The notes beneath the pieces were generated by a model, which saw only the letters and a list, made by a program, of their open reading frames with translations, searched no databases and was not told the origin of the DNA. Source: Candidatus Heimdallarchaeota archaeon (GTDB taxonomy: Archaea > Asgardarchaeota > Heimdallarchaeia > Heimdallarchaeales > Heimdallarchaeaceae). Taken from it: a stretch of 35,270 nt of DNA. This document shows, piece after piece, positions 1 through 35,270 of this stretch. Both the position numbers and the translations under genes were made by a program. The DNA is taken from the NCBI GenBank assembly GCA_018238545.1, contig JABCTC010000035.1, forward strand, positions 1 through 35,270. Reading direction: 5' to 3'. Positions within the stretch are counted from its first letter, which is position 1. Every line of letters begins with the position of its first letter.

Positions 1-564
1 GATTTCCACACGCTGGTTGTTACCGGCGATGGAGACGCAAGTGCAATCGGTGGAAACCATTTCATCCATGCATGCCGCAGGAATATCGATATAACATGCA
101 TTCTCATCAACAACCAGATATACGGCATGACATCCGGCCAGGTGAGCCCCGCGACAGGTTACGGCAAAATTGCAAGTTCGGCCCCGTACGGCAGCGTTGA
201 ACACAGTTTCGACCTCAGCGAGTTGGCGTTGGCCGCCGGTGCCAGTTATGTTGCGCGCTCCACTGTTTATCACGTCGAAATGCTGCCAAAGCTTATCCAG
301 GGCGGATTCGAGCACAAGGGGTTTGCATTCATCGAAATCCTTGCCGCCTGCCCCACATATTTCGGTAAATTCAACAAGATGGGAACCGCGGTCGATATGT
401 TCAACTGGTACAGAGACATAGCTATCAACATCAAGAAAGTAGATGCCTGTGAGGCGGTTCCCGAGGGTAAAGTCACCATCGGACTGCTTCACCAGAAAGA
501 AAAGCCGGAGTACATTGAAGAGTACGATAAAATGGTAAAGAGGGCCAAGGGCCAACAGAATTAA
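1..564 (+). CDS. korB: 2-oxoacid:ferredoxin oxidoreductase beta subunit (5'-partial; reading frame open from base 1)
   Basis: Frame from base 1 reads DFHTLVVTGDGDASAIGGNHFIHACRRNIDITCILINNQIYGMTSGQVSPAT: TPP-binding GDG...NN motif plus YGMT.GQ.SP and CPTY. Visibly more GC-rich than the rest of the window. Confidence 0.92.
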   Translation, partial: DFHTLVVTGDGDASAIGGNHFIHACRRNIDITCILINNQIYGMTSGQVSPATGYGKIASSAPYGSVEHSFDLSELALAAGASYVARSTVYHVEMLPKLIQGGFEHKGFAFIEILAACPTYFGKFNKMGTAVDMFNWYRDIAINIKKVDACEAVPEGKVTIGLLHQKEKPEYIEEYDKMVKRAKGQQN

Positions 565-717
565 CATGAAAAAGCTCAAGAGATATTGAAACGAAGAAGT
601 AGTGCTCATGGAAGAAAATCAATAGCAGAAAAATATAGTCGTAAATATCCTTTTAGTAGTATATGTAAATGTGCATATTGTGGATCAATATTAATAAGAA
701 GAACATTACTGAGCTAA
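565..717 (+). pseudogene. Fragment of a large serine recombinase (end of recombinase domain and start of zinc ribbon)
   Basis: Translates to HEKAQEILKRRSSAHGRKSIAEKYSRKYPFSSICKCAYCGSILIRRTLLS*, matching the 'KAQEIL..R...KY.FS.....C..CG..L.RR' pattern of LSR zinc-ribbon regions. No start codon; truncated at both ends. Confidence 0.65.
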
Positions 718-750
718 TTATTAGTTTATTGTATACTAACCAGAAATAGT

Positions 751-762
751 AACGTTTAAATT
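751..762 (+). promoter_or_regulatory. Archaeal TATA box for SRP RNA
   Basis: TTTAAA at 755-760, about 27 nt upstream of the 5' end of the SRP terminal stem. Confidence 0.55.
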
Positions 763-786
763 AGTTCCACATCCTTTTGCTATTAC

Positions 787-1128
787 TAGAGGCTGAGCCG
801 ATAGCAACGACTATAACCGGGGACCTAGGGCGTCCTTATACCAGAAGTGCTCTATATGCTGGGGTGAAGACTGATGCTGAGGCTTAGTAATGGTTGATAC
901 GCCTCGCTTGGAAAGCGTCGAAGCATCGACCCATGGGATTGCATATTTCGGAGACGATTTCGGAGGAAATCGTTAGAAAGGATAAGGTCAAAATGAGTCA
1001 GGCACGGAAGTGAGCAGCTCTAAGATCAATATGTGGTGCTTATGGCAATCGGTGTGGAGCCTAAGGGCAAGAAACGGCTTCCTGCGCTATGTCAAACTTC
1101 AGGTCGCTATGATTGGCTCAGTTGTCTA
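787..1128 (+). ncRNA. ffs: Archaeal SRP (7S) RNA, precursor including terminal stem
   Basis: Helix 8 GTCAGGCACGGAAGTGAGCAGC; helix 6 ACGATTTC-GGAG-GAAATCGT; Alu domain with helix 3/4 loop complementarity TAGGGC/GCTCTA; helix 5 pairing TGCATATT/AATATGTG and CCATGGG/CTTATGG; terminal stem 787-812 with 1102-1128, followed by a T-tract. Confidence 0.95.
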
Positions 1129-1217
1129 CTATTTTTCCACTAACCTATTGATTGCTGAACAGCTGTTGTCAACAGAGAAATGGTCATAAAAGAAAAAAAG
1201 TGAAAAAGATTATTTGA

Positions 1218-1802
1218 TTAATATTGTTCACAAAGAACTTCGAAATAGTTGTGTGGGTGAGAGCAACAGGGACATGTGTGTGGAGGTTCTTCTCCTTCAT
1301 GTACATAACCACATTTACGGCATACCCATTTAACTTTCTCTTCTTTCTTGAAAACTGTCTTGCCTTCTACTTGCTCTAACAGTTTTTTGTAACGTTCTTC
1401 ATGATGAACTTCAGCTTTTCCTATAGCTCTAAGTCTATCTGCAACTTTAGGAAAACCTTCTTTTTCTGCTATATCAGCAAATTCAGGATACATTATAGTA
1501 TACTCATAATTCTCTCCAGCTATAGCGGCTTTCAGATTTGTTATTGTATCGTCCATAACTAGAGGTGCTTCAGCTTCAACATGTAGGGCTTCCTCTTTAT
1601 GTTTTAGTTTCTTTCTAACTTGTTTCAGCATTTGGAAGTTCCATTTTGCGTGCTCTCTTTCATTGTCTGCTGTAACTAGAAAAATATCTGCTATTTGTTC
1701 ATATCCTTCTTTTTTAGCTACTTTTGCATACATTGTATAGCGGTTTCTTGCTTGGCTTTCACCGATGAAGGCCTTTGCTAGATTTTTTATTGTTTCACTC
1801 AT
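1218..1802 (-). CDS. rbr: Rubrerythrin
   Basis: [23 protein letters not shown] di-iron ligands; C-terminal rubredoxin-like WVCRKCGY...CPCC.HP. Confidence 0.95.
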
Positions 1803-1894
1803 CTTAAATCAGTCCTTACTCATGTGTGAATAGAGGTTTAAGCAACTTTTAAATTCTTATTAAAAATAGTTGTGATTGAAAAGTAAAATTGATT

Positions 1895-2827
1895 TTAGCT
1901 TTCAAGTAGTTGCTTTAACCAACAAGTTTTACATAGTTTCCCGGTGGTTGCGTTTCCACACTCTTCACAATTTTTTATCTCTTGGCTTGTTTTAGTTTCT
2001 TTCATAAGCGCCAATAATTTATCCTGACCGCGAACAATATTATAACAGAGCATTGGTTGTTTTTCTTGTGTTTTGAATATAAATTCTCTTACTTCCCCTC
2101 GATAAGCTTCAACCGCATATGGACACTGAATCTCTTGATATTCAAGCTCATTAACAATACAATACATGACAATTTCTGCTTGTGGTGTGGATCGAAAAGG
2201 TTTTGCTCTTGGAACTAGAGTTTCATGTATTTTTCTTGGTGTTGGATTTAATCTAGCTAGTCTTTGTATGTCTCCTCTTATGATATTAAGAAGTATAGTT
2301 TCAGCCTCATCTTCAAGATTATGGGCAGTGATTAGAACATCAGCATTGACTTCCAGTGCTGCTTTATTTAGCACATTACGTCTCAGAATACCACAATAAG
2401 AACATGCTCCAAGTTCTCTCTTTTTTCCACGAGGACCTAGTTTTTCTATTATATCATCTAAATCAAAACCAAAATCCTTTTCGAAAGAGTATACAACATG
2501 TTCGATTCCAAGTCGGTCAGCATGTAACTTTGCAAAATGTAACCCTTCGTCTCTATAATGTTTGATCCCTTCATCAATAGTGATGGCAACTAGTTCACTC
2601 TCAGGAAAATCCTTTTCGATTTTATGTAAGATGTCTAATAAAGCGGTACTATCCTTTCCTCCTGAAACACCTATGGCAATTCTATCACCACGACGCAATA
2701 GTTTGTATTTGGTTATTGTCTTTTGCACTCTCTTTCGCATTTGTTCATTGAAATGTTTATGACATAGGGATAGTTTATCATAAGGACGAACATACAATGC
2801 TTGGTTATCACATAAAGAACACTTCAT
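1895..2827 (-). CDS. ncsA: tRNA 2-thiolation protein (NcsA/Ncs6/TtuA family)
   Basis: N- and C-terminal Zn fingers, PP-loop SGGKDS, CSYCGILRR, AHNLEDEAET, CPY. Confidence 0.9.
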   Translation of the reverse strand: MKCSLCDNQALYVRPYDKLSLCHKHFNEQMRKRVQKTITKYKLLRRGDRIAIGVSGGKDSTALLDILHKIEKDFPESELVAITIDEGIKHYRDEGLHFAKLHADRLGIEHVVYSFEKDFGFDLDDIIEKLGPRGKKRELGACSYCGILRRNVLNKAALEVNADVLITAHNLEDEAETILLNIIRGDIQRLARLNPTPRKIHETLVPRAKPFRSTPQAEIVMYCIVNELEYQEIQCPYAVEAYRGEVREFIFKTQEKQPMLCYNIVRGQDKLLALMKETKTSQEIKNCEECGNATTGKLCKTCWLKQLLES

Positions 2828-2837
2828 TTTGTCACCA

Positions 2838-4034
2838 CTAGAACTTTACCATTGATAAAACTAAATTAAGTATGATTATACAAATGAAGAACATTCTCAG
2901 AGTATTTAGTATTTTCTTATGCCGTGGATTAGCTTCATCTCCTTTCACATTCAAATACTCTTGTAGAATCTTATCACCATCTGTTATTCCTAAGGGCAAC
3001 ATGTTCATGAATACCGCCATTAAGCTCAGATTCAAACAATAGATTACTTCAATACTCCAGTAATATGGAAACCAAAGGGAAAGCCAATTTACCTTAGGAG
3101 GAAGGTAATCATATATTGTGATTCCCAAATATATTTTCTCACTGTTCACAGTTTGAGATGTTGGATCTGTTCGCGTTGGGATTAAAGAAACATTGTGCCC
3201 ATCCAGCAAAGAGAGATATAACAAGGTCGCATTAACGTATTGGTGTACAAAAACATTGTAATCTTGATTATTCTTGATTTTCATATATTCAATTTTGTTT
3301 GTGCTCTCATTGAAATTACCCATTTCTTGAATTACATCTCCTTTAATTAGATTAGAGATATCCGCAGGATATTCTTCATATATTTTTGTTACAATAACCC
3401 CGTCTGCACCAGAATAGCCAGCTGAAAGGATTACTGGAGTTAAGAGATAAAGTCCCAAGAAGAGAACAGACATTATTGCATTAATGGTCGAACCATTTAG
3501 TAGAACTTTAATTCGACTTTTTTTAGTTGCTTTGGCCATGCTTTCAATTACGAGTTCTACAAAAGCACCAAAGAAGATAAAAAATATAAAAATCCCAGAC
3601 GATTTTAGTTCAATTTCCTCTCTCTTAGCCATGACCGCATGACCTAATTCATGTGGTATGATAACAAAAAGGATTGGAATTATAAACAATAAGGATGTTT
3701 GAAAATCAACTGTAATTCCTGGAATAAGTAATTGCATTCCTAGTGCTCCGGGGACATCAAACAGTATTAGAAAAGGGTTCACCAGAAAATACACGACAAG
3801 AACAAGTACAATTAAACCAGTTAACACTTGTCCAATTCTATAAAGAACTTGCCAAAACTTCTTAAATTTCTCTCCAAGTTTGGACAATATTTTGTTAAAA
3901 AGCTCTGTTCTGAACATTACTCCAAAGGGATAAAAGTTAATTCCAAATCTTTCAAGTTTAAAGAAACTTCCAATGGTTGTTAGCAACATTAATGAAAGTA
4001 TAACAATGATTACAATTTGGAGTGTTGTTAACAT
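2838..4034 (-). CDS. Site-2 protease (peptidase M50) with PDZ-like insert
   Basis: HELGH zinc motif, GAFVE, NMLPLGITDG (NxxPxxxxDG), multiple TM segments, GVIVTKIYEEYPA...GDVI PDZ-like region. Confidence 0.9.
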   Translation of the reverse strand: MLTTLQIVIIVILSLMLLTTIGSFFKLERFGINFYPFGVMFRTELFNKILSKLGEKFKKFWQVLYRIGQVLTGLIVLVLVVYFLVNPFLILFDVPGALGMQLLIPGITVDFQTSLLFIIPILFVIIPHELGHAVMAKREEIELKSSGIFIFFIFFGAFVELVIESMAKATKKSRIKVLLNGSTINAIMSVLFLGLYLLTPVILSAGYSGADGVIVTKIYEEYPADISNLIKGDVIQEMGNFNESTNKIEYMKIKNNQDYNVFVHQYVNATLLYLSLLDGHNVSLIPTRTDPTSQTVNSEKIYLGITIYDYLPPKVNWLSLWFPYYWSIEVIYCLNLSLMAVFMNMLPLGITDGDKILQEYLNVKGDEANPRHKKILNTLRMFFICIIILNLVLSMVKF

Positions 4035-4142
4035 TACAATAAAGCCTAAACAAACTTGCTTTTACTTATTTCTATGTCTGTCCTAACCAAATTCTCTGTT
4101 CAAACTGATTCTTTTTAACGTCACGCTAGTTTTTTTCATTAG

Positions 4143-5252
4143 ATGAAAAGAATTACCAAATGGTACAGTAATAGAGTTAAAGGAACTATACCTAAAGGTT
4201 GCCAGTATTGTTCGTTAGGATCTAAATTGGTTCTTTTCATCACTGGTGAATGTGACTCTAATTGTTTTTATTGCCCTTTGACAAAGGAAAAGAGAAGTGA
4301 TGTGATATTTGCAAATGAAAGACAAATACATTCGTTTTCTGAAGCTTACGATGAAGCCGTGATGATAGCTGCGTTAGGTGCAGGAATCACTGGTGGTGAT
4401 CCTGCAACACATCTGAATCGGACGTTAGAATATTTATCAAAGTTGAAAGAGAGATTCGGTCAAGAATTTCATTGTCATCTTTATACCTCTTATCCTCTGT
4501 CATATGATAACTTGAAAGCATTACACTTAGCAGGGTTAGACGAAATCCGCTTTCATCCCCCTCGTCTGTTGCTGACAGAAGAGATGAAAAAATCCATTTC
4601 AGATGCGAAATCACTTTCATGGGATGTTGGGTTTGAAATTCCAGTAATCCCTGATAAACACGAAGCGATACAAAACATAATTGAATTTGCTGAAAAAGCA
4701 AATCTCGATTTTGTTAATCTCAATGAGTTAGAGATAACAGAAGAGAACTTGTTAAAACTAAGTAAACTGGGTTATCATACTAAAACAAATCTTAGTGTTG
4801 CTGTTAAAGGCAGTGAAGAATTAGCCCTTAAGATTTTGAGAAATAATCGAAAAAAACGAATAACCTTACACTATTGTTCATCCAGCTATAAGGACAATAT
4901 TCAGTTACGTAATAGACTTAAGCGAAGAGCTAAGCGTTATGCACTTTCTTCTGACGAAATCACTGACGATGGCTTAATTGTGAGAGCTCGGATAATTGTT
5001 AAAAAAGTAAAACCCTTACTTAACATCAAGGATGCGTTGGTTAATGATTTTAAAATTCCTGAAAAATTAGTTAATGTAGATGAGAAAAATAAAATGGTAT
5101 TAACAAATTGGATGCTAGCGAAAAAATATGCTTCTGCTTTGGTAAATAAATTTCCTTATGAAATATCCGCCATTCAAATTATTCATCAATATCCTCATGA
5201 AAATGGTATCATAACGTATTTGGATCCTATTTTTGAAGAAGGAAATAATTAA
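4143..5252 (+). CDS. Conserved archaeal radical SAM protein (COG2108-like)
   Basis: PKGCQYC, LFITGECDSNCFYCPL (CxxxCxxC), GITGGDP, LDEIRFHP. Confidence 0.85.
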   Translation: MKRITKWYSNRVKGTIPKGCQYCSLGSKLVLFITGECDSNCFYCPLTKEKRSDVIFANERQIHSFSEAYDEAVMIAALGAGITGGDPATHLNRTLEYLSKLKERFGQEFHCHLYTSYPLSYDNLKALHLAGLDEIRFHPPRLLLTEEMKKSISDAKSLSWDVGFEIPVIPDKHEAIQNIIEFAEKANLDFVNLNELEITEENLLKLSKLGYHTKTNLSVAVKGSEELALKILRNNRKKRITLHYCSSSYKDNIQLRNRLKRRAKRYALSSDEITDDGLIVRARIIVKKVKPLLNIKDALVNDFKIPEKLVNVDEKNKMVLTNWMLAKKYASALVNKFPYEISAIQIIHQYPHENGIITYLDPIFEEGNN

Positions 5253-6337
5253 TCACGTATTGCAAAACGAAGCAGAGCAGCTATCCCTCCAAGTTTTGAA
5301 AGTTGCTCACCTGAATCGTGATACACAGACATCAATACTGTTTCTCCTCTCATTTCAGAGTTAGTATCTACTAAATTATCAATTTCGTTTCTCTTCTCTA
5401 AATCCTCGATACTTAATTGGTCATCACTGATTAATAGAGTTTCAACTGCTCCCATCATCAAAGCCTTTTTCACGTTTTCTAACCCATATGTTACATTACC
5501 TGTTTCTTTGCCAATACGCTTGAATACCTCTTCTAACAGCCTCATTTCATAAGCTACTCTTTGTTCCTTTGCTATTTTCTCAGGGAGTTTTTGTGACAAT
5601 ACTTCTTTTAATCCAACCCTTCCACCTGTACTAGAATGGACAAGGCTTGTTTTTGCTGCAAGTTTTGGATCTCGATTTTTTAGGTATTCTAAGAAATTTC
5701 CAGGCGTAAAACCAGGTCCTGCTAGAACAATTGTTTGTGGTGTGTATTGGAGAACCGTGTCCTGTAATATTTGAAGAACCTCATTGAAAAATAATCCCAT
5801 CTCGCTTGAATGTTGTTTAACATCGCTAAATTTTCTTGTCACCGACGGGCTAAATTCAGAAATAATTTTTATAGAAAACTGTGTAACTAATGCAATACAA
5901 GCACTATTGTCTTCTATTGTAATTACTAAAATTTGAGCTAACATTGAAGATTTCTCTACCTCATCTAGTATCTTTCTTTCCATGGCTTTCCATTCTAATT
6001 TGGTGATTAACACTTTATCCAGAAGTGACAAGGCGATGGTATGATATGTTCCTAAAGAAATCAAATCTTCAGGACCACTGATTACTTTTCCTTTAACTCG
6101 CAAATTGTCACCAAACCCGTGAAAAGCAAATTCTTCTACATCTATCTCAAGAACCATTTTTACACGCTCACCAGAATCAGGTCTAGAATCCTCGTCCTTT
6201 CTTCTTATTCTCCGAGATGTCGATGCCTTTACTTTGTCACCAGGCTTAAGAACACGGTAAATTGCATAAATATCACCTACATTTTCAGGGATAAGTTCGA
6301 TGAATCCATGTTTGTAATCTTTATTGAGAATCTTCAT
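5249..6337 (-). CDS. pelA: mRNA surveillance protein Pelota
   Basis: N-terminal Sm-like domain (LRVKGKV...GTYHTI), LAGPGFT, YG...V.KAL.MGAVETLLISD, GEQL..LGGIAALLRF. Confidence 0.95.
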   Translation of the reverse strand: MKILNKDYKHGFIELIPENVGDIYAIYRVLKPGDKVKASTSRRIRRKDEDSRPDSGERVKMVLEIDVEEFAFHGFGDNLRVKGKVISGPEDLISLGTYHTIALSLLDKVLITKLEWKAMERKILDEVEKSSMLAQILVITIEDNSACIALVTQFSIKIISEFSPSVTRKFSDVKQHSSEMGLFFNEVLQILQDTVLQYTPQTIVLAGPGFTPGNFLEYLKNRDPKLAAKTSLVHSSTGGRVGLKEVLSQKLPEKIAKEQRVAYEMRLLEEVFKRIGKETGNVTYGLENVKKALMMGAVETLLISDDQLSIEDLEKRNEIDNLVDTNSEMRGETVLMSVYHDSGEQLSKLGGIAALLRFAIRD

Positions 6338-6375
6338 TAGATTGCACCATTAATTGTTTTGAAATCTTCAATATC

Positions 6376-6807
6376 TTATTTTTGTGTTTCCTTTTCGTTT
6401 ATCAGAGTGAAAAAATCTATGCCATTTTCTTTCAAGTCATTAATATTAACACGATAACTATCTCCACTGCTTTGGGTGAGGCCATCAGGAACTGATAGAT
6501 AAAGGAAGTCCATTCTTTTTCCAACAAATTTTACTGCTAAATAAGGTTGTCCTCCAATTCTTTTAGCAAATTCCATTAGACCTTCAATTTGATACTTTTG
6601 GACGTAAAATGTATTTTGTCTACTTGTCTTTATTTCTAATGCTAGCATCAATCCTTTTTCAGCTGATCCTGCTAACACATCCGGTCTAGGCATAAGACTC
6701 GTTCCTGAGGAAGAAGGTGCTCGCATAACTGCAAACCCATATTCCCAGAATTTATTTACTATTTTTCGCTCATAATCAGCTGCTAATTTCTTACTCAAGT
6801 TGAACAA
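6376..6807 (-). CDS. hjc: Holliday junction resolvase Hjc
   Basis: YERKIV...GFAVMRAPSS...PDVLAG...ALEIKT (PD-(D/E)xK), QIEGLMEFA..IGG.PYLAVKF. Confidence 0.9.
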   Translation of the reverse strand: MFNLSKKLAADYERKIVNKFWEYGFAVMRAPSSSGTSLMPRPDVLAGSAEKGLMLALEIKTSRQNTFYVQKYQIEGLMEFAKRIGGQPYLAVKFVGKRMDFLYLSVPDGLTQSSGDSYRVNINDLKENGIDFFTLINEKETQK

Positions 6808-6943
6808 CTCATTCAGTCTTCTCGTTGAATCTTATTCAAACTACTTTGTTTAAAAGTTTGTATCCTCAACAAATGGTCATTGAAAAAACTAAAAAAGCTT
6901 AAACGAAGATTATAACTAAGTCCCTAGGAGTCGCAAGAATTTC

Positions 6944-7387
6944 ATGAACCAAATACGACAAATGACGAAAAATGATATCCCCCAGGTTTATGAAATAGAG
7001 CGTAGAAGTTTTCCATATCCTTTTGGTGAAGTGTTAATAGGGAGTCTCTATTTCGGTGCCCCTGAGTTATGCTATGTTCTTGAACAAGATGGAAAAATGG
7101 TAGGTTTTCTTTTGGGTGGGTACACTCCTATACCTAGACAAGCTCACATATTATCTTTTGCTATTCTTGAAAATTTCAGAGGAGAAGGGTTAGGGAAAGG
7201 ATTGCTCATACATTTTTTGAATCAGTTAAAAAGTTTAGAACTCAGTAGTGTGAAATTAGAAGTTAATGTTGAAAATCAAAAAGCAATAGAATTGTATGAA
7301 TCCTTACAGTTTAAAATTGAATCAAGAATAAGAAAATACTATCAAGATAATAGTGATGCATACTCGATGGTAAGGAGAGAGGAATAA
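6944..7387 (+). CDS. rimI: N-terminal acetyltransferase, Ard1/RimI family (GNAT)
   Basis: IERRSFPYP, HILSFAI..FRGEGLG, LEVNVENQKAIELY, KYYQDNSDAYSM. Confidence 0.88.
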   Translation: MNQIRQMTKNDIPQVYEIERRSFPYPFGEVLIGSLYFGAPELCYVLEQDGKMVGFLLGGYTPIPRQAHILSFAILENFRGEGLGKGLLIHFLNQLKSLELSSVKLEVNVENQKAIELYESLQFKIESRIRKYYQDNSDAYSMVRREE

Positions 7388-7397
7388 AAAAAATCAA

Positions 7398-8834
7398 TTA
7401 TAAGGATTCTGCTGCTTCTTCATCTTTAATTCCCATAATTTGTTTATGTATATCTTTTGCAGCAACTTTTCCTGCACCCATTGCGGCTATTACAGTAGCA
7501 GCTCCGGTGGCTATATCTCCACCAGCATAGACTCTTTCTTTACTTGTTTTTCCTGTACTTCTATCTGTAACAATAGTTCCCCAACGTGATAGTTCAAGAT
7601 CCGGCGTTGTGCGAGGAATAGTCGGATTTGGATCATTTCCTACAGCAATAACAACTACCTCACATTCAACGAGATGCTCAGAACCAGGTATTGGTATAGG
7701 TTTAGCTCTACCCGTTTCATCAGGTTCCCCAAGTTCATATTGAAGACATTCAACAGCTTTTACTCTTCCTAATTCATCACCAATAACTCTGACTGGATTG
7801 GTTAGAAATCGAAACTCAATGTCTTCTTCATCAGCGTGATGAATTTCTTCTTGTCTAGCAGGACATTCTTTCTTACTTCGACGGTAAACTATTATTGAAT
7901 GCTCTGCACCAAGACGTTTGGCTGTTCGAGCTGAATCCATTGCTACGTTACCCGCTCCAATAATCATAACTGTCTTCCCACGTTTGACTGGGGTTTTATA
8001 TTCGGGAAATTTGTAGCCTTTTAAGAGGTTCACGCGAGTAAGATATTCATTTGCACTATAAACATTGACTAGATTTATACCTGGGATATTGAGAAATCGT
8101 GGAGCACCCGCTCCTGAACCTACAAAAACTGCATCAAACTCATCCAGTAGTTCATCAACTGTCTTGTTGCTCCCTACAATATAGTTTAATTTAATTTCCA
8201 CACCAATTTTTTTAAGGAAGTCAATTTCATATTTTACGATACCTTTAGGAAGACGAAATTCGGGGATACCATAAATAAGAACTCCGCCTGGTGCGTGCAA
8301 AGCCTCATAAATAATTACTTTATGACCCATCAAAGCTAAATCTCCAGCACAAGTTAAACCTGCTGGACCTGCTCCAACAATTGCAACGGTTTTGCCTGTT
8401 GGGTCTGGAAGTTCAGGGACTTTTTCATCATGATTTCGAGCATAATCAGCTACAAATCGTTCTAAGTTACCAATTGCAACCGGTTGATGCCTTCTCCCCA
8501 TAACACATTTTGCTTCACATTGTGATTCTTGTGGACATACTCTACCGGTGACAGCTGGTAAACTATTCTTTGTTTTGATTAAAGCCGCTGCTTCAAGGAA
8601 CTTTTTCTCTTTTACCAGTGTAATAAAATCACGAATTGGTACTTCAACGGGACATCCACTAACACAAGGCTGATTTTTACATGTAAGACAACGTTGAGCT
8701 TCAAAAACTGCTTCGGCTTCATTGTAACCATAGGGTACCTCGTCAAAATTCTGAACACGATCTGCTGGTTCTTGACAGGGCATTGAGAGTTTGGTTCGAA
8801 TAAGTTGAGGTCGGGGTTTTCTTTGTGAACTCAT
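7398..8834 (-). CDS. nfnB: NADH-dependent ferredoxin:NADP+ oxidoreductase large subunit (NfnB/SudA, GltD-like)
   Basis: EAQRCLTCKNQPCVSGCPV, GRVCPQESQCE, GAGPAGL, YGIPEFRLPK, GAGNVAMD, GGDIATGAATVIAAMGAG; overlaps nfnA by 4 bp. Confidence 0.93.
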   Translation of the reverse strand: MSSQRKPRPQLIRTKLSMPCQEPADRVQNFDEVPYGYNEAEAVFEAQRCLTCKNQPCVSGCPVEVPIRDFITLVKEKKFLEAAALIKTKNSLPAVTGRVCPQESQCEAKCVMGRRHQPVAIGNLERFVADYARNHDEKVPELPDPTGKTVAIVGAGPAGLTCAGDLALMGHKVIIYEALHAPGGVLIYGIPEFRLPKGIVKYEIDFLKKIGVEIKLNYIVGSNKTVDELLDEFDAVFVGSGAGAPRFLNIPGINLVNVYSANEYLTRVNLLKGYKFPEYKTPVKRGKTVMIIGAGNVAMDSARTAKRLGAEHSIIVYRRSKKECPARQEEIHHADEEDIEFRFLTNPVRVIGDELGRVKAVECLQYELGEPDETGRAKPIPIPGSEHLVECEVVVIAVGNDPNPTIPRTTPDLELSRWGTIVTDRSTGKTSKERVYAGGDIATGAATVIAAMGAGKVAAKDIHKQIMGIKDEEAAESL

Positions 8835-9694
8835 TTCTTTTCACCTTTTTCATCACATTGGCATCCTTCACGATGCTTCTGATAGTGTTCCATAGCTTCT
8901 TTTTCTTCCTCTTTGTAACTAGATAATCGTGACAGTGTTTCTTCCCATTCGACTAAATGGGCATCGAAATCAGGTCCATCAACACAAGCGAATTTTGTTT
9001 CTCCCCCCACTGTTACTCGACATGCACCACACATACCAGTACCATCCAGCATTATAGTATTAAGACTCGCTATAGTTTTGAGGTTGAAAGGTTCTGTTAC
9101 TTTGGCAACAAATTTCATCATAATTGGAGGACCAACACAAAAAACTGTATCAATCTGTTGACCGCTTTCAATCATTTCTAATAATTGATCTGTAACAAAA
9201 CCTTGTCTTCCCTCTGAACCATCGTCTGTGCAGATGAATAATTCATCAGCAAAATCTCTAATTTCTTCAACATTGAACAGTAATTCTTTCTTCCTTGCTC
9301 CAACAATAACTTCAGTATGATTCCCTGCTTGTTTGTATGCCCTAGCAACTGGTGTTGCAATTGCAATACCTAACCCCCCACCAATTACTATAGTATTACC
9401 GGCATTTTCAACATGAGTTGGAATTCCTAAAGGTCCTACACAATCTCGTAAACTCTCCCCTTTTTGTAAATCTGACAACTCATAAGTACTCGCTCCAACT
9501 TTTTGAAAAATAACTGTTATCCATCCTTCATTTCCATCCCAATCTGCAATGGTTAAAGGAATCCTTTCGCCTTTGTCGTTTGAACGAATAATTACAAATT
9601 GTCCAGCTTTGCATACTCTAGCAACGTCTGGGGCGTCAATCTTAAACCAAACACTCTCTGGTGTTACATCCTTACGATCTATCAAAGTAAACAT
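8831..9694 (-). CDS. nfnA: NADH-dependent ferredoxin:NADP+ oxidoreductase small subunit (NfnA/SudB)
   Basis: GQFVIIR...GERIPLTIAD, GPLG, GGGLG, MLDGTGMCGACRV...KFACVDGPDF (Asp-ligated 2Fe-2S). Confidence 0.93.
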   Translation of the reverse strand: MFTLIDRKDVTPESVWFKIDAPDVARVCKAGQFVIIRSNDKGERIPLTIADWDGNEGWITVIFQKVGASTYELSDLQKGESLRDCVGPLGIPTHVENAGNTIVIGGGLGIAIATPVARAYKQAGNHTEVIVGARKKELLFNVEEIRDFADELFICTDDGSEGRQGFVTDQLLEMIESGQQIDTVFCVGPPIMMKFVAKVTEPFNLKTIASLNTIMLDGTGMCGACRVTVGGETKFACVDGPDFDAHLVEWEETLSRLSSYKEEEKEAMEHYQKHREGCQCDEKGEKK

Positions 9695-9811
9695 TTTCGA
9701 TTCACTCTCTGATATTTTTCACGATAAGTACAAGCACTATCCGCTGTTTTCAATGATTTTTCTTCCTTATTTGAATAATTCCCTATAGACATCATTAAAG
9801 AGAATCCAATA

Positions 9812-11065
9812 CTAAGTTTTCATAATCTCTCGTAATAATTCAGTAGCGTATGAACCCTTTGGGATTTTAAAACTAATTTCTACTTTTGTTTTCGAACTAT
9901 TGATTTCATCTTCAAGCACATTTTCAATCCTTAGGCTATTAGGCAAAAAACTTATGGCTCTAAAAGTTCCATGACCTCCAATCTTTTGAACTATATTGTT
10001 TTGAAATATGTTAATATCTATCTCTTCTTCAATGAGGATCTCATCATATATTCTTTTAACATCACCAGATAAAACCGTTTTTCGACCTACTATGGGTGCG
10101 TAAATTTTACCGTCTTTTGTTGTTTCACCTGATATATTTTGTTGCAAATTTTGGCTATGATCATTCCATCTAACAGTTAAATATTTGTTGAAAAGCTTTG
10201 CTTGGAATGCGTGCACAAACAGTTTTCTGAATTGTGGAGGTAAAGAGAAAAAGGCTTGCTCGTAGTTCATCCTACGTTTGATTAATTCTCGTAATAGTTT
10301 TCTTTCGATTGTCAAGAACCTTGGAAAAGCCTCCAGAGCTTTTTTGCAATCTTCTGTTTCCCAATAAGTTTTTCTGACTTCTTGTATTTCCTCTGATTCC
10401 CCATCAAAAACTTTGCCTAGATAAGTCTTTATCGCAAGTTCAAAATCACCTTGAACTAATATCTTCCCAACTCGATGTGTTATGGGTCTTAAATCACCAA
10501 ACCTCTGAATTCCAAAACCATTTAACACTCCTCTTTTTGCATGAATGTCCTCAAACGATTCTTCAATAAGTTTTCGCGTTTCTTCTTGAAACTGGTTTAT
10601 ATCTCTGATAGTGATATTAAATGCATTTCCCCAAAGATTTCCTAGTCTTATTTCTTTTAATCTTAAACACAAAGAATGCGTTTTTATTTTAGGCAAATCT
10701 AAAGTGTTCAAAACTCCACTTTCGAATTTATCTTTTAAACCCCAAATACACACTCTTTGGGCAGTAAGGGCTCTTTTATCTTTTGAACCCGCGATGCTGA
10801 TATCATTACGTTCAACTTTCCATAATCTAGCTAACCAATCTAAAGCATCTGATGTATCAATATCCCTTTTCACTAGAACGAAATGAAGAAACAATCCAGG
10901 TTTTCCAGGTAGCTCTATCCTATCTTCACGTGGATCTAATTTGTGTTCCTTATCTATTATTTCACTTACAATGAAATCTTCAGGAAAATGTTTGATTTTT
11001 CCTCCGATACCTTGAGATTTTATGATTGACGGGGTTAATAACTCCGAAGAATAGTTATTCTTCAT
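9812..11065 (-). CDS. truD: tRNA pseudouridine(13) synthase TruD
   Basis: GGKIK..PEDFIVSE, AGSKDKRALTAQ, GNLWGNAFNITIR, FGIQRFG, F.IPKGSYATELLRE. Confidence 0.95.
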   Translation of the reverse strand: MKNNYSSELLTPSIIKSQGIGGKIKHFPEDFIVSEIIDKEHKLDPREDRIELPGKPGLFLHFVLVKRDIDTSDALDWLARLWKVERNDISIAGSKDKRALTAQRVCIWGLKDKFESGVLNTLDLPKIKTHSLCLRLKEIRLGNLWGNAFNITIRDINQFQEETRKLIEESFEDIHAKRGVLNGFGIQRFGDLRPITHRVGKILVQGDFELAIKTYLGKVFDGESEEIQEVRKTYWETEDCKKALEAFPRFLTIERKLLRELIKRRMNYEQAFFSLPPQFRKLFVHAFQAKLFNKYLTVRWNDHSQNLQQNISGETTKDGKIYAPIVGRKTVLSGDVKRIYDEILIEEEIDINIFQNNIVQKIGGHGTFRAISFLPNSLRIENVLEDEINSSKTKVEISFKIPKGSYATELLREIMKT

Positions 11066-11077
11066 TTATACCAGCTC

Positions 11078-11437
11078 TTACAATAGTGGCAATTCTTTCG
11101 AAACTTTATCGATATTTTGTTCTAAAGAAGGTCCGATTCCAATTGCTGTTGTTGTTCCTGGAGGTAGTTGAGTTAATCCAGCATCATTAATAACGGCAAA
11201 AGGAATATTCAATCTTCGTGCTTTTTCAGCAAGTTCATGAATCTCTTCTTCAGATTTTACTTTTACTGTTACTTTTTTTTGACCCTCTGAAATCCATTTG
11301 TCTGCCCAATCTGGATAGTGTTTTCTTGTTTTCAAATATGCTGATATGGACCCATGTGCAACTTGAACAGCGGTTTTCCCTTTAGACATTTTCAAATCTG
11401 TTCGTACAGCAATAACTTGTTTATAAGTGAAAGACAT
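11078..11437 (-). CDS. pth2: Peptidyl-tRNA hydrolase Pth2
   Basis: KQVIAVRTDLKMSKGKTAVQVAH, GQKKVTVK, DAGLTQLPPGTTTAIGIGP. Confidence 0.96.
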   Translation of the reverse strand: MSFTYKQVIAVRTDLKMSKGKTAVQVAHGSISAYLKTRKHYPDWADKWISEGQKKVTVKVKSEEEIHELAEKARRLNIPFAVINDAGLTQLPPGTTTAIGIGPSLEQNIDKVSKELPLL

Positions 11438-11593
11438 TACGAAAGTAATAACAAGTATGTGTTTAAATTTGTACTGATTAGAAAGTTTGAGTATTTTTGG
11501 ACATTCTTTGAAAAAAGAAGATTACACTATTTTACTCAAACAATTCTAATCTACTGTACTCTGCTAGCATAGTAAGATCTTTTTTAATACCTT

Positions 11594-12097
11594 TTATATG
11601 AATTCAATATACGCTTCTGTGTTCAGCACAGAATGGACTGTTTGAATGATAACGCTTTCAGGTATTGGTAATTCCTGTTTATACTTCTTGTCAATCTCAA
11701 TTTTGTATTCTTTATCACTAAATGGAGGAATATACAAAGTAGAAACCTTTGTAATAGGAATTGGATGAATTAGACTCTCAACAAGTCGTCGAGGGTCATT
11801 TGTTTTTTCTAGAAATCTTACCTCTTTATGAGAATGCTGCATTATTTTATCTATAATTTCTGGTCTAGAAAGTATCGGGACATCTTGTTTTCTTGTAACT
11901 AAAATGATAACATCGTCTAGCTCAACAGATGAATACAGAGCAATATCCTTCATGGCTTTATTACCTTTGGAAAGGTCAACAAGTATCTTAGATAACTCTA
12001 TATCCGAATCGCTAATTTTTCCTTCACGGTAAAGTTGTTTACACTTTCTGCATAGAGTGTTTGTTTGAGCATCAATTAGACATACTGGTAATTTCAC
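11594..12097 (-). CDS. Archaeal NusA-like (degenerate KH) protein with N-terminal Cys motif
   Basis: MKLPVC..D.....LC.KC.....GKIS..D.ELS..L N-terminus typical of the archaeal NusA-like family; L.HPI..V.TLY.P; sits in the pth2/truD neighbourhood. Confidence 0.65.
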   Translation of the reverse strand: MKLPVCLIDAQTNTLCRKCKQLYREGKISDSDIELSKILVDLSKGNKAMKDIALYSSVELDDVIILVTRKQDVPILSRPEIIDKIMQHSHKEVRFLEKTNDPRRLVESLIHPIPITKVSTLYIPPFSDKEYKIEIDKKYKQELPIPESVIIQTVHSVLNTEAYIEFI

Positions 12098-12225
12098 GCA
12101 TAGCCACCTAAGCTATTTGTAGTATGCTTATAATTGTCTATTTTAAGAATTGCGAATACTGTGAGTATTCTAGCAATAAAAAATATGTGGGAGAATGACA
12201 ACAAAAAGTAGGGAATTTTCCTCTA

Positions 12226-13125
12226 TTAAATTAAACCTCGCTCCATGAGGACCTTAAATTCATCCAAAGTTAATTTGCTTCCCTCTTTAAATCTACCAAG
12301 TATTTCAGCAGCCCTTGCGTCCAATTTTTTGTCTCTTGTGCGCTTAGCCTCAACCCTTCTAGCTTTTCTAACAGCATGAAGTTCAATTCCAAACTCATTA
12401 GAGAGTTTTTTAACCTCTTGAGTTAAACCATCAAGCGTTTTACGAATTTCAGTTATTTGAATGCTGAGGGATATTACTTCTGCATGGGCAGCATCTGCTT
12501 CCTCTTTGATTTTTCTTGCTTCTTTGGTAGCTTTAAGCATTTTTTCTTGATGAATTTGAGATTCTTGAGCAAGTGTTGTGACACTTGTATGATATGTCTT
12601 AATCTCGGTTTGCATATGTCGAAGCTTATTTTGAATGTCGCGTACTTCGCTTCGCAAATCCTTGAATTGTTCAATCTTCTCAAATTCTGCACTTAGTTCT
12701 TCTAATTGACTAAGTGAAGTTTTTTCCATTTCTTTTGTTAAAAAGGGAGTCGTTTCTAACTGTCTTTCTAGACGACGTATTTTTTCTCCTACCCTTCTGT
12801 TTTTTGGAACTCCAACATTCTTCATTTGCGATCCTAATTCGATAAGCCTCTTAGCTATCTTGTCTGCGTCTTCTCGCAGAATATCTCGCATCTGTTTGCG
12901 AACTTGAACTTCCTCATTTATTTTATCTCTTAGCCCCTTTGAAGTTTTGGCTTCATTGAACAAATCTTTAGCTTGTTTGTTCTTTTGATCCCGGCTGCTT
13001 CTGATTTCATTGCGTTTCTCATTGCATCCTCGGAGCTTGTCAATGAACTCTTTTCGTTTCAATCTTAGTGAACCTAAATGCTCTTTCTTTTCTTCCAAGT
13101 TCATTTCTTCACTTTCGACACTCAT
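12226..13125 (-). CDS. Conserved archaeal coiled-coil protein (COG1340-like)
   Basis: Continuous heptad pattern; LE...QLET...LT...E; C-terminal A.EIL.RFK.G.KLTLDEF. Confidence 0.75.
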   Translation of the reverse strand: MSVESEEMNLEEKKEHLGSLRLKRKEFIDKLRGCNEKRNEIRSSRDQKNKQAKDLFNEAKTSKGLRDKINEEVQVRKQMRDILREDADKIAKRLIELGSQMKNVGVPKNRRVGEKIRRLERQLETTPFLTKEMEKTSLSQLEELSAEFEKIEQFKDLRSEVRDIQNKLRHMQTEIKTYHTSVTTLAQESQIHQEKMLKATKEARKIKEEADAAHAEVISLSIQITEIRKTLDGLTQEVKKLSNEFGIELHAVRKARRVEAKRTRDKKLDARAAEILGRFKEGSKLTLDEFKVLMERGLI

Positions 13126-13263
13126 ACACTTACCACGTTATAATACAGTTCAGAGTTCATATTTAATATATAAACAATAATCAAATAATCGAGAGCTTAA
13201 TTTGCATTTAAGTTTTATGTAAATGCACCAAACATTATGTCACAGCTAGTTTCTATTTCACCA

Positions 13264-13422
13264 TTACTTCTTGTTTGAACGTTTCATTCGTAATTCTGGC
13301 GATCTGCATTTTCTGCATTTTTTAGCAGTAGCTGGATTGGTGGCATAGCACTTTCTGCACACTTTTCTATTCATTATATGTGAACGAGCTATAGCGCGGT
13401 ATTCTGGGTTTGTAACTGGCAT
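13264..13422 (-). CDS. rpl40e: 50S ribosomal protein L40e (not in ORF track, 52 aa)
   Basis: Manual translation MPVTNPEYRAIARSHIMNRKVCRKCYATNPATAKKCRKCRSPELRMKRSNKK*; C4 zinc motif; GAGGT SD upstream. Confidence 0.93.
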   Translation of the reverse strand: MPVTNPEYRAIARSHIMNRKVCRKCYATNPATAKKCRKCRSPELRMKRSNKK

Positions 13423-13539
13423 TTTAGCATACCTCAATTATTTTATTTTCTGCTTTAAATCAGTTATTAAAAGCATTTCTATTAAGAGCAAGAACAAAGA
13501 AAATCACAAAAAAAGGGAAACATGGTTGAGTTCATAGAA

Positions 13540-13992
13540 TCAAATAAATCTGTATTGAAGTTTCTCTTTGACAGCACCTAAGAGTTTCTCTAGCTCTTCT
13601 AAGCTATTTTCTTCTTTTCTTTTTATGATATTTTCAATTTCTGTCCTATAGTCTCTAAGATCTTTTATATCAGCAATAAAATCCTCTATCTCTTTCTTAT
13701 TTTGATCAATTTTTGTTTGAACATTTCCCATTTCGATGTTTTCATCAATTAGTGATGGGCCATTCTTTTCTTTAGCAATTACTAACTTTGTAACACCTTC
13801 ATCCAGTTTTTTTATTCTTTGATTCATTGTATGAATACGTTGTGTTACGATGACAATTGTATCGTCTGCTCTTTTTAGTATCGGACTCTTTGCCTTTTTT
13901 CTTCTATTTTGAGTGAAATAGATGATTAAGAAAATTACCAATAGAAAAACAGGCACTCCTATACCTAGGCCTAAATATAATGCTACACTCAT
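13540..13992 (-). CDS. Hypothetical protein: N-terminal TM helix, basic stop-transfer patch, coiled coil
   Basis: Hydrophobic residues 3-27, then RRKKAK, then heptad-rich sequence. Confidence 0.6.
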   Translation of the reverse strand: MSVALYLGLGIGVPVFLLVIFLIIYFTQNRRKKAKSPILKRADDTIVIVTQRIHTMNQRIKKLDEGVTKLVIAKEKNGPSLIDENIEMGNVQTKIDQNKKEIEDFIADIKDLRDYRTEIENIIKRKEENSLEELEKLLGAVKEKLQYRFI

Positions 13993-14164
13993 GTTAATCT
14001 CTAAATGAAATTGAATTATTTATTATTTAAAGTTAATCAAAAGATTATGTAATTGCTTATGATATTCTATAGGAAAACAGAAATCTTCTCTGAAAATGCT
14101 GTGTATTGTGATATATGTAAACGTTTTTAACACTCTCCCCCTCTATTTTCATGAACTAAATAGA

Positions 14165-14451
14165 TTAGTTTACAAATCAGACTAACAGGTATAAAACATA
14201 CCTTGATAGCAAACAATAATTTAAGTTTGCAAAAAAAGTTGAAAGAAGTCTGATGGGTATCACACTTACAAACACCTATCACGATCATTGATGATCTTTA
14301 CATAATAATACTAATCACAGTCATACACAATACACTAAAGAAGTGTATTTAATGTTTGAAAAATTCAGATTAAATTAAGTTTATAAAAGGTAGTTGAGGG
14401 TGAAGGGGTTAGTGGATATACCTATCATTTTTCTTGTTGACTTTGCAGCTT
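14165..14451 (+). ncRNA. Candidate structured 5' leader or ncRNA upstream of dnaG
   Basis: Serial hairpins plus a long-range helix pairing 14236-14266 with 14411-14451; no credible ORF. Confidence 0.45.
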
Positions 14452-14479
14452 AAAAACAAATAAAATGTAGGTGAAGGAT

Positions 14480-16057
14480 ATGGGTGCAAAAACCGATACT
14501 TCAACAACTAAATATGAAATTACAGCTAAATTCGAAGTCGATGGAGTGGTTGAAAAACCAGATATCGTTGGAGCCATTTATGGGCAAACCGATGGTTTAC
14601 TAAGTGAAAACCTTGACATCCGTGAACTTCAAAAAACCGGTAGAATCGGTAGAATTAGTGTTGATTATTCTAGCAGTAGAGGAAAAACAACTGGTAAAAT
14701 TGTTATCCCCTCTAGTTTATCAAGAACAGAGACCGCAATACTCGCAGCTACTCTTGAAACAGTAGATAGAGTTGGTCCATGTACTTGTCAAATACAGTTG
14801 AAAGAGATAGTCGATGTACGAGTTAACAAAAGGCAATCAATTGTTGATCGTGCATCCGAAATTATTAGACAATGGGATCAAAATGTAAGCCCATTTAGTT
14901 CTTCTATTAGATTGGAAGTCGAAAAACATTCTAAAGCAGGTTCGGTTGTTAAATTAACTGATGAAGGGATTTCTGCAGGACCTGGATTTGAAAGACAAAA
15001 GAAAACAATTTTGGTAGAAGGAAGAGCCGATGTAGTTAATCTCCTAAAATATGGTATTGATAACACTATTGCAGTGAATGGAACAAGTATCCCCCCCAAA
15101 TTGATTGACTTGATCAAGAAGAAAACTGTAACAGCTTTTCTTGATGGGGATAGGGGTGGTGATTTGATTCTTAAAGAACTTCTTCAAGTTGCACATATTC
15201 AGAATGTAGCACGTGCTCCAAAAGGAAAAGAAGTAGAAGACTTAAACAAAAATCAAGTAAACAAAGCCCTTAACGATGCTGTCTCATTAGAAAAAACAAT
15301 ATTCTTGACAGGAGAAGATGAAGGCAAAACAGTAAAAGAGTTTCTTGAAAAAGATAAAATTGAAGATAAAAAGAAAAGAAGAACTCTTAGATCTAAGAAG
15401 GAAACTGAAAAGAAGCCAAAAACTAGAGTTTCTTCAAGAACTGAAAGAGACGTAAAAACAATTGCTTCAAAAACATCCTCAGTGACAAAAAGAACTACTG
15501 TTAAACCAACAACTTCTGTAAGACAACCTGCGAAAGAAAGAACTCCTAGTGCTGGTAAGATTACTAAAAAACCAACAACTGCTTCTAAGAAACCTTCTAG
15601 TAGACCATCTTCTAGTAGATCGACATCAAGCCGACCTTCTGGTAGACCATCTTCTAGTAGATCGACATCAAGCCGACCTTCTGGTAGACCATCTTCTAGT
15701 AGATCGACATCAAGCCGACCTTCTGGTAGACCCAGAGGTAGACCTCCACAGAGAGAAATTAGAAAAGTTCAATTGCCTGAATACTTGTCATCTTCTGTTA
15801 CAAACATCAAAGCAAAGTTTGAAGCAGTTGTATTTGATGAGGCTGAAAAAGAAATCTTACGAAGTTCTGCAAGTGAAATTTATTCAAAATTGGATGGCAT
15901 AGAAAAAGCACACGTAATAATAATAGATGGTGTCATTACACAGAGATTACTTGAAAAAGCACATGGTAAAGGAATTAAAATGGTAATTGGTGCTCGAAAA
16001 GGTGAAATTACTAAAAAACCAACAAATCTCCGTGTTATAGAGTTTAAACAAATTTAA
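14480..16057 (+). CDS. dnaG: Archaeal DnaG (primase-like, exosome-associated) with long low-complexity linker
   Basis: KYEITAKFEVDGVVEKPDIVGAIYGQTDGLL, ELQKTGRIGRI, TOPRIM VEGRADV...FLDGDRGG, C-terminal DGVITQRLL. Start placed at ATG 14480 because the GTG at 14471 lies within the GGTGA SD. Confidence 0.95.
   Translation: MGAKTDTSTTKYEITAKFEVDGVVEKPDIVGAIYGQTDGLLSENLDIRELQKTGRIGRISVDYSSSRGKTTGKIVIPSSLSRTETAILAATLETVDRVGPCTCQIQLKEIVDVRVNKRQSIVDRASEIIRQWDQNVSPFSSSIRLEVEKHSKAGSVVKLTDEGISAGPGFERQKKTILVEGRADVVNLLKYGIDNTIAVNGTSIPPKLIDLIKKKTVTAFLDGDRGGDLILKELLQVAHIQNVARAPKGKEVEDLNKNQVNKALNDAVSLEKTIFLTGEDEGKTVKEFLEKDKIEDKKKRRTLRSKKETEKKPKTRVSSRTERDVKTIASKTSSVTKRTTVKPTTSVRQPAKERTPSAGKITKKPTTASKKPSSRPSSSRSTSSRPSGRPSSSRSTSSRPSGRPSSSRSTSSRPSGRPRGRPPQREIRKVQLPEYLSSSVTNIKAKFEAVVFDEAEKEILRSSASEIYSKLDGIEKAHVIIIDGVITQRLLEKAHGKGIKMVIGARKGEITKKPTNLRVIEFKQI
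15601..15732 (+). repeat. Perfect 42-bp tandem repeat, 3 copies plus 6 bp (RPSSSRSTSSRPSG)
   Basis: Unit TAGACCATCTTCTAGTAGATCGACATCAAGCCGACCTTCTGG at 15601, 15643 and 15685. Confidence 0.97.
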
Positions 16058-16077
16058 CTCTTCTTTTTTTTTCTTCT
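16058..16077 (+). terminator. Oligo-T archaeal terminator after dnaG
   Basis: Pyrimidine/T-tract immediately after the stop codon. Confidence 0.55.
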
Positions 16078-16090
16078 AATAAGCCAAAAA

Positions 16091-16109
16091 CCTTAATAGC
16101 AAATTAAGG
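16091..16109. promoter_or_regulatory. Inverted repeat overlapping the putative tyrS TATA box
   Basis: CCTTAAT-N5-ATTAAGG, preceded by an A-rich BRE-like run. Confidence 0.4.
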
Positions 16110-16226
16110 ATTCGTAGGCAGAGATGATGCCCTTGGAATATCTATGACTTTTATTAGTTCGTTTTTACCACTACTACTGTGGGGCAAAACCATCAAAGTA
16201 TTTTCGAAAAACTCAGGTGAGATTTA

Positions 16227-17294
16227 ATGTCTATTAAAGATAAGATGAAATTAATAACAAGAAATGCTGAAGAAGTTATCTTAAAAGAAGAAATACAAAA
16301 AATTCTAACTGAAAAAGCAAAACCACGAGCTTATGTGGGTTTTGAGCTTTCAGGATTCCTTCACTTGGGAACAGGTTTAGTAATTGGTAACAAATTAAAA
16401 GATTTAGCAAAAGCTGGATTCGAAACAGTTGTCTTCCTTGCAGATTGGCACAGTTGGATTAATAATAAACTTGGTGCTGATATGGATAAAATCAGGATTG
16501 CGGGGGAGTATTTTCAAAAGGCTTTTGAATCAGTTGGGGTCAAGGGTCCCAACATCAAGTACATTTGGGCTTCAGATTTGGTAGACCGAAGTGAATATTG
16601 GGCCAAAGTAGTGAGAGTTGCGAAGGCAAATTCCATTACTCGAATATTGAGAACCATGCCCATTATGGGCCGAAAAACTGACGGAGAAATGGAATCAGCT
16701 TTTCTCTACTATCCTGCTATGCAAGTCGCAGATATTTATGATATGGAGATTGATTTAGCTGTTGGTGGCATGGATCAGAGAAAAGCTCATATGCTGGCAA
16801 GAGATACAGCTGAAAAGTTAGGTTTTACAAAACCTTCATGTCTTCATACCCCCTTACTGACAGGTTTGGAAGGGTTAGGAAAGAAAATGGATGCGGAAGC
16901 TGTCCCTGATTTATCCACACAAATCGACGCAAAAATGAGTAAATCTAAACCAGATACTTGTATCTTTATTCATGATAGTGAAGATGATATATTTCGAAAA
17001 ATCAAAAAAGCTCAATGTCCTCCAAAACAAGTTGTTGGTAACCCAATCACAGAAATGGTACAATTTATTGTCTTTGGCATGAACCCAACTTTCAAAATTG
17101 AAAGAACTGAAAAATTCGGTGGTGATATCACCTTCAACAACTACAAATCTTTTGAGGAAGCATATCTCAAAGGTGATTTGCATCCCATGGATCTTAAATC
17201 AGCTGTATCTAAATCTTTAGGGGATATTCTGAAGCCTTCAAGAAACTACTTTGAAAAACATGTAGATATAATTGAAGAGATAAAGGATTTTTAG
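16227..17294 (+). CDS. tyrS: Tyrosine--tRNA ligase (archaeal type)
   Basis: AYVGFELSGFLHLG (HIGH-like), FLADWHSWINNK, YPAMQVADI, GGMDQRKAHMLARD, KMSKS, LHPMDLK. Confidence 0.96.
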   Translation: MSIKDKMKLITRNAEEVILKEEIQKILTEKAKPRAYVGFELSGFLHLGTGLVIGNKLKDLAKAGFETVVFLADWHSWINNKLGADMDKIRIAGEYFQKAFESVGVKGPNIKYIWASDLVDRSEYWAKVVRVAKANSITRILRTMPIMGRKTDGEMESAFLYYPAMQVADIYDMEIDLAVGGMDQRKAHMLARDTAEKLGFTKPSCLHTPLLTGLEGLGKKMDAEAVPDLSTQIDAKMSKSKPDTCIFIHDSEDDIFRKIKKAQCPPKQVVGNPITEMVQFIVFGMNPTFKIERTEKFGGDITFNNYKSFEEAYLKGDLHPMDLKSAVSKSLGDILKPSRNYFEKHVDIIEEIKDF

Positions 17295-17314
17295 TTTTTT
17301 TCTTCTTTTCTTTT
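17295..17314 (+). terminator. Oligo-T terminator after tyrS
   Basis: TTTTTTTCTTCTTTTCTTT directly after the stop codon. Confidence 0.55.
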
Positions 17315-17340
17315 GTATCAGATAAAAAACTTCAAGATAC

Positions 17341-17596
17341 TAAAGGAGATAAGATATATTGCCTTTATCGAGGACTTTCTAGAGATGGCGATGCCGACTA
17401 GGAAAGAAAGTGCAAGGAAAAGGCTACATTTCCGCTATCAACGGGCTCTTTCCTTAGTTGAGTGTAACACTCAATACAATGACGGTGAGTCAACCCTAGC
17501 GGGATACAGTTGCTCCTGAGGCGCTCAACTGGTGGATATGGGATATTCCCCTTAAAATGAAACCAAGGGTTAACCTCAGGGGCATATCTATCTGAT
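17341..17596 (+). ncRNA. Unassigned ~250-nt structured RNA candidate
   Basis: GC-enriched intergenic island with a string of hairpins; G-U wobbles favour the + strand; T-tract at 17596-17600. Confidence 0.55.
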
Positions 17597-17657
17597 TTTT
17601 CAATAACAATAGGAAACAGAAAAAATAAATACTTATCAGTTAAACAATCACTGCTTA

Positions 17658-17736
17658 GGGGCAGTGATCTAGCTTGGCCCATGATGCCACTCTCACACAG
17701 TGGATGTCGCAGGTTCAAATCCTGCCTGCCCCACCA
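17658..17736 (+). tRNA. tRNA-Val (anticodon CAC), CCA encoded, no intron
   Basis: Acceptor GGGGCAG/CTGCCCC, anticodon arm CCACT-CTCACAC-AGTGG, T arm GCAGG-TTCAAAT-CCTGC, discriminator A then CCA. Confidence 0.97.
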
Positions 17737-17759
17737 ATTTTAGAAGTTGTGCAGCAGAA

Positions 17760-18728
17760 ATGACCCCTAGCTCAAAAAACAAGGAATTCTCATTCATTGA
17801 TTTATTCTCGGGAGCAGGAGGTTTTAGTTTGGGTTTTGCACAAGAAGGTTTTAGGGATTTACTTGCTATTGAAATTGATAATTCTGCAGCTCAGACATAC
17901 AGCTTTAATTTTCCTGATACACCAATGATGAAGGCTGATATTCGTACCATTCACTCTTTACAGATTGAGTCAAAAATAAGTGAAACACCAGATGTTATCC
18001 TTGCTTCTCCACCTTGTGAACCTTTCACTTCTGCTAATACAGCTAGACAAAAAGACCCATTTGATAGATTTTACACGGATCCCAAAGGCGATTTGATTTT
18101 GCATGCAATACGAATTATTGGTGATTTATCTCCAAAGTTTTTCGTAATTGAAAATGTTATCCCCATAGTGAATGGTATTGGAAAAGAGTTGATTTCAAAT
18201 GCACTTGAGAAAGTGGGTTTTGAAAAAACATATTTCAATGTCATTAACGCTGAAAACCATGGGTGTCCAAGTGAAAGAATTAGAGTTTTTATTAGTAATA
18301 TACGTTTGAAACTTCCAAAGCAGAGAACTATTACTACTGCTGAAGCTATTAATAATCTCCCCGAACCATCTTATCCGAATGACTTTCCAAATCATTTTTC
18401 TCTTTTCTTTCCAAAGAGAGTGAGTGATAAAGTACACCGAATAAAAAAGGGTGGGGCAGCAATTTATTTCTCTGGAGCTGTCGAAGAAAAAAGAACTTGG
18501 ATAAAACTTGATGCAGAAAAAGTAGCTGACACTATTATGGGTAAATCTCGCTTTATTCATCCCTTTAAAAATCGCCCCATGACTGCAAGAGAACACGCTC
18601 GTTTGATGAGTTTTCCTGATGCGTTTGTTTTTACTGGCAAAGTTGATTCAGTTTTTAATCAAGTTGGAGAAGCTGTTCCACCAGTTATTTCGAGGCAGAT
18701 CGCAAAAATTGTAAAGCAAAAATTATGA
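17760..18728 (+). CDS. Cytosine-C5 methyltransferase, orphan, archaeal type
   Basis: Motif I DLFSGAGG, IV SPPCEPF, VI IENV, VIII PSERIR, IX/X MTAREHARLMSFPD...QVGEAV. Start moved to ATG 17760 because the ORF-track start lies inside the tRNA. Confidence 0.9.
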   Translation: MTPSSKNKEFSFIDLFSGAGGFSLGFAQEGFRDLLAIEIDNSAAQTYSFNFPDTPMMKADIRTIHSLQIESKISETPDVILASPPCEPFTSANTARQKDPFDRFYTDPKGDLILHAIRIIGDLSPKFFVIENVIPIVNGIGKELISNALEKVGFEKTYFNVINAENHGCPSERIRVFISNIRLKLPKQRTITTAEAINNLPEPSYPNDFPNHFSLFFPKRVSDKVHRIKKGGAAIYFSGAVEEKRTWIKLDAEKVADTIMGKSRFIHPFKNRPMTAREHARLMSFPDAFVFTGKVDSVFNQVGEAVPPVISRQIAKIVKQKL

Positions 18729-18760
18729 GAATCTAAAAAAAGGAAAAAAATAGCAGTCAA

Positions 18761-19435
18761 CTATGAATCTTTTGAAAATGCATCTTGAATACTTGAGAAC
18801 AGATTTGATAGTGGTTTTCCAAAGATATTCTGGAAAGATTGTTTGATTTCCTTAACTTGTAGAATATCCGCAATAGACCTATACTTTCCATCTTTGTTTA
18901 CTGATATCAGACCTTTCTTAGAAATCCATAGAAATTTCTTTTGACCTTTTCTTCCTATGATCTCTTTATTCCCTATTGAGAATGCTCCGTCAGGACTAAT
19001 TAACCAAAACAATTTGGGTTTTTGTGTCGCTATCAACGTATGCTTGTTTATGTCCGTTAAACCAATTTTGTTTAATGAAAAACCTCTATTGTATTTACTC
19101 ACTAGTTCCTGATAAGGCTCAAAATTTTCTACTGGAGACGTTTCTTTAACGTGATCTAACGAAAGAAAGGGTAGATTAACAGGAAAAAGAATGACGGTAG
19201 AGAACGTTTCATCAAATAGTTCTCCTACTGCACCTTTTTGGGAATGAACTATTAAATCTGCAATAATCCCTATGGGTCCTTCAAGAAGAAATCCTATCTG
19301 CCTATTTTCTTTTTCATTAAAAACTGGAAATAAGAGGGACCTCTTAGATAGTGAGATTTTAACAATATTGTTATCGAAAGTATATTCATAACTATGGGTA
19401 ATTTTCAAAGGCCGATTTTTTATACTTAATCTCAT
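18761..19435 (-). CDS. Hypothetical protein (beta-rich, amphipathic C-terminus); last gene of a 4-gene operon
   Basis: 224-aa ORF with GGTGA SD, 18 bp from the upstream gene. Confidence 0.65.
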   Translation of the reverse strand: MRLSIKNRPLKITHSYEYTFDNNIVKISLSKRSLLFPVFNEKENRQIGFLLEGPIGIIADLIVHSQKGAVGELFDETFSTVILFPVNLPFLSLDHVKETSPVENFEPYQELVSKYNRGFSLNKIGLTDINKHTLIATQKPKLFWLISPDGAFSIGNKEIIGRKGQKKFLWISKKGLISVNKDGKYRSIADILQVKEIKQSFQNIFGKPLSNLFSSIQDAFSKDS

Positions 19436-19453
19436 TGTTTTATCACCAGTTGC

Positions 19454-20875
19454 TTAATCTTCAATATCAATATCTCTTGCATCCTCATCTTCATTTTCGT
19501 AGTATTCTAGCTGTTTCTTACGAGAATGAATCAATTCAGCTAATTTGAGAGCTTCAATTCCTAATTGTGTGATAAGATATCTTCCTCGAATTGCTTCTCT
19601 TGTGATGAAATTAACATCTTGAAGAATATCTGTATGGTGTTTAAAGGTGCCACCACGCAATCCTGTTTCTTCAGCAAGTTCTTTTTGATATTGTGGCGAA
19701 TTTTCAAGTATTTTTAGAATAAGTAATCGCCTCTTATCTCCTAATGCTGACAACAACTCTGCATTTATTTCCAATACTTCATCCGTTTCCTCGATATCTA
19801 TCGCATCTTCAGATTCAATACTGACGTTGTTACCCTCTTGTTTTATTCTGGTAATACCTCCCATAGCTTTCTTACCTCCGTCAATAGCAATTTTTATTGT
19901 ACTTTCAAGGTTTTTGGCTAATGAAGACATTACTCTGTCAGAATATTCTGTGAAAGTTGAACCTAAATCAACATCATCCACTCGAATTACTCGAGCTCCA
20001 CCATTCTTTGATTGTGCTTCATGAATCCTTGCAGCTCTTCTTTGTAATCTAGTAAACTCCCTTTTCGCATTGGAAAGTCCATGTCTTGCTCCATGAATTT
20101 CATTCCTGGCATCTTGTAACTCTTCAGTTGCATCTTGTAACTCTTCTTTAGATTCACGTTGAAGTTCTCGATCATCCTCATGGATAGCCCGTTCCATTCT
20201 TCGTCTTGCAGCACCAATTTCCTTCTGAGCTTCTATTACTGACAATCTTGCCTGATCCATATCCTCTTGAGCATCATCAATCTCGCTTCTAACATCTTCT
20301 ATTTCTTCAATAATCTCTTCATATTCTTCAGTTGAAATATTAACGGCCCCTCTTAATCGTTCATTTTCTTTTTCTAACACTTTTTGTATTTTCTTTGTAA
20401 GTTTATCAGAAATCTCTTTAGCTATTTTTTCGCCGTCTTTTGCAACCTTTTCAACTCTCTTAGTAAACTCTTTCATAGATTTTTTGAACTCAGCCGATTC
20501 AAAATCCATTCGTCCCTCAAATCCTTTGAAAACTATAGGTTTTATATACTTTGTTTGTTTCATCGGTTTCATCGGTTTCATCGGTTTCATCGGTTTCATC
20601 GGTTTCATCGGTTTCATTGGCTTTTCTGGCATTGCTCTCTCAAGAGGTTCAGCATGGATAAAGCGTTCAGTCTTGCGTTTTGCTTTATTAATATCATGCT
20701 CAATTTTTCTTCTAGCTTCTTCTTTGATTCTATTTCGTTCTTTATCAGACTCTAACTCAGAAGTTCTCTCTATTTTGTCTAAATCTTTGTAAGCGTTAGC
20801 TTGATTCTTTTGTAGTTCTTTTATGCTGGCTTTTAGCTCAGCAATTTCATCTCGTAATTCTTTTTCTTCCGCCAT
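19454..20875 (-). CDS. Long coiled-coil protein with C-terminal ArsR/SmtB-type winged HTH
   Basis: LLSALGDKRRLLILKIL...ELAEETGLRGGTFKHH..IL....FI.RE..RGRY.IT; about 350 aa of coiled coil upstream. Start ATG 20875 follows a GGTGA SD. Confidence 0.8.
   Translation of the reverse strand: MAEEKELRDEIAELKASIKELQKNQANAYKDLDKIERTSELESDKERNRIKEEARRKIEHDINKAKRKTERFIHAEPLERAMPEKPMKPMKPMKPMKPMKPMKPMKQTKYIKPIVFKGFEGRMDFESAEFKKSMKEFTKRVEKVAKDGEKIAKEISDKLTKKIQKVLEKENERLRGAVNISTEEYEEIIEEIEDVRSEIDDAQEDMDQARLSVIEAQKEIGAARRRMERAIHEDDRELQRESKEELQDATEELQDARNEIHGARHGLSNAKREFTRLQRRAARIHEAQSKNGGARVIRVDDVDLGSTFTEYSDRVMSSLAKNLESTIKIAIDGGKKAMGGITRIKQEGNNVSIESEDAIDIEETDEVLEINAELLSALGDKRRLLILKILENSPQYQKELAEETGLRGGTFKHHTDILQDVNFITREAIRGRYLITQLGIEALKLAELIHSRKKQLEYYENEDEDARDIDIED
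20557..20617 (-). repeat. 9-bp tandem repeat encoding (PMK)7
   Basis: GTTTCATCG x6 plus a partial copy on the + strand; in frame. Confidence 0.97.
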
Positions 20876-20889
20876 TTTTTTCACCTTGA

Positions 20890-21102
20890 TTAAAAAATAC
20901 TCCCTCTCTCTTCGGTAATTTCGTTGGAGTCAAATATGTTTGTTAGATCATCCTTAAGATCAGTCAGGTTGTCCTTTAAATCTAGAACCATTTCTTTCAT
21001 AGATTCTTTGAACTCCTTCATGGATTCCTTAAACTCATACATCCACTCTTCTAAGTATTCATCAAACTCATCTTCAAAGTCGCGTTTGTTTAGGAGTTTC
21101 AA
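20890..21102 (-). CDS. Small acidic amphipathic hypothetical protein (70 aa, TTG start)
   Basis: SD-like GGGAG upstream; internal repeats EFKESMK x2 and DLKD.LT x2; tightly packed between neighbours. Confidence 0.6.
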   Translation of the reverse strand: MKLLNKRDFEDEFDEYLEEWMYEFKESMKEFKESMKEMVLDLKDNLTDLKDDLTNIFDSNEITEERGSIF

Positions 21103-21103
21103 C

Positions 21104-21226
21104 TTAAATAACTACTCCCTCTGATTTTCTTTTCAACACTCTTCTTGCTCTCTGAAGTTGACTTAATTCGCCTTTTAACTTTCGGATCTCTTGATTTAAC
21201 GTTTTTATTGTGTCACTTGGTCTCAT
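21104..21226 (-). CDS. Small basic coiled-coil peptide (40 aa, not in ORF track)
   Basis: MRPSDTIKTLNQEIRKLKGELSQLQRARRVLKRKSEGVVI*; AGGTGA SD; heptad leucines; stop 1 bp from the next start. Confidence 0.6.
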   Translation of the reverse strand: MRPSDTIKTLNQEIRKLKGELSQLQRARRVLKRKSEGVVI

Positions 21227-21261
21227 GTTTCTCACCTATTATTACACTTTTTCGCGTTAAC

Positions 21262-21290
21262 TTACAATATTCTGTAACATATATAAACCT
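21262..21290 (-). promoter_or_regulatory. TATA box plus adjacent palindromic operator for the coiled-coil/ArsR operon
   Basis: Minus-strand TTTATATA at about 21280-21287; TTACA-N6-TGTAA at 21262-21277 between TATA and the predicted TSS. Confidence 0.5.
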
Positions 21291-21580
21291 TATCATTTCT
21301 GTATGAAACTTCCAATAAACTGTAATTATATTAGCTTGCTTCTAAAGCTTTAAATTCGCCACTTTTGACAATAGGAGTATAATGTTAGGTGGAAATGTTG
21401 CGCATTTAGAGGCGATGATATAATACTAAACATGTAGATATTGCGTAGATAATACTTATACATTTTATTGTTGAAGGGAATTTCAAGATATTAGCACCTG
21501 AATCTGGTTTAAGAAGAGAAGTTTTCCATTTCTTTCAGACTTATTCATAGTTAACATTGAGATTAACCTGAGGAATAAAA

Positions 21581-22267
21581 ATGCTGCGTGTAGGTAAAAA
21601 TAAAGATAATAACTCTTCAGCACGCTTTGAACAGATCGATATAACTAAAGGATATCAAACAGCATACAGAAAAATATCTGAAGAAACTGGCATTACTATC
21701 TCTAACAAGGTAAAAGAGAAAATATATCCTGAAGGAGTAATGAAAATTACTTATAGCCCCCAAACTGAATCAATTTATTATTACAACGATACCCTATCTG
21801 GTTCCAATCATAAATTGAAGTGGGAAATTTTTGAAGACAGGGGAGCAATTATTGAAACAAAACTAATTGAAAATCTGATTGGGATTGACGAAATAAAGTT
21901 AGATTTTGATAAGCTCACACAAGAGGAGAAACAGATAGGCTACCTAGCTCTTGATGAGATTATTGAAAAAATAAGCGAGTTTGTGAAAATATATGGAGAA
22001 AAAGCTTTCCGATATCGTATTGATTTAAAACAAAATGAAAAATGCAAAGTATTTAGATTCAACCGAGCTAATCATACCGAAGAAATAACACTTTTTTCCT
22101 CCGATAAATATCTTGTTTTACGAAGGCTTGAAAATAACGACACTGTTCATCAGAAGAATGTAAGAAGTATGAATCGAACAATCGTGTGTTGGTACTATGA
22201 AGGTTTACTGAGAATGAGTCGTTTAGATAAAAAACAGAAAAAACATTCGAGAAAAATTGACAGTTAA
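21581..22267 (+). CDS. Hypothetical protein
   Basis: 228-aa ORF with GAGG SD; no recognisable motif. Confidence 0.55.
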   Translation: MLRVGKNKDNNSSARFEQIDITKGYQTAYRKISEETGITISNKVKEKIYPEGVMKITYSPQTESIYYYNDTLSGSNHKLKWEIFEDRGAIIETKLIENLIGIDEIKLDFDKLTQEEKQIGYLALDEIIEKISEFVKIYGEKAFRYRIDLKQNEKCKVFRFNRANHTEEITLFSSDKYLVLRRLENNDTVHQKNVRSMNRTIVCWYYEGLLRMSRLDKKQKKHSRKIDS

Positions 22268-22434
22268 AGGTATATGTTGTATCAAAAATTCTTCAAAAAA
22301 CGAGTTTGTTTTTAAGTTCTTTTTAAATAAAACATATTTTCCACATATCTATACGCATAATACTTTTCCTTTAAATGTGAATGTCTATGTTAGCATAGTA
22401 AAAAAGTTACAAATATTGATAAAGGGTGAGAAAA

Positions 22435-22701
22435 ATGCTATACGAGATAGACACTATATATTGTTCAAGATGTCTAAGATATGTAAATATTTTCGATGCT
22501 GAGAACGAAGAGTTTTCGACAAAGGAGCTGATATGTGTTGATTGTGGCAAAATTCTGATGGTTGTTAGATCGTCTTTCCAATCAAGAAATGACTCTAATT
22601 TCTTAATCAAATCTCTTGAAAAACACATTAATAGAGAAAATGTTAAAACTGGAAAAAGCCTAAAAATGAGAGAATTCTTTTCAAAATCTAGCGTTTTGTA
22701 G
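22435..22701 (+). CDS. Small zinc-ribbon protein
   Basis: CSRC...CVDCG; GGTGA SD before ATG 22435. Confidence 0.6.
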   Translation: MLYEIDTIYCSRCLRYVNIFDAENEEFSTKELICVDCGKILMVVRSSFQSRNDSNFLIKSLEKHINRENVKTGKSLKMREFFSKSSVL

Positions 22702-22778
22702 GAAATAGACTGTGAAGTTTGAGGAAATTAGAAATCATTGTTGCTATTTTCCATACTATTTTAAACTAGTTGTAACCC

Positions 22779-24014
22779 TTGTTTCATGTGATTGAGTCAG
22801 AGGATGATTTAGTGGTGGTTGGAGGTGGTCCTGCAGGTCTACTCTCAGCAATTTCTGCATCAAAGAAGGGAGTGGATGTCACATTACTTGAATCAAAAAA
22901 TGCAATTGGTCGTCATGAACATTGTGCTGGTCTGCTCAGTATTGATGGTTTAAAATCACTTAATCTCCTTAATTTACCTTCTAATATAATACAAAATAAG
23001 GACATTCGAGGTTCTAAAATTTATTCACCTAAAGGTGAACTACTTGTTGTACAAAAGAATGAACCTACTGCTTGGGTAGTGGATAGAGCTGGTTTTGACT
23101 CTCATCTATCTTCTCAAGCAATTGAGTTAGGTGTAAATATACGAACCTCTTCAAGAGTTCTTAATATCAAAAAAACCAATGGCCATCTGAATTACATTCT
23201 TGGTAAAAAAAGTACAACTCAAAAATTCAGATCTAAAATGGTTATACTTGCAGAAGGAAGATTCCCAGCTTTAAATGAAAAATTCAATCTACCTAGTCCA
23301 TTACGTAATAATATTGTATATGCTTCTCAATTTATCATGTCGGGTGTAAAAGATATCGAGAGAGAATTTGTAGAACTTTATCAAGGCAACAGTTTAGCTC
23401 CAGGTTTTTTTGGTTGGATTATTCCAATAGATGAAAAAAGAGCGAAAGTTGGGCTAGGAGTTACTAATCCTCCTGCTGGTAAGTCGCTTAGAACTCTAAT
23501 TAACACACACCCTATCATTAAACAGAAATTATCTTCAGCAATAATTGAAAAACGAATGAGTGGAGCCATTCCGATTGGGTCTTATATTAAAAAAACCTAT
23601 GCTGATAATGTAATTGTTGTTGGAGATGCTGCGGGACAGACTAAACCAACAACTGGAGGCGGTGTAATTTTTGGTGGTATTGCAGCAAAAATTGCAGGTG
23701 ATATCTCAAGTCAAGCAATAAAAAATGAAGATTTTTCATCTAAATTCTTGTCCGAATATGAGAAAAGATGGAGGAAGGAATTTAGAAAGAATCTAGATGT
23801 AATGAAAATAATAAGAAATTATCTAAATTCTCTTGAAGATGAGCACGTTGAAAAACTGTTCAATTTATTAAATAAACCAAAAATAAAAAAACAAATCTCA
23901 CGATTTGGAGATGTTGATAACCAAGCAAAGGTTGTTTTTCGCTTGGTTTTCAATCTTAGGTTGTGGCCATTTCTCCTGGGCTCAGGTATAAGGTTTTTAT
24001 TCAAAAAAAACTAA
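22779..24014 (+). CDS. Geranylgeranyl reductase family flavoprotein (digeranylgeranylglycerophospholipid reductase-like)
   Basis: VVGGGPAG, HCAG, VVDRAGFD, APGFFGWIIP, VGDAAGQTKPTTGGG. Exact start uncertain. Confidence 0.88.
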   Translation: MFHVIESEDDLVVVGGGPAGLLSAISASKKGVDVTLLESKNAIGRHEHCAGLLSIDGLKSLNLLNLPSNIIQNKDIRGSKIYSPKGELLVVQKNEPTAWVVDRAGFDSHLSSQAIELGVNIRTSSRVLNIKKTNGHLNYILGKKSTTQKFRSKMVILAEGRFPALNEKFNLPSPLRNNIVYASQFIMSGVKDIEREFVELYQGNSLAPGFFGWIIPIDEKRAKVGLGVTNPPAGKSLRTLINTHPIIKQKLSSAIIEKRMSGAIPIGSYIKKTYADNVIVVGDAAGQTKPTTGGGVIFGGIAAKIAGDISSQAIKNEDFSSKFLSEYEKRWRKEFRKNLDVMKIIRNYLNSLEDEHVEKLFNLLNKPKIKKQISRFGDVDNQAKVVFRLVFNLRLWPFLLGSGIRFLFKKN

Positions 24015-24475
24015 TATCTTGTTTTAAGACCTGATAACTTTAGTTTTATTTTGACAGAGTTTTGCGTTATTACCTGATAGTCTGATGAACCAAGTGGAAC
24101 CGATAATTCAATATTAACAATTTCATCATCATTCTTTCCGGGATCACGTTCAAAGAGATGGAAAGGAACATTAATAACGCCACCTTGAGACATTGTTATG
24201 AATTCTGTGTACAGTGTAAGCCCTTCTGGAGGTTTCCAAAGCTCATTCTTTTCCATGTTTATTGTACCTCTATTTGGGATTCTTCCACTAAAAGCAGGTC
24301 TTCGTCCTACTCGGAAGTACAACTCAGATTCATTTCCAAGCAAATCTCGATCTTCTAAGACCTTAATTGATATTAACTCGATTTTGACTATGAATCTATT
24401 GTCAAATTCTTTGTCATCTCTTTGTCCTCTTGCATAAGTGTTTCTATAGACTTTTTTTACAACTCGTCTTCCCAT
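24011..24475 (-). CDS. Stand-alone C2-domain-like protein with basic N-terminus
   Basis: VKIELISIKVLEDRDLLGNESELYFRV and FHLFERDPGKNDDEIVNIELSV match C2 Ca-binding loops 1 and 3; C-terminal strand KIKLKLS. Confidence 0.55.
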   Translation of the reverse strand: MGRRVVKKVYRNTYARGQRDDKEFDNRFIVKIELISIKVLEDRDLLGNESELYFRVGRRPAFSGRIPNRGTINMEKNELWKPPEGLTLYTEFITMSQGGVINVPFHLFERDPGKNDDEIVNIELSVPLGSSDYQVITQNSVKIKLKLSGLKTRY

Positions 24476-24595
24476 ATATTCACTCTCAATTGTTTAAATT
24501 TAGCATTGATAAATTGTTTCTGAATGCTTCTACTTCCACTAAAGGTATTTCATATTTAAAGCATTTCTAATAACAGCTGGGAAAAGTGTTTTTTA

Positions 24596-25753
24596 CTATT
24601 TACCCTTTAGAAATTCAACTAAGCAAAATTTACCTCTTCTTGTAGCAGGAATCCGTTCTCCGACTGTAAATGTTTTATCTGGCAGAAGGTTTTGTAGTAT
24701 TCCTTCCCACATATATAAAACAAAGTCACACAAATCTCTTTTTCCTTCAACACATTTCTCTCCAGGGGCATATGTACAATAGCTTCTAGCAGGAAATTCA
24801 ACATATGCGACACGACGAGATACTGTTGAAGTAATATCGTCTGGTAGATGTTTTAACAAATCATCTTCAGAATTAGTTTTAATTGTTTTAATGACATATT
24901 GACCAATCATCGAAGATATTTCTCGTATGCTTTGGTCAGCATCTCTTATGTTTGTAAGTAGGATTTCAATGAGATATAAAATGTGGTTCTCAGTAAATTC
25001 AGCCTTTGCCTTTTTTACATTTGTATCCTCCATATCACTAAAGAAAGTAGTAATTATTTCAGCTAACACTTGATGAAAAATCGGTAAAATCATGGCAATG
25101 GGATAATTTTTCGAGATTGGTGAGAATGTATCTTCTAAACTTAATCCAATTGAGGATTTGATCTCTTCTTCCTCTGTAGAAAGTTGTGGTTTGATTGATT
25201 GAGCTATAGTTTGTTGCATATCTACGATGGGTTTGTATGTCGAAGTACTGGTTTCGACTTGAATAATTTTTTCCCCTATTGTAGGTATTGGGTGTTCAAT
25301 CTTTTGTATTATGACCTGCATCTGTTGAGATTCAAATTGGCTAGGGATTTGTTCAACTATGACATCCGACTCAAACAGGAAATATCCAAGAGCTCGAATT
25401 ATACCTGAAACAATCAAGATATAGGATAAATCTGTAGATTCTGAAGAAATAAAACGGTTAGCACCTAAATTAATTATTGCACTTTCTTCCTTCTTCTCAA
25501 TATTCAAAGTTTTCCAACCTAGGAATTCTACTAATGAATCAAACTGCTCTTCAATACTTAGATCTCTATGTGGTGTAAAATTGTTGAAAATCACATCTGC
25601 AATAATAGAGACTATTGCTTCTTCATTTTCCTTTTTAGTAATGTCAAACGAAGATATTATTCGTTTTAATGTATTCATTAGTATCTTTGTAATTTGCAAT
25701 GCGCGTAATTTGTCACTACCTTTGTTTGTCCAAGTCGGAGAATAACCGCTCAT
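24596..25753 (-). CDS. Hypothetical protein with two V4R/TRAPP(Bet3)-like domains
   Basis: N-terminal FLGW...IVSGIIRALGYFL; C-terminal C...C...LCDFVLYMWEGILQNL...FTVGE...GKFCLVEF. Confidence 0.55.
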   Translation of the reverse strand: MSGYSPTWTNKGSDKLRALQITKILMNTLKRIISSFDITKKENEEAIVSIIADVIFNNFTPHRDLSIEEQFDSLVEFLGWKTLNIEKKEESAIINLGANRFISSESTDLSYILIVSGIIRALGYFLFESDVIVEQIPSQFESQQMQVIIQKIEHPIPTIGEKIIQVETSTSTYKPIVDMQQTIAQSIKPQLSTEEEEIKSSIGLSLEDTFSPISKNYPIAMILPIFHQVLAEIITTFFSDMEDTNVKKAKAEFTENHILYLIEILLTNIRDADQSIREISSMIGQYVIKTIKTNSEDDLLKHLPDDITSTVSRRVAYVEFPARSYCTYAPGEKCVEGKRDLCDFVLYMWEGILQNLLPDKTFTVGERIPATRRGKFCLVEFLKGK

Positions 25754-25927
25754 ATCTATCGTCCTTTTGCAATGCAGAGTATTGATTTTCTTCTACATTA
25801 AGATGAACATGTCATAATTATAACCTTTATGTTAATTTTTCTTTCACGACATATCAAAAATCTGAAAATGGTTTAAGTCAAAAAGCTTAAAACACCTTTC
25901 TATCCGTATCCTATAGATATCGTACTA

Positions 25928-26119
25928 GTGATGACTATGAGTAAAATGATTGATATGCCTAGATGCACAAGCTGTAACAAAACCATTAGTCCTAGCGAAG
26001 GAGGAACTACACGCTTTTCGTGCCCTAACTGTAATGATGTAATAATTGTACGCTGTGAAAAATGTAGACTTTTTGGAAATGAATATATCTGTCCAAAATG
26101 CAGCTTTCAAGGTCCATAA
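25928..26119 (+). CDS. Zn-ribbon protein (DUF1610/HVO_2753 family)
   Basis: CTSC...F.CPNC...I.RCEKCR..G..Y.CPKC.FQGP; conserved position upstream of EF-1beta. Confidence 0.9.
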   Translation: MMTMSKMIDMPRCTSCNKTISPSEGGTTRFSCPNCNDVIIVRCEKCRLFGNEYICPKCSFQGP

Positions 26120-26131
26120 GAGGCGTTAATA

Positions 26132-26401
26132 ATGGGTAGTGTATTATTAGTTTATGAGATTCGTCCTGAATCTGTAGAAGTAACTCCAGAAATAGTCGAA
26201 GGAAAAATTAGAGCTGGTCTAGATCCTAAATTTCAAATGCAAGATAATCCTGAAGAAAAACCATTATTTTTCGGTATGGTCGGTATAATCGGACAATTCA
26301 TTATACCTGAGGAAGATGGTGCTCAAGATCAACTTGAACAATTCTTGAACTCATTAGAGGAAATCTCATCAATTCAGATGACATTTGTTACCCGATTGTA
26401 G
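26132..26401 (+). CDS. ef1b: Translation elongation factor aEF-1beta
   Basis: MGSVLLVYEIRPESVEV...EEKPLFFGM...IPEEDG..DQLE...LEEISSI; gene context. Confidence 0.88.
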   Translation: MGSVLLVYEIRPESVEVTPEIVEGKIRAGLDPKFQMQDNPEEKPLFFGMVGIIGQFIIPEEDGAQDQLEQFLNSLEEISSIQMTFVTRL

Positions 26402-28505
26402 AACTATATTCTTTTTCATCCAATTCTGATTCAATGAGAATTGGCATCATAATTTCGAAAATCGAACCTTTTTTCCAGTCTTTTTCATCTATTTCTGTCA
26501 TCTGGACCAAATAGTTGTACTTTTTAGCTATTTCATTTACAATCATAAATCCAAGATGTTTACGAACAGTTTCGTCAAAAGGTGACAAACTGAGAGCTCT
26601 TTGAATTTCTTCTCTTATCTCAGGATGCGTTCCTTCTCTATCAATAATTTTGACTTTAATAAACGGCTCATCTTTAATAAAGCACTGCTCACCAGAAATC
26701 TCAATCTTAACTTCGTTGTTTGCAGACTTTTGAATCAAACTTGTAAGCGTATAGAGAAATAATTCATAAAGAAAAACACCAGCGACCACTCTTGTTTCTG
26801 TAGGAAGAACATTAGTGATGTCAATTTCCTTATCTTCAAATTCTTCATTGATTTTTGTTATGACTCTTTCAATTGTCATTTTTAGAGGAATATACATCCT
26901 TTCTGCGCTCGTTGATATATCTAATACACTTGAGAGTAGCCTAATATCTTGAACAATAGCTGTTCCTCTTTTTACAAGGGTGCTTACTCGTTGTATGACT
27001 TGATTCTCTTCCGGAGAATTTTTGTCATCTAATAATTCATAATAACCAGAAATACCGAAGAGAATATTGTAAATGTCATGGGTAAGCACATTTAGGTACA
27101 TTCGCGATCTGTTTGAGTACTCTTCAGCAATTGATTGTAATTTTGTTGCTTCGGATATATCAACAAGAGACAATGCAACACAATATTCTCCTGTAAGATT
27201 GTTAATTGTTGGTGATAATTGAACAAAGAACGTTCGGGTATCTAACTGCCCGAATTGAGCAACTTCTATATCGACTTTCATTGTTCCTTTCACGATATTA
27301 GTTATTACATCGCTTATTTTATCGCGAATTAGAACCGCTTTTTCCTCTTGTAGTTTTAAGGAATAGCCCAGTTTCAATCCTATTGTTTCATCATGATTTA
27401 GATTGAAAGTTTTTTCAGCTTGTTTGTTAAGGTATAGTATCTCGTTTTTGTTGTTAACAAGTAAGATAGGGAAAGATGAATATTCAGAAGTTTGTGTTAT
27501 TTGTTGAATGTCATCTAGCAACCTTTTTCGTTGGAGGGTGAGAAACAGCTGATTTGCTAAGATTCTAAGGAAATGAATATTGGTTTCTGACAGGTTTTCC
27601 TTGGAGGGAGATAATACTAGAAGAAATCCAAGCATAATATTTGTTGAACCAATTGGGAGTATAACACCAAACTGTTCAGAATAGATTGAAAAATCTACAT
27701 CTTCTATTTTGCTTGATGTGTTAAAGTATGGTAAATTAGATACCACCAAATTTGGCTTAGAATAATAATTCACTATCTCCTCGTTTAAACCAATATGTTG
27801 AATAAGCGTAAAATGATCAACATCTTTGATAAAAACGCCTATACTCTCAATATCTGTTCTCTTCTTAACTTTAGGGAGAATGTTGCTAAGAATAATTTTA
27901 ACTTCTGTCGTTTCTAATGTAAGATTTGACATCTCGACAATAAGTTCTGTTTGTTGTTGTTTCAGTAAAGAGCTATATTCTTCAACCCAAGAGGAAATTA
28001 GAGCAGATATTGTATGAGAAACACCATTAATTATTTCAAAATAGTTTTCTTCATTATATTTCTTAGTTTCAGGAAATAGAAAGGTTGTGAGTGTACCTAT
28101 AATGGTTGAATTATCATAAAATAAAGGTGTAATTATCGCCTCGCTGATGCCTTTTTCAATTAGTTTTTCTTTTAATGCAAATTTATTTGAAAGTGTATCC
28201 ATTTGAACCCAGATTGGCTTAGATGAAGTAAAAATATCAGAGTAGGGATTATCGCTTTCAAATGCGTCCATTTCAAACTCTAATTCTTCTTTTTTTATAT
28301 CTGCACCAGAAATTGAAAAAGGTACGAGTAATTGCGTCTCTTGGTCATAAAAATTAATGAGTACAAGAGAAGGATTGAGGGTTTTTTCAATGATACTGCT
28401 AAGATTCTGGATGATCTCAAGAACACCTTTAATCTCCTTAAGCTCCCCTCTCTGCAATAATTTAAGGAATTCAAACAAATTAGTCTTAGTATGGTAATCA
28501 TCCAT
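26388..28505 (-). CDS. GAF-GAF-PAS sensor histidine kinase-like protein with degenerate ATPase domain
   Basis: Two GAF-like regions, PAS (PILLVN...ILYLNKQAE..F), H-box LTHDIYN; N, G1 and G2 boxes degenerate. Confidence 0.8.
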   Translation of the reverse strand: MDDYHTKTNLFEFLKLLQRGELKEIKGVLEIIQNLSSIIEKTLNPSLVLINFYDQETQLLVPFSISGADIKKEELEFEMDAFESDNPYSDIFTSSKPIWVQMDTLSNKFALKEKLIEKGISEAIITPLFYDNSTIIGTLTTFLFPETKKYNEENYFEIINGVSHTISALISSWVEEYSSLLKQQQTELIVEMSNLTLETTEVKIILSNILPKVKKRTDIESIGVFIKDVDHFTLIQHIGLNEEIVNYYSKPNLVVSNLPYFNTSSKIEDVDFSIYSEQFGVILPIGSTNIMLGFLLVLSPSKENLSETNIHFLRILANQLFLTLQRKRLLDDIQQITQTSEYSSFPILLVNNKNEILYLNKQAEKTFNLNHDETIGLKLGYSLKLQEEKAVLIRDKISDVITNIVKGTMKVDIEVAQFGQLDTRTFFVQLSPTINNLTGEYCVALSLVDISEATKLQSIAEEYSNRSRMYLNVLTHDIYNILFGISGYYELLDDKNSPEENQVIQRVSTLVKRGTAIVQDIRLLSSVLDISTSAERMYIPLKMTIERVITKINEEFEDKEIDITNVLPTETRVVAGVFLYELFLYTLTSLIQKSANNEVKIEISGEQCFIKDEPFIKVKIIDREGTHPEIREEIQRALSLSPFDETVRKHLGFMIVNEIAKKYNYLVQMTEIDEKDWKKGSIFEIMMPILIESELDEKEYSSTIG

Positions 28506-28759
28506 CTATGATATCTCTCCACGGACAGTATCTAACATGTTAACATCTTATTTTGATTATTTTTCAAACCTTTTTACGTTTTTAGTAAGTTACATTGTTT
28601 TTGATAACTATTATTACTCCCATTGATTATTTAATGATTGTGTCAATCTGTTATGAAAGAGAATAACTTTGTATTTTCTACTAATTTTCAATATAATCAT
28701 TAGCCTAAACCAAAAATATTTATGAATGGATTTGTTATAATTCTATCGAGGAGATTTCC

Positions 28760-29743
28760 ATGTTAGAGGATATAACTAAAACACTTTCAGAATATTCTAA
28801 CCTAATCTTTGGATTCTTTTTAGGAGATAAAGAGGGTAAAATATTAAAGGAGAGTGTGTTTAGCCCTGATAATTGTCCTCAACAGATTTTATCAAATGTT
28901 CTCAAAGCTTTCTGCACATTTGCAGAGGATACTCAAATTTCTAACAAAGGAACTATAGAACTAACAAAATCCAAAATATCCTTTATTAAAATTCAAGACA
29001 TTACTTATGTTTTGAATCATAATTTGCCTGATAAAATAATTGCTGAAACATTAATTGAGCAACTATCAATAATATTCGAGGAGAAGTCAAAAACAAAATT
29101 CTATAGTGGTGATCCTCAGAGCGTTTTTTCAGGCGCATCAGCTGTTTTTAATCAAACTACAGAAGAAATTTTTGGTGACGTGCTTTCTTTCCAAAAGCGT
29201 AAGGATCAAGAAAAGGAAGCCGTTTCATTGGAACTTGAGCTAATTGATGTTTCCATCAACTATGATGAGATTGCTTTTTTGCCTCAGATTATTGGAGAGA
29301 AAAAAGCACCTAAAAAACCAGCTTCAGAGGGGACAAAGAAAACAAAAGAGGAAAGCGATTTTTCTAAAGAGCAAAAATTAGGTGCAGTAACCTTCAACAT
29401 CTTAAATTCTATCAGTGGGATTGAACACCTGGTTTTTGTTGAGCATGATGATGAAACTACTAATCTTTTCTATCAGAATGGGAAACTAGATGAGAGTTTT
29501 GTAAATAAAACTCTAAAGATTTGTGAAAAATTTCTCCCAGATATCTTAGAAATGCTGAATGATGAAAGTTTAGAGAAATCTATAGATGTAACAGAATCAT
29601 ATCAGATAATATTTGTTCTACTTGATGAAAATAATTTCTTCTATGCCATTACCAAAAAGAATGTAGATGCTGTTTTATTGAGCCCAGTTTTTGAGAGAAT
29701 TGCGAAAAGAATCAAGGATGTTGTTATAGATTACAAAACATGA
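28760..29743 (+). CDS. Hypothetical protein with two roadblock/longin-like domains
   Basis: N-domain (helix, IFGFFLGDKEGKIL, helix, three strands, helix) and C-domain (ISGIEHLVFV...YQIIFVLLDENNFFYAIT...LLSPVFERIAKRIKDV) joined by a charged linker. Confidence 0.55.
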   Translation: MLEDITKTLSEYSNLIFGFFLGDKEGKILKESVFSPDNCPQQILSNVLKAFCTFAEDTQISNKGTIELTKSKISFIKIQDITYVLNHNLPDKIIAETLIEQLSIIFEEKSKTKFYSGDPQSVFSGASAVFNQTTEEIFGDVLSFQKRKDQEKEAVSLELELIDVSINYDEIAFLPQIIGEKKAPKKPASEGTKKTKEESDFSKEQKLGAVTFNILNSISGIEHLVFVEHDDETTNLFYQNGKLDESFVNKTLKICEKFLPDILEMLNDESLEKSIDVTESYQIIFVLLDENNFFYAITKKNVDAVLLSPVFERIAKRIKDVVIDYKT

Positions 29744-29900
29744 GTGACCTTTCCGAACGTTAACGAACATTAAAGGTCTTCAACTGTTATCATCTCTGCG
29801 TCGATTACTCTAAACAGTCCAACAGTGAGGATGACTCACGGCATCCACTGTCCCGTAGGTGAAAACCAGCGGGAATACTTTTCGACCGATATTGCCAGCT
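29744..29900 (-). ncRNA. Predicted TnpB omegaRNA scaffold (5' end approximate)
   Basis: Overlaps the tnpB 3' end; stems ACAGTG/CACTGT and the terminal right-end hairpin. Location follows established IS605 biology. Confidence 0.55.
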
Positions 29901-31018
29901 GAGTTGCAATCAGCGTTAAGCAGGATACCGGTTGTGCTTCTGAATAAACCTCGTTTCAACCTTCTTCCTAGATATTTGGGATGTTTTGTGATTACCTCGT
30001 TATCTAGAAACGAACATTTGGATGTATAATCTTCTTCCGTCAAGATGACTTTTATCCCTACCTCTTCTGCTTTATATTGAAGTTTGCGTACCAAGGTTAA
30101 GAAAGGAATAGAAACGAAATTCTGATTGTTTCTCTTCCCCATCTTGCTCTTCTGTTTCCATTTCTTGTTATAACCAATAACGATGGTTCCTATGTGATTT
30201 TCCAAACATTGGTCGATGACGATCCTTGAAGCTTTATGAAGATAGTCTTCCACCCGTTGATAGCGTTTGTCTATCACTTTCTTCATCCTCTGCCCGTAAC
30301 CTTCTAATTTTTGTAAATCATACGTAGATTGGAGACGGGCACACTCTTTGTTATACCATTGGTTGATAGCCTTCAGTTTCCTCCCGCGAATGAGGAAAGG
30401 GGAAAAAGCGTTACTCACACAGGCCAAGAGATTGTTCACCCCTAAATCTATGGCTAAGATATTCTTTGCCTGAAGGGCTTGTTTCGATGACTCTTGTTTT
30501 ATTTCTCGGTCATAAATTATCTCTAAGATGAAACATGTTCCTTTAGGGAGTAAACGGATGTGATTGATCTTACTCCCTTTCTCCAGCCTTGTTTTCACTT
30601 TCAACCCTACTTTTTTGGGAAAATGCAACCACCCCTCTTCTTTCACTTTTGCTTGGTTAGCTGTGAAATAGATGGTGTGGAACCCTAGTTTTTTCTTATA
30701 TTTGGGCGCATGGGGTGGAGAGAGGAATTTTCGCGGTTGCTTCTTGTACTCTTTTTTTGCTCTGAAATACGCTTTCCAGTTTTTTACTAAAAATTTTATC
30801 GTCTGTTGAGCGGAGTGGGGGATAAAGTCAGCATAGCAAGGATGATAACGTATCATGCTCACTAACTCATACTCTGAGGTCATATATTTACTATTTTTCA
30901 GTTGTCTTTTGATGATATAATTGCCATAATTATACACATTTTTGCTCTGTCTTGCTAACTGCATAAGCGTGAAACTATGTTTCACTTTTATCCGTTCAGT
31001 TCTTCTAACGAGCATCAC
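29810..31018 (-). CDS. tnpB: RNA-guided endonuclease TnpB
   Basis: KNVYNYG, AIDLGVNNL (RuvC-I), DYLHKASR, LQYKAE, EEDYTSK, NADCN.A.NI (RuvC-III). Confidence 0.95.
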   Translation of the reverse strand: MMLVRRTERIKVKHSFTLMQLARQSKNVYNYGNYIIKRQLKNSKYMTSEYELVSMIRYHPCYADFIPHSAQQTIKFLVKNWKAYFRAKKEYKKQPRKFLSPPHAPKYKKKLGFHTIYFTANQAKVKEEGWLHFPKKVGLKVKTRLEKGSKINHIRLLPKGTCFILEIIYDREIKQESSKQALQAKNILAIDLGVNNLLACVSNAFSPFLIRGRKLKAINQWYNKECARLQSTYDLQKLEGYGQRMKKVIDKRYQRVEDYLHKASRIVIDQCLENHIGTIVIGYNKKWKQKSKMGKRNNQNFVSIPFLTLVRKLQYKAEEVGIKVILTEEDYTSKCSFLDNEVITKHPKYLGRRLKRGLFRSTTGILLNADCNSAGNIGRKVFPLVFTYGTVDAVSHPHCWTV

Positions 31019-31126
31019 TACTACCCTCCTTATTACATTATTTAAACCTAAAAACTCTCTCTGAACCTACGTGTTAATGCGGGATAAGGCGGAAAATTTG
31101 ATCATCAAAAGACTAGCGTTTGAGTT

Positions 31127-32200
31127 TCACAGCACATTTCTTTGAATTACCGGTTCAGAAATGCTGATTTTCTCATGTATTAGGTTACTTTCCCATTCGT
31201 TTTTACATGAACAACTAATCTCTTTGTTTAACACTCCAATATCTTGGGACATTGTAAACTCCTTTATCGCATTGATAACGAGCTGATCACATTCACCACA
31301 ATTGTGAGCCCCTCTAACATTACCACCTGCAACAATATCACAAATTAATCTTAATTCTGGATATTGTTTCTTAATTTCTTTACATACGTAAAGAAGAGAC
31401 CATAGCCAAGGTGTTCTGTATTCATTCTTTTCGAATAACTGCGAAAGAAATGTTCCACGATGGATACTTATGGCATTGATCGAGATAGTATCAATACCTA
31501 AGGAAACTATCTTTGTTGCGCTTAATAGCATATCACGCATTGAATCATATTCAGAAACGAAAGGAGGTTTGAACAATAGATATGCCTTGACTCGTGCACC
31601 ATTTTCTATTATTTTATTTGCAGCTTTTTCAAAATCCTCCCAGAAGAAACCTTTGTTTATAGAGTTCATAAGGATGGAATTGCTTGAGCTTTCTAATCCA
31701 ATCGCTATTTCTAGTATGGACATATCTATTCTCTTTGATATATTTTTAAGTGATGAATCTTTAATGTATTCGGGTCTAGATTCAATCACCACCTCTTTAA
31801 TTACCTCATACTGAGATAGCTCTTCAAGCATTTTAAATTGAAATTCTTCTGGAACTTCTTTTGTATCAAGAAAACTCCCACTTGTAAAAATCTTCACTGA
31901 ATACAAGAATTCTTTATTTAGTTTGTTCTTCAAAATCTTTTGAAATGATGATAAAATAATCTCAAAATCAGGTTGTTGAGGATTATCGTAAATATACCCA
32001 CAAATCGAACAACCACCACTGCCTGATAGTGCCCATGAGCATCCTCCTGTAGGGAGAATAAAAACTAAAGCTTTTCCTTGCTCCGTTAGAAGACGAGTAT
32101 CTTCTTCCCAGAAGACTACTTTTCGAGAATGTTTTCTAGAGGGAAGTTCTGCTTCTCTAATTTGCTTGATTCTCTCAGCAAAGTTTCTGTTAATTTTCAT
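31127..32200 (-). CDS. Archaeosine biosynthesis radical SAM protein RaSEA
   Basis: LPTGGCSWA..GGCSICGY, KIFTSGSFLD..EVP, ESRPEY, AYLLFKPPF, PWLWS, RGAHNCGECD; translationally coupled to arcS. Confidence 0.92.
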   Translation of the reverse strand: MKINRNFAERIKQIREAELPSRKHSRKVVFWEEDTRLLTEQGKALVFILPTGGCSWALSGSGGCSICGYIYDNPQQPDFEIILSSFQKILKNKLNKEFLYSVKIFTSGSFLDTKEVPEEFQFKMLEELSQYEVIKEVVIESRPEYIKDSSLKNISKRIDMSILEIAIGLESSSNSILMNSINKGFFWEDFEKAANKIIENGARVKAYLLFKPPFVSEYDSMRDMLLSATKIVSLGIDTISINAISIHRGTFLSQLFEKNEYRTPWLWSLLYVCKEIKKQYPELRLICDIVAGGNVRGAHNCGECDQLVINAIKEFTMSQDIGVLNKEISCSCKNEWESNLIHEKISISEPVIQRNVL

Positions 32201-34101
32201 TTTTTACTCCTCACTTTCTTCTTAACTTCTGCAACAATCCCTGAAGTCATCTTGTTCATATCACTTCCAGAAACAAAAGCAGTTGCTGTAGCTATTATTT
32301 GATCTTCATGAACTATGAAAATTTCATCGTTTGGTTGGATTCGTTCATTAGCATGAATGACACCAGGGGCATAAATGTTGCTCCCAGAAACCCGTTCGGC
32401 CCCAAATTCAAGGATGTTTTCGGTTTTGCTCAAAATCAAATTGGCAGGTTTTGGAAAGAGAGACAAATATCCGCTTTTGGTAGCATAAGTTGCTATGTGT
32501 TCATTCTCTTTGTAGATATGTTGGTCACGAGGAAATTTACCTTTAATCCTTACAGAATAGGGGAACAAAATTACGCCAGTTCCTAATCCATATTCAAAAT
32601 CTGCAACAGCTTGCATCTTCCTTATTTTGCTCGAGATTCCTTTTTGGTCAGATGTTTTTGTTGCTTGTTGGATTTCTACTAAAGTGTCAGTCAACTGTTG
32701 ACAAGCTTCTTCACTTGTTGGATTTGCATCTTTAGCCGTATCTTTAATATCAAAAGATGAAGTGGTTCTGATTTTTTCCACAATGTCCTCGTACCCTTTT
32801 CCATGTGTATGATTTACGACTACAGTGTCCTTTGGAAAATGTGATAAAACATCCTTTAGAAGTTCCGCTGTAACTTCAATCTCCTTTTCAGACCACCCAC
32901 CTGAAACAGGAATGTCATAATATTTTACTGGATAAATATCTTCTAGTTCACGTGGGACGACAGATAATGGTGATGTTATAATCAATTCAGTAAGTGACTT
33001 GAATACACCCTTTCCAGCTTTTCTCATGGCTTTATGAAAGAACTTGTGAGACCTTGAAAATGAATAAGGTTTCCTTGCTGAGCAAGGCAATAGTATAACT
33101 AAATTTGAATTGGGATCAGGTTTATACCTCTTTCGCACTCTCTCTCTAAATTCTGTTATCAAGGGTCGATCAAATGATTCTTCCCCTATACATCTGACGG
33201 GAGAAGATGATATCATTGGTGTTCTTATTCGAAGATTTTCGTTGAAATGAGTATCAACTCTCTTGAGTGCTGCTGCAAAACTCACATTATTATGAACATC
33301 TTTCTCAACCTGTGCTCGAAAAATACCTCTTTCAATTGAATATCTTATTCGAGATAGTGTATTCTTAATTACCATTTCATTGTGTTTAAACAGATTGGGT
33401 TCTAGACCATTACAATGAGGACAATAACATTTTGGATGGATGGATTGCCTGTAAACTTGATCCTCTGTAAGAAAGTAACCGTTTTTTGATACATAGTATG
33501 CAATAGAGTTATCGAAGAAATCTACCCCCATATAAACTAAAAATGAATAAAGAGAAGGTGATATGGGACCAGGAGCATATAATGCAATATCTGGAGATAA
33601 CATCTCTCTCAGTTGCACCAGTGTTTCTACTATACGGCGTTGATTGCTAAATAATGAGGTTAAACCAGAGAGAATGTATAACGAACACTCTGTCTCCATG
33701 ATTTCTTTAATGCGTGGATTATTTATTTGAGAAACAGGTAATGTGAATATAGCTGTTTCTAATTTCGAAGAAGACAGGAATCTATCTAAATAATTTTCAA
33801 AATCACTTACAACAAAGCTTTCATCGGCAAAAGGAGGGTAAAACGGTTGTTCTGTCAATTGGAATTTAGTTGAATGATATTTATCCATTTTGTCTTCTGG
33901 CAGTATCCAAGTCAAACTATAATCAGTTTTACTCAGATCATCAAACTGAGGCGGAAAAGGCACATCAAAAACAGCTGTATAACCTTTAGTTATCTCAGGT
34001 TGGTTTATAGCTACCATGCCTGGTGATAGCGGAAAATGAGTCCTTGTCTCAGCTAATATTCGTGCATATCCAAGTTGTCTAATAGGCTGAAAGAATCTCA
34101 T
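32197..34101 (-). CDS. arcS: Archaeosine synthase alpha subunit ArcS (TGT-like plus PUA)
   Basis: YMGVDFFD, C.C..C..H zinc site, LLPCSARKPYSFSRSH, TSPL.VVPRELE..YP...YDIPV.G.W, C-terminal PUA domain. Confidence 0.9.
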   Translation of the reverse strand: MRFFQPIRQLGYARILAETRTHFPLSPGMVAINQPEITKGYTAVFDVPFPPQFDDLSKTDYSLTWILPEDKMDKYHSTKFQLTEQPFYPPFADESFVVSDFENYLDRFLSSSKLETAIFTLPVSQINNPRIKEIMETECSLYILSGLTSLFSNQRRIVETLVQLREMLSPDIALYAPGPISPSLYSFLVYMGVDFFDNSIAYYVSKNGYFLTEDQVYRQSIHPKCYCPHCNGLEPNLFKHNEMVIKNTLSRIRYSIERGIFRAQVEKDVHNNVSFAAALKRVDTHFNENLRIRTPMISSSPVRCIGEESFDRPLITEFRERVRKRYKPDPNSNLVILLPCSARKPYSFSRSHKFFHKAMRKAGKGVFKSLTELIITSPLSVVPRELEDIYPVKYYDIPVSGGWSEKEIEVTAELLKDVLSHFPKDTVVVNHTHGKGYEDIVEKIRTTSSFDIKDTAKDANPTSEEACQQLTDTLVEIQQATKTSDQKGISSKIRKMQAVADFEYGLGTGVILFPYSVRIKGKFPRDQHIYKENEHIATYATKSGYLSLFPKPANLILSKTENILEFGAERVSGSNIYAPGVIHANERIQPNDEIFIVHEDQIIATATAFVSGSDMNKMTSGIVAEVKKKVRSKK

Positions 34102-34204
34102 TTGTACATCAAATCACTTATTCAAAGTAGGAAAAGAGATGGGCAATAAAAATAATGTGTTATAATAGAGAAAAGGTTGGAAGAGTAATGTAAAGAAAGA
34201 TTAC

Positions 34205-35002
34205 TCATGATATTTTGTTGTATTCAAGAGTGTCAACCTTGAACTTTGCATATTCAAAATCACCTTCGGGAAGATTCCATTCAGCAACAAATTCAGTCGG
34301 AACTTTGAACCCATTAAATTCTTTATAATTGCTAAAATGTCCGCCCCACTTATCCATGGAGAAGCCTTTTTTGATACCTCGAGCTCTTTGCTCAGCTTCA
34401 AACTTGATTATTTCTCCTTTATCGTTAAAGGTGAAAATACCTTTCTCTTCAAGACCTTTATCTCGAATAGTGATTTGAGCAGAAGAAGAATCTATCTCTT
34501 TCCAAGTGATGTTTTGTAAAGTGAGAAAAACTGTAGGTATCAAAGGCATCTCAGAAAGATAACGGAGCAGAGAAGCAGCATTACATTCAGGACCCTTGCT
34601 TGTACCCATAGGAATTATACCATTTAACTTGATGCGTACTTCACCTATTCCCTTGTAATAGAAATCTCTAGCTTTGATTGAAAGGATAGGTAAGGGTTTA
34701 ATTTTACCTTCCCAATAAAAAGCCGGGACATCACCTAAGTAATAATACATGCCTGTGATAGGAAACCAAGGTTGTTCAGGACTTGTTCGAAACTCCCCAG
34801 AATGAGTAAGTTTAGCGAAGAAAATTTGTTCAAATGTTTCAGGGAAAATATACTCAAAATACTTCTGAACGATGGGAGGAAACGCACTATAATCTCCACT
34901 AGAGATAGATGTTCTGTTGATATATGACGAAAGAGTTGCATGATTCAAGAAGGTTTTTTTCATCAAGAAGAAAGGAGAAAGATGTAATATAAGATTTTGC
35001 AA
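34205..35002 (-). CDS. DUF6544-like hypothetical protein (start uncertain, possibly ATG 34963)
   Basis: P.IVQKYF, G.FR...W, F.W, RD.Y..G.G, LLRYLSE....PT, W..ID, W......YKEFNG.KVP......W.L.EG.F.Y pattern. Confidence 0.65.
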   Translation of the reverse strand: MQNLILHLSPFFLMKKTFLNHATLSSYINRTSISSGDYSAFPPIVQKYFEYIFPETFEQIFFAKLTHSGEFRTSPEQPWFPITGMYYYLGDVPAFYWEGKIKPLPILSIKARDFYYKGIGEVRIKLNGIIPMGTSKGPECNAASLLRYLSEMPLIPTVFLTLQNITWKEIDSSSAQITIRDKGLEEKGIFTFNDKGEIIKFEAEQRARGIKKGFSMDKWGGHFSNYKEFNGFKVPTEFVAEWNLPEGDFEYAKFKVDTLEYNKIS

Positions 35003-35180
35003 GAGTATGTGGTTACCAACATCATTCTTTCAATCGTAGAACGTTCCTATGTTTGATGAGATAGTAGGATTTGAAGAAAATGTCTATGATAAAAAATGGC
35101 GTGAATAAATAGCATGAAAGATAAACTAAACCATATCTGAATGCTTGGACACCGTTAGCAACAGCTGATTAAAATCTTAT

Positions 35181-35270
35181 TCAATCTTGCCAGAAGTCTC
35201 TGAGTTGTCCCTCATTGCATGTTGAGGTGGTGATGGTTAATATCTCTCCAATTTTCTTCCATTTTTCTAC
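35181..35270 (-). CDS. Possible 3' end of a CDS running in from beyond the window
   Basis: Open frame VEKWKKIGEILTITTSTCNEGQLRDFWQD*; too short to assign. Confidence 0.25.
   Translation of the reverse strand, partial: VEKWKKIGEILTITTSTCNEGQLRDFWQD

Follow-up and report, generated by a model that had tools for sequence, protein, structure and literature searches.

The SRP RNA of Candidatus Heimdallarchaeota archaeon very likely matures by splicing: EndA, the tRNA splicing endonuclease, would excise it from its precursor at a bulge-helix-bulge (BHB) motif, RtcB would ligate its ends, and the resulting 304-nt ring would be the main working form. What is new, and supported by the data below, is lineage-wide, BHB-directed circularization of a non-permuted SRP RNA.

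A BHB encloses the SRP RNA gene

Coordinates are positions in the window, the whole 35,270-nt stretch of contig JABCTC010000035.1 that was analyzed. We identified an archaeal SRP RNA at 804 to 1110 as a match to the Rfam model RF01857 (96.7 bits, E = 7.6e-21), which lies above the gathering score of 96.5 bits. Model positions 1 to 317 are consecutive, and the domain order is thus normal, in agreement with an earlier reading of the window that had called the gene non-permuted. The genome (family Heimdallarchaeaceae, f1; 92% complete) contains this single copy, and a search of it for a permuted or second copy returned none. The features of the locus are the following:

755–762, plus strand: TATA-like box TTTAAATT, immediately preceded by an A-rich BRE-like stretch; putative promoter, from sequence
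785–807, plus strand: putative 5′ leader of ~23 nt, lost at the first cut; start site placed from the TATA spacing
787–801, plus strand: 5′ arm of the outer (leader-trailer) helix; 787–790 pair with 1125–1128 and 792–801 with 1113–1122
802–805, plus strand: 5′ strand of the BHB central helix, TAGC; from sequence and covariation
806–808, plus strand: bulge 1, AAC, with the predicted cut after 807; the joint in congener RNA starts at the equivalent of 808
808–1111, plus strand: predicted mature 304-nt circular SRP RNA; from RF01857 and the identical junction in congener RNA contigs
817–866, plus strand: Alu-domain helices 3 and 4, limits approximate; from the Rfam alignment
955–972, plus strand: helix 6 tip with a GGAG (GNAR) tetraloop at 962–965, predicted SRP19 site; from the Rfam alignment
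995–1020, plus strand: helix 8 with a GGAA tetraloop at 1006–1009 and the AGCAG symmetric loop, predicted SRP54 site; from the Rfam alignment
1106–1109, plus strand: 3′ strand of the BHB central helix, GCTA; from sequence and covariation
1110–1112, plus strand: bulge 2, TGA, with the predicted cut after 1111; the position equivalent to 1111 is the last base before the joint in congener RNA
1112–1136, plus strand: 3′ trailer, with the outer-helix arm at 1113–1128 and a T-run at 1132–1136, a probable terminator
1218–1802, minus strand: rubrerythrin gene, a convergent neighbor outside the mechanism; NCBIfam NF045767, 256.6 bits, above the cut-off

The sequence-only reading had placed the outer helix at 792–801 with 1113–1122, the central helix at 802–805 with 1106–1109 and the bulges at 806–808 and 1110–1112, and all of these coordinates proved correct. 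The inner helix of GAC (809–811) with GTC (1103–1105) is likewise as proposed, and a U-G pair between 812 and 1102 adds a fourth pair to it. The motif has the exact 3-4-3 geometry, with flanking helices around a 4-bp central helix and, 3′ of it on each strand, a 3-nt bulge. In a genome-wide scan for BHBs with a span of 20 to 400 nt on both strands of 3.6 Mb, the SRP site came first of 19 strong BHBs by G-C pairs. The ordinary continuous terminal helix 1, which is present in most archaea and thus usual, although not obligatory (PMC2905702), is missing here, as only three to four pairs precede the BHB. The window and its sister assemblies share a 2-nt insertion past the inner helix (812–816), giving a product of 304 nt versus 302 nt in most congeners. 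Sister assemblies of this species include GCA_018238645.1, GCA_018238245.1, JGI 3300040951, and JGI 3300040952.

Two other pairings compete with this BHB. The sequence-only reading had treated dominance of a CGAC/GTCG register as a refutation of the motif. This was wrong, because that register yields either a second valid BHB or a 5×5 internal loop. In the shifted BHB, ATAG (801–804) pairs with CTAT (1107–1110) as the central helix, the bulges are CAA and GAT, and the product is 306 nt. Using a nearest-neighbor model on a minimal construct, we obtained −23.2 kcal/mol for the 5×5 loop, −21.5 kcal/mol for the BHB, and −20.3 kcal/mol for the shifted BHB, so that the internal loop is favored over the BHB by 1.7 kcal/mol. 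The entire region folds no better than shuffled sequences (z = −0.07). With this z score and the 5×5 loop as the lowest-energy fold, folding energy was discarded as support for the BHB: folding alone cannot choose among the three pairings and does not favor the BHB, the support for which comes from conservation and RNA data. The bulges of tRNA introns in the genome were considered as a guide to the register and were too mixed to serve as one; in the window, a tRNA-Val(CAC) gene at 17658–17736 has no intron.

The signals flanking the gene recur among relatives. TTTA(A/T)A is located 48 to 59 nt upstream of the first cut in 23 of the 24 f1 genes scored, and a T-run lies ~20 nt downstream of the second cut in most f1 genes. 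Based on the positions of these two elements across f1, the precursor is outlined at ~350 nt. A sigma-70 promoter scan of the SRP locus gave no match, as expected for an archaeal promoter.

The 5′ end of the window differs from the remainder. Its first 500 to 600 bases have a G+C content of ~50% versus 34% for the genome, and they encode the end portion of a 2-oxoacid:ferredoxin oxidoreductase beta subunit. In four sister assemblies, the match to the window starts only at position 689, and a hydrolase gene is present there instead. A recent insertion or a chimeric join probably explains the region from 1 to ~690, and it leaves the SRP gene and its promoter untouched.

The BHB is conserved in one order of Asgard archaea

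We gathered SRP genes across the order, the class, and the phylum and scanned the gene ends for a BHB, with the chance level derived from shuffled 3′ ends. The motif is conserved in relatives, as 35 of the 36 genes of the order, which come from three families, contain it, versus 3.2 by chance; at the strict setting, these numbers are 32 of 36 and 0.5, respectively. The BHB is limited to this one order among the Asgard genes sampled. A strict BHB was detected in 2 of 82 other Asgard genes from 18 families, which is at chance (2.6 expected), and helix 1 is plain in most of these 82 genes. Two sister orders (families f5 and f7, which we take to be, probably, Hodarchaeales and Gerdarchaeales) have a plain helix 1 of 8 to 10 bp followed by a T-run. 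The idea of a general Asgard or archaeal trait was rejected on these counts together with those for Methanobacteriota (0 of 25) and Thermoproteota (2 of 30). A match in family f12 turned out to come from a continuous helix 1 with its pairing slipped, while one of the Thermoproteota matches, in relatives of Hyperthermus, is real.

An alignment of the SRP flanks, which had been proposed as a check for covariation, was run on 26 genes at the level of sequence only. In it, both partners have changed in 14 of 15 pairs and 90.7% of cells are paired, counts that overstate independence because the genomes are related. None of 500 shuffles reached the score of the BHB alignment, and slid controls gave 30 to 39%. 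In the outer helix, two-sided changes occur at all eight pairs tested across the order; the sequences that make up this helix are unrelated among the three families, with constant geometry and product sizes of 301 to 312 nt. For Ca. Heimdallarchaeum, whose closed chromosome CP084166.1 belongs to the same family as the window, the predicted ring is 305 nt.

The family comparisons also bear on the register. In family f3 (presumably Kariarchaeaceae), all 48 central and inner cells are paired in the register proposed for the window, the fourth central pair varies (U-G, U-A, C-G, and A-U), and bulge 2 is always AGA. One subgroup has a C-G pair changed to G-C, which had seemed to favor the shifted register as the true one; we rejected this register, as it breaks in five of the eight f3 genes and its joint is unseen in RNA (see below), and retained it only for six genes that fit nothing else. 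These six are among the seven f1 genes lacking the proposed register, the seventh of which (L046) has no strict BHB. In a separate observation, a second, 5′-truncated SRP RNA copy (L065; G021:C152:1360–1668) is located ~280 nt downstream of the intact one and lacks the 5′ BHB arm; it may have arisen by duplication or from a mixed assembly.

Congener RNA is joined at the predicted position

As query for RNA data, we used L011, a gene from the same genus, because it shares the most 31-mers with other species; the results therefore describe congeners of the window's species. In 11 RNA runs from five studies, 77 to 89% of the L011 words were present, and the source labels of the runs with SRP RNA are marine sediment, sediment, and ice metagenomes. 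Ahead of the RNA test, the proposed register gave a 302-nt product for L011 (1500–1801), and precisely this product was found in congener RNA contigs. The search for the junction, made in assembled contigs on L011 rather than in raw reads, detected 1801 joined to 1500 in four of four runs, representing four studies. The joint steps back 302 nt with zero ambiguous bases, is free of microhomology, and occupies a single position in all four runs. In RNA sense, it reads ...GUCGCUAUG/CGACUAG... (the slash marks the joint), which is after the second base of each bulge; the corresponding predicted junction of the window's ring is ...GUCGCUAUG/CGACUAUAACC.... The joint predicted from the shifted register (1499–1802 on L011) was not seen in the four runs.

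The coverage of the contigs is restricted to the ring. In a 900-nt L011 stretch, the four runs gave no cover outside 1500–1801, leaving leader and trailer uncovered. Contigs with the joint are about as deep as the body (in run X1, 116 versus 81 to 200), contig depth being a rough measure of the ring's share. One contig in run X3 circles all 302 nt plus 21 nt, and overlapping contigs span every ring position with no shared break, which argues against a universal reopening site. The same joint occurs in several sequence variants, including one with the last 21 bases of the window's RNA and one starting with CGGCUAG like genome G013. In metagenome DNA contigs, the joined pattern had 0 matches, and the unjoined genomic 3′ arm had 7. 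Run X12 was flagged "probably DNA," yet its cover is confined to the ring as in the RNA runs.

We considered whether the joint is a DNA form or an artifact of assembly or of library preparation, such as template switching or ligation in the library step, in which case the RNA would be linear with ~340 nt and the stem would simply prolong its helix 1. The data consist of contigs only, X12 may be DNA, and the 5×5 loop is lowest in energy, all of which would fit. However, the base-exact joint is identical in four studies with differing library labels and has zero microhomology; contigs extending into leader or trailer, expected from DNA or from a linear RNA of 340 nt, are absent; and the distribution of joined and unjoined sequences in DNA contigs speaks against a DNA form. 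We therefore see hardly any chance that this explanation holds. A real joint could also arise by another route, e.g., by an Rnl3-type ligase acting on ends trimmed by a different nuclease, with the BHB being incidental. Minor circular SRP RNA forms from Sulfolobus, Halobacterium, Haloferax, and Thermococcus, for which the accessible text of the reports describes no BHB (PMC3326292, PMC12558985), provide some precedent. This route is nonetheless very improbable, because the joint follows the EndA rule exactly, after the second base of both bulges and at one position in all runs, and because compensatory change has maintained the 3-4-3 geometry across three families. Excision at the BHB followed by ligation remains the reading that we adopt.

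In run X3, a loose end at L011:1798 belongs to an RNA contig from a more distant relative, in which the 3′ tail is joined to the 5′ start as ...CAGGACUAAGUCUAGCC.... Compared with what the BHB rule predicts for L045, the nearest genome, this joint is short by four bases; it may reflect another register, trimming, or a permuted gene.

Probable processing machinery and proposed pathway

Two EndA-family genes are encoded in the genome (G000), at C109:22206–22802 and C102:46142–46723. The first contains the catalytic Tyr/His/Lys residues and the L1 loop, its best match is an Aeropyrum-type catalytic subunit (E = 4.5e-38), and its close relatives bear the name "Candidatus Heimdallarchaeaceae archaeon." The second looks like a structural subunit. 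Such a two-subunit set fits the report that Asgard EndA is a heterotetramer with relaxed specificity (PMC5829648). Two near-equal RtcB genes (on C65 and C21 of genome G000) and genes for both SRP19 and SRP54 are also present. RNase P RNA was considered as a further BHB product and rejected, since its ends pair without a BHB by eye and it is absent from the genome-wide BHB matches. For 5S rRNA in G000, there was no Rfam match at E values up to 1, and a simple motif search was also empty.

We propose that transcription from ~785 to 1136, i.e., from the TATA-like box near 755 to the T-run, would give the ~350-nt precursor, in which leader and trailer would pair to form the BHB around the SRP RNA. 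EndA would then cut after 807 and 1111, freeing the SRP RNA like an intron, and RtcB would join its ends to yield the 304-nt ring. This ring would be the main steady-state form and would bind SRP19, for which the role of the helix 6 tip is established (PMC4731332), and SRP54. We infer the two enzymes from the cut rule and from Thermoproteus tenax, in which EndA cleaves the BHB of the SRP precursor (PMC4731332). Helix 1 in the ring would consist of a 3- to 4-bp stem under a 7-nt loop, with the covalent joint replacing the usual terminal helix 1 of 8 to 11 bp. The species of the window would be expected to behave like its congeners.

The sequence-only reading had suggested a circular SRP RNA; the joined product is borne out by the congener contigs, while the part of the suggestion that makes the ring the functional form is an extrapolation from them. 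Because the congener ends are joined exactly where the BHB predicts, a closed ring is the most likely state of the working RNA, and contig depth and continuity indicate that the ring is probably the working form. Alternatively, the ring could be an intermediate only, reopened after ligation at the joint or elsewhere, so that the working SRP RNA is linear. Both kinds of reopening are documented, at the joint for archaeal pre-16S rRNA and elsewhere for Thermococcales 23S rRNA (PMC7758197, bioRxiv 2026.03.23.713588), and RNA ends are not visible from contigs. We regard this alternative as unlikely, since joint-bearing contigs are as deep as the body, every ring position is bridged with no common break, and reopening plus trimming at the joint would leave a helix 1 of just 3 to 4 bp. 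These considerations favor the closed ring as the working SRP RNA.

An apparently permuted SRP gene in sister family f2 and a BHB in Hyperthermus relatives

In the one genome of sister family f2, the SRP gene (L331; G024:C167, minus strand, ~255–561) appears circularly permuted. Model positions 7–21 are located at its 3′ end, behind a GAAA-capped hairpin in the place of helix 1; the break would be in the helix-3 loop, with the native ends linked by this hairpin and a product of 304 nt. When positions 7–21 were moved to the front, the score was 107.7 versus 93.8 bits, which is above all 47 control pieces (best, 102.2). A BHB at the new ends was not found in this f2 genome.

Outside the Asgard archaea, about nine GC-rich Thermoproteota of one family (presumably Pyrodictiaceae), including the cultured Hyperthermus butylicus, have a BHB with a covarying central helix. 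The loci are L317:1480–1835 (H. butylicus), L265, L310, L312, L313, L315, L318, L320, and L322. In this group, the BHB is canonical with purine-rich bulges and is located just outside an intact helix 1, and the SRP genes are non-permuted; rings of 330 to 335 nt are predicted from the loci, with ~332 nt for H. butylicus. As a lead, we note that this BHB may be independent of the Heimdall one. A phage search with the Hyperthermus locus gave no match.

Implications

The f2 and Hyperthermus results suggest that this route is not a one-off. More broadly, we give even chances to a scenario in which the whole Heimdallarchaeia order matures a normal-order SRP RNA by obligatory splicing, with the ring as scaffold outside hot habitats, in which "circularize first" is the step that precedes permutation (as in f2), and in which the route arose at least twice in archaea (as in the Hyperthermus relatives). 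The Heimdall findings would turn the circular SRP RNA of Thermoproteus from a two-species oddity tied to scrambling and heat into the counterpart of a lineage-wide Asgard maturation route, in which the gene is unscrambled and the sampled habitats are ordinary sediments. They would also yield a sequence of events that can be tested for permuted RNA genes, circularization before permutation, and would mean that in the class nearest to eukaryotes the tRNA splicing machinery also processes a universal housekeeping RNA. Because the sampled sister orders keep a plain helix 1, the circular SRP RNA is no evidence on the eukaryotic ancestor. The junction could serve as an RNA-only marker for these uncultured archaea.

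Comparison with known systems

A literature search, in which coverage of subscription papers was incomplete, identified neither a BHB-processed non-permuted SRP RNA nor any processing of Asgard SRP RNA, so that the earlier statement that this is undescribed in Asgard archaea stands within that coverage. The permuted SRP RNA of Thermoproteus, reported for T. tenax and T. uzoniensis (Plagens et al. 2015, PMC4731332), is the only circular SRP RNA made via a BHB for which we found a description. As in Thermoproteus, a short leader (23 nt there, probably ~23 nt here) and a trailer form a BHB at the precursor ends, the ring of ~300 nt lacks a normal helix 1, and RNA has one precise circular junction, seen here in congener contigs; EndA makes the cuts there and would do so here. 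In Thermoproteus, however, the gene is permuted with its ends at the helix 8 tip, and ligation is required to rebuild that tip, whereas in the Heimdall gene the order is normal and a joint at the native ends replaces helix 1. Because its gene is not permuted, the Heimdall SRP RNA is not of the Thermoproteus type. Moreover, Thermoproteus is a hyperthermophile, for which heat stability was proposed as the reason, and the trait is known from two species; here, the runs are labeled as sediment and ice metagenomes, and the trait extends over a whole order.

Archaea including Asgard archaea have BHB-excised circular pre-16S and pre-23S rRNAs and circular mature 23S rRNA (PMC12918454, PMC7758197). 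Like these, the Heimdall SRP RNA is a stable RNA in normal order that would be excised from a leader-trailer stem at a BHB and circularized, by EndA and RtcB in the case of rRNA and presumably here. Unlike them, it would come from a stand-alone transcript of 350 nt, and its BHB is separated from the functional core by 3 to 4 bp instead of lying in a long processing stem. Circular 7S/SRP RNA junctions from ordinary SRP genes have been reported in Sulfolobus, Halobacterium, Haloferax, and Thermococcus (PMC3326292, PMC12558985, bioRxiv 2026.03.23.713588). According to the accessible text of these reports, those forms are internal segments or of low abundance, their function is unknown, and no BHB is named; the Heimdall ring is instead full length, has one junction and a conserved BHB, and is apparently the main form. 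Finally, the locus resembles archaeal pre-tRNAs with BHB introns in its 3-4-3 geometry, in the cut rule, and in that the enclosed piece leaves as a circle. The roles are reversed, though: the "intron" is the functional product, while the joined leader-trailer "exons" of ~48 nt have no known role.

Follow-up and report, generated by a model that had tools for sequence, protein, structure and literature searches.

Genomic context of the locus

The window, by which we mean the whole stretch of 35,270 nucleotides analysed from a Candidatus Heimdallarchaeota genome, carries a non-coding region between a tyrosyl-tRNA synthetase gene and a tRNA-Val(CAC) gene that very likely encodes a three-hairpin box H/ACA guide RNA (Table 1). 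The preliminary description of this DNA had pointed to the GC enrichment of the region and to the T-tracts on either side of it, and both are there, with a GC content of 47% in the island against 35% in the whole window and 22-24% in the flanks. The plus strand folds better than 200 of 200 shuffles (z -3.16), whereas the fold of the minus strand is weaker and unconvincing against shuffles (z -1.53); as the boxes and pockets are also readable on the plus strand only, we rejected a minus-strand RNA.

Table 1. Features of the guide RNA locus, in window coordinates
Feature	Coordinates	Strand	Elements or basis
tyrS, upstream neighbour	16227..17294	+	NF006330 tyrosine--tRNA ligase, E 1e-127
Putative BRE/TATA-like promoter element	17324..17338	+	A-run then TTCAAGAT; ~29 nt upstream of RNA start
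Predicted three-hairpin box H/ACA guide RNA gene (Pab40/HgcG orthologue)	17360..17586	+	RF00064 whole-model match, conservation, covariation
Motif 1	17360..17428	+	Lower stem 17361-66/17419-24; upper stem 17374-80/17405-11; pocket 17367-73 and 17412-18; tandem GA 17382-83/17402-03; ACA 17426-28
Motif 2	17430..17508	+	Lower stem 17430-37/17497-504; apical stem 17457-75; pocket 17438-46 and AACCC 17492-96; K-turn-like 17455-56/17481-82; ACA 17506-08
Motif 3	17512..17586	+	Lower stem 17512-21/17574-83; pocket 17522-27 and GUUAA 17569-73; K-turn GA 17535-36/17559-60; AUA box 17584-86
T5 tract past last box	17596..17600	+	Sequence; T-runs downstream in most homologues
tRNA-Val(CAC), downstream neighbour	17658..17736	+	Own BRE/TATA-like element at 17617-17631

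The ends of the gene, and with them its length of 227 bases, are placed by the extent of conservation and the position of the final ANA box. Among homologues, conservation sets in sharply at UGCC (17360) and stops after about 17586, so that the start first proposed, at 17341, lies upstream of the conserved RNA. All 29 loci have a TATA-like word at -27 to -29, followed by a freely variable spacer up to the RNA, a pattern consistent with a promoter element at this position. A scan for sigma-70 promoters, with a model unsuited to archaea, gave no match. At the other end, the T5 tract is likely an archaeal terminator.

The neighbourhood is itself stable. Synteny with tyrS is kept in most genomes of the genus, and the nearest TyrS relatives (64-90% identity) come mostly from Candidatus Heimdallarchaeota genomes, AB_125 among them, which places the host among the Heimdallarchaeia of the Asgard archaea. 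The tRNA-Val(CAC) gene comes in two clearly distinct sequence types at one locus within the genus, one of 75 nt and one of 78-79 nt, as seen by comparing the gene at 17658 with homologous loci L012, L013, L016, L022 and L031. A gene for a Dcm-type C5 methyltransferase (17700-18728, likely start ATG 17760) lies 3' of tRNA-Val across the family at 53-92% identity, a stability of synteny unusual for a restriction-modification gene, and a relative with 33% identity adjoins the guide RNA in one distant family (L189, L193). Elsewhere in the window, two coiled-coil proteins are encoded upstream of dnaG (12226-13125 and 13540-13992), with DUF7121 and weak ArlX/ATG16-like matches, the latter under the cut-off.

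BLASTN recovers the RNA in 28 of 29 other family genomes at 71-96% identity, with one copy per genome, nearly always directly 5' of tRNA-Val(CAC). Within its own genome there is one full copy, and the next match covers 29 nt (E 0.04). This single copy and its fixed position beside tRNA-Val speak against a MITE or IS remnant, the possibility for which a BLASTN check had been proposed. A small antisense coding gene would account for the 106-aa open reading frame on the minus strand at 17398-17718, but stops interrupt all three antisense frames across the element in the homologues checked, and Pfam returns no match. We give almost no credence to either of these origins.

A covarying three-hairpin fold

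Across 25 homologues, a stem-pocket-stem fold is paired in 92% of cells and 24 of its 50 pairs have changed on both sides, against 40-55% paired cells and 3-6 covarying pairs for slid controls; the homologues are kin, and the shuffle control for covariation yields no probability. For stems and boxes we used motif-anchored counts, which sidestep local misalignments, and by these the lower stems are near-fully paired. The earlier proposal of a single-copy, conserved and structured non-coding RNA gene is thus borne out by its presence across the family and by its covarying fold.

Each hairpin carries a pocket, a K-turn-like motif and a basal box in the layout of the published H/ACA determinants (PMC4652768). 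The distance from box to pocket top is 14, 14 and 15 nt for the ACA, ACA and AUA of motifs 1, 2 and 3, and the K-turn-like motifs stand at a distance of about 10 layers. Boxes 1 and 2 are ANA in all 25 homologues, the former at a distance of 14 nt from the pocket in 23 and 15 nt in two, the latter being ACA or AUA at 14 nt throughout. Box 3 is laxer: an ANA is at the expected place in 5/25, with AUU in 13, ACU in three, ACC in two and a shifted box in two. The tandem GA of motif 3 is invariant (25/25). The K-turn bulge of motif 1 is UAG, versus the usual N-A-U, and the motif 2 K-turn-like motif is built here of A.G and U.A, the U.A being found in four of 25 homologues and G.A in 19. The minimum-energy fold of motif 2 closes part of its 5' pocket. 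No part of the RNA is better conserved than the pockets, which are invariant or nearly so.

The preliminary description had arrived at a partly different fold. All of the motifs that it quoted are present in the DNA at the positions given, and three of its stems belong to the conserved structure: the GGC/GCC cap, TTGAGTG/CACTCAA and the long stem at 17511-17584, with 97-98% of cells paired and compensatory changes. Others fare worse among the homologues. The 5' arm of TAAAGG/CCTTTA is unconserved and upstream of the RNA, and CCUUU pairs with AAAGG at 17419-23; TTTCTAG/CTAGGAA pairs in 14 to 25 of the 25 depending on position, where the register ACUUUCU/AGAAAGU reaches 24-25 at six of seven positions; AAGGAAA/TTTCCTT is 51% paired; TGAC/GTCA has no change on both sides; and CCC/GGG pairs in 8/25 at two of its three pairs. 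The basal stem of motif 2 had been overlooked, as had the ANA box and the K-turn-like motif of each hairpin.

That description also took the element for a novel stable RNA class unrelated to H/ACA, possibly pseudoknotted, a view that finds some footing in the lack of any Rfam match to the element at the gathering threshold and in the formal complementarity of 17456-64 (AGTTGAGTG) to 17522-30 (CGCTCAACT), paired at 81% in homologues. The pseudoknot, however, has no compensatory pair, and its covariation score is reached by 500 of 500 shuffles. Three ANA boxes, K-turn-like motifs and rRNA-complementary pockets in the Pab40 order cannot, moreover, be chance. We therefore regard a new class as very improbable, and return to the H/ACA guide.

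Relationship to HgcG/Pab40

The Rfam model of HgcG/Pab40, RF00064, matches 17303-17591 over model positions 1-276 with E 2.8e-12, partly within the AT-rich promoter region, which the model includes. At 48.2 bits the match stays under the gathering cut-off of 77 bits, and by E-value the RNA is a HgcG/Pab40 homologue, outside formal Rfam membership. The preliminary description could match the element to no known class and had set H/ACA aside, while holding that a strong Rfam match to a known family would speak against novelty. In substance there is such a match, though with a score short of the cut-off, and together with the full three-motif anatomy and the Pab40/Pf7/Afu4 sites in 23S rRNA it assigns the RNA to a known family.

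At the gathering threshold, Rfam returns only SRP RNA (804-1110) and tRNA-Val in the whole window; the archaeal SRP RNA barely exceeds its own gathering score (96.7 against 96.5). Sub-threshold Rfam matches to mir-198, snoZ107, YenS and ZL1 (E 0.7-4.6) are chance. When family genomes were searched with the HgcG model, three relatives scored 45-52 bits; this count of 3/29, in which the genome studied here was itself missed, is no measure of absence, as the pre-filter scores few candidates.

With a covariance model built from the family, homologues turn up within the class in two more families, in 20/22 and 2/2 of their genomes, and elsewhere in the phylum in six additional families. Three of the distant copies match HgcG themselves (E 1e-9 to 1e-5), and the three-motif order and the pocket words are preserved in distant homologues. 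A model of motif 1 found 0/3 in family f4 and 1/12 in family f6, the latter marginal (E 0.05, without a clear hairpin), counts that we do not read as absence.

Most other Asgard families have an additional K-turn-like element around motif 1, made up of a gc-AUGA-purine tract before the motif and a UCCNGAGC-like sequence after its box. The Heimdallarchaeaceae copy lacks this element and for that reason is the shorter RNA. The motif 1 flanks in those other families (loci L184, L185, L187-L190, L192-L194, L196, L205-L207 and L209) are complementary to 23S rRNA immediately 3' of the site aimed at by motif 1 (GCUC-UUCCU), so that they may serve as an additional pocket or as a guide of a C/D-like kind.

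Predicted targets in 23S rRNA

The 23S and 16S rRNA genes of the same genome are both present in its assembly, and we scored both pocket strands against all 1073 U. The two genes lie on opposite strands about 2.2 kb apart (16S at C86:10306-11816, 23S at C86:14042-17457), and the 23S gene has 3416 bases against the 2987 positions of its model. Upstream of domain V it contains AT-rich inserts, probably introns or expansions.

The best site of motif 1 is base 2975 (GCUUGC-U-A-CCUCGAU), a unique best with 13 contiguous pairs; that of motif 2 is base 3065 (GGGUU-U-A-GACCGUUG), with one G.A mismatch next to the target; and that of motif 3 is base 2018 (UAAC-U-A-UGAGC), in helix 69. Shuffled pockets reached the top score in 2/1000 cases for motif 1, 6/1000 for motif 2 and 40/1000 for motif 3, nulls that are somewhat generous, the pocket limits having been chosen with the likely sites known. 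In E. coli numbering these bases are U2496, U2586 and U1915; the E. coli 23S sequence aligned has 2903 nt, one under the standard 2904, so that raw 2495, 2585 and 1914 correspond to standard 2496, 2586 and 1915. We are highly confident in U2496 as the predicted target of motif 1, nearly as confident in U1915 for motif 3, and consider U2586 a probable target of motif 2. The placing of GGGUU-U-AGA at 2586, by alignment of the genome's own 23S to that of E. coli, is at odds with a published equation of H. volcanii 2605 with E. coli 2572 (PMC5029457).

In an unlikely, though by no means negligible, alternative, the RNA is the same H/ACA RNA but motif 2 and/or motif 3 is inactive or redirected and acts mainly as a chaperone for rRNA folding or as a scaffold. 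The U.A in the motif 2 K-turn of this subclade would fit such a role, as would a motif 3 box that is non-ANA in 18 of the 25 homologues, and there is a precedent in P. abyssi, where replacing G by U in the K-turn of Pab40 motif 2 altered folding and target (PMC2377435); both changes fall in the same K-turn, at positions that may not be exactly the same. On the other hand, the pockets are hardly altered, and the motif 2 pairing in this subclade has lengthened to 6 bp (CAACGG with CCGUUG), with no better target in the genome's own 16S or 23S; the alternatives considered for motif 2, in the U2554 loop and in the 16S, offer no comparable duplex. Single stem-loop guides with typical UN pairing can do without the ACA box, which the dual-site SL2 of Haloferax volcanii sR-h45 needs (PMC7075261).

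As a whole, the observations are best explained by an independently transcribed H/ACA guide of about 227 nt with three hairpins, an orthologue of Pab40, Pf7 and Afu4 predicted to direct Cbf5 pseudouridylation of 23S rRNA, and we hold this with strong confidence. Cbf5, Nop10, Gar1 and L7Ae are all encoded, each over its curated cut-off. L7Ae would bind the K-turn of each hairpin, and Cbf5-Nop10-Gar1 its lower stem and ANA box. The internal loop would pair with 23S rRNA on either side of an unpaired UN, and Cbf5 would turn the unpaired U into pseudouridine, at U2496 for motif 1 and U2586 for motif 2, both near the peptidyl-transferase centre, and at U1915 in helix 69 for motif 3. What we computed are the sequence, its conservation, the covarying fold, the box spacing, the complementarity to the genome's own rRNA and the four protein genes; from these we infer the transcription ends, the assembly of the RNP and the modifications. 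As a weak hint of expression, two RNA studies of close relatives yielded metatranscriptome contigs that fall entirely within the element (17372-17567 and 17389-17532), without marking its ends or strand. The RNA data are contigs only, and we give no weight to the missing coverage of the flanks. Contigs of two RNA studies that bridge into tRNA-Val may represent read-through or DNA.

Co-variation with helix 69 and loss of hairpins

Between Asgard families, the motif 3 pocket tracks the sequence of helix 69 lineage by lineage. In all nine family genomes for which rRNA is available, helix 69 reads GGAGCUAACUAUGAGCUUC; the family's motif 3 pocket is (G)AGCUCA. Two distant families have GGGAGUAACUAUAACUCUC, a pocket AGAGAAC and an ACA box, and this pocket appears to leave UAUA unpaired, much like the dual-site mode of sR-h45 SL2. 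The pocket of Heimdallarchaeaceae pairs U1917; from this pairing, and from the small share of homologues with an ANA in place at box 3, we infer that motif 3 has turned into a guide for U1915 alone.

The other families of the order have C at position 2586 in 10/10 genomes read and C at 1915 in 8/8 read. The motif 1 model finds hairpin 1 in eight genomes of these families (L220-L227), six of them without a further motif and two (L225, L226) with a decayed second hairpin that lacks AACCC; one lone hairpin still stands upstream of a tRNA-Val-like gene. This matching loss of hairpins may amount to one or two events and carries no statistical result, the genomes being kin and incomplete.

Taken jointly, these patterns could reflect co-evolution of guide and ribosome in Heimdallarchaeia, a tentative reading that we put somewhat short of even. 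Helix 69 of the family would have been rewritten (stem GGAGCU/AGCUUC), and motif 3 would have passed from a dual UNUN pocket to a single typical one with a relaxed ACA box; the sister families with U1915 and U2586 changed to C would have dropped motifs 2 and 3, with a guide of one hairpin remaining. If this is true, ribosomes of the family carry pseudouridine 1915, with 1917 supplied from elsewhere or lacking, and the near-universal pseudouridylation of helix 69 was reshaped or given up in lineages near the ancestor of eukaryotes.

Discussion

The RNA is a diverged Heimdallarchaeia copy of a known archaeal guide RNA, and involves no new class or mechanism. Its description fills an annotation gap, since Rfam at its own cut-off misses it, and widens the range of the Pab40 guide, three targets included, to Heimdallarchaeia. 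It follows that the guide probably predates the split of Euryarchaeota and Asgard archaea. The work also yields three site-level predictions open to rRNA modification mapping, and documents co-variation of guide and target alongside matching hairpin loss in sister families. In the literature that we searched, with incomplete coverage, we found no study of Asgard H/ACA guides.

Pab40, Pf7, Pho40 and Afu4 (RF00064) share with our RNA the order of three motifs, the K-turn in every upper stem and the ANA at 14-15 nt (PMC2377435, PMC4652768), as well as the pocket words CGAGG/GCA, AACCC and GUUA. In P. abyssi, Pab40 motif 1 directs pseudouridine 2588, a modification observed both in rRNA and in vitro; motif 3 directs 2016 in helix 69 in vitro, and for Pf7 and Afu4 the expected site of motif 2 is the equivalent of 2678 (PMC2377435). 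The targets predicted here match these published sites in order (P. abyssi 2588, 2678 and 2016, in the published numbering), and the first two are 90 nt apart in both systems (2975/3065 here, 2588/2678 in P. abyssi; PMC2377435). Motif 2 of P. abyssi itself acts at 1932, a site that we do not predict. Compared with the Pab40 group, the stems are AU-richer; the 5' pocket of motif 3 is GCUCA rather than GGUUA, matching the rewritten helix 69; and its box, AUA here, is mostly decayed in relatives.

The sR-h45 RNA of Haloferax volcanii consists of two stem-loops homologous to motifs 2 and 3, which guide 23S pseudouridines 2605 and 1940 (PMC7075261, PMC2584109). Motif 1, present here, is missing from it, and its spacer is long. 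With UNUN left unpaired, its SL2 acts on both uridines of helix 69; in our RNA, by contrast, the pairing of U1917 predicts modification of U1915 only.

The P. abyssi 2588 and 2016 sites are conserved pseudouridines in eukaryotes (PMC2377435). With eukaryotic H/ACA snoRNAs our RNA has the chemistry and the protein core in common. Those snoRNAs have two hairpins and an ANANNA H box, lack a K-turn and use Nhp2 in place of L7Ae; among them are yeast snR191 and human U19 for helix 69, and yeast snR46 for the 2496 site. Set beside them, the Heimdallarchaeaceae RNA has no eukaryote-like feature and is a guide of the archaeal type.
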